Shown piece after piece: positions 1 to 64,000 of a DNA stretch of 64,000 bases. This DNA is from an uncultured Planctomycetaceae bacterium (GTDB lineage: Bacteria > Planctomycetota > Planctomycetia > Planctomycetales > Planctomycetaceae), in NCBI GenBank assembly GCA_963815195.1, contig CAWFGE010000008.1:128001-192000 (forward strand), in the 5' to 3' direction. The notes under the pieces are model-generated. The model worked only from the letters and a program-made list of their open reading frames with translations, ran no database searches and was not told where the DNA came from. Every line of letters starts with the position of its first letter. The stretch's first letter is position 1. Both the position numbers and the translations under genes were made by a program.

Positions 1-13414: not shown

Positions 13415-15103
13415 ATGATGACGGTTCGCACGCGGTTTGCCCCCAGCCCCACCGGTTACATGCACATCGGCGGCATGCGGACGGCGTTCTTCAACTGGCT
13501 CTGGGCCCGGCACAGCGGCGGGCGATTCATTTTGCGGATTGACGACACCGACCAGGGCCGGCACGTCGAGGAAGCCCTCGCCCCCATTTTGGAAGCCTTT
13601 CGCTGGCTGGGCTTGGATTGGGATGAAGGCCCGGAAGTCGGCGGGCCGCACGGTCCTTATTATCAATCGGAACGGAGCGGCCTCTATACGGCCGCCATCG
13701 AAAAGCTGCTGGCCGAGGGCAAAGCCTTTCGCTGTTACAACACCCCGGAGCAAAACCAGGCGGACCGCGAGGCCGCCGAGAAAGCCGGCGGTGCGCGGCT
13801 TAACGTCCGCCGGTCGCTGGAACTTTCCAAAGCGGAATTGGATCAATACCAAGCCGAGGGCCGGCCGTTTGTGGTGAGACTGCTGGTGCCGCGGGACCGG
13901 AAGTTGAAAATCCAGGATGTGGTTCGCGGCGAAGTGGAATGGGATCTCGGCGGACTCGCGGACCCGGCGATCGCGCGGGGCGACGGTTCCGCGCTGTATA
14001 ATCTGGCTTGTGTTGTGGATGACGCGGCGATGGAGATCACGCATATCATCCGTGCCGAGGAACATCTCTCCAATACGCCGGCTCAATGTTTGATCCACGA
14101 AGCCTTGGGCCACGAACCGCCCGTGTTTGCGCACATTCCCTTCGTGACCGCGCCGGGAACCAACAAGAAACTCAGCAAGCGGGACGTCGGAAAATACCGC
14201 AACAATCCGCAGTTTCGCAAGATGTTCGACGCGGGCGACCGCGTTTTCGGCCGGCTGGGATTGGGCGATGCCGACGCTTTGAACCCCGTAATGGTTTCCT
14301 ATTACGAAACCATTGGCTACCTGCCGGCGGGCGTGCTCAATGCGCTGGCGCGGTTGGGCTGGTCGCTGGACGACAAGACCGAATACCTCTCCCGCGAGAC
14401 GTTGATTTCCCATTTCACCTTGGAGCGGGTCATCAAAGGCTCGGCCGGGTTCGATCCCGACAAGCTGCAAAGCTACCAGGCGCATTGGATGGGCGAGTTG
14501 TCGCTCGAAGAAAAAATCGCCGGCTGCCTGCCGTTTTTGATCCGGGCGAATTTGATCGCCGATCCGCCCGGCGACGAGACGCGGGAATACGTGGGCCGGG
14601 TGATGGAAATCCTCGGCGAGCGGTTGGTGATCTTCGGGGACATTCTGAACGCGGAGGATTTCTTCCTGCCGGATCGCGAATTGCCTTATGATGAGAAAGC
14701 CTTTGAGAAACGAATCACCAAACCGCCCGAAGCTCAGGGGCATCTGAAAGCGTTCCGCGAAAAACTCGCCGAGACCGAAGCCTTTGACGCGGTTTCCTTG
14801 GAGGCGCTCCTCAAAGCCTATTGCGATGCCACCGACATCAAGCTGGGCGACGTGATCCACGCCGTCCGCGTGGCCGCCACGGGCAAAGCCCAGGGACCGG
14901 GCTTGTTCGACACGCTGGCGGTGCTGGGCCGGGAACGGTGTCTGGCTCGCATCGACCGCGCTTTGGATCGCGCAGGCTTAGAACCGGCGACGAGCCACCC
15001 ACAGGGTCCCCGGCCGTTCACAGGCTGCCTTTGGACGAGGGGACGCCCGGTTGCCGGGGGTCGATGGCGACGGCCTGGCGGAGGGCCCGCGCGGTGGCTT
15101 TGA
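13415..15103 (+). CDS. gltX: Glutamate--tRNA ligase (true stop probably the TAG at 14979-14981, hidden by an indel)
   Basis: [48 protein letters not shown]. The last ~40 codons are not GltX-like and overlap the hisB 3' end. Confidence 0.93.
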
Positions 15104-15605
15104 AGACCGCCTCGGCAATGTGGTGGCTGTTCTGGCCGTGGTGCAGAACCAGATGCAGATTCAACAACGCGTTGCTCGAGACCGCTTGCCAGAACTCCCG
15201 CACCAACTCCGCATCGAACTCGCCGATTTTTTCGGTGGGAAGCTCCACGCGATAAACGAACCACATCCGCCCGCTGAAATCGAGGGCCGACGTCACGAGC
15301 GTTTCCTCCATCGGCAGCGTCATCGAGCCGTACCGCGTCAAGCCGCGCTTGTCGCCGACCGCTTCCAGAAGGGCTTTGCCCAGGCAAATGCCCACATCTT
15401 CCACGGTGTGGTGCTGATCGACGTCGAGGTCGCCGTCGGCTTCGATGGTCAAATCGAACAACGCGTGCTTGGCCAGGAGCGTGAGCATGTGGTCGAAAAA
15501 GCCGACGCCCGTGCGGATTTCCGCCTGTCCGCTGCCGTCCAGGTCGAGTTCCAGCCGGATTTTCGTTTCCGCGGTTTCGCGGTGAATGCTTGCCGTGCGT
15601 GCCAT
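15018..15605 (-). CDS. hisB: Imidazoleglycerol-phosphate dehydratase
   Basis: [45 protein letters not shown]. Confidence 0.97.
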
Positions 15606-15653
15606 GCGTGTGAGAGTTTCGATTCGAGAAGGAAGATGAAGTTGCGAAGCGCG

Positions 15654-16751
15654 CTACGTTTTGAGGACCGACACGATGTTCGCCAGACTCTTCAGACAGG
15701 CGTCGGCTTCCTCGTCGGTGCCGATGGTGATTCTGAGCCCGTCGTTCGCTCGGCCGGGCTGTTCGGGAACATGAGGAAAATTCATGTAGCGGATCAAGAT
15801 CTTCTGTTTTTTGAGTTCTTCAAAGATCTCGGCGTGGGGGATGGCGGAATGCGTGGCCCACACAAAGTTGGCCTGGCTGTCCACGACCTGAAATCCGAGG
15901 TTTCGCAGTTCTTCCGTCATGCGGGCGCGGGTCTGGCGGATTTTCGCGACGTTGCTTTGCATCCAGGTTTGATCCGCGAGCGCCGCCGTCGCCGCGGCCA
16001 GCGACAGCGTGTCGCAGTTGTAGCTGTCTTTGACCTTCCGCATTCCGAGGATCAATTCGGGATGCGCGATCGCCAATCCGAACCGCACGCCGGCGAGGCT
16101 GTAGGATTTGCTCAAGGTGCGGGTGATGATGATCCGCTTCGCCGCGGGATCGGTGGCATGCAGCAATTCCGCGCGGTGGGGCTTGTCGCAAAAATCTCCG
16201 TAGGCTTCATCGAGCACCAACACGCCCCTGGGTGGCACCAGGGACAGGATCTCCTCATCGCTCCAGCGGTTGCCCGACGGGGAATTGGGATTGGGCACGA
16301 ACACCAGCTTGGCCCGCTCGACAATCGGGCGGGCGGTTTCCATGTCCCAAGACCAATCCGGATTTAAGAGCATCCGCTCGCACCCGGCCCCCTGGATTTC
16401 CGCCAGCGTTTCGTAGAGCACATAACTGGGATAGGGATACGCAATGAAGTCCGCCGAGTCCACAAACGAGCGAGTGAGAATGGTCAGGTTCTCGTCGCTG
16501 CCGTTGGCGGGCAGGATCCAATCCGGTTCGACATGAAAGACCGCCGCGGCTTCTTCGCAAAATTTGCGGGCGAGCGGATCGGGATAGATGTTCAACCGCC
16601 CGCGGGCCGCCGCCTCGATCGCCGCCACGACCTGGGGCGACGGCGGATAGGGGTTCTCGTTGGTATTCAGCTTGACCCACCCCGGTTCTTGGGGCTGCTG
16701 GCCGGGCACATAACCGGCCAGGCGGTCGACATCGGGACGAAACAGGCTCAT
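15654..16751 (-). CDS. hisC: Histidinol-phosphate aminotransferase
   Basis: KLNTNENPYPP, NGSDE, PNPNSPSG, DEAYGDF, RTLSKSYSLAGVRFG, LRITIGT. Confidence 0.96.
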   Translation of the reverse strand: MSLFRPDVDRLAGYVPGQQPQEPGWVKLNTNENPYPPSPQVVAAIEAAARGRLNIYPDPLARKFCEEAAAVFHVEPDWILPANGSDENLTILTRSFVDSADFIAYPYPSYVLYETLAEIQGAGCERMLLNPDWSWDMETARPIVERAKLVFVPNPNSPSGNRWSDEEILSLVPPRGVLVLDEAYGDFCDKPHRAELLHATDPAAKRIIITRTLSKSYSLAGVRFGLAIAHPELILGMRKVKDSYNCDTLSLAAATAALADQTWMQSNVAKIRQTRARMTEELRNLGFQVVDSQANFVWATHSAIPHAEIFEELKKQKILIRYMNFPHVPEQPGRANDGLRITIGTDEEADACLKSLANIVSVLKT

Positions 16752-16901
16752 GGAGGAATCGGCGTCTCGGAACAGGTTGATGGAAAAAGATTATTGTCCG
16801 CACTTCACCAAGCGGGGTCAACGTTCATTGATTGATCGCAGATCGTTTTCCCGGCGAAGCCGTTGCTTCGTTCTCCATTCCCGACATGCTATAACCGCAT
16901 C

Positions 16902-18341
16902 ATGGCAAAACACAGGCAAATCCGGCGGGGTCAACCACCGCGACCGAAGACGGAGATTTCCCCGTCCGCACCGCCGAATTCGGCCCGGCAGGTTGTGTTT
17001 GTCGTGCTCGAGCAATACCGGCGGACCGGAGAGTTTGTGGCCGAGTTGCTCCAAGCGGAAATCGCGCGGGCCGGGCTCGGTTCGCAGGATCGCCGGTTGG
17101 CGCGGGAAATGGTTTCGGGAATCGTTCGCCGGCAGGCGACTTTGGACGCCCTCGTCACGCCGCACATCCGCCGAGCACGGGAGAACGTCGAAGATCCCCT
17201 CTGGCGGCTGCTGCAGATGGGCGTTTATGAGTTGGCGTTCCTCGCGGGCATCCCGCCGCGGGCCAGCGTGAACGAAACGACCGAACTGGCCCGGTTCCTC
17301 AATCGGCCGCGCTGGACGGGATTTTTGAACGGCACGCTGCGGTCAATCTCGCAAAGCCTGCTCGAAGAAACCACGGACTCGCCCGCGGCCGACGCTTTCC
17401 CCGTGGAGGCGGGGCGGTATCGAAAGTCTAGGGTGCCTTGTTTTCCCGATCCCCAAACCGACCCCGAGGGCTATTTCGCGGCGGCCTTTAGTTTTCCAAG
17501 TTGGCTTGTCGAACGCTGGGAGGCCCGGCACTCTTTTGAGGAACTGGTGGAGTGGGGGTTCTGGTTCAACGCGCCCCCGCCTCTGGTGCTGCGGGTCAAT
17601 CCGCTCAAAACCACGCGGGCTGAGATCCTGGAGCGGTTTCGCGAACAAAACATCCCGGCGGACGCGGGGCCTTTGCCGAACGCAATACGTTTGCCGGAAT
17701 CGCGAAACGTCGCGGAACTCGCGGGCTTTGCCGAGGGCTGGTTCAGCGTGCAGGATTTGACCGCCATGAAAGCCGTGGAGTTATTGAATCCCCGCCCCGG
17801 CGAGACGGTGTGGGACGTGTGTGCGGCTCCCGGCACCAAGACCGGGGCCATCGCCGAGCACATGCAAAACCAGGGCCGCGTTGTTGCCACCGACATCCAC
17901 GCCCGCCGGTTGGCTCGGATCGAAGACAACAAACAACGCCTGGGATTGGACATCATCGATGTCGAGGCCATTTCCCCGGACGGAGAGATTTTGCCCGCCG
18001 GTCCGTTTGATGCAGCGCTCGTGGATGTGCCCTGCTCCAACACCGGCGTTTTGGGAAAGCGAGTCGAAGCCCGCTGGCGATTGCGGCCGGCGGACCTTGC
18101 AGAGCTTCCCGGCATTCAACGCCGACTGCTCGACGCGGGCGCGGATCGGATCCGGCCCGGCGGGCGATTGGTGTATTCCACCTGCAGCATCGAACCTGAA
18201 GAAAACGAGAACGTGGTCGAATCATTTTTGAAAGAGCGAACCGCTTGGCAATTGGTCGAACAGCACACGCATTGGCCCGGAAAGCCGGCCGACGGCGGTT
18301 TTGCAGCGCTCCTTCAACACGCGGGCGGAAGCGTGTTATGA
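16902..18341 (+). CDS. rsmB: 16S rRNA m5C967 methyltransferase RsmB (NusB-like plus SAM domain)
   Basis: VNETTELA...FLNGTLR, VQD, DVCAAPGTKT, DVPCSNTG, LVYSTCS..PEENE. Start taken as ATG 16902. Confidence 0.9.
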   Translation: MAKHRQIRRGQPPRPKTEISPSAPPNSARQVVFVVLEQYRRTGEFVAELLQAEIARAGLGSQDRRLAREMVSGIVRRQATLDALVTPHIRRARENVEDPLWRLLQMGVYELAFLAGIPPRASVNETTELARFLNRPRWTGFLNGTLRSISQSLLEETTDSPAADAFPVEAGRYRKSRVPCFPDPQTDPEGYFAAAFSFPSWLVERWEARHSFEELVEWGFWFNAPPPLVLRVNPLKTTRAEILERFREQNIPADAGPLPNAIRLPESRNVAELAGFAEGWFSVQDLTAMKAVELLNPRPGETVWDVCAAPGTKTGAIAEHMQNQGRVVATDIHARRLARIEDNKQRLGLDIIDVEAISPDGEILPAGPFDAALVDVPCSNTGVLGKRVEARWRLRPADLAELPGIQRRLLDAGADRIRPGGRLVYSTCSIEPEENENVVESFLKERTAWQLVEQHTHWPGKPADGGFAALLQHAGGSVL

Positions 18342-18427
18342 TCTCGTCAGTGCACCCGAGTTGACGGCGGCTGGAAACCGTCGCGAACGGCCATCCCACC
18401 CACGAAACTGCCAAACGAACAACGTCC

Positions 18428-18997
18428 ATGACCGAATCTCCCTCGACAATCGAAAACCTGGTCGATTTGATCCGCCAACGGCGGACGGTGCATACATTCC
18501 AGCCGGAGACGCCGCCGCAGGAAGCCATCCTGCGGGCGGTGGAAGTGGCCCGCTGGGCGCCGAACCATCACCACACCGAACCCTGGCGGTTTTTGCTCTT
18601 GGGGCCGGAAGCCGCTTCGCGGATCGTGGATCTCAACGCGGAACTCGTCACCGCCCGCAAGGGACCGGAGCACGGGGAACACAAACGCCAGCGGTGGAGC
18701 ACCGTCCCCGGTTGGCTCGCAGTGACCTGCCCCTATTCCGAGGACCCGCAGCGCCAGCAGGAAGACTACGCGGCCTGCTGCTGCGCCGTCCACAACTTTT
18801 CGCTCGCCCTGTGGAGCGAAGGCATCGGCGTCAAATGGACCACCGGCGATGTCACCCGGCATCCGCGGTTCTTCGAGATGCTCGACATCGATCCCGCCAC
18901 GCATTTTGTCGTGGGGCTGATGTGGTACGGTTATCCCGCGGAAATCCCCACCGCCCGCCGAAAGCCCGTCGAAGAGATCTTTACCGAATTGCCGTGA
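18428..18997 (+). CDS. Nitroreductase family protein (YdjA-like)
   Basis: IRQRRTVH, ARWAPNHHHTEPWRF, GIGVKWTTG, GYP. Confidence 0.9.
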   Translation: MTESPSTIENLVDLIRQRRTVHTFQPETPPQEAILRAVEVARWAPNHHHTEPWRFLLLGPEAASRIVDLNAELVTARKGPEHGEHKRQRWSTVPGWLAVTCPYSEDPQRQQEDYAACCCAVHNFSLALWSEGIGVKWTTGDVTRHPRFFEMLDIDPATHFVVGLMWYGYPAEIPTARRKPVEEIFTELP

Positions 18998-19383
18998 GCC
19001 GCAACAAAAAGGGAGCGGTGCGAGAAAGAGATCGGCGCTCCTGCCAAGCAGGATTGTTGCATAAAAGCAAATCGACGCCCCGGGCCAAAGATCTCAAACC
19101 CGGCATTTCGATCAGGTCGTCACCGCTCCATCGATCACCCTACCGCGCGGGTCAACGCGAATCAAGACGCAGTTGAGAGAATCTCGGCGTCACCGCGATG
19201 CCATAGAATTGATTCAAGCATTCCGCTTGTCCCATCTTGCTCAAATCGTCGCTTTCTCCTAAGATTACATGAATGTGCATTTTGGTGCATGGTCTTCGTG
19301 ACCCTGGATTCCGCGTTTCCGATCAGGTGTTTGGCTTGGCGGAACGGACGAAGACAAAACCGCATTGCTTCAAGGGGAATTAG

Positions 19384-20826
19384 ATGGGAAGATTCGTTGT
19401 AAGTCCTGTGCGGATGGCGATTTGTGTGTTCTTGCTGGGGGCCTCGGCCAATCTGGTGTTTGCCGGGCCCGCCCAAGCAGAGGAACGAACCAAGGACGCC
19501 GAGTATTACGAGCTGATGCAGGTGTTCGTGGACACCTACGAGCAAATCGACCGGAACTACGTCAAAGGCGTGGACCGCCGGAAGCTAATGGAAGCGGCGA
19601 TCCGGGGCATGCTCGAAGAGCTCGACCCCTATTCCTCCTACATCGATCCCGATGAGCTGACGAAGTTCAACCAGACCGTGGAACAGGAGTTCGGCGGGAT
19701 CGGCATCCAGGTGCAGATCGACCCGGACACGCACCTCATCACGGTGATTTCGCCGTTGCCCGGGACGCCCGCGTACAAGGCGGGCGTCAAGGCCGGGGAT
19801 GTGCTCATGGAGATCGAAGGTCAATCGACCAAGGGATTTCAGATCGACGATGCGGTGAAGCTCCTCAAGGGGAAAGCGGGCGAGGAAGTCAGCATTGGCG
19901 TCTTGCATTCCGGCGAAAAGGAAATTACCACCCTCAAAATGAAGCGGGACATCATCCAGGTCGCGACCGTGCTCGGCGACAAGTATAAAAAGAACAATGA
20001 TTGGGATTTCCTGATCGATCCCAAGGACAAAATCGGCTACATCCGCCTCACGCATTTCAGCCGCCGGAGCGCCGATGAGCTTTTGGAAGCCCTCCGCGAA
20101 TTGCAGCGCGAAGATATGAAAGGCCTCATTTTGGATTTGCGGTTCAACCCCGGCGGGCTGTTGACGCAGGCGATTCGGATTTGCGACATGTTCGTCGAAG
20201 AAGGCCGGATCGTCAGCACCAAAGGCCGCAACACCGACGAACGGGTTTGGGACGCTCACAAAGGCGGCACCTTCACCGGCTTCCCGATGGTGATTCTTGT
20301 GAACCGCTTTAGCGCCTCGGCCAGCGAAATCGTCAGCGCCTGCCTCCAGGACCACAAGCGGGCCACGATCATCGGCGAACGCACCTGGGGCAAAGGCAGC
20401 GTGCAAAACGTGATCGAACTCGAAGGCGGAGCGAGCGCCCTCAAGCTCACCACCGCCAGCTACCATCGGCCCAGCGGGAAAAATATCCACCGCTTCCCCA
20501 AGGCCAAGGAATCCGACGAATGGGGCGTCATGCCCGACGAGGACTACAAAGTCCAATTCTCGACCGAGCAGCTTCGGGACTATTTGAATTACCGCCACGA
20601 CCGCGATGTCCTTGACGGCGACGGCCCCCCCAAATCGGGCTTCAAAGATACCCAGCTCTCAAAGGCCTTGGACTACCTGAAAAAAGAACTGGGCACACCC
20701 AAACCCCAAGCCGCCGACAAAGGCGACACGCCCAAAGAGGAAAAAGCCAAACCCGCCGAAGCCTCCAAAGCCGCCGCCCATTTGGAACGCAAACCCCTGC
20801 GGATCCCGCGGCAAGTGGCATTGTAA
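19384..20826 (+). CDS. ctpA: S41 family C-terminal processing protease with PDZ domain
   Basis: Signal peptide; [45 protein letters not shown]. Confidence 0.92.
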
Positions 20827-20886
20827 ACGAACGGGAGTTGTCAATGGCCAGAGGGAGAAAAATCCCAATGACCAGGCGGCTTTCAA

Positions 20887-21004
20887 GAGCCGCGCACGAA
20901 GTAAGCGGTTTTCAGGAATCCAGACAACGCAAGACCGCTTACTTCGTGCGCGGCTCAGGGTTTTTTGCAAGACCGCTTACTTCGTGCGCGGCTCAGGGTT
21001 TTTT
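20887..21004. repeat. REP-like cluster: one forward and two tandem inverted copies of a 23-mer
   Basis: GAGCCGCGCACGAAGTAAGCGGT at 20887-20909. Its reverse complement is at 20934-20956 and 20972-20994, inside a 38-bp tandem duplication. Confidence 0.85.
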
Positions 21005-21079
21005 GGAACGACTGAATCTGTGAAATCCCATCAACCCGGCTCATTTCGAGTCGGGTTTTCCTTGCGCGACTCTGCAATC

Positions 21080-22123
21080 ATGTCGAAACCCAACCCCGAA
21101 CTTCTCCTGGCAATCGAATCTTCCTGCGATGAGACCGCGGCGGCGGTGATCGATCGCGAGCGGAAGGTGCTCTCCAATGTGGTCGCATCACAATCGGAAC
21201 TGCATGAAAAGTTCGGGGGCGTGGTGCCGGAAATTGCGTCCCGGGCCCATGTGCAGCGGATTTTGCCGGTGATTGACGAGGCCTTGGGACAAGCGGGCGT
21301 GGCTTTAAAAGATCTCGATGCCGTCGCAGTCGCGGTGGAGCCGGGGTTGGTGGGGTCGCTGTTGGTCGGACTCACGGCCGCGAAGACATTGGCTCTGACG
21401 CTCGACATTCCGCTGGTCGCGGTCAATCACATCGAAGCCCACATCTACGCCTGCCAAATGGCGAGTGAGCGCGACATCTTTCCTGCGGTGGGCCTGGTCG
21501 TCAGTGGCGGGCATTCCAATTTGTACGATTGCCGATCCCCGGTGGAGTTCGAACTGTTGGGGGCGACGATCGACGATGCCGCGGGCGAAGCCTTCGACAA
21601 GGTCGCGCAGATTCTGGGACTGCCATATCCGGGCGGGCCGTCGGTGCAGAAAGCCGCCGAGGCCGGCAATCCGAAGGCCTTCGCGTTTCCGCGGACCTTC
21701 TTGAAGGACGACCGGCTCCAGTTCAGCTTCAGTGGCATCAAGACCGCGGTGCTTTATGAAGTCACCGGCGTCCCCGGTTCGCATGCTCCGCCGGCCCCGC
21801 CTTTGACGGAACAGCGGGTGGCGGACATCGCGGCGAGTTTTCAGGAAGCGGTCGCGGACGTGCTCGTCGCCAAATGCCGGCAGGCGCTTCGGCAACGAGA
21901 TCGCAAAACGCTCTGCGTGGGCGGAGGCGTCGCGGCCAACGCCCGGCTGCGGGAAAAGCTCAACGAGCTCGCGGCCGAGGAGCAGATCGATCTGATCGTG
22001 GCCCCCTTGGCCTATTGCACCGACAACGCCGCGATGGGCGCGATCGCCTGGGAACGCCTGGAGGCCGGGCTCATCGCCGATTTGATGCTGGACGTCACCC
22101 CGGGACTGGTGCGGATGCCCTGA
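21080..22123 (+). CDS. tsaD: tRNA N6-adenosine threonylcarbamoyltransferase TsaD
   Basis: [71 protein letters not shown]. Confidence 0.96.
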
Positions 22124-22135
22124 CGTCGAGCGGAA

Positions 22136-22825
22136 TCAATCGTCCCGCAAGAAACCGCTCAGGCGGAAGATGTAATACAGCAGCGTGAGCAACGATTGCA
22201 GCGTCGCGGCCACGTAGGTCCAGCCCGCCGCGTTCAGCACGTTGCGAACCGCGGCGGCTCCTTGCTCATCGACGATCTGATACTCCGAAAGTATTCGCTT
22301 GGCCCGGTTGCTCGCATCAAACTCCACCGGCAGGTTGATGACCTGAAACACGACCAGGCAGCCATACGCGATCAGCCCCAGAACGATCAATTTCGGGCTG
22401 GAGAAGAGGAAGCCCAAAATCACCAACACGAAAAACGCCATCGGGCCGAACTGCGCCGCGGGCACTGCCAGGTTGCGGGCGACGAGCGGGGCGTAATGTT
22501 TCGCGTGCTGAATCGCGTGTCCCGCTTCGTGGGCGGCAATTCCCACCGCCGCCGCCGAGCGGTTGTGATAGACCTCGCTGCTGAGCCTGAGCACCCGGTG
22601 CCGCGGGTCATAATGGTCGCTGAGCATCCCGTGCGTTTCCTCGATCTCCACGTCCTGGAGTCCCGCCTGATCGAGGATGTACCGAGCCGCCGCCGCTCCG
22701 GAGAGCCGGGCGTCGATCCGCTGCCCCTGGGCGTACGCGCGGCGGATTCGCCATTGCGCCCAGCCCATCAACAGCAGCGCCGGCGCGATGAACACGAAAT
22801 ACATCGGATCCCACCAAAGAAACAT
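22136..22825 (-). CDS. Membrane neutral zinc metallopeptidase (YugP / Zn_peptidase_2 family)
   Basis: LSDHYDP, AAHEAGHAIQH, LPVEFDASNRA, AAGWTYVAA. Confidence 0.93.
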   Translation of the reverse strand: MFLWWDPMYFVFIAPALLLMGWAQWRIRRAYAQGQRIDARLSGAAAARYILDQAGLQDVEIEETHGMLSDHYDPRHRVLRLSSEVYHNRSAAAVGIAAHEAGHAIQHAKHYAPLVARNLAVPAAQFGPMAFFVLVILGFLFSSPKLIVLGLIAYGCLVVFQVINLPVEFDASNRAKRILSEYQIVDEQGAAAVRNVLNAAGWTYVAATLQSLLTLLYYIFRLSGFLRDD

Positions 22826-23137
22826 CGTCGCTCGTCCTTATCCAAATGCAAAAGTGAGGAACTAATGAATCCTACGCCAAATTCGTGAAAGCTGTTGGGA
22901 CGGGGAGTCCCGGCGCGTTCCATTTTAGCAAACGACCCGGCAAGGGAATCGGATCATAGCATTTTGGAAAGAAGGCCGGGAACGGTTTTCGGAAATAGTC
23001 GGGAAGAAACGGGTGTTTTTTATCGCCGGGGGACTTAGAATAACCGGGAGAGCAAAACTCAGGCCGGAGGACTCTTTTGCTGCGGGAATTGTCCGGTGGA
23101 TTCTGAGGGGCAGCAACATATTGGGGGGAACCATTTG

Positions 23138-23860
23138 ATGAGTCAGGCCGCCCGCGGTCTCAAACAAATCCACGAGCTCAACATTCAACTGCGGAGCGTG
23201 GAGGAACGCCTGGAGCGCGGCCCGAAACGCATCCAGACGCGCGAACAACTGGTCGAAAGGAAAACGCAGGAAGTCCAGGCCGCCGAAAAAAAACTGACCG
23301 ATTTGAAGCTCGTCGCCAAGGAAAAGAACTCAGAGCTTCAGGCCAAGGAGGGGAAGATTGCCGATTTGACCGCCAAGCTGAACGCCGCGACGACGAACAT
23401 CGAATACGACACGCTCCGCCGGCAGATCGAAGCCGACACCGCCGCCAACGAAGTCCTGGAGATGGAAATCCTCGAATCGCTGGAGCGGGTCGATCAGCAA
23501 CAGATCGCCATCAAGAACATCAAGCAGGAATTGGAGCGGACCAAGAAGGAACTGGAAAAGGTGCAGGCTGAGGTCGCCGCCGAGGAACCGGGCCTCACCA
23601 CTCGGGCCGAGGAACTGGGCGGCCGCTTGAACGTGGCCGAGCGGGAGCTGCCCGGCGAAGTTCTGGAGCGCTACCGCCGGCTGGTGAAAAATCACGGAGC
23701 CGACGCGTTGGCGGTCGTGGAGAACAAATCGTGCGCCGCCTGCCACACCAAGCTCTCGCCGCAGGATGTGGTCAACGTCAACACCGGCAAGTTCTTCTTC
23801 TGCCGCGCCTGCGGCCGCCTGCTTTACCGGGCCGGCGGGGAAGTCGCTGATGATGACTAA
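23138..23860 (+). CDS. Coiled-coil protein with C-terminal C4 zinc ribbon (zf-RING_7 / CT398-like)
   Basis: Long heptad coil, then YRRL...CAACH...CRACGRLLY. Start taken as ATG 23138. Confidence 0.88.
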   Translation: MSQAARGLKQIHELNIQLRSVEERLERGPKRIQTREQLVERKTQEVQAAEKKLTDLKLVAKEKNSELQAKEGKIADLTAKLNAATTNIEYDTLRRQIEADTAANEVLEMEILESLERVDQQQIAIKNIKQELERTKKELEKVQAEVAAEEPGLTTRAEELGGRLNVAERELPGEVLERYRRLVKNHGADALAVVENKSCAACHTKLSPQDVVNVNTGKFFFCRACGRLLYRAGGEVADDD

Positions 23861-24068
23861 GGATCGTTCGAGAAATAAGTGTCCTCTATTTTGTGAGCGG
23901 CACGGCGCTAGCCGCCGGCTTTTCACGTTCCACCAACCGGTGGCTAGCGCCATTCCGCTCAGTTATTTCTCGAATGATCCTGATCCCAATGACCGACCGA
24001 AGTAGGGGACATCGGGAGAAGGGGAGGTCGGTGCGACTCGCTGATAAAGCCCAGCCAAAGGAACACCC

Positions 24069-24719
24069 ATGCCGCATGTGACCGAGATCGGGCATCCGTT
24101 GGTTCGGCATCATTTGAGCCGGCTGCGGGACGCCGGCACCCCGACGGCGGAGTTTCGCCAACTCGTCGGCCGGCTGGCGGTGCTGTTGGCGTATGAGGCG
24201 ACCGAGGATCTGGAACTGGGAAACGTCTCGGTGCAGACGCCGCTGACCGTGACCGAGGGCCGGCAATTGACGCAGCGAATCGGCCTGGTGCCCATCCTGC
24301 GGGCGGGCCTGGGCATGGTCGATCCGGTCTTAAACCTCCTGCCGGGGGCGGAAGTCTGGCACCTGGGCCTCTACCGCGATGAGGCCACCGCCCGGCCGGT
24401 CGAATACTACAGCAAACTCCCGCCGCGAAACCCCGTGGACGTGGCGTTCGTTCTGGACCCGATGCTCGCCACCGGCGGCTCGATCTCCGCGGCCCTCGAA
24501 ACCCTCCACATCTGGGGCGTCCCGCAAACAAAAGTCCTCAGCCTGATCGCCGCCCCCGAAGGCATCAAAGCCGTCCAATCCCGCTTCCCCAAAACGCAAA
24601 TCTTCGTGTGCTCGATCGACGAGAAGCTCAACAGCAAAAAATTCATCGTCCCCGGCCTGGGGGACGCGGGGGATCGGATTTTCAACACGCATCCGCCCGC
24701 AGATCATCCGGCCGAATAG
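24069..24719 (+). CDS. upp: Uracil phosphoribosyltransferase
   Basis: VPILRAGLGM, GLYRDE, LDPMLATGGS, IVPGLGDAGDR. Confidence 0.97.
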   Translation: MPHVTEIGHPLVRHHLSRLRDAGTPTAEFRQLVGRLAVLLAYEATEDLELGNVSVQTPLTVTEGRQLTQRIGLVPILRAGLGMVDPVLNLLPGAEVWHLGLYRDEATARPVEYYSKLPPRNPVDVAFVLDPMLATGGSISAALETLHIWGVPQTKVLSLIAAPEGIKAVQSRFPKTQIFVCSIDEKLNSKKFIVPGLGDAGDRIFNTHPPADHPAE

Positions 24720-24772
24720 ACGTAGGATGCGGCGGGGTGGCACTGGCAAAAAGGCGTGAAACGGATGGACTG

Positions 24773-24942
24773 TGTGTGCCACTGGCGCTGCCAGTGCGTT
24801 TTTGAGACAATCGTTGAGACGAAGCTCGGCTGGGATCGTGTTCTGCCTCGGAGACAACGTCTGCTGTTGTTGGGAACAAGAAATCAACAAGCCTTACTCG
24901 CACGAACACTTCACCGAGGCACTGCCAGAGCCAGTGGCACAC
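24773..24942. repeat. Inverted REP-like pair, GGCACTG..A.AGCCAGTGGCACAC family; another copy at about 13260-13285
   Basis: gtgtgccactggcgctgccagtgc near 24774 and ggcactgccagagccagtggcacac near 24918; ggcactgacaaagccagtggcacac near 13260. Confidence 0.7.
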
Positions 24943-25057
24943 AAGCGACCTCGAGATGACCCCGAATTCCCCGTTGCCAAGAACTTTCAAAAGGTGATGA
25001 TCAAGCAGGAAGGGAATGCGCGAATTGCCATCTCCAAAAAGATTCGATCGTTGTTGA

Positions 25058-25870
25058 ATGAATCAAAGTCTGAAGACGAGAAATGTTGAGGAAGTAGCAT
25101 CTATGAAAATCCCCTGTGACAAGCAACTCTTAAAGTTGTTGCGACGTGTGAGTGCGAGCCACTTGCGGTCTTGCGTGTTGTCGTCATCCGTGGCAAAACT
25201 CAAGCATCCAGACGATGTGCCCGACTCTTGGAAGGCCGCGCTGGAACGGCAGGCGGAGGGGGTGGAGCCAGAATGGCGCTGCATATGGAGAGATTTCCTC
25301 GACCTCGTTCCGTCGATTGCCACCTTCCTCAAAACGATGTGCCTAGGAGTCCGGGTCCTGGAATGTCCCAAAAAAAGCCCGTCTTTGATCTATCTACGAG
25401 CCTTTGAGACGGATGGCCAAGTCGAGTTCAGTTTCATGTTAGGCGGTGCTCCGATGCCGATTACGCAACTCACCCACACAGCCCGAGAGCGATTCGAGTT
25501 GTTACCCGATGAACTGCAGGACTTCTACTTAAACGTGCACGACGGTTTTGGTTCGGCACGATGGATGGATGGGATCTCCCAAGTCGAGTCGCTTCAATTC
25601 CTCAGTGATGAACTCAACGAGGACGAGTGGGCTGGCCCCGGTAAGAAGCCGTTTCGACTACAAGATGTTTTGATGGTTGCATCGACGTCGGATGGCGACG
25701 GAATCGGGTTGAACGTCGCCAAGCGATCGGGACGGCAAGACCCCTTGGCGGTTTATTGGAAACACGACTATCGCCCGCTGTGCCGTGCCGGGCTGAATCT
25801 CTGGGAGGAACTCGACAAGCGTTTCACCTTCGAAGGGTATATCACGCGATCCGGTGACTCTTTTCCCTAA
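25058..25870 (+). CDS. SMI1/KNR4 (SUKH)-like immunity-type protein; start may be ATG 25103
   Basis: LPDELQDFYLNVHDGF and VASTSDGDGIGL...VYWKHD resemble the SUKH core. Codon usage looks less GC-biased than the neighbours. Confidence 0.6.
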   Translation: MNQSLKTRNVEEVASMKIPCDKQLLKLLRRVSASHLRSCVLSSSVAKLKHPDDVPDSWKAALERQAEGVEPEWRCIWRDFLDLVPSIATFLKTMCLGVRVLECPKKSPSLIYLRAFETDGQVEFSFMLGGAPMPITQLTHTARERFELLPDELQDFYLNVHDGFGSARWMDGISQVESLQFLSDELNEDEWAGPGKKPFRLQDVLMVASTSDGDGIGLNVAKRSGRQDPLAVYWKHDYRPLCRAGLNLWEELDKRFTFEGYITRSGDSFP

Positions 25871-25883
25871 ATATCGGCGGCGG

Positions 25884-26042
25884 GGTGGCTGGGGTCAGTT
25901 TGTCGCGAATGGCTTGGAATGGAGAAAACGTTGATTCGACAAACTGCCCCCAGTGGCGGGGGGTTTGCTCGTCTGGGGGCAGCCTGCCGATGCCGGTGCC
26001 TCGGGATTGAATGCGGCTTGCGGCAGCCTGACCCCAGCCACC
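25884..26042. repeat. MITE/REP-like cruciform element
   Basis: Perfect 15-bp terminal inverted repeat GGTGGCTGGGGTCAG (25884-25898) / CTGACCCCAGCCACC (26028-26042), with two internal hairpin arms. Confidence 0.75.
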
Positions 26043-26243
26043 GCGGCCGCAGTCCGGAATCGCGGGAATATACTTGGCCCAGCTTGCACGAACAGGAGAG
26101 GATTGCATTGGTCATTGGGATTTGGTCATGGGTCATTCGGATTTCCCCGGCCCTTGACCCTGTTGGTCGCGGCGTGGGTATAATTGAATGAAACCAACTG
26201 CCGTTTGCCTCGTCTTGATGCCCCAACGATTGGCCTCTTGTTG

Positions 26244-28084
26244 ATGACCGTCCCGCCTGGTTACCACGGCCGCTATTTGCGGATCGATCTTACGACCGAA
26301 ACGCACGCCGCCGTTCCTATTCCCCCGGAGGTGCTGCGGGCGTTCCTCGGCGGCAGCGGGTTGGGGACTTGGATTCTGCACCGGGAATCGGAGGACCATC
26401 AGGATCCGTTTTCGCCCGCGGTCCCCTTGGTGTTCGTGTTCAGCCCGCTGGTGGGCAGCGCATTGACGACCTCCGCGAAGTTCGCGGTGCTGGGGCAGTC
26501 GCCGCTCACGGGGCGGATCAACGATTCGCTGTCCTCGTCGCATTTCGCGATCGCCGGGAAGAAGACCGGCTACGATGCGCTGGTCATCGTCGGCCAATCC
26601 GCGCAGCCGACGTGTTTGGTTGTGGAACCGGAATGTGTCGCGTTTCCCGAAGCGAACGGGCTCTGGGGCCAAACGATCCCGGCCGCACAACAGGAATTGG
26701 CCCGGCGGTTGGGGGCGGATTTTCGCTCGGCGGTGATCGGGCCGGCGGGGGAGAATCGGGTGCGGTTCGCGACGATCTCCCACGAAGGCCGGCACGCCGG
26801 GAGAGGCGGACTCGGCGCGGTGATGGGATCCAAACGGCTCAAAGCGGTCGCGGTGCGGGGCGATCGGCTGCCGAGGTTCGCTCATCCCGCACGGTTGGCG
26901 GAGTACAGCAAGCAGCTTTCGCGGAGATCCTTGGGGCTGGCGACGGCGAAGTACCGGGAACTGGGCACGGTCGCGAACTTGCTCGTCTTCAACCGCCTGG
27001 GCACGCTACCCACGCGGAATTTCCAAAGCGGCACCTTCGCCGAGGCCCAGGCCATCGCCCCCGAAACGCTCAATCAAACTTTGACGAAAACTCGCTCCTC
27101 GTGTGCCGCGTGCACCATCGGCTGCGAGCACATCTATCAAGTGTCCAAAAGAAATGGCGAAACCGCACCGCGGGTGCGGATGGAATACGAAAATCTGTTC
27201 GCGCTGGGGCCCACTCTGCGGGATCGGTGATCCGGAGGTCGTGCTCAGGGCGTCGAGCTCTTTGCGATGAGTTGGGGCTGGACACGATCAGCACGGGAGC
27301 CACGATCGCCTTCGCGATGGAATGTGCCGAGCGCGGTTTGATCGACGCCCCGGAGCTGCGGTTCGGGAATGCGGACGTGCTCTTGCCGATGTTGCACGAC
27401 ATCAGCGCGAAACGCGGCTGGGGGGAATTGCTCTCGCAGGGCAGCCGGATCGCCGCCGAGGAAATCGGCCAGGGATCCGGCGATTTCGCCCCGCACGTCA
27501 AGGGCTTGGAAATCCCCGGCTACGAGCCGCGGGCTTTGCAGACGATGGCCCTCGGTCTGGCGGTCAGCACCCGCGGGGCGGACCACAACCGCTCCGGGGC
27601 TTATGAAGCGGATTTTTCGGAGCGGGTCGATCGGCTCAACCTGGGGCCGGGCGCGGTCTCGGCGGCGATCGCCAGCGAAAACGAAGCCGCGATCATGGAT
27701 TCGTTGATCCTCTGCAAATTCCTCCGCGGCGTGTTCGACGACCGATTGGCGGGCATGGCGGAGATGCTCGAACTCGTCACCGGCTGGCCGACGGACCGGG
27801 ACGATCTGGTTCGCACCGCGGAGCGAATCGTCGCCGCGAAGAAGTGGTACAACATTCGCCAGGGCTGGTCGCCGGACGAAGACACGCTGCCCCGGCGGTT
27901 TCTCTCGGAACACCTGCCGGACGGGGCCAGCCGGGGCGCGGCATTGACGGGCGAAACGCTCCACGCCATGATTGAACTGTACAACAAACAGCGCGGCTGG
28001 ACGGCCGAGGGCTGGTTGCCGGGTGATCTGTTGGAGGAATTGGAACAATGGCTTGCAGTGACGTGCGAGGTCGCCGCGAATTGA
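26244..28084 (+). CDS. Aldehyde:ferredoxin oxidoreductase family protein (tungstopterin AOR/WOR); two frameshifts near 27211 and 27259
   Basis: FLGGSGLG, SPLTG, IGPAGEN, AGRGGLGAVMGSKRLKAV, CAACTIGC, EYE. The intermediate frame reads LCGIGDPEVVLRASS, then LCDELGLDTISTG, VKGLEIPGYEPR, RGADH, DSLILCKF. Confidence 0.88.
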
Positions 28085-28186
28085 GATTTGGCTCAAGTTT
28101 TTTTCCGAAATTTCGTTAGATTTTGATGGGACTCGCGTCTCTATGGATGGCGAGTCGGAGGGAAACTCACCATCCCCACTCCCAGC

Positions 28187-29020
28187 TTGAGATCGTCTTC
28201 CATGAACATGACATCGCAACCTCTTTTCACGAAGCAACTTGCGCGGGCATCTGTCTTTTGGATCGGTTTGGTCCTCGTGGCGGGCTGCCAGTCCCAAACG
28301 CCCGATGAGACGGCCTACAAGTCGGCGAGTCCGCCGAAAAAGTCGGCCGTGAAACCGGCCCCGCCCAAAAAACCGAAACCGGCCGAGACGGTCAAGATCG
28401 AAAAACCCGGCCCCACCAAGCCGGAACCTGAATTGCCCCCGACCCCGCCTTCGACGCAAGAGCTTGCTGTCAAAGAGCTTGAGAAGCGCGGCGGGAAGGC
28501 GGAGTTCAACAGGAACGGGGACGTGGACAAAGTGATTTGGCAGTTTGCCGAGATCACTGACGACGATTTGATCATCCTGCAGAAGTTCGAATTCCTCGAT
28601 ACGTTGGATTTGACCGGAACTCCCATTACCGATGCGGGTTTAAAGCATTTACGGGGCCTCAATTGGCTCCGCTATCTGCATTTGGCGGGAACCGCCGTGA
28701 CGGATGCGGGGATGGAGGAATTGAAGTCCCAAGGCCATCACCGGTTGGAATGGCTGTGTGTGGATGACACCAAAGTCACCGATAAAGGCGTGAAACCTTT
28801 AGAAGCCTTCGAGCGGCTGGTGATGCTGCACCTGGCAACGCAGGGTGGCATCACGGATGCTTGCATCGATTCGCTCGTCAAACTCCCCGAATTGCGGGAA
28901 GTCAAGCTGGAAGGCACGAAAGTCACCGAAGACGGCATCGCCCGGCTCAAGAAAGCCAATCCTCAAATTGAATTGATCGGCGGACCGGACGCCGGCATCC
29001 CGCCCGATGCCGGCAATTAA
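28187..29020 (+). CDS. Lipoprotein with Pro-rich linker and leucine-rich repeats (start probably 28202 or 28208)
   Basis: Lipobox VAGC; repeats LDLTGTPITDAGLKHL, LHLAGTAVTDAGM, LEGTKVTEDGIARL. Confidence 0.85.
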   Translation: MRSSSMNMTSQPLFTKQLARASVFWIGLVLVAGCQSQTPDETAYKSASPPKKSAVKPAPPKKPKPAETVKIEKPGPTKPEPELPPTPPSTQELAVKELEKRGGKAEFNRNGDVDKVIWQFAEITDDDLIILQKFEFLDTLDLTGTPITDAGLKHLRGLNWLRYLHLAGTAVTDAGMEELKSQGHHRLEWLCVDDTKVTDKGVKPLEAFERLVMLHLATQGGITDACIDSLVKLPELREVKLEGTKVTEDGIARLKKANPQIELIGGPDAGIPPDAGN

Positions 29021-29292
29021 AAATCCGCTGATATGTGCTGGCAATCGGCACATAAGTTGCTTAGAATGGTTGTAGGGATCGATGCGTCCATGCTCCCTCG
29101 GAACTTTTGAGAAGGAACAGGCGTCAAACCAATACGAGAAGCCATGTTAAGTTGAACGATCCAGAACCCGCGTTGCCCAAAGAAAAGGCAGGGTGCGGGC
29201 GAATTGAGCTTGACGAATCGGAACATAAGGGTACTTTTATAGTGTTCCCGCGTGTGAACCAGTTTTAACACTTTTGACGGAGGCCATGACGG

Positions 29293-30333
29293 ATGCAAAA
29301 ACGAACCCCCCTGTTGCTGTTAGGGTGTGCGGTGTGGCTCACCATGACCTCCGGCTTGTTGGCGGGAGATGAGAAATTCATCGCCCCATCGTTTGAAAAG
29401 GTCCGCGATCAATCCCTCGCTTTTGCCGGCCAGAAGAATCTCCCGGCCGAGTCGCAGACCGCGATCAAAGAGGTGTGGAGCACGGTCGATGAAACCGCCA
29501 CCTCCCAGGAACTTCTGGATGCCGCGGTTCAGACCTTCTCCCTCGCGGATGCGGATATTCAGGCTTTCGTCGATGCCTGCCAGCTTAGCCTGACGCCTGC
29601 GCTGCTCCCCGAAACCAAGGTCCTCGATTCGCGGGAGAACGAGTTCGTCAACTCCAACCTGCGGCTGTACTTCGCCCGCTATCTCGCCCGGGGGCGGATG
29701 TATGACGAAGCCCTCGAGCAGTTCGGCCAGATCGATCCCCGCACCGTGATCGACCCGGCGACCTGCCTGTTCTATACCGCGGTCGCCCAGCAGCAGCTTC
29801 TCATGAAGACCGAAGGCCTGGCGACCTTGGACAATCTGATGAACAAAACCGAAGACGTGCCCGTGCGGTATTCTTCGGTGGCCAAGCTGATGCAATACGA
29901 ACTGCAAAGCCTCCGCCAGGATTCGCTCGACGAAATCGCCGCCAAGATGAAAGACGTGGAACGCCGGCTGGATTTGGGCCGGGGCGGCCGCAAGGTGCAA
30001 AAGAAAGAAGCCGAGATCATCGCCTCGTTGGACTACCTCATCGAAAAGCTCGAGCAGCAAAACTGCAATTGCAGCGGAAGCTGCCCCTGCAACGGCAACG
30101 GGAACTCCCGCACCAATCAGTCCAACAGCCCGGCGAAAGACAGCTCCATCAAAGGGGCGACCGCTCCCGGCAACTCCGACCACAAACGAGTCGCGAACCG
30201 CGGCGGATGGGGCTCGCTTCCCGACAAAGCCCAAGCCGAGGCCAAGCAGTACGTTGACAAGAACTTCCCGCCGCACTATCGCAAAATCATCGATGAATAC
30301 TACAAACGCCAGGCCGAGCGAAAAAAGAACTGA
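29293..30333 (+). CDS. Secreted helical/TPR-like hypothetical protein, planctomycete type
   Basis: Signal peptide, TPR-like YDEALEQF segment, Cys/Gly/Asn linker, C-terminal WGSLP...FPPHYRKIIDEYYK tail. Confidence 0.75.
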   Translation: MQKRTPLLLLGCAVWLTMTSGLLAGDEKFIAPSFEKVRDQSLAFAGQKNLPAESQTAIKEVWSTVDETATSQELLDAAVQTFSLADADIQAFVDACQLSLTPALLPETKVLDSRENEFVNSNLRLYFARYLARGRMYDEALEQFGQIDPRTVIDPATCLFYTAVAQQQLLMKTEGLATLDNLMNKTEDVPVRYSSVAKLMQYELQSLRQDSLDEIAAKMKDVERRLDLGRGGRKVQKKEAEIIASLDYLIEKLEQQNCNCSGSCPCNGNGNSRTNQSNSPAKDSSIKGATAPGNSDHKRVANRGGWGSLPDKAQAEAKQYVDKNFPPHYRKIIDEYYKRQAERKKN

Positions 30334-30354
30334 TTCGGCTGAAAACACAAACAC

Positions 30355-30390
30355 AAAAAAGCCCGGCTTCCTTGGAAGCCGGGCTTTTTT
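30355..30390. terminator. Bidirectional rho-independent terminator
   Basis: aaaaaagcccggcttcc-tt-ggaagccgggctttttt between convergent genes. Confidence 0.88.
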
Positions 30391-30453
30391 CGGTTTGACA
30401 GACATTGTGCCCGCGCTGGGCGTTACCTCACCGAGTGATGCCCGCCAAAGTTT

Positions 30454-31047
30454 CTAAAAGCCTGCGCCGAAGCCGCCGCCTAGGCCGCCGAAGCCGCCGA
30501 AGCCTCCGAAGCCGCCCAGGCCGTTGCCGAACTGGCTGAAGCCGCGGTTGTAGGCGTGCTCGGCCTCGAAGCCTTCGAAGCCGGCGGCGAGGGCCGGGGC
30601 GACGAACACCCGCTCCTGGGCTTCTTTATAGCCCATGCCCGCGAGAGCGTCCACGATCGCTTGCCGGCGCTCTATGTCGAGGGCGTGATTGCCGTTGACC
30701 GGGTAACGGTATTTGGTGTTGGGATCGACGGCCATGTTCGACGGCTCGACGAGCACGGGGAACGGCACCTGGGGCAGCCGCTCCAGAATCCGCTTGAGGT
30801 GCTCGAGGCCCCGGTCGTTCATCGACGTGGTCTCGCCGTTCCATTCGTGCTGATAGATCACGAAGTCCGAGGCTTCGGCGTTCATTTCCATGTCCTGAAA
30901 CGCCGGGTCCACATAGGTCCCCATCGGTTTTGGATGGAAGTCGCCCATGCCCAGCATGGTCACGGACCGCGAACACCCCAGCGAGGTGCCCGCCAACAAA
31001 GCCGCCGCGGACCAGGCCGCCCACTTGGCATGCACGAAATGTTTCAT
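30454..31047 (-). CDS. Hypothetical lipoprotein with Gly/Phe-rich C-terminus, downstream of the secretin gene
   Basis: Lipobox SLGC; C-terminal [20 protein letters not shown]; same strand as cpaC. Confidence 0.7.
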   Translation of the reverse strand: MKHFVHAKWAAWSAAALLAGTSLGCSRSVTMLGMGDFHPKPMGTYVDPAFQDMEMNAEASDFVIYQHEWNGETTSMNDRGLEHLKRILERLPQVPFPVLVEPSNMAVDPNTKYRYPVNGNHALDIERRQAIVDALAGMGYKEAQERVFVAPALAAGFEGFEAEHAYNRGFSQFGNGLGGFGGFGGFGGLGGGFGAGF

Positions 31048-31112
31048 GGAACAAACCTTTTTTGTGAAAGGGTCAGTGGCCGGGGGTTAGAAGTTAGAAG
31101 TTTAAGGTTTGA

Positions 31113-31188
31113 AAACATTAGCCGCAGGGCGCTAGCCCCGGTTCTTCGCAAACATTAGCCGCAGGGGCTAGCCCCGGTTCTTCGCAAA
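31113..31188. repeat. Tandem REP-like units, ATTAGCCGCAGGGCGCTAGCCCCGG family
   Basis: Two ~37-bp copies. The same core recurs near 57952, 59710 and 60212. Confidence 0.8.
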
Positions 31189-31346
31189 TGCAAATCGGAC
31201 ACCACATATATGCTAGATTGAGTTGTGAGTCTATTTCTGGATCTATAGATAGCTCTAGGTCGATTTCATTATTTCTGTCTATATATATATAGCTCTAGGT
31301 CTATTACTTATTTGAGTGGATCATGGGGCTTACGCCCCACGCTCGC

Positions 31347-33146
31347 CTAGTTACTGAAGCCGTGGTCGCCTTCGACGTAGTAGCAGTCGGTCGAACGCAG
31401 GACTTCCACGCCGCCGGCGCGCTTCAGGCGGCTGCGGTACAGCGGCCAGACCGTGCTGCGGTGATAGAAGTCGGGCCGGCCTTCGATGTCGCCGTAGATA
31501 TAGAAGTCCAAGTCGTTGGGTTCGGTGACTTGCATGCCCGGCAGGATCGGCGGGGCTTGCTCCGGTTCCAAGGGGTGCACCAGTTCCGGGCTGACCAGAA
31601 TGATCAGTTCCGTCTCGTCCTTGGAGATCGTGCGGTTCGCGGTGAGGAAGTTCAAGAACGGAATGTTCCCCACCAAGGGCAGGCGGGCGATGTCGCCGCG
31701 CTGCTGCGACTGGATCAAGCCGGCGATGGCCAGCACCTGGCCTTCCCGCAGATCGACGGTGGTCGCCGCCGTGCGGGTGTCCAGACCGAAGATGCCGTTG
31801 ACCGAGTTGTTGCGGTTGATCGTGCTGAAGGTCGGGGCGACTTGCAGGCGGATGCGGTCCTTGTCGAGCACTGTCGGCGAGAACGAGACCTGCGTGCCGA
31901 AGCCTTTGAAGGTCGTCGTCGCCGCTTGCGCTCCGCCCACGCCGACGACCGTCGGGACCGCGAACTGGCCGCCTGAAAGAAAGTTCGCCGTCCGCCCGCT
32001 GAGGACGACCAGGTTCGGCTCGGCGAGAATCTTCGCGGAGCCGTTGGTCTCCAAAGCCCTGAGGAGGAGGTTGAAGCTGTCTTCATCGAACGTGCCGGTC
32101 AACAGCACGTTGCCGCCCGCTCCGAGGATCGAATTGAAGGCGAAGTCGCCGACGTTGATGTTGAAGTCGGCTCCCAAGGTCCGCACGGCGGAGCGTTTGA
32201 GTTCGGCGATCCGCACCTTGAGCAGCACCTGTTTCTCGCCGGGGACTTCGAGCATGTTGATCATGTTGCTCGCGGGCAGTTCGGAGGCTTCGGGGAAGGC
32301 GTCGGCGACCGCTCCGTCGGCGACCGTCTGTCCGCCGCCGCCGAGGGCCGAGTTCTGGCCGCCGGAGTTCGCCCGCAGGATGGATAGAATCTGCGTGGCT
32401 TCTTCTTCGTCGCGGGCCTGGCCGCGGATGATGACTTTGTTCGCGATCGGGATCAACTGCACCCGGCTGTTGGGGAAAAACTCGTTGATCATGTCCTGCA
32501 GTTCGCTGTATTCCAAGCGGCGCATGGCATCGACGGCGTCGTCCTTGGTGACGGTGACGAGCACGGTGAGCAGCTGCGGGTTGGCTTCCGTGCCGGTCCA
32601 GACCGTGACGGTCGTGCTGCCGGTCTCGCGGCCGATGAGTTCGATCTCGCGGGTGCCGAAGGGCACGATCTCGACGAGCGTGGGGTCGGCGATCGCGGTG
32701 CGGAACACGGGCTGCTTCATCCTCAGGATCTTGGCCCGGCGTTTGGTGACTTCGATTTCGACCTCGGTGGTCAGGACCTCTTCGACGAGGTTGTTGACCT
32801 TAGCCTTTAACGCGGCCGAAGCTGTCGGATGGGGCTGAGCGGTGAACACGGTGTCCGCCGGAAACGCAGGCACCTGCGCGGACCGGGGCGTCTGTCCCGC
32901 ATCGTACGCTGCAGGAAACTGCGGTTGCCCGACGGGCGGCAGTTGCGCGGACCGCGGCATTTGCGTGACAGGCGGCGTCACCCGCGGCGGCGTCTGCTGC
33001 GCCGATGGGGGCGTCTGCCCGGAAGCCACCGATCCCAGACCGGCCATCGCCAATCCCAACACCGATTTCGCAAAAAGATTCCGAATCGCAGGCACGACGA
33101 CGGCTCCCCAAAGAAAAAATCCCACCCCCGCCACCCGAAGCCTCAA
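31347..33146 (-). CDS. cpaC: Flp/Tad pilus secretin, CpaC/RcpA family (start uncertain)
   Basis: AIADPTLVEI..GRETGSTTVTVW N-domain, QVLLKVRIAE, KILAEPNLVVLSGRTANFLSGGQFAVP, TTVDLREGQVLAIAGL, ETELIILVSPELV. Confidence 0.85.
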   Translation of the reverse strand: MRLRVAGVGFFLWGAVVVPAIRNLFAKSVLGLAMAGLGSVASGQTPPSAQQTPPRVTPPVTQMPRSAQLPPVGQPQFPAAYDAGQTPRSAQVPAFPADTVFTAQPHPTASAALKAKVNNLVEEVLTTEVEIEVTKRRAKILRMKQPVFRTAIADPTLVEIVPFGTREIELIGRETGSTTVTVWTGTEANPQLLTVLVTVTKDDAVDAMRRLEYSELQDMINEFFPNSRVQLIPIANKVIIRGQARDEEEATQILSILRANSGGQNSALGGGGQTVADGAVADAFPEASELPASNMINMLEVPGEKQVLLKVRIAELKRSAVRTLGADFNINVGDFAFNSILGAGGNVLLTGTFDEDSFNLLLRALETNGSAKILAEPNLVVLSGRTANFLSGGQFAVPTVVGVGGAQAATTTFKGFGTQVSFSPTVLDKDRIRLQVAPTFSTINRNNSVNGIFGLDTRTAATTVDLREGQVLAIAGLIQSQQRGDIARLPLVGNIPFLNFLTANRTISKDETELIILVSPELVHPLEPEQAPPILPGMQVTEPNDLDFYIYGDIEGRPDFYHRSTVWPLYRSRLKRAGGVEVLRSTDCYYVEGDHGFSN

Positions 33147-33412
33147 CCACCCGAGACCTCCTCCTGGCGAGGGAGACTGTTAGAACTTCTGTTCCTTGTT
33201 TATCGGAAAAAATCCCACAAATCCGCAAAGAATAATTCCAATTCCAACGATTCTGCCGGTCCCCGCATAGCGAATCAGGACGAACCGGCAATTGGGGGGG
33301 AGGTTGATTGGAGTCCACAAGTTCCTTCGGCGCGAAGTCAGGCTTGCTTGCGATCAGGGCAAGATCGGTCGATGATAGAGCGTTAGGCCTTTTATTCCGG
33401 GAGGACGACGTG

Positions 33413-34435
33413 ATGAAAATGCGGGCGGGACTGATGGCCCACTGCTTGGCGTTTGGCGTGATTTCGGCGATTCATGCCGGCCCGCCGGAACTCACGAATT
33501 GGCTCGACTCGCCCCAGAATTGGCGACGGGACACGAAGGGGCCGATCGTCTCGCTCGGGAACGCGGGCGAGTTTGACGATACGCACATCTTCGCCCCGCT
33601 GGTGGCGGAGGAAAACGGCCGCTTCCGCTTGTGGTATTGCGGTTCGACCGCTTCGGTGGCGGAGCGGGTTTTTCAGTTGGGGCTCGCGGAAAGCCGGGAT
33701 GGGAACACATTCCAGAAGGCCCGAAATAATCCCGTTTACGCGTTCGGCGACGGGAAACATTCGATTTTGACGCCCACGCTGTTGCGGAATCCCGACGGGT
33801 CGGTGCTCCGGGAGAAGGGCAAGCTGCGGATGTGGTTCAGCTCGACCTGGTTTGCCGGGGGGAAGGGACTGCACACGCTGCATCAAGCGGTGAGCGACGA
33901 CGGCGTCACATGGTCCCAACCCTCGGCCGCGCAGATGACGGGCGTGTATGCCCCGACGATTTTGAAAGACGGCGGCGAGTACCGGATGTGGTACGTGGAT
34001 GTCTCCAAGAACCCCTGGGTCATCCGGCACGCCAAAAGCCCGGACGGCGAGCATTGGCAAAAGGCCCCGGAACCTTGCCTGGTCGTCGATCAAAAATGGG
34101 AGCAGCAGCGGCTGTTTTATCCGGCGGTGCTGAAAGCCGGGGGCGTGTATCAGATGTGGTATGGCAGCTATTGGTCGGCCCGCCGAAATACAACCGCACT
34201 GGGGTTCGCGGCGAGCTTGGACGGGTTGAAATGGCACAAGCACCCGCAGAATCCCGTGCTGCGGCCCGATCCAAACCGGCCCTGGGAATCGAATTACGTC
34301 ACCAGCCAATCGGTGCTCCGGCTGCCCGACGGCTCGTACCGCATCTGGTACGCCAGCCGGAAAAAGCCGCCGTTCGTGAATAAGTATTTCGCGATCAACA
34401 CGGCGGTCTGGAAACCGGGCCCCATGGAAAAGTGA
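33413..34435 (+). CDS. Secreted five-bladed beta-propeller glycoside-hydrolase-like protein (GH32/43/130 clan-like)
   Basis: Signal peptide; repeated blades PxV..DG.YRMWY...A.S.DG..W.K...PVL. Confidence 0.75.
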   Translation: MKMRAGLMAHCLAFGVISAIHAGPPELTNWLDSPQNWRRDTKGPIVSLGNAGEFDDTHIFAPLVAEENGRFRLWYCGSTASVAERVFQLGLAESRDGNTFQKARNNPVYAFGDGKHSILTPTLLRNPDGSVLREKGKLRMWFSSTWFAGGKGLHTLHQAVSDDGVTWSQPSAAQMTGVYAPTILKDGGEYRMWYVDVSKNPWVIRHAKSPDGEHWQKAPEPCLVVDQKWEQQRLFYPAVLKAGGVYQMWYGSYWSARRNTTALGFAASLDGLKWHKHPQNPVLRPDPNRPWESNYVTSQSVLRLPDGSYRIWYASRKKPPFVNKYFAINTAVWKPGPMEK

Positions 34436-34801
34436 CGCCGGGCGGAATGACCCGGCCTCCCCGTGAGCGGAATCCCTTTGCATCCGGGGCGAATCCCGTT
34501 AGGATACATATTGAGGATTTTTGCGGTCCGGCGGGTTTTGCCCGCCGATCGGAATTTCTCATCTTTCACATCTCAGGCAAAATCAGTAGATAACCGGCAT
34601 GGAGCCGGGTTTTGGTTTCTGACAGATCGATGACCACCCGTTCTTGGGGTGTTTTCAGCGGGAGTCGATGTCCCCCGTTTGGTGGGGGTTTGAGTTTTTT
34701 CACCGTTTGATTCTGATTGCATTTCGACGCGGAAAGTCGCGGAGGCGGTCTCCGTACCGCCGGATTTTTCGCGCTGATTGAAACCGAAAAGGAGATTTTG
34801 C

Positions 34802-36797
34802 ATGGCCGTTGGTACCGTCGACCGCACCACTGACACTCCCGTGGAAGAACCCGCGGAGCCGAAATTCGAGTACCCGGGAGTCCCCACCACGTGCGACGGA
34901 GCGGAAGCCGTCGTCTGGGTCGAAACGCGGATCTCGCAAGGGTCCGGGGCTTACCCAATCACCAGTTCGACCACGATGGGCGGCGGGTTCAACAATGCCG
35001 TGATGAACGGCATCCCCAACCTGTGGGGCGATCAATTGGTGTTCGTCGAGCCGGAGAGCGAGCACTCGGCGGCCACGTTCTGCGAAGGCTACGCCGCCGC
35101 CGGGGGCCGGGTGACGAACTTCACGTCGGGCCAGGGTCTGGTCCTGATGAAAGAAGTCCTCTACACGATTTCCGGCAAACGGCTGCCGATGGTGTTCAAC
35201 ATCGGCGCGGGCGCTGACGAGCCAGGGCCTCAACGTGCATGCCGGGCACGACGATGTGATGAGCGTCGCCGACTGCGGCTGGGGGATTTTGTTCGGCCGC
35301 AACGCCCAGGAAGCCGGCGATTTGTGCCTGATCTCCCGCCGGGCCGCGGAAGCGTGCTCGACGCCGTTTATGAACGTGCAGGACGGCTTTCTCACGACGC
35401 ATACGGTCGAGTCGGTGAAGCTGCTCGAGCCGGAGTTCATGCGGGAGTTCGTCGGTCATCCCGAGGAAAAACTCTATAACCTGATGGACCCGGCCAACCC
35501 GATCATGTCCGGCGTCGTGCAGAACCAAGACTCCTACATGAAGGGCAAAATCGCCCAAAGGCATTATTACGACATGGTCGAGCCCGCGCTGCGGGAAGCC
35601 TTCGAGCTGTTCTACAAAAAGACGGGCCGGCGGTACGATTTCGTCTGCCCGTACCGCTGCGAAGACGCGGAATACGTCATCGTGGGCATGGGCAGCTACA
35701 TGGAAACCGCCCAGACCACGATCGACTATCTGCGGGAGGAGTTGGGCATCAAGGCGGGCTGCTTGAACGTGACCTGCTTCCGCCCGTTCCCGGCGAAGGC
35801 GATTATCGAAGCCCTCAAAGATTGCCTCGCGGTGACGGTCATCGAACGCATGGACGATCCGCTTTCGACGACGGGCAATCACCTCACGCGGGAAATCAAA
35901 GCCGCGTTCTGCGATGCGATCAACGGGCAGAACGGCCAAGAGCCGATCGACCGGATTCCCAAGCTGTACCACGGAGCGGCGGGCCTCGGCAGCCGGGACG
36001 TGCGGGCCGGCGATTTGATCGCCATCGTCCGCAACATGCAAAACGACGGGCCGCACTTCTTCACGGTGGGCATCGATCATCCGACCGCCCTCACCCGCGA
36101 TGAAGACCCGGATCTCCGCCCGACCGGCGCGTTCTCGATGCGCGGCCATTCGGTGGGCGGGTTCGGCTCGGTGACCACGAATAAAGTGATCGCCACCATC
36201 GGCGGGCAGGTGTTCGGCAAGGATGTGCAGGCCTATCCCAAATATGGCTCCGAGAAGAAAGGCCTGCCGACGACCTATTATCTGACCGTGGCCGACTCGC
36301 ACATCTATTCGCACTCGGAACTGGAGCACGTCGATCTGATCGTGCTCAACGATACCACGGCCCTCTTCAGCGGCAACCCGATTAAGGGCATGGTGGACGG
36401 CGGGGCGATCTTTATGCAGAGCCGGTACGACAGCCCGCAGGATGTCTGGGACCGCATTCCGCCGCACCACAAAAAGACGATCCGCGAAAGGAACCTGCGG
36501 GTGTATTTCGCCGACATGGTGAAGATCGCCCGCGAGGTGGCTTCGGTAGCGGACCTGGAAATGCGGATGCAGGGCATCGTGCTGTTGGGGGCGTTTTTGA
36601 AGCTGACCCCCTACGCCAAGGAAGCCCAGATGTCCGCAGAGGACGTGTACGCCGGGGTGGAGTCGGCCCTCCGGAAATACTTCGGCAAAAGAGGCGAACA
36701 GGTCGTCAAGGACAACCTCACCTGCGTCAAACGCGGCTTCGGCGAAATGCAGGAGATCTCCAGGGAGATCATGAACGCCACGGGCGGGCAGGTTTAG
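34802..36797 (+). CDS. Pyruvate/2-oxoacid:ferredoxin oxidoreductase, N-terminal (alpha+gamma) chain; frameshift near 35208
   Basis: AYPITSST, ESEHSAA, FTSGQGLVLM, then (RALTSQGLNV)HAGHDDVM, QDGFLTTH, FRPFP, GLGSRD, YGSEKKG. Restoring one CG in ggcgc[gc]ggg joins the two ORFs. Confidence 0.9.
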
Positions 36798-36839
36798 ATC
36801 GTTTGGCGATTGCCAAGCCTGTGAAACAATCATCTCCAC

Positions 36840-36890
36840 CCCAAGCCGACCGCTTGCGGTCGCGTTCCGACGACAAGTCGTCGGCTTGGG
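36840..36890. repeat. Double-hairpin REP-like element
   Basis: cccaagccgac...gtcggcttggg enclosing the hairpins cgaccgc-tt-gcggtcg and ccgacgac-aa-gtcgtcgg. Confidence 0.65.
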
Positions 36891-36910
36891 AATTTCGTTA
36901 GACACCGGAG

Positions 36911-37396
36911 GTGACACCAACACGGGCCTTCATTGCCCAGAATGGTAGAAAAGTGGCAGATTCTTCAACTTCGGATGAGGAACATGTCATTCTCGAAGTG
37001 GCCGTCACGCCCGTTACGAAGAACACCCCCTGTTCCACAATCAGGCTAACCGAAGGAAATAATGAGTTTGGATGGAGGCACATTCAGCGGAAACACATTT
37101 GTGAAACGCGAGATCCCGACGAGGATCCGGAAGCCAATTGCTTCACCCTCTCCAAAGCAGAAGTGTTGGCGTTGCTCGAGAAACTCCTCGGATCCCCGGC
37201 GGTTGGGAACGCATTAAACCGCGGGCAAAGCAGCATTCGAAATCTGAAATCCGGACAACAGACTTACCGAGTCGATATTGATCTTGAGACATGTGCCGTG
37301 GCGACGTTTTTTCCAATCGGACCGCTAAAGAAGGGAGCATGCAAAGGGAAAGATTGTTCGACAGATTCTGATGCCAATTCTGCATCTAACAGGTGA
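36911..37396 (+). CDS. Hypothetical protein resembling a polymorphic-toxin C-terminal nuclease tip
   Basis: GWRHIQRKH (GxxHIxxxH) and VATFFP motifs; six Cys. Weak GTG start, so it may be a 5'-truncated fragment. Confidence 0.45.
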   Translation: MTPTRAFIAQNGRKVADSSTSDEEHVILEVAVTPVTKNTPCSTIRLTEGNNEFGWRHIQRKHICETRDPDEDPEANCFTLSKAEVLALLEKLLGSPAVGNALNRGQSSIRNLKSGQQTYRVDIDLETCAVATFFPIGPLKKGACKGKDCSTDSDANSASNR

Positions 37397-38121
37397 TTTC
37401 TATGGAAACAGTCACATCCTATTCCTGTGACGCTTTTGATTCGATTCATCGCATTTTGAGCGAGAACGCTCGAAATGCCGAGCTACAAAAGCGGATCGCG
37501 GTGATGGATGATCTTTGGTCCGGAGTGCTGGAGAGCCATGCGGCGAAGGTTGCCTCGGCATTTCAGCGGGCCAATGCCTATAAAGAATTCCAAAAGGCGC
37601 TCGGCGACCCAAAGTCGCTGGAATGCATAGAAACACAAGTCGTGTTTCTGCCGTATTTGTTCGTGGTCTGGCAAGAAATCAAGCGCGACGCAAATTCGTT
37701 TTATCAATCGACGTTTCGTAATTCACACGTCGATACGGATGCAAAAAAATCGGCTCTCGAATTCCATGATTCCATGTGCGGATTACAGGTTCGTGACATC
37801 ATCGAGACCGCGGCGGGCCAGTGGGCGGTCGGCGAATCGCTGGTGGTTGATGTCAGCCTTCTCTACTGCATCTGGACGGCGTCGGAATTGGGCGTCTATT
37901 TCAACGATGCCGTTTATGCCAACGTCTTAGCCTGCTGTAATCCGGCCTTGCCTTTCATGGTTGTCTTCCTGGCATGTTTGTGCCTTCAAGATTCTCACGT
38001 CCATCAAGGAGCGGACGAATCCGCCAAGGGAGAATTTCCGTGGGGGGGGTATTTCACCTCAATGGAATTCCTGGAAAACTGGTCCACAATGCAATCGACG
38101 ATGAAAGGCGTGGGACCGTAA
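37393..38121 (+). CDS. Hypothetical protein, possible immunity partner
   Basis: 242 aa ORF whose GTG overlaps the upstream stop (GTGA); helical; no recognisable motif. Confidence 0.55.
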   Translation: MISMETVTSYSCDAFDSIHRILSENARNAELQKRIAVMDDLWSGVLESHAAKVASAFQRANAYKEFQKALGDPKSLECIETQVVFLPYLFVVWQEIKRDANSFYQSTFRNSHVDTDAKKSALEFHDSMCGLQVRDIIETAAGQWAVGESLVVDVSLLYCIWTASELGVYFNDAVYANVLACCNPALPFMVVFLACLCLQDSHVHQGADESAKGEFPWGGYFTSMEFLENWSTMQSTMKGVGP

Positions 38122-38143
38122 CTGCCTCCGTTGGAGAACACCC

Positions 38144-39025
38144 ATGACACCAATGTTGATCTTATCCCTAGTTCTCGCGGCGGAGCCTCAAAGTGCGCTC
38201 GATATTGAGCAAAAGGCGATGGCCGAGCGGGAAAAGATCGAACGGGGAGAAGTCACCTACGATGTCACGTACAGACAGTTTGAGCGTTCCGGGGAACTCC
38301 GTAGCTCCCAGACATCACGCTATGAAGTAACCTTCGACGACAGCAACGTCCGCACGATCAAAAACCATAGCGAATGGCATGTCTTCACCGACAAATATGC
38401 GTTGTGGCGTCTCGCCCGTTCAGATTTACCTGCCTACCAGAGAGATCTGACGACCCCGCAGGGCCGCCGGTCGGCGACTCAATCTTATCGGCAGAATCTG
38501 CGGGTGCTCGGAATCGCGACCACTGATCCGCCGGGTCTATATATCTATAAGCTGACGGACGTGTTGACCCAGCCCAAACGCGAGAACACAAAACTAACGA
38601 CGCTGAATGTGAATAATCAAAAACTCTTCAAAATCGAATATGACCGGACGGATTTCCCCACGAAAGTGACCTATGTCATTGATCCCGAAAAAGATTACAG
38701 CGTGATCGAAGGGTCCCATGCGACCCCCGATCATGTAAACCGCATCGAGAACACGCTGAAACACTACGATGACAAATTCTGGTATCCCGAAACCGTCCGC
38801 TATACCCGGTCGTTTGGCGGCAAAATGACTTCGGAATCATTGGTGACCGTGAAAAAGGCGGAATTTAACAAGCCGATCGACAAGGATGTCTTTTCGTTCA
38901 AAGGGATTTCTCTTCCGGCGGGAACACGAGTGGAAGAAACGCCTCGCGCCGACCGAACTCGCTATTGGGATGGTGAGAAACTCGTGCCAAAAAGTGAACT
39001 CGATCCCGACATAGAAGACAAATGA
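38144..39025 (+). CDS. Secreted beta-rich hypothetical protein, LolA/LppX-like appearance
   Basis: GGAG RBS, short signal peptide, IDPEKDY...WYP...EFNKPIDKDVFSF pattern. Confidence 0.7.
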   Translation: MTPMLILSLVLAAEPQSALDIEQKAMAEREKIERGEVTYDVTYRQFERSGELRSSQTSRYEVTFDDSNVRTIKNHSEWHVFTDKYALWRLARSDLPAYQRDLTTPQGRRSATQSYRQNLRVLGIATTDPPGLYIYKLTDVLTQPKRENTKLTTLNVNNQKLFKIEYDRTDFPTKVTYVIDPEKDYSVIEGSHATPDHVNRIENTLKHYDDKFWYPETVRYTRSFGGKMTSESLVTVKKAEFNKPIDKDVFSFKGISLPAGTRVEETPRADRTRYWDGEKLVPKSELDPDIEDK

Positions 39026-39125
39026 AGAAAAAACATACGAAGCCTTTGTGACTTTGTGTGACCGTTTAACCCCATTTTGAAGCAATCCACATCCAAATCC
39101 GCTTCCCGGATGAAAGGCACTTAAG

Positions 39126-40770
39126 ATGTCAACCGTCGAAAAACCTGCTTCGATGAATGTCGCCAACGAACGCGATCCGCATAACAACAACTCCTATGGC
39201 ACCTTGGTGGACAGCGACTATGTGCCGCGTGGAACTGCCCATTCTCGATGTGGACGACTTCAACAACCGCATCATCTGCGGGTACGAGCAAGGCTACGGC
39301 GAAAAGCTGCTGCCGGCGGATCTGACCACGGCCCGCTCGCTCATTCCCGCCGGCACCGCGACGCTGCGGGACTTCAGCTATGTCGCCCCGGAGATTCCCG
39401 AATACATCACCGAGAACTGCACCGGCTGCATGGACTGCGTCACGGAGTGCCCGGACACCGCGATTCTGGGCAAGGTGCTTTCCGAATCGCAGCTCGAGGA
39501 GAAGCTCAACGAACTTCCCGCAGAAGATCGCGAGATGTTCCGCGCCCAATGGTCCAAGACCAAAAAGTATTACGACGGCCCCAAGAAGAAGGGCAAAGAG
39601 GGCGGGATGTTCAACATCATGATCGACCCCTCGAAATGCAAAGGCTGCGCGGAATGCGTGACCGTCTGCGATGACCTCGCCCTTAAGATGATTCCCAAAT
39701 CCGAAGAGACGATGGAGAGCATCCGCAAAAGCCATCGCTACTTCAAACAGATCGGCCCGTCCAACGAGGACTACATCAACGACAACCTCTTGATCGACAT
39801 GATGCTCAAAGAGCAGACCCATATTTACGTCGGCGGGGCCGGTTCGTGCGCGGGCTGCGGCGAAGGCACGGCTCTGCGGATGATGTGCTCGGCGACGGGA
39901 GCCAAGTACGGCGACCAGTGGGCCATCGTCGCCGCCACCGGCTGCAACACCGTTTATACTTCGACCTATCCCTACAATCCGTACCTCGTGCCTTGGACCA
40001 ATTCGCTCTTTGAAAACGCGCCGGCCGATGCGATGGGCGTGCGGGCCCGCTGGGATCAAAAGGGCTGGAAGGACAAGCCCATCTGGTGCATCGGCGGCGA
40101 CGGGGCGATGTTCGACATCGGCTTTCAGTCGCTGTCGCGGATGCTCGCCTCGGGCATGCACATCAAAATCTTCGTGCTCGATACGCAGGTGTATTCCAAC
40201 ACCGGCGGCCAGGCTTCGACCAGCACCTTCACCGGCCAGAACACCAAAATGAGCGTGCACGGCAAAGTCATCGACGGCAAACAGGAACGCCGCAAGGAAA
40301 TCGCCCAGATCGCGATGATGCACCCGCACACCTTCGTGGCCCAGACGACCTGCGCCCACGTCAACCACTTCTACAAGTCGGTGTTGGGGGCGCTCGAATT
40401 TGACGGGCCGGCTCTCATCAGCTGCTACACGACCTGCCAGCCCGAGCACGGCGTGGGCGACAACATGGCCACCGACCAGGCCCGGCTCGCCGTCGATTCG
40501 CGGGCGTTTCCACTGTTGATTTTCGATCCCAGCAAAGGCACCCGGCTCAAAGAGCGGCTCACGCTCCAAGGCAATCCCGCCGTCAAAGACGAGTGGTGGA
40601 AGAACCCCAAAACCGGCGAGGTCGTGGACTTCATCACCTTCGCCCGCAGCGAAGGCCGATTCGGAAAGCACTTCGACAAAGATGGCAACCCATCCCGCAC
40701 GCTGCTCGCCGCCAAACAAGACCGCCTGGAAAACTGGCAACTGCTCCAGGAACTCGCGGGCTTGATTTGA
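39126..40770 (+). CDS. 2-oxoacid:ferredoxin oxidoreductase, ferredoxin + TPP-binding (delta+beta) chain; frameshift near 39226
   Basis: CTGCMDCVTECP, CKGCAECVTVC, GAGSCAGCGE, ATGC, SLFEN, GGDGAMFDIG, DTQVYSNTGGQ. The likely N-terminus MSTVEKP... is in another frame. Confidence 0.9.
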
Positions 40771-40795
40771 GGAAGATCGCACGCGATTTTCATCT

Positions 40796-41921
40796 ATGAT
40801 TCAAAGCACCATCACGCTGCTCACGCCTCGCGGTCGCGGGGCGGTGGCGACGCTGCGGTTTGAAGGGCCGGTCGAGAATTTGGCGGGGTTCTTCACCGCC
40901 GCGAACGGCCGGCCGCTCGGCGAACACGACTTGAACCGCGTGGTCTTCGGGCATTGGGGGCGGGAGGTTCCCGAAGACGTCGTGATCTGCCGGACTGCGG
41001 AGGATGTCGCCGAGATCCACTGCCACGGCGGTGATGCCGCGGCGGGGCGGATTTTAAGGGATGTGGAATCCCTCGGCGGCCGGCGGGAAACGTGGCCGGC
41101 GATGCTCGAGCGGACCGAAGGCAAGTTCCACCGCGAATGGACCGAGGCCGTTTCGCAAGCGACGACGAAGCGCACTGCGGGGATTTTGCTCCGGCAGCGC
41201 GAGTTGTTTCCGCAAGCCATCCGCGAATTGCAAAGCCTGATCGCCGCGGCCCGCACGGATTGGGAAGCGATCCGGTCGCGAATCGAGAGTTTGCTCAAAT
41301 GGGCGGAGTTCGGTCTGCATCTGACGAAGCCTTGGGAGGTGGTGCTCGGCGGGCCGCCGAACGTGGGGAAGTCGAGCCTGATCAATGCCCTCGTGGGTTA
41401 TGCCCGTTCGATTGTGTATGACCAGCCGGGCACGACGCGGGACGTGGTCACCGCGGAGTCGGCGTTCGAGGGTTGGCCGGTCCGCCTCGCCGACACCGCG
41501 GGCCTTCGCGAACAGGCCGAGCCCTTGGAAGCCGAGGGCATCTTGCGGGCGAAAAGAAGACTCGCCGCGGCGGATTGTCAAATCCTGCTCATCGACGTGA
41601 GCCGGCCGCGCCACCCTAATCGATCGGCAGCTTCGCGAGGAGTTTCCGAAGGCGATCCTCATCGCCCACAAATGCGATCTGCCGAACCGCCGCGCCCACG
41701 ATCTCCCGCCGGAAGCGATTGCCGTCTCGTCCCTCACCGGCGAAGGCGTGGACCGGCTCGTTCAAAAGCTGATCCACCGCCTCATCCCGCAGGTTCCCCC
41801 CGCCGAAGAAGCCGGGCCCTTCACGAATCGGCAAGTCGATCTGCTTGAAAACGCCTATGAACCGGCGCAGAGCGAAGATGCCGAGGCTTTGCAGCGACTG
41901 CTCGGGGAATTATTGTCATAA
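40796..41921 (+). CDS. MnmE/TrmE-like GTPase, short form; frameshift near 41610
   Basis: TPRGRGAVA, EIHCHGG, GPPNVGKSSLINAL, PGTTRD, DTAGLR. After the shift: AILIAHKCDL, VSSLTGEGV, RQVDLL, stop at 41921. No C-terminal FC(I/V)GK. Confidence 0.82.
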
Positions 41922-42071
41922 AGGCGAGCGGGGGGCGTAAGCCCCCTGGTTTGCCACGATGGCGAGTTGACGATCTTTCCGTTATTCATCGATTCCCGCG
42001 GATGTCGATTCGCGAAAACAACTTGTTGAAGCGATTCACGTAACCAGGGGGCTGACGCCCCCCGCTCGCCT
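41922..42071. repeat. Inverted REP-like pair, GGCGAGCG(G/T)GGG.CGT.AGCCCC family
   Basis: aggcgagcggggggcgtaagccccctggt ... accagggggctgacgccccccgctcgcct. Related copies near 31322, 42837, 46155, 46301, 63929 and 63975. Confidence 0.8.
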
Positions 42072-42078
42072 TGAGGAG

Positions 42079-42864
42079 ATGGGATTGATCATGCGCGTGT
42101 TAATCACCGGAGCCGGCGGGACTGTGGGCCGGCAGCTTGTGCGGGCTTTGGAGCAGGAGCACGAGCTGCGGTTGGGCGATGTGCAGCCGCTCGATGATCC
42201 GCGGTTTGTGTCCTGCGACGTGACTGACCCGCAGCAAGTGCATCGGGCGATGGAAGGCATCGACGCCGTGGTGCATCTGGCGATCGCTACCGGCTTTGAA
42301 GGCGATTACGAGGGTGACGCCTTCAACCAGCGGCGGTTCGATGTCAACGTCAAAGGCACCTGGAACGTGTTGAACGCCGCGGCCCGGGCGGGCGTGAAGC
42401 GGGTCGTGCACACGTCGAGCATCATGGTCGTCTGGGGCTATCCGCCGGGCGAAGGGGTCGCGTCCGATGCTCCGCCCAAACCGGAAGGCACGTATGCGAC
42501 GACGAAACTCCTCGCGGAAATTCTCTGCGAACAGGCGGCCCTGCAAGAGGGGCTCTCCATCGTCTGCCTGCGGATCGCCAAGCCCGTGGATACGGACGAT
42601 CCCGCCCTCAAAACCCGCCGACTGCGCCCGCAGTGGATCCCGTTCTCGGAACTCGTCCGCGGCTATGCCCTCGCGCTCACTGCTGCCAACATCGGCTTTG
42701 AGATCATCACCCTCGTCGGCGACAGCTCCCGCCGGCGGTGGGATCTTTCTAAAGCAGAGCGCGTCTTGGGTTATCGACCGGAACTCCGCTGGGATGATTT
42801 GGGCTTCACGCTAGGCGATGAGCGCGAACCATTTCCAGGCGAGCGTGGGACGTCAGCCCCATGA
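42079..42864 (+). CDS. NAD-dependent epimerase/dehydratase, uronate-dehydrogenase-like SDR
   Basis: VLITGAGGTVG, DAVVHLA, NVKGTWNVL, TSS, YATTK. Confidence 0.88.
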   Translation: MGLIMRVLITGAGGTVGRQLVRALEQEHELRLGDVQPLDDPRFVSCDVTDPQQVHRAMEGIDAVVHLAIATGFEGDYEGDAFNQRRFDVNVKGTWNVLNAAARAGVKRVVHTSSIMVVWGYPPGEGVASDAPPKPEGTYATTKLLAEILCEQAALQEGLSIVCLRIAKPVDTDDPALKTRRLRPQWIPFSELVRGYALALTAANIGFEIITLVGDSSRRRWDLSKAERVLGYRPELRWDDLGFTLGDEREPFPGERGTSAP

Positions 42865-42999
42865 TTCCGATGAGTGCTCCAAAACGTGATATTTTCCAGG
42901 ACACATCAGAGAAAACGCCGGCTGTCACAAGCGCTCGCGAGTCATCAGCCAGCTTACGCTGGCCGCTCGCCTTTTGACTCTTCACCGGAAAATAAGCAA

Positions 43000-44512
43000 A
43001 TGACAACTGACGCCCCGCCGCTGTTTTCGCTGGATTCGATCGAAAAATCGTTCGGAAGCGTGATGGCTTTGAAGCCTTTGACGCTGGATGTCCGCGCGGG
43101 GGAGATTTTGGGATTGATCGGCGAGAACGGGGCCGGGAAATCCACGCTGATCAAGCTCATCAGCGGCGTCTATCGGCCGGATGCGGGGACGTTTCGCTTT
43201 GCGGGCCGGCCGATCGAGTTTTCTTCGCCGAGCGATTCGCTGGCGGCGGGGATTGCGACGATTCATCAAGAGCTGGAATACTTCGGCAAGCTCTCGGTTG
43301 CGGAAAACATGCTGATGGGCGAAGAGTGGCCGCGCAAAGCCTGGGGCGGCGTGGATTGGAAAACGCTTTCGCAAACAGCCGCCCGGAGGCTGGCGAATTT
43401 TGAATTGGAGCTTTCCCCGGAAACTTTGTTCGACAATCTGACCGCCGCGGAGAAGCAGGAAGTCGCGATCGCGGCGGCTCTTTCACGGGACGCGAGGCTG
43501 TTGATCCTCGATGAGCCGACGGCCAGCCTCACCGAGCCGGAGGTCCGGCGGCTGTTCGCCCATCTTCGGCGGCTGAAGAACCAAGGCGTGGCGATGATTT
43601 ATGTCTCGCACCGCATGGACGAAATCGCCGCGCTCACCGACCGCGTGGCCGTGCTCCGCGACGGCGAACTCGTGGCGACGCATCAAACGGCGAACGTCAG
43701 CGTGGGCGAGTTGATCCACGACATGATCGGCCGGCCGCTCGAACAGGTTTATCCGCGCACGCGAAAAGCCGCGGCGGGCCAGCCGGTGTTAAAGCTCGCA
43801 CATCTTTCGCGGGCCGGTTTGTTCGAGGACGTCTCGCTCGAAGTGCGGGCCGGGGAGATCGTGGGGCTGGGCGGTCTGGTCGGGGCCGGCCGATCGGAAT
43901 TGGCCCGCGCGATCTATGGGCTTTATCCCGCCGACGCCGGCGAGATGCGATTGCTCGGCCAGCCGTGGAAGCCCAAGTCCGCCCACGCATCGCTCAAGCG
44001 CGGCCTCGTGTATTTGCCGGAGGAACGCAAACGGCAAGGGCTGGTCCTGGAGCATAGCCTCGGGGACACGGTGAGCATCGGGTTTTCGGATCGGCTCAGC
44101 CGGTTCGGTTTATTGCCCAAGAGAAAAGAGCGGGCCGCCGTCGCAGAAATTCTGAAGCAATACGACGTCCGCGCGGCCGGTCCCGAGCAGGCGGTGGGCA
44201 CATTGAGCGGCGGCAATCAGCAGAAGGCTGTTGTTGGGCCGATTGCTGGGCCGCGATCCCCAGGTGATCATTCTCGATGAACCCACCCGCGGGGTCGATG
44301 TGGGAGCGAAAGCCCAAATTCACGCGGCGATCGACCGGCTTGCCGCCGCTGGCAAGGGTGTGCTGTTCATCTCCAGCGACCTGCCGGAACTGATCGGCAT
44401 GAGCGACCGCATCCTCGTGATGAACCGCGGCCAACTCGCCGAGGAACTGACGGGCGGCGCCATGACCGAACACAACGTGCTGCTCGCGGCCTCGGGGTTG
44501 TACTCGGGATGA
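43000..44512 (+). CDS. Sugar ABC transporter ATP-binding protein, RbsA/MglA type; frameshift near 44230
   Basis: GENGAGKSTL, ILDEPTASL, SHRMDE, GLVGAGRSE, LSGGNQQK, then in the next frame ILDEPTRGVDVGAK, SSDLPEL. Confidence 0.9.
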
Positions 44513-44525
44513 AACCGAATTTCTT

Positions 44526-46133
44526 TCAGCGGGCCGTTTGCAGTTCGCCGGAGGATTCGGACACGTCCGGTTTTTTCTTGCGCTTTTTCTTTTTGCGGGC
44601 GGGATTTTGTTGGTCGCCGGCGGGGTCTTGTTCGTCCTCTTCGGGTTCAAAATCCAAGGCGATCCGCCAACCAAGCCGGCCCAACAGCCGGGCGCAGAAA
44701 AAGCACCAGCCGGCGAGGAGCGGGGCGACGGTGATCGCGCTCAGAAACGGGTGCTTTCCGAATTCCCCATACAGCGGCACGAGCCACACCGCCGTCAGGC
44801 ACGCGGTCAGTCCGTAAAACACGGCCCAGATCCCGGTGTGCGATTTGAGGCTGCGGACGATCGGCCACGTGAACGGGATAAACGGCGTGCCCGCTTCCAG
44901 AGACGACAACAACACCACCGGATACAACAAAAACCCGAAGATCATCGAAGGCAGCCACGCCGACCCGAAGAAAATGCCGAACGCATGCCCGGCCAGGGCG
45001 CTTAAGACTTCTGTGACGATCAACAGGAAGCAGAGATAAACCAGGTCGCCGGCTTGCTCCCGCACGTCCGGTTCGGGCCAGCCGTCGATCTTGTTGTTCC
45101 CTGCCGAGGTTTCCAGGAGGATCGGCAAGCTGCACGAGGCCGCATAGGACAGACCCCAGATCGAGATGAAAATCGCCACGAGTCCCACGAAAGGCAGCGG
45201 AAGAAAGAGATCGCTCTGATACAGGTAGAAACAGAACGCCCAGACAATTCCCATCACGGAAAACCCCACGGTCGCATAGATCCAGCGGATCAAAACGGCG
45301 GGCCGGAACAGAAAACTCAAAAACACGTCCGAAAAGAACAACCACTTGGGCGGCGGCTCGTGTTCGACTTGCCGAATCTCCGCGAGCGCATCGTCGACGT
45401 TTTTTTCAGGCCTTCCCATCCGGGTCGGTTTGTCCGCAGGCACCGGCAGGGCGTCAACATTCGCCAGCTTCCGCCGTTTCCGCTTCTTTTTTTGGGGAGC
45501 GTCCTCCGCCGTCTCGGCAGCGTCTTGCAAATAGGCGTCCCAGGCGATTTTGTCCTTTTCCTCGCGCTGGGGTTCGGGCGGTTTCGGCTGCGGAGATTCC
45601 TTAAGGGGTTTGGATTCTTGTTGGGGCGGAGTTGTCATCGCCGGGATGGGGACATCTTCGAGACATTCCGGGCAGAGCACGGTCTGGGTCGTTTCGGACC
45701 GGGCCGACTCGAAATTCGCCCCGCACGCGGGACACGTCACGCGGGCCTCGGAAGCCGGCGGGGAAAGATCGCCCGCGTCCTCTTCCCGATCGTCCGGCGA
45801 ACTTTGAGCGGACCTGGCCGGTGTGGATTCGCCGGAAGATTTTCGGGAGCGTTTGGGGGAAAGCGGCGTCGCCGCCGGGGCCGGGGCGGGCGGTTCCAGT
45901 TCGCTGGGCGTCCGCTCCCAACCTGCGGGCAAGGCGAGGCGATAGGTGCCCGCGTCGTCGGTTTCGGCCCGTCGGCGTTCCAACTCGTCTTCCAGTTCGG
46001 CGGCAGCCGGCACTCGCACGGGCTCCGCGCACTCCGGGCAGCGAGCGAAATAGGGCGTCGCGCGCACGGCCGGCCGAAACCGGGCCTCGCACCGCGGACA
46101 AGTCACCTCAAAAGGTCCCAAGGCGTCAGTCAC
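44526..46133 (-). CDS. Membrane protein with two zinc ribbons, a disordered linker and about 6 TM helices
   Basis: CPRC..CPEC and CPAC..CPEC; hydrophobic C-terminal half; basic tail KKKKRKKK. Confidence 0.78.
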   Translation of the reverse strand: MTDALGPFEVTCPRCEARFRPAVRATPYFARCPECAEPVRVPAAAELEDELERRRAETDDAGTYRLALPAGWERTPSELEPPAPAPAATPLSPKRSRKSSGESTPARSAQSSPDDREEDAGDLSPPASEARVTCPACGANFESARSETTQTVLCPECLEDVPIPAMTTPPQQESKPLKESPQPKPPEPQREEKDKIAWDAYLQDAAETAEDAPQKKKRKRRKLANVDALPVPADKPTRMGRPEKNVDDALAEIRQVEHEPPPKWLFFSDVFLSFLFRPAVLIRWIYATVGFSVMGIVWAFCFYLYQSDLFLPLPFVGLVAIFISIWGLSYAASCSLPILLETSAGNNKIDGWPEPDVREQAGDLVYLCFLLIVTEVLSALAGHAFGIFFGSAWLPSMIFGFLLYPVVLLSSLEAGTPFIPFTWPIVRSLKSHTGIWAVFYGLTACLTAVWLVPLYGEFGKHPFLSAITVAPLLAGWCFFCARLLGRLGWRIALDFEPEEDEQDPAGDQQNPARKKKKRKKKPDVSESSGELQTAR

Positions 46134-46346
46134 GTTCTTTTCTCACAACAACCAAGGCGAGCGGGGGCGTGAGGCCCCTGGTTTTGTGGATCCTCCAAAA
46201 TCGCTCCCTTCGCAAAACCATTTCACTGAAATGAAACCTACCTTAAGGATACGCGAATGACCGGTTGGCTGACAGGCCCGGTCTGGTGGCGGGGAACAAT
46301 CATGGGGCTGACGCCCGGGCTGACGCCCCACGCTCGCCGGAACAAA

Positions 46347-47480
46347 TCACTGCGTGATGCCTTCTGTGATGGCCATGAAGGCGTCTTCCAGGCTTTCGGT
46401 TTTGCCTTGGAACTCCAGGACCTCGAATTCCTCGAGCAGCATGTTTTTAAGAAGCAGGGACTGCTCGGCGGCCGTGCCTTCGAAATCGAAGGTCAGGATC
46501 TGATCGGCCCGTTTGACCTCCGAGACGTGCGATTGTTCCCAAAGCCAGCGCTCGAGTTCGGAGCCGCGCTGGATCACCCGGCAGAGGAGCGTCGTGGAGA
46601 TCCGTTCGCCGCGGGTTTTCCGGCGTTGGGCGCTGCGGATTTCGTCCATCGTGCCGTGGATCAGGATTCGGCCCGCCTCGATGATCGCGGCGGAGTTGCA
46701 GATTTCGCCCAGCTCGGTGAGGATGTGCGAACTGATGAGCACGGTCTTGTTGAGGTCTCTCGCCAAGAGATGAATCAGTTCTCGCAATTCCACGCGGGCG
46801 CGGGGATCGAGGCCGGCGGCGGGTTCATCGAGGACCAGGACCTCTGGATCGTGGATCAACGTCCGGCCCAGGCCCAGCCGCTGGGACATGCCTTTGGAGA
46901 GCGTGTCGATCGGTTTTTCGGCGAGTTTTCGCAGTTCGGTGAAGACGAGGACTCGCTCCAGGGAATCCCGCAGCCTTTGCCCGCGGAGGCCGTAAGCCCG
47001 CCCGAAGAAGTCGAGGTATTCGACGACGTTGACGTTGTGATATCTGCCGAAGCTGTCGGGCATGAAGCCCAGGATCCCGCGAACTTTGTCGGGGTCGTCC
47101 ACAACCGAATAGCCGCACACGAAGGCATCGCCCGCGGTGGGGGTGTCGAGCGTGGCGAGGATCCGCATCGTCGTGGTTTTGCCCGCCCCGTTGGGGCCGA
47201 TGAAACCCATCACCTGCCCGGGGTACGCCGAGAACGTGACATCGTCCACCGCTCTGAGCCGGCCGAAAAAGCGGTTGAGATGGCGGATTTCGAGCGCCGG
47301 CTCGCCCCGGTTCGCCGAGCCGTTCTCGCCGGACGGTGAGGTCCTCGGCGGGGGCACCGCGACGACGACGATGTCCGCGTCCTCAACGATTTCCTCGCCG
47401 GCCGCATTCGCGCTGCCAGCATTGGGATGCGGGGGAACCGGCTCCCGGGTTGCGCGGGGGTTGGGAATCGGGGAGATCAT
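46347..47480 (-). CDS. ABC-2 type ATP-binding protein (start uncertain)
   Basis: GPNGAGKTTT, LSKGMSQR, VLDEPAAGLDP, ISSHILTE, SLEDAF. Confidence 0.9.
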   Translation of the reverse strand: MISPIPNPRATREPVPPHPNAGSANAAGEEIVEDADIVVVAVPPPRTSPSGENGSANRGEPALEIRHLNRFFGRLRAVDDVTFSAYPGQVMGFIGPNGAGKTTTMRILATLDTPTAGDAFVCGYSVVDDPDKVRGILGFMPDSFGRYHNVNVVEYLDFFGRAYGLRGQRLRDSLERVLVFTELRKLAEKPIDTLSKGMSQRLGLGRTLIHDPEVLVLDEPAAGLDPRARVELRELIHLLARDLNKTVLISSHILTELGEICNSAAIIEAGRILIHGTMDEIRSAQRRKTRGERISTTLLCRVIQRGSELERWLWEQSHVSEVKRADQILTFDFEGTAAEQSLLLKNMLLEEFEVLEFQGKTESLEDAFMAITEGITQ

Positions 47481-47535
47481 TCATAGGGAAGAGGATCGTC
47501 TTGGAGAGGCGGAAGGATCAGAAAAGCTTACAGGT

Positions 47536-49800
47536 TCACTTGCCGCTGCCTCGAATCGCGACGGCGGCGGTTTGGGCCCGGCCTTTGACGAACACATGCC
47601 CGCTTTGGGCCAGGGCGTCCAACTGGGGCAGGCTGCGGGCTGTGCCGATGTCCTTCAGCACATCGCAGATGACTTGCTGCGTTTGCCAATCCTTGGCGGC
47701 GGCCAGCGCCTTGAGGAGTTCCGGCTCGGCCGCGGAGCCAAAGGACTTCAGCCCCTCGACGGCTTCCCGGCGGACGCTAAAGTTGTTCAACTGCGCGATT
47801 ATCGGAACGATGGCCTTCGGATCTTTCAGTTTTCCAAGCGCCACCAGCACCCGCTTTTTCAAAAAAATGTCCTTGTTGACCGGGTCGTCCAACTGGCTCA
47901 ATAAGAACGTCACAGTGTCGGCATCGCCCCACACGGCTAACGCATCCGCGGCGGCTTGTTTGTCGAAATGGCCGCCGTTTGTGATCAGATTTTCCAACAG
48001 CCGGGCCGCTTCTTTTTGACGGTTGGGATCGGGCTGCATCTTGGCCAATTGTTGGGCAGCGGCTTTGGCCTTAAAGCCCTTGCCTTCCCGCAAATCCGCC
48101 AACAGCGAATCGAGCGTCCGGGCGTCCGGCGGAGCTTCGAGCTGGGGCGGGACCGGCGGGTTTTGCCCGGGCGCCACGGGAATCGGTGCCGCGGGATTTG
48201 GCCGAGGAAACGGTCGCGGTCGCGGCCGGAAAACAACCGGCGGGTTCGCGTTGGGATTCGGGAGCGGCGAGACGGGAACGGTCGGGTTGGGCGCGGGCGT
48301 TTGGGTGGCGGAACGGCCCAGGCAGGCGAGAAACGGAAGCGGAGCGAAGGCCGTGCTCCCGGCGACCATTCCGCCGAGATTCCCGAGTCCACGTTGAGTC
48401 ACCGCGACCGTGCGGCCGAATTGGCGGAAATCGGACGAACCCGGATTGCCCCCGGGACCCGGCATTCTGTTGGCGGCTTCAAACGCTTTCCCATATTGCG
48501 AGGCCTCGCCGGCGGATTCGAATCTCAAAAAGGTGACATGCTTGACGCCGTCGCCGTCCAACTGCAAACCCGTGCCCGCCGTTTTCGCGTGCATGCCTAT
48601 GGGCATATCGGGCCCGGAGGAACTGGGGCCGGTGATTTCCTCTCCCGGGCGGGACACGCGGGCGGTGACCACGTGATATTCGGGCTGCATGAATTCCATG
48701 TCGGTCCAATCGGGAGCCTCGCCTGCGGTGTCGATTGCTGCTTGGACTTCGGCTTGGGTTCCCACGACCAGCGTGCGGGCGTCGGGCAGATAAAGACCCC
48801 ACCGCCCCTGCGAACCGTTGTCGGGAGAAAACAGGTGGAACGTCTCGCCGTTGTGGGTCGCGGATTCGGTGTTCTCGCCGATCAGCTTTGTGCGGTCCCA
48901 ATCCTTGTTGGCGCGGGCGACCATCACGAACGGCGTGTTCCGCGGAACGTTGAGCAGCACGCTCATGCCGTTGAACTCCGCCGGTTCGTCCCGGTAGATG
49001 CCGATGACGACGCTTTCCAGATCGCCCAAATCCATCCCCGTGCGGTCGCGGAACTGGTCGACGACGCCGCGGAGCTGGGGACCGCCGGCCAGTTGCGTTT
49101 GAAAGAACGGCGAGCGGGAAAGATCCCCCACGCGAAAAACGCCCACGGCCTGGCAATCCGCCGGCAGATAAGCCAGCCGGCCTTGCGCCGCGGCGGACGC
49201 GGATGAAGAACCTTGAATCAGGAAAATCGCCCCGATGATGACGGCGAGCGTCAGGAGCAGCCCGCCGACGATCGCCCCCCACATCCTCGCAGAGCTTGAC
49301 GACGACCTGGCACGCTTGGAGGAAGAACGCGGGGGCTCGCGGCGGGAAGGTCTCCGCGAACTCTCGCGCGGAGTGCGGTCTCGCGGAGACGGGGCCGCGC
49401 GACTGTGCGGCTCATCGTCGGCTTCTTCGTGGTACGGTTCGACCTCGAAAATGTCCCGGTCGTCCGCCGATCGATCTCGGCGCGGCCGGGAGGACTTCCG
49501 CTCGGGAGCCGGCTCAGGCGCTGGCAGTTCCTCCATGTCGTCGAAGTTGTCGAGGTCCGCGAGATCGGCGTCGGGTTTCCGCGGAATCGCCCTAGGGGCC
49601 GGTTCCGCTTCGATCCATTCGGGCTCCAATTCCTCGATGATTTCCGGTTCCGGGTGGACGGTGAACCGGTGCCCGCATTCCGGGCAAGGCATGCGGCGGC
49701 CGATCAAATCGCGGTTTCGCAGCTTGAACGACGCATTGCACTCGGGACACAACACGGAAAGCGGTTTAGACGAAGACGGAGGTTTGGGGCGGTCGGACAT
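47536..49800 (-). CDS. Zinc-ribbon / TM / extracytoplasmic domain / HEAT-repeat protein
   Basis: CPEC...CPECGHRF, Arg/Asp-rich linker, one TM helix, Pro-rich linker, C-terminal HEAT-like repeats (ALGKLKDPKAIVPI). Confidence 0.8.
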   Translation of the reverse strand: MSDRPKPPSSSKPLSVLCPECNASFKLRNRDLIGRRMPCPECGHRFTVHPEPEIIEELEPEWIEAEPAPRAIPRKPDADLADLDNFDDMEELPAPEPAPERKSSRPRRDRSADDRDIFEVEPYHEEADDEPHSRAAPSPRDRTPRESSRRPSRREPPRSSSKRARSSSSSARMWGAIVGGLLLTLAVIIGAIFLIQGSSSASAAAQGRLAYLPADCQAVGVFRVGDLSRSPFFQTQLAGGPQLRGVVDQFRDRTGMDLGDLESVVIGIYRDEPAEFNGMSVLLNVPRNTPFVMVARANKDWDRTKLIGENTESATHNGETFHLFSPDNGSQGRWGLYLPDARTLVVGTQAEVQAAIDTAGEAPDWTDMEFMQPEYHVVTARVSRPGEEITGPSSSGPDMPIGMHAKTAGTGLQLDGDGVKHVTFLRFESAGEASQYGKAFEAANRMPGPGGNPGSSDFRQFGRTVAVTQRGLGNLGGMVAGSTAFAPLPFLACLGRSATQTPAPNPTVPVSPLPNPNANPPVVFRPRPRPFPRPNPAAPIPVAPGQNPPVPPQLEAPPDARTLDSLLADLREGKGFKAKAAAQQLAKMQPDPNRQKEAARLLENLITNGGHFDKQAAADALAVWGDADTVTFLLSQLDDPVNKDIFLKKRVLVALGKLKDPKAIVPIIAQLNNFSVRREAVEGLKSFGSAAEPELLKALAAAKDWQTQQVICDVLKDIGTARSLPQLDALAQSGHVFVKGRAQTAAVAIRGSGK

Positions 49801-49871
49801 GGATTTAGAGTTTCCCGTTTTCGATCATTCTCCACAGTCGTGAGTCCCGCGAAGCCCGCGTTCGTCTTAGC

Positions 49872-51982
49872 TCAGAAATTCCCGATCGGGTGGCCGTCGT
49901 TATATTGAAACAGATCCAGCAGCGTCTGGGGGTTGATGTTCTTGGCAAGGTAACGCACCGAACCGTCACACAAGAGCGCATTGAACCCGCCGCTCGTCTC
50001 GCCCAGGTTTTGGGTCGGGTTGGCGGGGTTATAGCGGTAATCGTCGGGCTTGGTCCAAACCACGGCCGCGGCGTCGTCGGCTTCCACGACCAATATCGTA
50101 TTGCTCATCCCATCGACAAGCTCGGCGAATTTCTTGCCGCCGCCGTTTTCCATCACGCCTCCCGGTCCGTCGATTCCCAGGTAGACCGTTCTCCCCGGCG
50201 GGGCGTTCGAGTTGGGGCTCTTGTAGATGGCGGGCATCTGGTTGACCAACCTCAGGTTGTGCGCGCTGTTCCAGGGCTCGTTTTTGTGGAATTGCTGATA
50301 CAGGGCCTGCTGCCCGAGGAACGGCAGGATATGCACGCGCCAACTGAGTTGGCTCGAAAGCTCGGTTTGATTTTTGGGGACGGGAAGCGCATGGTACGTG
50401 TCGTAAAAGTTATGCATCGCCACGCCGACTTGCCTGAGGTTGTTCTTGCTGGCCGCCCGCCGGGCGGCTTCGCGGGCCTCGGTGAACGGATTTCCCAGAC
50501 CGCCTGGGCCGACGGGGTTTGGCCGATTGCCTTGGCCGAACAGGCTCGGCCGATTGCCCCGGCCGAACGGAAAGGACGGGATATTAAAGCCCCGGCCAAA
50601 GTTTTTCAGCATGCTGTTTTGATTGTTGTTCGCGAGTTGCTCCATTTTGTCGATGACCGAGGAGGGAACCTCGGCCGAGAGCGTGACGTGCTCCCCGCTT
50701 TGGCTGGCGGAGATGCTGTTAAACACCGACTCGGCGAGCGCAATGCCTTCTTGCATTTCCGGCGGGGCCTCATTCATCTTGGCACGATTGTCGTTGATGT
50801 ATTTCCTCCCTTCCGCCAGCGCCTGTTGGATGCCGCCGGAGATTTTTGCGGCGGAATCGGAACTCCCGCATTTCCCGACCACTTTGAACTCGATGCCGCT
50901 GCTCAAATTGAGCACCCAGGCCCCGCCTTTGAGATCTTTGGCTCCCTCCATCATGTCGGCGACATATTCTTTTCCAGGCAGCATGGGGGGCGGTTTGATT
51001 TCTCGGGTCAGTTTCGCCGGATCGTCGGGCAGATAGCCCGCCACGATCTGTCCGGAGGGCAGGAACGAAAATTTCTCGGCGACATTGGACGTTGCGCCGC
51101 GGTCCAAGGCCTGTTTCACAGAATCCGTCGGCCCCACCAGGAGGGTCTTCTCGTCCGGCAGATAAAATGCAAGCCGGCCGCCGTCGTAAAATGTTTTGTC
51201 GTTGTGCGTCGCTTCCGAAAGATTCTCGCCGGTTTTGAGGCCGTCGACGTTCCAGGGCGTCTTTTTGCGAACGACCATCAGGTGCGGGCCCCGGTCCATT
51301 TTGTCGGGGTCCTCGTAACCCGCGAGAAAACTTTCGACGGAATCGATGGATTCCCCTTGATTGAACCCGCCCTGCTCCATTTTCTTTTGGAGTTCGTCCA
51401 GGCCCGTTTTGAGTTGCGCCGCGTTCTGGTTGTTCAAGATTCGCTGGACGACGTTGGAATTCCAAACCTCATCGACATCGACCGAGACCACGACTTGGGT
51501 ATTCGGCGACAGCCACGCCATGTCTTTGGTATTGAGTCCGCCGCCGCCCACCAGGTTGTAGACCAGAACTCCCAGGCCCACCACGAGCAGCAGCCCCAAC
51601 ACGCCGCCACCCGCGAGGAGGGCGATCTTGGCGCCGTTTCCCGAACCGGACTTCCTGCGGGGTTTCTTTCCGCCGCGCGATCCGCGGGCCGCTCCCCGCC
51701 GAGATCGGGGCGGCTCATTCCGCCGAGACCGGGGCGGCTCGGAGGGGCGGCGGGCGGCGGGCCGCCGGGGCTCTTCAAAATCATCGTAGCCGTCATCGAA
51801 ATCGTCGAAATCGTCCTGCGCCGCCGGCTTCGGTTTGCGCACGGGGCAGCGGAGCGGGGCGGCTTGATCGTGAAGGGATTCTGGCAGTTCGGGCAGCGAA
51901 CCTTTTTCCCGATGGCCGCCGGGTTTTGGATCTTCAAGCGCGCATCGCAACTCGGACACTGGGCGGAAAAGGGACCAGGCAT
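49872..51982 (-). CDS. Zinc-ribbon / TM / DUF1559 (SBP_bac_10) protein; frameshift near 51844
   Basis: The likely N-terminus MPGPFSAQCPSC...CPNCQNPF (ORF 51434-51982) joins the 49872 frame if one C is added. AREAARRAASKNNLRQVGVAMHNF, SWRVHILPFL, DGMSNT, FNALLCDGSV. Confidence 0.85.
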
Positions 51983-52162
51983 AATTGCACAGACTCCACG
52001 GGAATATGTGGGGAAGGGTTGGAAGAGGCTCCGCCCCGAAACCGAAAAAATGCGAACTCAAAAAGACATCCCAGATCCTAACACCCCCCTTCCGCCCGAA
52101 CAAGAATCGATACGGGAATTCCGGAGGGAACGAGTGTTTTGAAATTCGTTTCAAACCGCCCT

Positions 52163-52507
52163 CTACGCCGATTGCTCGGCGATTGGCTGCGGGGTGGCGG
52201 GTTTGGGCGAAGCCGGGGTCGCGGGACGCCGCTTGAGGATTCTTCGCAGCTTGGACAAGGTGCCGTCGCGGTTCCAGCGGCGATAGTAGCTGTAAACCGT
52301 GCCCCACGCCGGGAATTCCACCGGCAGCATTCGCCAGGGACAACGCACCTGGTCGCGGTAATGGATCGCGCTGACCACCTCCCGCAAGTCCGTCGCCCGA
52401 TGCCGGCCCAAGGGACTTTCCTCGGGCAATAGCGGAGCAACCTGCTCCCACTGCTCGTCGGTGAGGTCGCTGGGATAGGCCGTTCGCGGCAAAGCTGCAT
52501 CACTCAT
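52163..52507 (-). mobile_element. IS5-family transposase N-terminal domain only (DUF4096-like)
   Basis: YPSDLTDEQW..VAPLLP...DLREVVSAIHY...CPWRMLPVEFPAWGTVYSYYRRWNRDGT. No DDE domain follows. Confidence 0.8.
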
Positions 52508-52577
52508 CGTCGGAGACCTCTCGGGGGCTTTGAGTTGGGAATCCAAATGCCAGCGTCCGTCGAGCCGGCCCGATCGA

Positions 52578-52892
52578 TTATGCGGAGGTCTTTTCGTCGG
52601 CATTCGTTTCACTGCCTCGCCGACCCGCCGGAAAATACAGCGTCCAATCGGCGAGCCAATCTGCTCCCGCCAAATGCCGGCGCTCCGAAGACGGCCGGCG
52701 ATTCGCCGGCTTTTGGGTTTGAGGTACGGGACGGGGGGTGTTCTCCTCGTCGACTTCGGGCGCGGGCGGCGAAGAGTCGTCCAACACCTCCAAAACCGCC
52801 GTGGGAGCCTGGACCGAAAGACCGCCCCCCATGAGGGATTCCTGAAAATCCCACGTCCGGTCTTCCTGAAACGAAAGGGGTGCGAGGTTCAT
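52578..52892 (-). CDS. Small hypothetical protein
   Basis: ATG at 52892 preceded by AAGGA; 104 aa, Pro/Glu-rich; same strand as the DUF4096 ORF. Confidence 0.35.
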   Translation of the reverse strand: MNLAPLSFQEDRTWDFQESLMGGGLSVQAPTAVLEVLDDSSPPAPEVDEENTPRPVPQTQKPANRRPSSERRHLAGADWLADWTLYFPAGRRGSETNADEKTSA

Positions 52893-53163
52893 CGCTTCAT
52901 TCCTTGGATCAATTGATGGAAAACGCGGCGGACCGGAACCGCTCGTTCCACAAATCCGCCTCACCAATCAATGATACGATACAAAAGAACAGTTATCAAT
53001 TGGTGTTTTGGGATTTTTCCGGATTTTCTGAGGAACGCTTTGTCGTGGTGAATATACGAAACGAACGTGGTTGCGGTTCACTGAGATTTTCCAGTCTGGA
53101 AAGATTTTTATGAGTGGAACGGCGCGAGCCGGCGGTTTTGGGAACGTGCACAACAGCCAAAAA

Positions 53164-53202
53164 AGCGCAAGCGAGGGAATGACTCATTCCCTCGCTTGCG
53201 CT
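53164..53202. repeat. Perfect 19-bp inverted repeat, REP-like hairpin
   Basis: AGCGCAAGCGAGGGAATGA-c-TCATTCCCTCGCTTGCGCT. Confidence 0.85.
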
Positions 53203-53467
53203 GCGGGCGAATGAAAAATCACCCAAAATGTGCCACGACGCAAACTTCCGCGTCCCGGCAGACCCCTTGACAGCCGATTTCCAAAAAAGTAGGGTCAGGA
53301 GAGATGAATTGGATTCCAAATCCCGCGATGGGAGTGCCCGGTTGGCGGGTCAATTCAAACCGGCAACGACAGCCTCACGGGTTTCTGGCCCGCGGAGGTT
53401 TTTTTATGCACCATGAGCCAGACCATCTGCAGATCAAACTCCCTGATTCTTTTCTCGTAAGGAGCGT

Positions 53468-54037
53468 GTGATGAGCCAGTTCCATACCTCGCTGAAGCGG
53501 CTCTTGTCCGGGGCCACGCTGAGCGGTTTTCTGTCGGCCGAGGGAAGCCCAGAGCCCCGGCCCGTCACTCTCGACATCAAACGCCTGGACAAATCCCGGG
53601 GCCCTCACGATTGGCAGCTTCACGTGGCGATCCAGGCGGTGGAGAACACCGTCGAGTGCGACCTCGCCGTGGACGTGCAGTGGGCGGGTTCGACGCCCGT
53701 GATCAGCCTTCATGAAGCGTCCATCCCCGGCGTGGGCACGGTCAATGCAAAGATTCTGATCAACAACTGCCTCTTCGCCGGGACCTGGGTGCACGAGGGA
53801 ATCCGCGGGGAAGTCTGGGGCGAGGTGTGGCCGCTGGCGGAAGCCGTCTCCCGCAAAGAACGCTTTGTGATCGAACGCAGCAGCGAGTTCCTGCGGGAGT
53901 GGTGGACGGGAAGCGAATGGTCCGAGGCCGCCGAGACAGCGCATTGGTACAAGCATGAACCCGATGGCCCGCGCATCACCGGCGACGAAGGCGCCCACGC
54001 CGTCTGCTATCCCAGCGGCGAAGTGGAACCGGGATAA
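53468..54037 (+). CDS. Hypothetical protein
   Basis: TAAGGAG RBS, genome-like codon usage, 189 aa; no recognised family. Confidence 0.7.
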   Translation: MMSQFHTSLKRLLSGATLSGFLSAEGSPEPRPVTLDIKRLDKSRGPHDWQLHVAIQAVENTVECDLAVDVQWAGSTPVISLHEASIPGVGTVNAKILINNCLFAGTWVHEGIRGEVWGEVWPLAEAVSRKERFVIERSSEFLREWWTGSEWSEAAETAHWYKHEPDGPRITGDEGAHAVCYPSGEVEPG

Positions 54038-54072
54038 GGGAAGCGGCGCACGTTCAGCGCATTTTGTGGTAC

Positions 54073-54395
54073 AAATCCGAAACGCGAAATCCGAAATCCG
54101 AAAGAAATCCCAATGACCAAAATCCTAATGACCAAACGCCCGGCACTCGGGTCTGTTTTATCGTCTTCGCCACTTTTGCTGAAATGAATATTCCCCCACA
54201 AGATGTTGTGGTGCGTCCAGCGTGGCCTGCTCATGGCTTTGCAGAGCATGTCCTGGGATTTGAGAGCATCCCGCATGCTCACGCAAAGCCGTGAGCATGC
54301 CACCCAGACGAAGCACGAAATGCACCAAGGGTTTGGAGATTGGGGTTTCGATCATTCGAAATTGTTTCGGATTTCGAGATTAGGATTTCGAATTT
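54073..54395. repeat. Inverted arrays of 7-nt units (AAATCCG / AATGACC) flanking an internal palindromic pair
   Basis: aaatccgaaacgcgaaatccgaaatccgaaa...caatgaccaa on the left; tttcggatttcgagattaggatttcgaattt on the right; inner inverted pair at about 54220-54305. Confidence 0.7.
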
Positions 54396-54402
54396 CCCCT
54401 CG

Positions 54403-55461
54403 TTACGGATAAACCTTCGTGCGGCGGCGCTCGGCGAGAAGGCTGAGAGCCAAATCCAGATTGTGGCGGGCTTCGGGATAGTGCCCGACGAGTTTGAGAG
54501 CCCGGCCGAAGGCGTCGATGGCGTCTTTCCACCGCTCCATTTCGAGATAGGCGTTGCCCAGGTTGTTCCAAGCCTCGGCGTAGCCGTCGTCCAGGTTCAA
54601 TGTCTTGAGAAACGCATCCCGCGCCTCGGCGAGCCGGCCCTGCGCATAAAGCGTGTTCCCCAAGTTGAAATACAGAATCGGATTGCCCGGTGCGATGGCG
54701 ATCGCGGTTTGATAGAGTTCCGCGGCCTCTGTGAGTCGGCCGTTCATTTCCGCCAAGAGCGCTTTCTCGAAAATCCGTCCGAGGTCGGCCGGGGCGGGGG
54801 GAATCTCGAAGGTGGCGTTCGTCTCCGGCGATTCGGAAAAATCGAAATACCGCTGCCCGTTGCCGTCCAGAAGCTGGCCGCGGTGCCGAATCAACAGCCG
54901 CCCGTGCTGCTCGATCCAATTCACTTCGGACACCGACTCCCCCGGCAGCCGATGTTGGTGCTTTCCCAATTCCCTGCGAATTTGGGCGATTGTGAAATCG
55001 GTTTCCGTCAGCCGCCACAAGCGTTTGGCCGTGGACAGGGCGGCGAAATTGAAAAACTCCAGCCGATGGATGACCTCAACCGGTTTGAGCAGCCCCCAGC
55101 GAACCCATTGGCGGAGCCGGGCGCTCGGCACTTGGAGCGTTCTCGCCAAATCCAAAAGCGTTAACCGGGACACGAGCGGTCCCCCGGCATCCAGATGCCC
55201 GGCGAGGCGATAGAACTCGCGTTCGGAAATTATCTGGAGGGCCGCCGTCTTCCGCAGTTCCCAGGCTTTGAGAAGGGCGCTCGAAGAGTCGGCACAGCCC
55301 TCGTCCCCAACGATGACATAGTCCGTTTGCCGATTGGGAACAGCGGCGCTCGGGCAGCCGAGTTCCCCGGCGAACTGGCGGAACTCCTTTTGCGACATCG
55401 CCGCAAACCGCCCGATGGGGCAGATCGTTTTTCCGGAAAGCGTGATCTCGGTATCCATCAT
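54403..55461 (-). CDS. BRCT + MerR-like HTH + TPR protein
   Basis: BRCT: LSGKTICPIGRF..MSQKEF...TDYVIVG...IISEREF. HTH: LLDLARTLQVPSARLRQWVRWGLLKP. TPRs: YFNLGNTLY, AEAWNNLGNAY, ARHNL. Confidence 0.85.
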   Translation of the reverse strand: MMDTEITLSGKTICPIGRFAAMSQKEFRQFAGELGCPSAAVPNRQTDYVIVGDEGCADSSSALLKAWELRKTAALQIISEREFYRLAGHLDAGGPLVSRLTLLDLARTLQVPSARLRQWVRWGLLKPVEVIHRLEFFNFAALSTAKRLWRLTETDFTIAQIRRELGKHQHRLPGESVSEVNWIEQHGRLLIRHRGQLLDGNGQRYFDFSESPETNATFEIPPAPADLGRIFEKALLAEMNGRLTEAAELYQTAIAIAPGNPILYFNLGNTLYAQGRLAEARDAFLKTLNLDDGYAEAWNNLGNAYLEMERWKDAIDAFGRALKLVGHYPEARHNLDLALSLLAERRRTKVYP

Positions 55462-55483
55462 CTCGAGTCAGCACGGGGATCCA

Positions 55484-57202
55484 TCAACCGGATTTCTTTT
55501 TGGTTTTCTTGGCCGCCTTGTCTTCCGCGTCTTGTGCGGACTTGGCCATTTTGCCCGCGGCTTTCTTTTTTGTGGCCTCGGCTTCGGTCGCGGCCTTTTT
55601 GGTTTTCGTTTTGGCGGGCTTCTTCTTGGCCGCGGGTTTTTTCGCGGCGGCTTTTTTCTTGGCGGGAGCCTTCGCGGCTTCCGCGGGTGTCACAGCAACC
55701 GGAGCGGGTTCCGCCGCAACGGTCGCCGGTTGGACCTTTGGCTCGTGGAGGTTCCAGCCCCGCTTTATATTCGCTTCCACGAGTTCATTCCACAAGTGCT
55801 CGATCTGCTCCAGCGAATCGGAAACCCGAATGTCGCGGGCCAGCGGGCTTTTGCGGTTGGGGCTGAAGTCGGTGTAATGCAGCACATAACCCGGGTAGTC
55901 TTCGTTCTCGTCCTTGTTGGTCTTCCACATCACGAACTTCCGCACCATGACTTCGCCCTTGGCTTCCTTGGTGTAAACCTCGCGCTGGAGCAGTTCGCTC
56001 TGGGGCAGAGTCAACTGCTTGGCGTCCCGGTCGGCGAGCGGCACATCGACGATCGCCGTGACCTGCTCGATGCGAATGTCCTGGCGGGTCGGCGTCTTGT
56101 CTTCCCGCCGGCGGATGAACTGCGGAGAGATCACCGACACCAAAGGCATCCGGCGGACGATGTGGTATTTGTCCGAACTATCGCGGTTCCAATCCAAGAC
56201 CATGCGGTGAATCGCCCCGCCCCGCGTGGTCTCCGCCACGAGATCCAGGCAACTGATTTCGATGACCCATTCCGGGCGGACCATCTGATAGGCGACGTGG
56301 TCGGAATTGATTTCCGCGTATTCGCTTTCGACGGTGATGTCTTTGAGGTCGCTCAAAAACTCCCGCCGTTGCTCTTCGGAAAACCCGCCGCCGACCCGCG
56401 TGAGAATCTGCAACGTCTCATCGCCCCGCCGAACCGCCAACAGCAAATCGTGGAGCATCCCCTCGCGGTCATCGACGGACTCGGTAAAGCCCACGACCAC
56501 CGCATCCAACGTATGCCGGGGTTTGATCTTGAACATGCCCGCCGTTTCGCTGCGGACGACCAGGCCTTCGCCGCCCTCCTCTTCGACCCACTGCTCGAAG
56601 AGTTTTTGGATGTCCTCGAGACCCACCGCTTCGCGGGCTTCCACCGGATGAATTTTCTCTCCGGCCGAAAACAATTCGCCGATGCGCTGCCACGTCGCGG
56701 CAAAGTCTTCGTCGGCCGGCTTGTCGTCCAGCGAGATCAGATCGAACACCGCGAACTGGAGCTGCGAAAGCTCGGCTTGGGACGCGGGGTTCCGGGCGAT
56801 CGAATTGACATCATGCACCCGCGGCCGGCGGTCGTTGCGGGCGACATATAGTTCGCCTGCGATCAGGGCTTCTTTGATCTTCGCTTTCGCGAACAGCTTC
56901 TCCGCCTCGGCGAGCCAAGGCAAGCCCGCGCGGACCGTGCCGCCGGGGTTGATGCAAAACGCCTGTCCCGCCCGGTACACGAGCACCGTGAACTCGCCGT
57001 CGATCTTCCGGCTCACGTGGTACTCGGCGGGCATGATTTTTTTGGTGATGTCCTGTTTTCCTAAGGGGGACATCCGCGCGCTCAGCCGCCGGCGGTAGTC
57101 CTGCACCCTCGGCAACAGGGACACATCGGCAATGGCCATCGACGTGCCCACGCCGTAAGAGCCGAGCTTGATTTCGAGGCGCGAGGGATCGAGAAGCGTC
57201 AT
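55484..57202 (-). CDS. ATP-dependent DNA ligase, atypical: adenylation + OB + WGR-like domain + Lys/Ala tail
   Basis: Motif I SRKIDGE, III IAGELY, IIIa FAVFDLI, IV GEGLVVR, V FKIKP; OB TLDAVVVG..RVGGGFS..VRPEWVIEI; VI PQFIRRREDK. ATG 57202 overlaps the upstream TGA (ATGA). Confidence 0.88.
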   Translation of the reverse strand: MTLLDPSRLEIKLGSYGVGTSMAIADVSLLPRVQDYRRRLSARMSPLGKQDITKKIMPAEYHVSRKIDGEFTVLVYRAGQAFCINPGGTVRAGLPWLAEAEKLFAKAKIKEALIAGELYVARNDRRPRVHDVNSIARNPASQAELSQLQFAVFDLISLDDKPADEDFAATWQRIGELFSAGEKIHPVEAREAVGLEDIQKLFEQWVEEEGGEGLVVRSETAGMFKIKPRHTLDAVVVGFTESVDDREGMLHDLLLAVRRGDETLQILTRVGGGFSEEQRREFLSDLKDITVESEYAEINSDHVAYQMVRPEWVIEISCLDLVAETTRGGAIHRMVLDWNRDSSDKYHIVRRMPLVSVISPQFIRRREDKTPTRQDIRIEQVTAIVDVPLADRDAKQLTLPQSELLQREVYTKEAKGEVMVRKFVMWKTNKDENEDYPGYVLHYTDFSPNRKSPLARDIRVSDSLEQIEHLWNELVEANIKRGWNLHEPKVQPATVAAEPAPVAVTPAEAAKAPAKKKAAAKKPAAKKKPAKTKTKKAATEAEATKKKAAGKMAKSAQDAEDKAAKKTKKKSG

Positions 57203-57910
57203 GACTGGGGCTCCGTCGGGGCTTTGAGTTCCAGGTTGGAGAGGTGCAAGATCAAGCAATAGTCTTCGCCGGCGGTCCGGCCTTCCAAGAAGCCGCGGTA
57301 AGGCGAGCCGCCGCGCTGGAGGATCAGGGGCTGATTGGACTTCGGCCCCGCCCCCACGAGCATCACGCTCTGTTTCTCTTCGAGCTCCTTGGCCATCCCG
57401 TAGAGAAAGTCATAGGTGAGGCCGTTGATGTGCACGAGCTGCAGCTTGTTGACGATCACAAACCGCCGGATGGCGTCGGCTTTCTTGATGAGCACCCCGG
57501 ACCATTTCAAAGGCGACTCGCCGGCCATGTTGGGGACGGCGACCTGCTTCGGCTGGCGGGACCGTTCGGAGCCGTCGGGGTTGCGGACGATCTCCCAGCG
57601 TTCGACGCGGTGCACGATCTTTCCGTCGGGATCGATAAACACGCGGGACGTGTCCTTCAAGAACCGCCCGGTGTTTTCCAGGTCCACTTCGGGATCGGTG
57701 TCGATCAACAATTGGGAGAGGATCGCGAGGTCCTCGTGCGCTTTCATCGAGCGCATCGATGTCGCGGTTCCGCGGGGATTTGAGAACGCGGACGGTCGAG
57801 GCTTGCCGGCCTTCGTCGTCCACCCAGCGGACCTGCTGCCTGACATTGACGCTGGCCGCCACGACCACGGCATCGCGGCCTTTGCTGTTGCTGATATTGA
57901 TTTCGCCCAC
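57199..57910 (-). CDS. Hypothetical protein, divergent Ku-like core (second subunit); frameshift near 57748
   Basis: GTG 57910 with a purine-rich RBS: MGEINISNSKGRDAVV...RDIDAL, then MKAHEDL...TYDFLYGMAKELEEKQSVMLVG...RGGSPYRGFLEGRTAGEDYCLILHL (236 aa once corrected). The Ku resemblance is by eye. Confidence 0.55.
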
Positions 57911-57951
57911 GGCGGTTTTCCCCTGTTGGGAGCATTCGAGAAAAGTTCGAT

Positions 57952-58004
57952 CATTAGCCGCAGGGCGGTGCCACCCTGCGGGCGGTGCCACCCTGCGGCT
58001 AATG
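57952..58004. repeat. REP-like hairpin between the two Ku-like genes
   Basis: cattagccgcaggg...ccctgcggctaatg with an internal tandem duplication of gggcggtgccaccctgc. Confidence 0.8.
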
Positions 58005-58007
58005 AAA

Positions 58008-58625
58008 TTAAATCATGCCGAAGTCCATCAGGTCTTCGCTTTCCTCCGTGGTTTCTTCTTCCTCTTCGTTGAGTCCCTGCGATTCGCCCAAGCCGACGTA
58101 TTGCAGCCGGGCTTCGCTGCCGATCGCCAGAAACACATGGCCGTCCTGGCCCATCAACAGGAACGCGGCGTCGGCTTCCAAACCGCCGCGGTAGCTGAAG
58201 TCGAAGGCGAAGATCGTCCCTTTCTTCAGCTCCGCCAGGAGCGGGTCCGCGGGATCGACGGCTTCCATCATGTAGACCGACCGCAGGTTGTGATTGAGGT
58301 ACGTCTCCGCATCGACCGAGCCGGCCAGTTCGATCGGTGCATCGAACGACGAGGGCACTGGCTGGATTTCGTGGCCTTCCAGGTCGATGGGCTTGAGGGA
58401 TTTCTTTTCGCACCAAAGCCCGGTCGCCGAGCGGTAACCGAACCCGGTGCCGCCGCGGCCGATGAGCGTGCAGCCGTCGTCCGCGAGGGTGGCGAGTTCG
58501 CAAGCCCGGCCCTCTTCGTCGCGGACCTCCGTTTCCTTAAAACCGTAAAGCTTCTCGCGATCCACCTTTTGCATCTCAAACGCAAACGTGGCCTCGCCGA
58601 ATTGGAAAGTCAGTTGCCTGGGCAT
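58008..58625 (-). CDS. Hypothetical protein, divergent Ku-like core (first subunit) with acidic tail
   Basis: LTFQFGEATFAFEM, GTGFGYRSATG, PIELAGSVD...LRSVYMM, LLAELKKG, FSYRGG..AAFLL follow the element order of prokaryotic Ku (ISFGLV, KGYE..G, IEI..FV, YYL, LL.AL, LRG...A.L). Confidence 0.6.
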   Translation of the reverse strand: MPRQLTFQFGEATFAFEMQKVDREKLYGFKETEVRDEEGRACELATLADDGCTLIGRGGTGFGYRSATGLWCEKKSLKPIDLEGHEIQPVPSSFDAPIELAGSVDAETYLNHNLRSVYMMEAVDPADPLLAELKKGTIFAFDFSYRGGLEADAAFLLMGQDGHVFLAIGSEARLQYVGLGESQGLNEEEEETTEESEDLMDFGMI

Positions 58626-59127
58626 TGCGTGGTCCCGCAGGATTGGAGAAGAGCCGAAAGGGATGTGCCACCCAAATATGCGCGGGAATTTTCGACCGGG
58701 ACCGGAGTCTTCGCCGACCTCGTGAAAAATTCCCGGAACCGCGCCGCCAAACTCCGCACAGCCCGCAAAAAGGGACTTGGTCCCGCGAATCCAAATTCAA
58801 GCAGGACCCGGGGTTATCGTCGGCTGGGAAAGTTTGCCGGCGGATGCGGGGAAATCTCAAAAAAATACTCTGGGATTTCCTGATTCCGCCGGTGGAGCGC
58901 GGGGGATTTCAACAATTTATGCACAACGCGCCCACCCCGGAAAATCGACGTGAAATTCCTGAACCGTCGCGTGAGCCAATACTTAGGACGCGAACCGTGC
59001 TGTGTTTGAAAAAATCGCGCTCGGCGATCCATCCCGGGCGGTAAACTCAAGGTGGGACGGAACTGCGCATCGAAGCGGGTTTGCAAAGGAGGCGTTTTCA
59101 GCGGCGTGTGATTGATCGGCGGGAAGC

Positions 59128-59715
59128 ATGTCTCCGGATGGCGTGGCGATTTTTTTGCGAGACCACCAGGGCGAAGAGCAGCCGGTGGAGTTCACCTGGG
59201 GCACCGACGCCGCCAGCATCGAGCGGGTTTGGGACGCGGCCGTGAAAAAACTGTCGGCAAAAGACGCCGACGAACTCCGCCGCGAAGGGTATTACGCCCG
59301 GCTCGTGTCGTTGACGGCGCTGGCCTCGGAAGACATCGGCCAGCCGGACTTCATCGAGACCTGCCTCCGCCAGGTCGAGGTTCTCGTGGACCGGGGCGAC
59401 TGCACGAGCCACGCGGGCAACGAAACGGTGACGCAATCCTTCCTGGAAGCCATCCTGGCCAGCGACCGGATCCTCGTGCCGCTGCCGGCGCATGCACCGG
59501 CGTTGCCGGAGTTCGCGGCGGATTATCTGGATTGCCTCGACGCGGGCGATGTCGAGTTGCCGTTGTATTTCGTGCTGCAAGAACGCACGCCGACCCATGC
59601 GATTTATGCGGTCCAGGAATGGGAACCGCCCCGGCCGCGGTTGGGAAAGATGGCTCCCTCGCGGCAAGGTTTGGAACGCGCCCGGCATGCCCAAAGCTCG
59701 GTTGAATATCATTAG
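59128..59715 (+). CDS. Hypothetical acidic protein
   Basis: 195 aa ORF with genome-like codon usage, divergent from the ligase operon. Confidence 0.65.
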   Translation: MSPDGVAIFLRDHQGEEQPVEFTWGTDAASIERVWDAAVKKLSAKDADELRREGYYARLVSLTALASEDIGQPDFIETCLRQVEVLVDRGDCTSHAGNETVTQSFLEAILASDRILVPLPAHAPALPEFAADYLDCLDAGDVELPLYFVLQERTPTHAIYAVQEWEPPRPRLGKMAPSRQGLERARHAQSSVEYH

Positions 59716-59787
59716 CCGCAGGGCGTTCGCCCCGGTGGCCAGATTCGCGAAGCCAGGAGCCGGGGCGAGCGCCCTGCGGCTGATGAT
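59708..59787. repeat. Inverted REP-like pair, ATTAGCCGCAGGGCG family
   Basis: atcattagccgcagggcg ... cgccctgcggctgatgat. Confidence 0.8.
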
Positions 59788-59859
59788 TTCCAATTCAACC
59801 CAAGGCGCGAACCGCTACGACGGGCGCGGGACATTCTTTCCGGGCGTGTTGGGCGACTT

Positions 59860-60231
59860 ATGCCGCGATTCGTGATTTTAACGCACGATCATCCCCATTT
59901 GCATTGGGACTTGATGTGGGAAGAGCCACGCCGGGAAAAGCTGCGCAGCTTTCGATTGGAGCAGCCCCCGGCGGAGGGCATTCTCATCCGGGCCGAGGCC
60001 TTGTCCGATCATCGCGTGGCCTATTTGGATTACGAAGGTCCCGTGAGCCGGAACCGGGGCGAAGTCAAACGCTGGGACTGGGGAGACGTGGAGTCGCTCG
60101 CCGACACGAGCGAAGAAATCTCACTGCGGCTCTTGGGCCGGCGGATTGCGGGGACCGCGGTGTTGACCCAGAACCGCGAGACGGGCTGGACCTTGCGCTA
60201 CATTCCGGATTCATTAGCCGCCGGGCGCTAG
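59860..60231 (+). CDS. Stand-alone LigD 3'-phosphoesterase domain protein (LigD_N / PE)
   Basis: RFVILTH...LHWDL, LRSFRL, DHRVAYLDYEG, GEVKRWDWG match the PE signature FVVQxH..HYDxRLE..DHPxxYxxFEG..GxVxxWDxG. Confidence 0.88.
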   Translation: MPRFVILTHDHPHLHWDLMWEEPRREKLRSFRLEQPPAEGILIRAEALSDHRVAYLDYEGPVSRNRGEVKRWDWGDVESLADTSEEISLRLLGRRIAGTAVLTQNRETGWTLRYIPDSLAAGR

Positions 60232-60320
60232 CCTGGGCTGTTAAAAAATTGGTATTGAAGTCTAAAAACGCGGGTTCTGGCTTGCGCCACCTGTGTTCTC
60301 GGCTTTTTTTGGAAAGCATG

Positions 60321-60558
60321 AGGGCCGAAGGCCCGGCTCTCTGTCAGCCCCGGGCAAGCGCAGCGCCGCCCTGGGTTACGGATGATCAATGAAGCGCGAG
60401 CCCCAAGGGGGCGGCCCGATGTGGCAACTCTCGCCACGGAACAAGGCAATTGCGGATTTCCGATTTCGGGCCGCCCCGTTGGGGCTTCGGCATTTTGTTC
60501 GTTCCCGTTCCCAGGGCTTCGCCCCTGGGAACTGACATAGGGCCGGACCTTCGGTCCT
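60321..60558. repeat. MITE/REP-like element of about 240 bp
   Basis: Imperfect terminal inverted repeats agggccgaaggcccggctctctgtcag / ctgacatagggccggaccttcggtcct; internal hairpins cccaggg..ccctggg and gcccca..ggggcggcccga. Confidence 0.75.
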
Positions 60559-60711
60559 TTTTCTCAAATTTGAAACAGTTGAATTTACGAACGGTCAAAA
60601 AGCTGCGCAAAGACAAATCGTCGTCAAGTCCAAATTTTTAACAGCCCAGCGAAAGCCCCGGTTTTGTTTTTTTCGCGGCGCACCAACCGGATGCCAGCGC
60701 GTTCCGGCTGA

Positions 60712-61464
60712 TCAATCCGCCGCTTGCGGGGTTAGGGTTTGCGCGGTCTTGGGGTAATTGGGCGTATTCGCAAATTGCGGCTTGCGATCTTTCTGGTGCC
60801 CGCGGATTTGCAGTTGGCCTTCTTCGAGCGTCAGCGAATCGACGACGGGCGTCTTGGATTTCTGGCGGTTCAAATTGATGACGACCACATCGTTGCCGTG
60901 GGAGTGGTTCCAACTCACGTCCCAGCCCGCGGCGACCATTTCTTTCGTGAGCTCGTGGAGCATGTCCTCCAGCGGGATCGGCACGATGCCCGCGCGGATG
61001 GATTGGATCTCGATCGCCAACTGGTTCTCCTGGGCGATCCAAGGTTTCAGGTGCAGGCTGACGATGCCGTTCCATCCGTTCCGCTGCAAGCGAAACCCCA
61101 CCTGCAATCGGCCGTCGTGAATCGCGACCCGCGGATCGCTCACTCCTTCGGGGAGCAGGTTTTTGTATTTGTCCTGCTGCAGTTCCTCCACGAGCCAACT
61201 GTTGACTTCCTTTTGCTGGAACGTGGCCGACCATTCGTCGGAATGCTTGAGGTTGTTGACGAAGTTCGTCGTTTGCTGGACCATCTTCTTGGCGGCCTGC
61301 TGCCGTTCCTTCTGATCGCGGGGAACGCTTTCGGAGGCTTGCGCATAGAAATCCGGCACGCGGAGCAAAGCCCAAAGCAAGGTGCCCGCCGCCCCCACCA
61401 CAATCAAAAACGCCGCCACGCCAAGCAGGATCCACTTTTTACGCTGCATGTCATCGTCCCTCAT
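60712..61464 (-). CDS. Membrane-anchored hypothetical protein (start uncertain, 61449-61524)
   Basis: Basic stretch plus one TM helix, then a beta-rich domain (EVNSWL, DPRVAI, IRAGIVPIP, LTLEEGQL). Confidence 0.7.
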   Translation of the reverse strand: MRDDDMQRKKWILLGVAAFLIVVGAAGTLLWALLRVPDFYAQASESVPRDQKERQQAAKKMVQQTTNFVNNLKHSDEWSATFQQKEVNSWLVEELQQDKYKNLLPEGVSDPRVAIHDGRLQVGFRLQRNGWNGIVSLHLKPWIAQENQLAIEIQSIRAGIVPIPLEDMLHELTKEMVAAGWDVSWNHSHGNDVVVINLNRQKSKTPVVDSLTLEEGQLQIRGHQKDRKPQFANTPNYPKTAQTLTPQAAD

Positions 61465-61746
61465 GGGAAGAAAAGTTCTCAGGGCATGTGAGAGTTGGGG
61501 TGGATCACTCTTCCGGCAAATCAAATGCCGGGAACGCCCTGAACGCTCCAGTGAATCCTATGCCCGAAAAAAAAATGGGTCAATATGAGCTTTTCGCTGA
61601 CGACAAACGCTCATTAAGGGTTTTCACCAGCAATCCCGTGCTGGGAAATCCCAAATCCGAATCTCGCTGCATATCGGGCGTGCGTTTCATGAACGGGGTT
61701 TGTTTGCGCATGCTCATTGGGCGGGCGGATGTGATAAAATCGCGGT

Positions 61747-62469
61747 ATGAGCCCGATCGAACAACAGATCGCCGCCAATCTGGCGGACGTGGAGGAGCGG
61801 ATGGCGGCGGCGTGCGCGCGGGCCGGCCGCGAAAGGGATTCGGTCCAGCTCATCGCCGTCACAAAATACGCCGCTTGGGAATGGGTGGAAGCGCTTGTGG
61901 AGTTGGGCGTTCGGCGATTGGGGGAAAGCCGGCCGCAACAACTGATCGAACGCTCGGAGCGGTTGCCAGCCGATGCCGGCGTGGAATGGCATTTGATCGG
62001 CCATCTCCAGCGGAACAAAGTCCGGCCGATGCTCCCGCGCGTGGCGAGCATTCACTCGGTGGACGCGTTCAAGCTTCTGGATCGAATCGAGTTGATCGCG
62101 GGGGAGTTGAACTTCTCTCCGCGGTTGTTGTTGGAGGTGAATCTTTCAGGAGAAGCCTCGAAGGACGGGTTCTCGGCCAAGGAACTCCAAACCCGCGGGG
62201 AGGACTTGCTCAAATACTCCCAGGCCCGGATCACCGGCTTGATGACGATGGCCCCGCATACGGAGGACGAATCGGCCGTGCGCGCGGCGTTTCGGAACCT
62301 CCGCCGCCTGCGGGACGAATTGCAAAGGCAATCCGAAAGCCGGCTCCCACTGCCCGAGTTGTCAATGGGCATGAGCGGAGACTTTGAGATCGCGATTGAG
62401 GAAGGGGCGACGCACATTCGCATCGGCAGCCAGCTTTTCGAAGGCTTGGAATCCACCACGCCACCATAA
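61747..62469 (+). CDS. yggS: PLP homeostasis protein, YggS family
   Basis: LIAVTKY, LGESRPQ, WHLIGHLQRNK, IHSVD, GLMTMAP, LSMGMSGDFEIAIEEGATHIRIGS. Confidence 0.96.
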   Translation: MSPIEQQIAANLADVEERMAAACARAGRERDSVQLIAVTKYAAWEWVEALVELGVRRLGESRPQQLIERSERLPADAGVEWHLIGHLQRNKVRPMLPRVASIHSVDAFKLLDRIELIAGELNFSPRLLLEVNLSGEASKDGFSAKELQTRGEDLLKYSQARITGLMTMAPHTEDESAVRAAFRNLRRLRDELQRQSESRLPLPELSMGMSGDFEIAIEEGATHIRIGSQLFEGLESTTPP

Positions 62470-62479
62470 GGATCAGCCC

Positions 62480-62791
62480 ATGGACATCCCGGAATTGGAA
62501 GAGACCGCGGACGGCGTGCTCCTCCCGGTGCAGGCTCAGCCGCGGTCCCGGAAGAACGCCATCGCCGGCTGGCACGCGGGGCGGTTGAAGGTCTCGATCA
62601 CGCAGGTTCCGGAAAAAGGCAAAGCCAACCTGGCCCTCGCCAAACTGCTCGCCAAATCGCTGGGCATCAAACGCAGCCAAATCCGGCTGGTCTCCGGGGA
62701 GACCTCGCCGCAAAAAGTCTTCTCGATCACCGAGCATACCGCGGCCGAGGTGCTGTCGCGAATCTCCGCTGCGCTCGAGGAATCCGCGTAG
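62480..62791 (+). CDS. yggU: DUF167 / YggU family protein
   Basis: VQAQPRSRKNAI...LKVSI...PEKGKAN...LVSGETSPQK; ATG at 62480. Confidence 0.9.
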   Translation: MDIPELEETADGVLLPVQAQPRSRKNAIAGWHAGRLKVSITQVPEKGKANLALAKLLAKSLGIKRSQIRLVSGETSPQKVFSITEHTAAEVLSRISAALEESA

Positions 62792-62895
62792 GCAACTGCC
62801 TCGGCCTCCGTTTTTTTTGTCTTGTTCTGGATCGACCGGTTTTAACTGTTATCCTAGATTTGAATGTCGAACAAGATAACAACAGGGAGACGAAA

Positions 62896-63246
62896 ATGTT
62901 GGCAGCATCGGAAAACAGAAACCACGGTGCGGAGAAAGGATTCGATGTGGCGTTTCTGAAGTGCTCAGTCGAGCCCAGCGTCTTCCCCCATGAATTGGGA
63001 GTCTTTATCCAGGGGGTCAACCGTGATTATGAATCTCTCATCGATGCGGAACTGATTGAAGTCGATGGACAAACACACAAAGGGCGGGTAGAAATCGCAA
63101 TTATCCAGAGAAGCAAGGAGCAACATGCTCTTTTGGTGGAGCTTCCTCGCCAAGTTGTGATGGGTGGCCGTCGGATTTGGGTTCCGGAATCAGAAGTCGA
63201 ATATGAGCATTCTTTCACAAATAGTGATCAAAAAACTTCTGAGTGA
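62896..63246 (+). CDS. Small beta-rich hypothetical protein in the islet
   Basis: GGGAG RBS before ATG 62896; overlaps the start of the next gene. Confidence 0.65.
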   Translation: MLAASENRNHGAEKGFDVAFLKCSVEPSVFPHELGVFIQGVNRDYESLIDAELIEVDGQTHKGRVEIAIIQRSKEQHALLVELPRQVVMGGRRIWVPESEVEYEHSFTNSDQKTSE

Positions 63247-63877
63247 CGGTTCTCTTGAAATCAAACCGCCGCCTAAGGATGAGGACTTTGACAGTGATGC
63301 CGTTGAAGTTCATTTAGGGGGAAAAATCTATGAGTGGGCTCGTCAGCCGGGCGGGTCCACTCTTACTATTTCGCTCTGGAAAAAAGCATCGCAGAGTAGC
63401 GGGGATGATTTCAGTTACAACGAGTTCGCGAAGCAGCACCTCAAGGAAGTTCCGCCGGACAATGCGGGAATCGTCACTCTTCGCCCACACACGTTTTATC
63501 TTGCGGATCTGAAGCAATTCACCAAGCTGCCGCACGATGTGGCGATGCATGTGCAAGGGAAAAGCAGCCTTGCGCGGTTGGGTGTCGTCATTCATCTGAC
63601 CGCTCCCCACGCCCATGCGGGTTGGCAGGGTTGGCTCACCCTGGAGATTTACAATTTGGGCCCATTCAACATCGAGTTGAAATCAGGAATGGCGATAGGT
63701 CAGCTCACGTTCTGGCGAGTTGAAGAGCCTGATGAGACATTGGTCCGCAAGAGTCAATTCTCAAACCAGGCCAATGCCGCGGGCGAGAAGATCGATCCAT
63801 CGGAAAGCCATCATTTCACGAAGCCCCGCAGAATCGCGGGGCTTTGTTTTTGCGCTGCGCTCGAGGAATCCGCGTAG
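63203..63877 (+). CDS. dcd: dCTP deaminase-like protein, trimeric dUTPase superfamily
   Basis: MSILS, AVEVHLG, LRPHTFYL, GKSSLARLG..IHLTA, GWQGWLTLEIYN, IGQLTF. Confidence 0.8.
   Translation: MSILSQIVIKKLLSDGSLEIKPPPKDEDFDSDAVEVHLGGKIYEWARQPGGSTLTISLWKKASQSSGDDFSYNEFAKQHLKEVPPDNAGIVTLRPHTFYLADLKQFTKLPHDVAMHVQGKSSLARLGVVIHLTAPHAHAGWQGWLTLEIYNLGPFNIELKSGMAIGQLTFWRVEEPDETLVRKSQFSNQANAAGEKIDPSESHHFTKPRRIAGLCFCAALEESA
63821..63851 (+). terminator. Terminator-like hairpin inside the 3' extension of the dcd ORF
   Basis: aagccccgc-agaatc-gcggggctt followed by tgttttt, just before the right direct repeat. Confidence 0.6.
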
Positions 63878-64000
63878 GCAACTGCCTCAACTTCCCCAGA
63901 CACTCCAATCCACCCCAAGCTCCACGGAACCGGGAGACTGACACCTCCCGCTCGCCTGGAGCAAGCTCCGCGGAACCGGAAGGGCTGACGTCTCCCGCTC

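Follow-up and report, generated by a model that had tools for sequence, protein, structure and literature searches.

Two unlike small proteins of predicted Ku fold encoded with an ATP-dependent DNA ligase in a planctomycete: a candidate heterodimeric end-joining module

Introduction

The window analysed here, a stretch of 64,000 nucleotides from an uncultured Planctomycetaceae bacterium, carries two short tandem genes, A and B, and raises a question: can two proteins so dissimilar be the halves of one Ku ring, and if so, what does that ring serve? An earlier note, made from the letters alone, had seen in them two Ku-core-like proteins and proposed an obligate heterodimer analogous to eukaryotic Ku70/Ku80. 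A bacterial Ku heterodimer is, as an idea, already proposed: Ku3-Ku4 of Sinorhizobium meliloti are suggested to act as such by Dupuy et al. (PMC6379672). In our literature search, which covered the main text of largely open-access papers, no paper describing the A-B-ligase cassette was found. From the analysis below we regard it as probable that A and B form a stripped-down heterodimeric Ku which, together with a dedicated ligase, serves end joining. The ligase coupled to gene B, absent from the first reading, is the strongest functional clue.

The locus

Table 1. Features of the cassette and its surroundings (positions in the window)
Feature	Position	Strand	Description
BRCT + MerR-type HTH + TPR protein	54403-55461	-	22 bp past ligase
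ATP-dependent DNA ligase, 572 aa	55484-57202	-	nucleotidyltransferase and OB domains, ~95-aa C-terminal domain, Lys/Ala-rich tail
Gene B	57199-57910	-	236-aa Ku-fold protein, many conserved basic residues; one extra assembly base ~57748
REP-like repeat	57956-58003	.	tandem 17-bp units with palindromic ends, within the 97-bp A-B spacer
Gene A	58008-58625	-	205-aa Ku-fold protein: barrel and bridge arm, acidic core, acidic tail
Stand-alone LigD 3'-phosphoesterase domain	59860-60231	+	divergent, 1.2 kb upstream of A

Gene B runs on the minus strand from GTG at 57910 to TGA at 57199 and is divided between two frames; its 712 bases minus one make 237 codons, that is 236 amino acids, and the closest intact relatives have 235-236 (most among the matches listed, 235-245). 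In tblastn the halves of intact relatives fall in two different window frames, and one short-read contig (run X1, 57725-58005, depth 4.1) has one base fewer at 57748 and is otherwise identical. An error in the assembly is the most likely cause of the frameshift, the short reads being supportive but not conclusive since they amount to a single contig of low depth. The sizes first given for the two proteins, with one base corrected in B, were confirmed. Neither family is a product of chance, as 609 of 822 candidates proved to be homologs of A and 2193 of 2227 homologs of B, and family A is spread over 725 clusters at 50% identity.

Among loci with enough flank, A lies upstream of B in 174/185 with a median gap of 25 bp, and the full order A-B-ligase is kept in 157/169. 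The ligase follows B in 173/184, an operon with an ATP-dependent DNA ligase that is reminiscent of bacterial Ku and LigD; in the window its ATG overlaps the TGA of B (ATGA). Natural fusions were not met among the loci examined, and an apparent B-ligase fusion at L026 was rejected since it crosses an N gap. No sigma-70-like promoter was found in 54000-59200, and no RNA holder among the matches listed. The REP-like repeat occurs at 34 sites across the genome, is spanned by a short-read contig, and is a genome-wide repeat outside the system.

Fold of the two proteins

At the level of sequence, Ku homology of A and B was not proven by hhalign, PDB profiles or Pfam. Profile-profile comparison with Ku, suggested by the earlier note, gave a weak signal (hhalign E 0.054 for A and 0.29 for B), and PDB profile searches with both proteins returned chance matches alone, none of them to Ku. 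Pfam assigned no family to five A/B proteins at E<=1, PF02735 had no match genome-wide at the same threshold, the families listed for 150 A (25 of 40 families) and 150 B (25 of 32) do not include Ku, and NCBIfam had nothing for either. The ESM Atlas offered no usable match, its model of B being poor (pTM 0.18).

Structure prediction, together with two aligners, bore out the Ku fold for both. The AlphaFold model of A (pLDDT 89.2) has as its best Foldseek match the B. subtilis Ku core (E 3e-5); in the VIA comparison it aligns 162 residues with B. subtilis Ku (Z 11.0, rmsd 5.7) and 165 with M. tuberculosis Ku (Z 11.2, rmsd 5.9), and in a viral library its two matches with E < 0.001 are both phage Ku proteins, with no others. 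The fold of B was judged on an intact relative, P0126, rather than on the frameshifted copy of the window; this model (pLDDT 91.4) finds M. tuberculosis Ku first in Foldseek (E 2.4e-5) and aligns 172 residues with its chain 9i91_B (VIA; Z 12.2, rmsd 4.7). Superposed on Ku over the full length, A and B give an rmsd of about 5-7 A. DSSP recovered the order of Ku elements read from the letters, since each model begins with a pair of strands, continues with the long arm and then has a helix, a strand, a second helix and the closing strands; the motifs quoted for it, LLAELKKG and FSYRGG, YDFLYGMAKELEEK and LQRGGSPYRGFL, and LILHL, are all present. The little identity noticed between A and B was also upheld: hhalign of shallow alignments gave nothing and that of deep ones a weak collinear match (E 0.0024, 146 columns, probability 12%).

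As for a Ku core in the strict sense, the fold is supported while the extent is not, both proteins being shorter than the core and devoid of its C-terminal helices: alignments stop at residues 174-180 of the M. tuberculosis and 188 of the B. subtilis protein, and no helix follows the last strand. The basic tail, whose lack had been pointed out, is indeed missing, A having an acidic terminus and B ending a median of 9 residues past K229. The GLVxxP loop, to which PMC12784961 ascribes a role in Ku oligomerisation, is found in 0/150 A and 0/150 B sequences against 18 of 25 canonical Ku. The pair stands apart from bacterial Ku as two dissimilar subunits that the Ku HMM does not see and that end near Ku residue 177-188, without alpha3, the LigD-recruiting helix, the basic tail and the loop. 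Lacking these elements, the two would be Ku-like in action and yet not members of PF02735.

One specific feature of the DNA-binding surface may be preserved in B, where E227-L-K229 superposes on E-V-R188 of Ku, so that the E-x-K/R pattern is shared (E at 227 in 148/150 sequences, K/R at 229 in 144/150); R188 is a DNA-binding residue of B. subtilis Ku (PMC12784961). R41, R89 and R118 are, like K229, conserved basic residues of B.

The barrel itself is less exclusive. Like those of SPOC, MED25-ACID and Sld7 (PMC10111866), it is seven-stranded and distorted, and A and B might be SPOC-like adaptors, bound to one another and to the ligase, that assist nick sealing as cofactor or clamp with no threading of a DNA end. 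SPOC domains reach Z 11.7 against the B model, a tie with Ku (12.1); the core of A is acidic, the helical arm of Ku is missing, and A ends in a conserved acidic motif, D-F-x-M-hydrophobic (134/150 sequences), and acidic peptide motifs at a C-terminus are what SPOC barrels recognise, per the same source. We nevertheless consider such adaptors distinctly unlikely, since a long bridge arm, an insertion by which A and B differ from SPOC, is present in both predicted models and brings the residues aligned to Ku in full-length superpositions to 157-176, against about 100-114 for SPOC (92-109 for A in the VIA comparison with SPOC-type barrels). The arms, moreover, hold conserved basic residues and form much of the predicted interface. 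SPOC domains are described in that review as eukaryotic peptide-binding modules, and no bacterial SPOC clades are reported there as detected.

The predicted complex

The pairing of A with B, proposed at first from the letters, was recovered by complex prediction, where the window's A paired with the B of a relative, as A+B without DNA, scored 0.76 in three runs against 0.00 for the best control, with 316-348 contacts, at least 89% contact agreement between runs and partner pLDDT of at least 76. The mark applied is reached by 116/157 solved pairs and 2/215 mismatched ones. The predicted interface spans both arms, with A112-114 pairing with B151-154 in the intertwined Ku pattern, although the pass may be due to likeness to solved Ku dimers. 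Coevolution between the chains was underpowered (mean-field DCA, 167 paired rows, effective 128): 25 predicted contact pairs had a mean z of 0.06, the null being 0.24, and the strongest couplings in the same rows showed no excess of interface positions, so that the analysis weighs neither for nor against the pairing. Identity matrices of A and B correlate at r 0.92, a value that kinship alone would give.

Bacterial Ku is as a rule homodimeric (PMC6379672 and PMC12784961), and one may think of A2 and B2 as independent Ku-like homodimers serving one ligase, the more so as B is apart from A in 11/185 loci. This we hold to be very improbable. A+B passes the prediction, and an A2 core would bear a net charge of about -20; with median core charges of -10 for A, +2 for B and -3 for canonical Ku (25 proteins), A+B comes near the Ku homodimer and A+A does not. 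Of the 5 separated cases checked, moreover, 4 still have A at another site of the genome. At the lone-B loci L022, L024 and L030 both A and the ligase lie at other sites, and in a fourth lone-B case, a 2.8-Mb bin, neither was found. The A-B pairing may, as the first reading had it, be obligate.

The likeness to Ku70/Ku80 (1jey and others) stood in part. A heterodimeric ring of diverged Ku cores is predicted for A+B, and the models match Ku80 core residues ~246-435; the nearer analogy is bacterial Ku3-Ku4, a pair assigned to a pathway with LigD4 (PMC6379672), in which two unlike genes also lie in tandem and are co-retained. A and B lack the vWA, SAP and C-terminal helical domains of the eukaryotic subunits, their whole folded length being Ku core, and no special ancestry link to Ku70/Ku80 was shown, Z-scores to bacterial Ku and Ku80 being tied. 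Ku3 and Ku4 in turn are recognisable Ku orthologues in that source, while A and B score nothing on PF02735, can hardly be aligned with each other and have their own ligase family. Planctomycetes do also have tandem pairs of canonical Ku, which PF02735 recognises.

The ligase and neighbouring genes

Judged by its residues, the ligase is catalytically intact: K66, D68, G69, E117, D154, K227, R366, D368 and K369 are invariant in 101/101 sequences, and E212 and K225 are retained in 100/101. Its top NCBIfam match is an NHEJ ligase model, under the cut-off. Unlike LigD, it has no fused polymerase or phosphoesterase (its matching families are all ligase families), stays far under the LigD cut-off (66.6 bits on TIGR02779 against 227.75) and carries a C-terminal domain of its own, about 95 residues long, conserved and with no Pfam family. 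This domain, with its three strands, helix and K-G-W end, may resemble WGR. The 23 families listed for 57 such domains do not include WGR, and a PDB search gave no match. WGR-bearing planctomycete ligases (PMC7470946) have an OB-2 domain and appear to be another group, since the window ligase has PF04679.

A weak match to the RNA_ligase family of Pfam (E 1.7e-5, below cut-off) might suggest that the cassette repairs RNA and not DNA, which we find barely credible given that the DNA-ligase OB domain PF04679 scores above its cut-off and the relatives of the ligase in the PDB are DNA ligases.

In the loci examined the cassette has no end-processing gene as a constant companion, and a search of the host genome (94.6% complete) for a LigD polymerase found none. 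The stand-alone phosphoesterase gene of the window (PF13298 E 3.5e-9; TIGR02777 E 3.4e-6, below cut-off) is possibly an end-cleaning helper; as a neighbour it is not conserved, with no blastp homolog in 80 loci. The BRCT/HTH/TPR gene, with homologs in 11/80 GTDB loci, immediately after the ligase in 7, is probably an accessory fourth gene in one subclade.

Distribution

In a sample from the phylum of genome G301, B is carried by 38/251 genomes and canonical Ku by 53/251, and the latter is present in 0/38 carriers against 53/213 others (Fisher p 7e-5, over kin that are not independent); in Planctomycetota the counts are 0/12 carriers and 41/289 others (p 0.38). Mutual exclusion as a general rule had to be rejected, as canonical Ku is present in 8 of 50 further carriers (50 of the 80 GTDB loci, favouring longer contigs; nearly all planctomycetes), about the phylum rate of 41/301. 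From this coexistence it follows that the cassette is no simple replacement for canonical Ku.

The spread is patchy (5/151 genomes of the host family, 0/2 congeners, 4/201 in the phylum of G302), and one genome, G323, has 11 copies, those compared sharing units of 5-10 kb, mostly 87-98% identical and in one case near 70%. The copy read fully adjoins genes that we take to be serine-recombinase-like and Fic-like, and its ligase is fused to a putatively AAA+-like domain. Patchiness and the 11-copy genome fit a mobile-element or conflict role as well as they fit repair. The same ring and ligase might be mobile cargo with a task other than general chromosomal repair, capping or resealing ends that arise in the life of an element or when nucleases act in a conflict (restriction, CRISPR, phage attack), and the presence of canonical Ku in some of the same genomes would agree with it. 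We judge this unlikely: most carriers have a single copy amid unrelated housekeeping genes, the genes are retained in the genome after the operon breaks up, and 0/71 candidate stretches of viral contigs, with B as query, held a relative.

Proposed function and significance

The preferred reading, a reduced Ku of two unlike subunits, may be pictured as follows. Each subunit would consist of a SPOC/Ku beta-barrel with a long bridge arm, and the predicted interlacing of the arms would make a single A-B ring that, by analogy with Ku, would thread onto a double-strand DNA end. B would contribute most of the conserved basic residues, and acidic A probably recruits the ligase via its flexible acidic tail and terminal D-F-x-M, while canonical Ku recruits LigD by its C-terminal region. 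A barrel-plus-bridge fold and an intertwined dimer, predicted here, are shared with the Ku homodimers of B. subtilis and M. tuberculosis that work with LigD (9vnq, 9i91; PMC12784961, PMC12658125). The co-translated ligase would seal the break. Dirty ends would have to be handled by free-standing enzymes, since polymerase and phosphoesterase are not fused, and synapsis would have to be supplied elsewhere, because the loop and helix by which canonical Ku polymerises and synapses ends are missing; speculatively, the extra C-terminal domain of the ligase might serve. The whole would be a three-gene non-canonical end-joining module, spreading sideways.

A bolder claim, to which we would give an even chance, sets the cassette apart as a branch of prokaryotic end joining that the HMM does not see. 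Its mini-Ku would be asymmetric and obligate, with a basic B gripping DNA and an acidic A docking the ligase, and would work with its own ligase family and no filament-forming elements. It would be unrelated to Ku3-Ku4, so that heterodimeric Ku would have arisen independently once more, and in some phyla it would come close to canonical Ku in frequency.

Surveys of end-joining bacteria depend on sequence detection of Ku, and if the cassette is functional, many Ku-negative genomes would be miscalled, such as the carriers of B in the one phylum sample of which none has canonical Ku. With three genes and two small proteins, it offers a system for testing the minimal requirements of Ku, a test case for the passage from homodimer to asymmetric heterodimer, the step behind Ku70/Ku80, and another for how ends are synapsed when the Ku filament interface is lacking; it might also be put to use in editing bacterial genomes, as a compact tool for end joining.

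Gene order and conservation of the cassette

Genes A and B, coding for two unlike predicted Ku-fold proteins, stand in tandem before an ATP-dependent DNA ligase gene, and according to our comparison of sequences the three are linked and conserved, with an intact ligase. Our searches accepted 609 of 822 candidates as A homologs (725 A clusters at 50% identity) and 2193 of 2227 as B homologs, and among the matches listed no Pfam or NCBIfam name was found for either family. With B as query, 80 of 177 GTDB loci and 80 of 484 metagenomic loci were collected, and genome searches supplied 47 further B loci, 4 of them dropped as duplicates. When only loci flanked by 400 bp or more, and only genes no farther away than 1.5 kb, are counted, in three sets incompletely deduplicated against each other, A lies upstream of B in 174/185, the ligase downstream in 173/184, and both in 157/169, an order maintained down to 25-30% identity. 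At five loci where B has no adjacent A, A occurs elsewhere in the genome in four; the ligase was likewise present in the genome at four of the five loci checked for a non-adjacent one, and the sole miss for both is one and the same 2.8-Mb bin. Three Pirellulaceae genomes have the operon broken into three unlinked genes, all kept (L022, L024, L030, L136-L143).

Features of the cassette and its surroundings
Feature	Position	Strand	Remark
Gene A	58008-58625	-	205 aa
Gene B	GTG start 57910, end 57199	-	split over two frames
ATP-dependent DNA ligase			572 aa; start overlaps B stop (ATGA)
Lys/Ala-rich basic tail of ligase	55484-55700	-	
BRCT + MerR-HTH + TPR protein	54403-55461	-	22 bp after ligase
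Unannotated ORF	59128-59715	+	195 aa; divergent from A
Stand-alone LigD phosphoesterase	59860-60231	+	1.2 kb upstream of A, divergent
REP-like repeat	57956-58003		tandem 17-bp units, palindromic ends
AEP-primase/HAD-matching protein	L003:9633-10724	-	also at L002, L007, L040
Second ligase-domain protein (L252)	G000:C22:372393-372863		PF01068, E 7.4e-9
G323 cassette copy (L129)	4986-12995		ligase of 1091 aa

The broken frame of B is very probably an assembly error. Intact relatives share 78-83% identity with the two pieces, and exactly one base, at 57748, is missing in a short-read contig of a soil run that crosses the break, this read evidence being a single contig of depth 4.1, possibly from the same sample as the assembly. 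Another 12 split genes occur across 9 other genome loci, with scattered break sites. The closest B relatives are intact at 235-236 aa, which agrees with the 236 aa that the earlier note had proposed for this protein after an indel fix. The REP-like repeat is found at 34 genome sites with varying unit number.

Predicted Ku folds

In AlphaFold models built from 150-row alignments, A reached pLDDT 89.2 and P0126, the intact relative on which the B fold was modelled, 91.4. All six Foldseek matches of A under E 0.001 are Ku chains (top B. subtilis Ku, 3e-5), and the exhaustive aligner places M. tuberculosis (Mtb) Ku first (Z 11.2, rmsd 5.9, 165 aligned) and B. subtilis Ku next (Z 11.0, rmsd 5.7, 162 aligned), SPOC-type barrels aligning over 92-109 residues. 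The top Foldseek match of B is Mtb Ku (2.4e-5), with 172 residues aligned to its chain B (Z 12.2, rmsd 4.7); SPOC domains equal Ku in Z here but cover only ~110 residues, so that the arm is the Ku-like feature. These predicted models bear out the Ku-like fold suspected earlier, and the motifs and element order on which that call was based are present in both proteins. Sequence lends weak support to the kinship: profile comparison gave E 0.054 over 99 collinear columns for A against 25 canonical (PF02735-type) Ku and no sequence match for B, while A against B gave only E 0.0024, in line with the low mutual similarity noticed before.

A and B are set apart from the bacterial Ku family by their HMM score, by the C-terminal helices and loop, and by the tail. 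Their structural alignments go no further than residue 174-180 of Mtb Ku or 188 of B. subtilis Ku, and the alpha3 helix and GLVxxP loop, described as building Ku filaments in the parts of the sources consulted (PMC12784961, PMC12658125), are absent from both; the loop pattern occurs in 0/150 A, 0/150 B and 18/25 canonical Ku sequences. The last residue of B to align with B. subtilis Ku, K229, falls on R188, which the consulted part of PMC12784961 gives as DNA-binding. E227 is kept in 148/150 B sequences and K/R229 in 144/150, and A has no basic residue at the matching position. That A and B would be non-threading adaptors we regard as unlikely.

Predicted pairing of A and B

For A of the window with the B of a relative, the one pairing modelled, all three runs gave a score of 0.76, the best control 0.00; the mark, which applies roughly here, was reached by 116/157 solved pairs and 2/215 mismatched pairs; as Ku dimers are already solved, the pass may reflect likeness and not binding. 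With this reservation, it favours the partnership which the earlier note had put forward. The model shows 316-348 contacts, the runs agree to at least 89%, partner pLDDT does not fall below 76, and the predicted interface engages both arms and joins the barrels by A112-114/B151-154 and A176-177/B216-218. Strict co-retention and charge asymmetry are independent hints of pairing: median core net charge is -10 in A, +2 in B and -3 in canonical Ku, and ten positions in B, four in A, are at least 90% basic. An underpowered analysis of inter-chain coupling gave no signal. Two separate homodimers seem to us improbable.

As had been noticed, the basic tail usual in bacterial Ku is lacking; the C-terminal tail of A is acidic and bears a D-F-x-M-hydrophobic motif (134/150 sequences), which lies beyond the listed interface and is thus a candidate docking peptide. 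Basic tails of this kind occur here on the ligase, and also on some B proteins (such as the relative P0239).

Ligase and neighbouring genes

The ligase carries what we take to be motifs I (K66-x-D68-G69), III (E117), IIIa (F153-D154), IV (E212-G213), V (K225-x-K227) and VI (R366-x-D368-K369), all being kept in 99-101 of 101 sequences. It has an OB domain (PF04679) and a conserved ~95-aa C-terminal domain with no family among the matches listed; a basic tail is found in 29/166 ligases. The model it matches best is that of an NHEJ ligase, far under the cut-off, and the PDB entries related to it are DNA ligases; RNA repair as the role of the cassette is very improbable.

Homologs of the BRCT-MerR-TPR protein, a possible regulator or adaptor, occur at 11/80 loci, directly downstream of the ligase in 7. 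Neither the phosphoesterase nor the 195-aa ORF was found in 80 related loci, and no regular end-processing neighbour was seen across cassette loci. At 4/80 loci the cassette has near it a protein that weakly matches AEP-primase (E 0.0018) and HAD-phosphatase (E 0.046), a possible end-processing fusion. In the host genome (94.6% complete) neither canonical Ku nor a LigD polymerase was found; A, B and the cassette ligase are each single-copy, and a second ATP-dependent ligase-domain protein is encoded elsewhere.

Distribution and proposed function

Carriers are patchy: 12/301 Planctomycetota, 5/151 in the host family, 0/2 congeners, 38/251 in the phylum of G301 (Myxococcales) and 4/201 in that of G302 (Thermoanaerobaculia), with Burkholderiales and Gammaproteobacteria also included by database names. 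General replacement of canonical Ku, present in 41/301 Planctomycetota, is not supported among mostly planctomycete carriers, 8/50 of which also have Ku; it holds in the G301 phylum sample, where Ku occurs in 0/38 carriers versus 53/213 others. Service to a mobile element or conflict gains weight from another carrier, G323, with 11 copies, in repeated 5-10 kb units in the 8 compared (L128-L135). The cassette of one copy, L129, stands between what are, judging by motifs, presumably a Fic-like and a serine-recombinase-like gene, and its extended ligase has a presumed AAA+-like domain. We consider this role rather unlikely, though the strongest among the alternatives.

A bacterial heterodimer was already proposed from genetics for S. 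meliloti Ku3-Ku4, in the part of PMC6379672 consulted, and heterodimery by itself is therefore not new. Canonical Ku tandem or near-tandem pairs in planctomycetes and the G301 phylum (L241-L245) are possibly Ku3-Ku4-like and distinct from A/B. The consulted parts of a 2025 survey of Ku evolution (PMC11936186) never mention planctomycetes or myxococci, those of a SPOC review (PMC10111866) report no bacterial SPOC clades, and the literature searched, in its main texts, held no description of the A-B-ligase cassette.

It would be logical to suggest, from two predicted Ku folds and a modelled A-B dimer, that A+B with its ligase works like Ku with ligase. Probably, A+B would load onto DNA ends, the A tail would recruit the ligase, and together they would join the ends. 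What appears to be new here is a pair of HMM-invisible, truncated subunits with a ligase of their own.

Follow-up and report, generated by a model that had tools for sequence, protein, structure and literature searches.

What does an ATP-dependent ligase do in an uncultured Planctomycetaceae bacterium when its adenylation motif has lost a hallmark arginine and its C-terminus carries a break-sensing type of fold followed by a lysine-rich tail? The gene lies in a window of 64,000 nucleotides, the whole stretch of DNA that was analysed (Table 1). The first-pass annotation proposed that break sensing and the basic tail normally carried by Ku have moved onto the ligase. The evidence presented here favours another arrangement, in which the ligase would seal the breaks for an end-joining module of three genes that works without LigD and has a two-subunit Ku-like component, a reading to which we assign a probability of about 0.6.

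Table 1 Features of the ligase locus (positions counted from the first nucleotide of the window).
Feature	Coordinates	Strand	Basis or remark
BRCT-MerR-TPR gene, accessory	54403..55461	-	22 nt downstream of ligase; Pfam
ATP-dependent DNA ligase, distinct clade	55484..57202	-	572 aa: NTase, OB, WGR fold and basic tail
Lys/Ala-rich tail, optional across ligase family	55487..55738	-	Composition and relatives
WGR-fold domain, residues 400-488 (predicted)	55739..56005	-	Model, fold match, family conservation
OB domain, PF04679 type, residues 229-385	56048..56518	-	Pfam, PDB sequence match, model
Nucleotidyltransferase (NTase) domain, residues 1-228	56519..57202	-	Model and alignments
Family-specific R126-x-R128	56819..56827	-	R in 118/128 and 114/128 rows; candidate Arg replacement
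Motif I, K66-I-D-G-E-F71	56990..57007	-	Presumed adenylated lysine; no Arg
Gene B, predicted Ku-fold subunit, about 236 aa	57199..57910	-	Stop overlaps ligase start (ATGA)
Gene A, 205 aa, predicted partner of B	58008..58625	-	Acidic tail, complex prediction
Stand-alone LigD 3'-phosphoesterase domain	59860..60231	+	PF13298 E 3.5e-9; 1.2 kb from gene A

The ligase is predicted to display the NTase and OB fold of the ATP-dependent DNA ligase superfamily. The AlphaFold2 model of residues 1-490, built from 136 sequences (pLDDT 96.5) and searched against 48,161 solved chains, retrieves DNA ligases as its top folds, led by human LIG1 (Z 20.6), T4 ligase (20.5), LIG3 (19.9) and M. tuberculosis LigD (19.5). 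With archaeal enzymes included the DNA ligase scores span Z 20.6-18.5, while capping enzymes reach at most 13.1 and RNA ligases at most 13.4. PF04679 covers residues 247-369 above the Pfam cut-off (E 4.4e-10), all NCBIfam ligase models score far below their cut-offs, and human LIG1 is the best PDB sequence match (E 1.5e-4). The OB fold opens with H-T-L-D-A-V-V-V-G at position 230, the LigB/Lig1-like start remarked on at first pass. The insertion described before motif VI is likewise present, as a hairpin at about residues 322-356 (330-354 in the model) where the reference ligases are shorter, and motif VI itself is canonical (RREDK at 365-369, with R366-E-D-K369). The N-terminal DNA-binding domain is indeed absent, with no Pfam match to PF04675 and about 60 residues, forming a hairpin and helix 29-43, preceding motif I in the model. 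Neither Pfam nor NCBIfam detects a fused POL or PE domain.

The active site departs more extensively from the canonical pattern. Motif I, reported at first pass as KIDGEF rather than KxDGxR, does read S-R-K66-I-D-G-E-F71, and this change is only one of five linked alterations in the family, counted over up to 136 family rows and 31 reference ligases. The motif I arginine is found in none of the 124 family members having a residue at that position, where Phe or Leu mostly takes its place; the references, picked with KxDGxR, carry it by construction. The change is thus a family trait and not a sequencing error. The motif Ia arginine is retained in 7 of 126 family rows (31/31 references), the Asp/Glu preceding the catalytic Glu of motif III in 0 of 128 (31/31), and the Phe following motif III in 0 of 128 (30/31). 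The spacing between the motif IV Glu and the motif V Lys is 12-14 residues in all 134 family rows compared with 20-24 in all 31 references. The loop is shortened to 13 residues in the window's ligase, and the shorter spacing removes a segment with a further conserved arginine whose role is known from Chlorella virus ligase work. The catalytic residues are retained, namely K66 (121/124), D68, E117 (126/128), F153, E212 (135/136), K225 (135/136), K227 and the RxDK signature (132-134/136). A further family-specific conserved motif, Y36-[KR]-[RK], lies near the N-terminus. In studied ligases the motif I arginine bonds the ribose of AMP and a Phe pair distorts the nick (PMC7470946); in T4 Rnl2, Chlorella virus ligase and human LIG1 the motif Ia arginine touches the position of the 5' phosphate (PMC4797309). 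Since the lost residues hold AMP and the 5' phosphate in those enzymes, ordinary sealing chemistry cannot simply be assumed. The simplest reading of the alignments is an active enzyme that takes its phosphate contacts from new positions, and R126/R128 and the Y36-[KR]-[RK] helix may replace the lost phosphate-binding arginines.

In the model the C-terminal module (403-487) comprises four strands followed by a helix and then a short strand. On the range 398-490 the fold search returns five WGR chains, from PARP1 (7s68, 2cr9, 4dqy), PARP3 (2eoc) and Bacteroides (2ra8), with Z 8.0-8.8, rmsd 3.1-3.6 and 70-87 aligned residues, and the runner-up fold is Mog1 (Z 6.2). Such Z values are moderate, and the domain was modelled as part of ligase residues 1-490, but five members of one family agree, and we assign residues 400-488 to the WGR fold. 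The WGR-like module seen at first pass is thereby borne out by fold, ending in KRGW at 483, although Pfam WGR (PF05406) has no match in it. Compared as profiles with six WGR domains that Pfam does detect, the module gives E 5.8e-4 and a probability of 29%, confined to the last 32 columns (the last helix), and four control segments compared with the same six-sequence profile reach at most 0.5%. The fold is common to PARP1-3. In contrast to these proteins the ligase has no PARP catalytic domain and no W-G-R triplet; at 443-445, in a register inferred from the strands, W occurs in 16, G in 0 and R in 0 of 133 rows. The domain is conserved throughout the ligase family and contains the near-invariant basic residues R407, K412, K422, K430, R450 and K480. 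As modelled, the domain combines the WGR fold with an altered, strongly basic surface.

The histone-H1-like tail of the first-pass annotation is present here, with 25 Lys and 27 Ala among the 89 residues after KRGW, but is optional in the family. Of the ligases at the 55 genome loci in which the WGR fold is complete, 34 end no more than 25 residues further on, 16 carry a basic tail and 5 are extended in some other way. The same short end, at most 25 residues past the WGR fold, is seen in 102 of 131 distant representatives and in only 2 of the 120 closest relatives. The basic tail is a recent, optional, lineage-level addition and not a family feature. Canonical Ku tails are basic and 1 to 155 residues long according to portions of PMC9638933, and for the window's lineage the Ku-tail analogy is a fair one.

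The placement of the ligase was addressed with a quick IQ-TREE reconstruction (LG+G4, midpoint root, 320 columns) of the NTase and OB core of 24 family members and 31 references, comprising 11 LigD, 10 LigB, 3 LigC, 2 haloarchaeal, 1 phage and 4 OB2-type enzymes. The references were labelled from length and motifs, and from annotation for plasmid and phage records; two candidates with no KxDGxR pattern in the given frame were left out. A branch with SH-aLRT 100 separates the family from all these references; the family is nested in none of the sampled groups, and its branch is long. In the phylogeny called for at first pass the family is a clade apart from LigB, LigC and LigD, and neither a non-WGR fold nor clustering with LigB or LigC in standard architecture was observed. 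By sequence as well as by fold, the OB and NTase domains come closest to LigB and the archaeal and eukaryotic ligase I enzymes, but the window's ligase lacks their N-terminal DNA-binding domain, forms a separate clade and has lost the canonical arginines. LigD and LigC share the NTase and PF04679 OB core and the absence of an N-terminal DNA-binding domain. The window's ligase falls outside both clades, has no fused POL or PE, and differs further in its WGR fold and remodelled active site.

A combination of ligase and WGR domain is already known, so the fusion itself is not new and the present family is a separate instance of it. PMC7470946 describes a cluster of NT-OB_2-WGR ligases in Deltaproteobacteria and Planctomycetia, and these occur without Ku. 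These PRK09125-type enzymes are, like the window's ligase, ATP-dependent ligases fused to WGR in the same phyla. In contrast, they have an OB_2 domain, a Pfam-detectable WGR, KxDGxR and a different clade, while the window's ligase has PF04679 and no PF14743 or PF05406. The source genome itself also encodes an OB2-WGR ligase, at C22:371805-373199 (-), with PF01068, PF14743, PF05406 and a canonical KxDGxR, and this enzyme sits in a different clade from the window's ligase.

Two genes, A and B, lie upstream of the ligase. One extra base at 57748 splits the frame of gene B in the window. A short-read contig that is identical elsewhere (one contig, depth about 4, possibly from the source sample) lacks this base, and gene B is open for 236 codons once it is removed; the frameshift is therefore probably an assembly error, and a true pseudogene is unlikely. 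Of 57 genome loci, 49 have both genes next to the ligase, 5 have only B, 1 only A and 2 neither; two of these eight incomplete loci are cut short by a contig end. In a different phylum, an unrelated Pfam search retrieved 14 loci with a family ligase (8 of the 14 from one genome), and in 13 of them A and B accompany the ligase in the same order. The A-B-ligase arrangement recurs in all five loci found starting from gene B, two of which repeat earlier loci. Decayed or orphan forms are seen as well, with A joined to a truncated ligase and B lost in L050, and a ligase with neither partner in L019 and L025.

Gene B was modelled from the close relative L001 (pLDDT 84.3). Its top match is M. tuberculosis Ku (Z 12.7, rmsd 3.5, 163 aligned), and B. 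subtilis Ku reaches Z 11.8 with 161 aligned, while SPOC-type barrels align over only 107-115 residues. In Foldseek the best match is again M. tuberculosis Ku (E 1.0e-5), and all matches listed are Ku complexes. Gene B is thus predicted to adopt the Ku/SPOC barrel including the ring-forming insertion. The model ends past the last barrel strand at 227, and the minimal Ku C-terminal region, as defined in parts of PMC9638933, is absent. The predicted A+B complex of L001 scores 0.75, and the best of three controls scores 0.00. Among solved complexes 116 of 157 attain this mark, and among mismatched pairs 2 of 215, although similarity to known Ku dimer structures may contribute to the result. The runs share at least 80% of contacts and the pLDDT of the partners is at least 72. 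The interface is large and pseudo-symmetric, with A109-114 packing against B147-154 and each C-terminal strand contacting the other subunit's last hairpin. In our reading of the contact list, like elements would pair across a pseudo two-fold as in the Ku dimer, and gene A is probably a second Ku-like subunit.

The resemblance to Ku is one of predicted fold. Profile comparison of A and B with 24 canonical Ku sequences gives probabilities of 0.1% and 1.5% (0.1% and 0.4% with deeper alignments), A and B are not significantly alike (best 5.5%), and PDB sequence searches with both profiles return 0 matches; an alignment (A2) with one wrongly framed row fed one PDB profile search and one of the profile comparisons. 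Neither protein matches Pfam (PF02735 included), NCBIfam or PADLOC, and the ESM Atlas holds nothing usable for A and only sub-0.9 leads with a poor model for B. Gene A ends in an acidic tail with a motif of the M-D-F-x-M type, [MLVIF][DNS]F-x-[ML], in 111 of 112 sequences. This motif (58011-58040) is likely a docking peptide and resembles the acidic-hydrophobic docking tails of SSB and Ku80.

The cassette shares with bacterial end joining (a Ku homodimer of PF02735 type with LigD or LigC) a Ku-fold protein beside an ATP-dependent ligase and optional polymerase and phosphoesterase helpers. It differs from bacterial Ku in having two very different subunits with no PF02735 or profile match and no helical or basic C-terminal arm. 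With eukaryotic Ku70/Ku80 and ligase IV it would share the heterodimeric Ku-fold ring predicted for A+B, but A and B lack the vWA and C-terminal domains. Within bacteria, a section of PMC1920237 states that the pairing among three Agrobacterium Ku proteins is unknown. The first-pass idea of a transfer from Ku to ligase holds in one respect, that A and B lack basic tails (net charge of at least +5 in the last 25 residues in 0/112 A and 0/107 B). The tail is, however, absent in 34 of the 55 loci and in 102 of the 131 representatives, and a moved tail as a working part of the system is therefore unsupported. A transfer of break sensing is not needed, as a Ku-fold partner with its predicted ring is encoded next door.

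The linkage also bears on a reading in which the ligase is autonomous, its WGR fold sensing single-strand breaks and the enzyme sealing nicks in excision repair, with A and B doing a separate job. Such a role would suit a WGR fold kept family-wide with near-invariant basic residues, the two loci of 57 with neither partner nearby, and the OB2-WGR ligases that passages of PMC7470946 record without Ku. We nevertheless judge it very unlikely, as linkage, order and overlap with A and B are tight across phyla, and the ligase has no DNA-encircling domain and has lost its nick-contacting residues.

Additional genes around the cassette vary. The BRCT-MerR-TPR gene also neighbours the cassette in 7 of the 57 other loci, and the stand-alone phosphoesterase, a possible end-healing helper, was not seen among the 57. 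Nine of the 57 loci have an AEP-HAD gene in the vicinity of the cassette; eight AEP-HAD neighbours were scanned, and the HAD portion of three shows a weak match to HAD_SAK_2, an RNA-repair family. The source genome has AEP-HAD relatives off the cassette at C13:710930-711702 and C18:16390-17079, the former in three frames, perhaps through more assembly errors. A 195-aa ORF (59128-59715, +) between gene A and the phosphoesterase has no family match, a single genome copy and no counterpart in the 57 loci. REP-type palindromes occupy intergenic positions 57951-58005 (between A and B), 59702-59793, 60399-60486 and 53164-53202, and a 17-mer from 57951 is present 28 times in the source genome. A short ORF at 52163-52612 (-), 1.8 kb downstream of the BRCT-MerR-TPR gene, looks like the N-terminal part of an IS5-type transposase. 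No sigma-70-like promoter was found (1.4 expected) and no RNA holder is listed.

The weak HAD_SAK_2 matches belong to the evidence for a changed chemistry, in which the ring-loaded ligase would join single-stranded or RNA-containing ends, or stop at adenylating or capping, instead of sealing ordinary nicks. With DNA ligase folds ahead by about 7 Z units, and with the PF04679-type OB and canonical RxDK motif VI retained, we hold this to be unlikely, although the family as a whole has lost, together, five canonical features that contact the nick and AMP, and Pfam gives the ligase a match to RNA_ligase (E 1.7e-5, below threshold) and none to DNA_ligase_A_M. The motif Ia arginine lost here is, according to excerpts of PMC4797309, also used by RNA ligases, so that its loss is no pointer to RNA.

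The ligase family is large: 1981 relatives were recognised among 8000 scored candidates, and 303 clusters at 50% identity were obtained (E up to 1e-30; partial matches may be included). Named records among the 57 genome loci are chiefly from Planctomycetota, with Myxococcota and Verrucomicrobiota, a Rhodothermales, a Rhizobiaceae, a Granulosicoccus and a Chloracidobacterium. Distant members display further architectures: the OB and WGR half is duplicated in P0128, a TIR domain is inserted in P0169, a C-terminal AAA+ ATPase is present in P0168, P0187, P0190 and P0205, and the N-terminal domain of P0179, P0189, P0210 and P0214, which has no Pfam match, looks to us like a TerY-type vWA. The long N-terminal extensions of distant ligases were considered as fused A or B and rejected for lack of a profile match, one strong B match (P0254) excepted.

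The distribution of the cassette is sparse. A full-length ligase is found in 2 of 151 genomes of the phylum (source genome counted). Gene B turns up in 3 of 120 further genomes of the source's family, though not in the one congener searched, and the module in 1 of 100 other genomes of Chloracidobacterium's phylum. The source genome, 94.6% complete, has no match to canonical Ku, LigD polymerase or Pfam AEP-TOTE. Canonical Ku is absent from 41 and present in 9 of 50 carrier genomes tested (of 57), and occurs in 21 of 151 genomes of the phylum sample. Exclusion of canonical Ku by the cassette was accordingly rejected; the rate in carriers resembles the phylum background, and the cassette does not simply replace Ku-LigD. 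The 7.1-Mb genome G218 (loci L103, L112, L114, L117-L121, L124, L125) contains 14 ligase-family matches, of which all eight fetched are full A-B-ligase cassettes. Most ligases of these cassettes exceed 1000 aa and are of the AAA+ fusion type; one cassette lies near integrase-core genes and another near terminase-like and Fic genes.

Such a pattern could reflect a mobile-element or phage-conflict role, the module resealing element or chromosome ends cut by excision, restriction or CRISPR, or acting on phage DNA, as opposed to housekeeping repair. This alternative differs from the end-joining reading in biological role, and the biochemistry could be the same in both. The patchy spread (2/151 in the phylum, gene B in 3/120 in the family), the multiple cassettes of G218 with their integrase-core and terminase-like neighbours and the AAA+ and TIR fusions of distant members are consistent with it. 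The cassette has no match in 72,556 plasmid records, however, and 50,697 phage records yield only weak matches to ordinary ligases; PADLOC matches none of ligase, A and B, and the cassette GC is genome-like (0.609 vs 0.597). We thus regard a mobile or conflict role as decidedly unlikely.

Returning to end joining, the computed sequence features, conservation, linkage, clade and predicted folds together suggest the following course of DNA binding, recruitment and catalysis, and with it a role for the module. From their predicted fold and pairing, A and B would assemble into a heterodimeric, Ku-like ring, which would slide over a broken DNA end and bring in the ligase. As neither partner has the helical and basic C-terminal arm usual in Ku, the recruitment step probably involves the acidic C-terminal motif of A and the basic WGR-fold domain; alternatively, the WGR fold may grip the DNA end as in PARP1. 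The retained core, with motifs I, III, IIIa, IV, V and VI present in the sequence, would adenylate K66 from ATP, and AMP would then pass to the 5' phosphate and the break be sealed. With R126/R128 and the Y36-[KR]-[RK] helix standing in for the lost arginines, these substituted phosphate contacts may leave the ligase weak alone and dependent on the ring. Dirty ends could be handled by optional helpers, AEP-HAD in some loci and the stand-alone phosphoesterase here, and the basic tail would act as a dispensable, lineage-specific booster of DNA affinity. The broader proposition is that a separate ligase branch, having rebuilt an AMP and phosphate surface otherwise conserved between phage and human enzymes, works only when a heterodimeric Ku-like ring loads it through a WGR adaptor. 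Many bacterial phyla would then possess a second end-joining pathway of eukaryotic style, overlooked by NHEJ surveys that rely on sequence; we place this slightly below an even chance.

The full-text literature yielded no description of the ligase family or of a divergent bacterial Ku pair, though subscription papers or supplements might hold one, and none was found in passages of PMC8455567, PMC3765255, PMC11936186, PMC1920237, PMC4609770 and PMC7824862. The system is a form of Ku-ligase end joining, not a new category. What is new are the five linked active-site changes with the R-x-R motif, the separation from OB2-WGR ligases and the optional tail. With 41 of 50 carriers lacking canonical Ku, counts of end-joining bacteria based on Ku and LigD sequences would be too low. 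A bacterial two-subunit Ku, if true, would offer a simple model for the origin and working of the heterodimeric ring. The ligase provides a test of which 'essential' ligase residues are replaceable, and may have an unusual end-joining specificity useful as a reagent.
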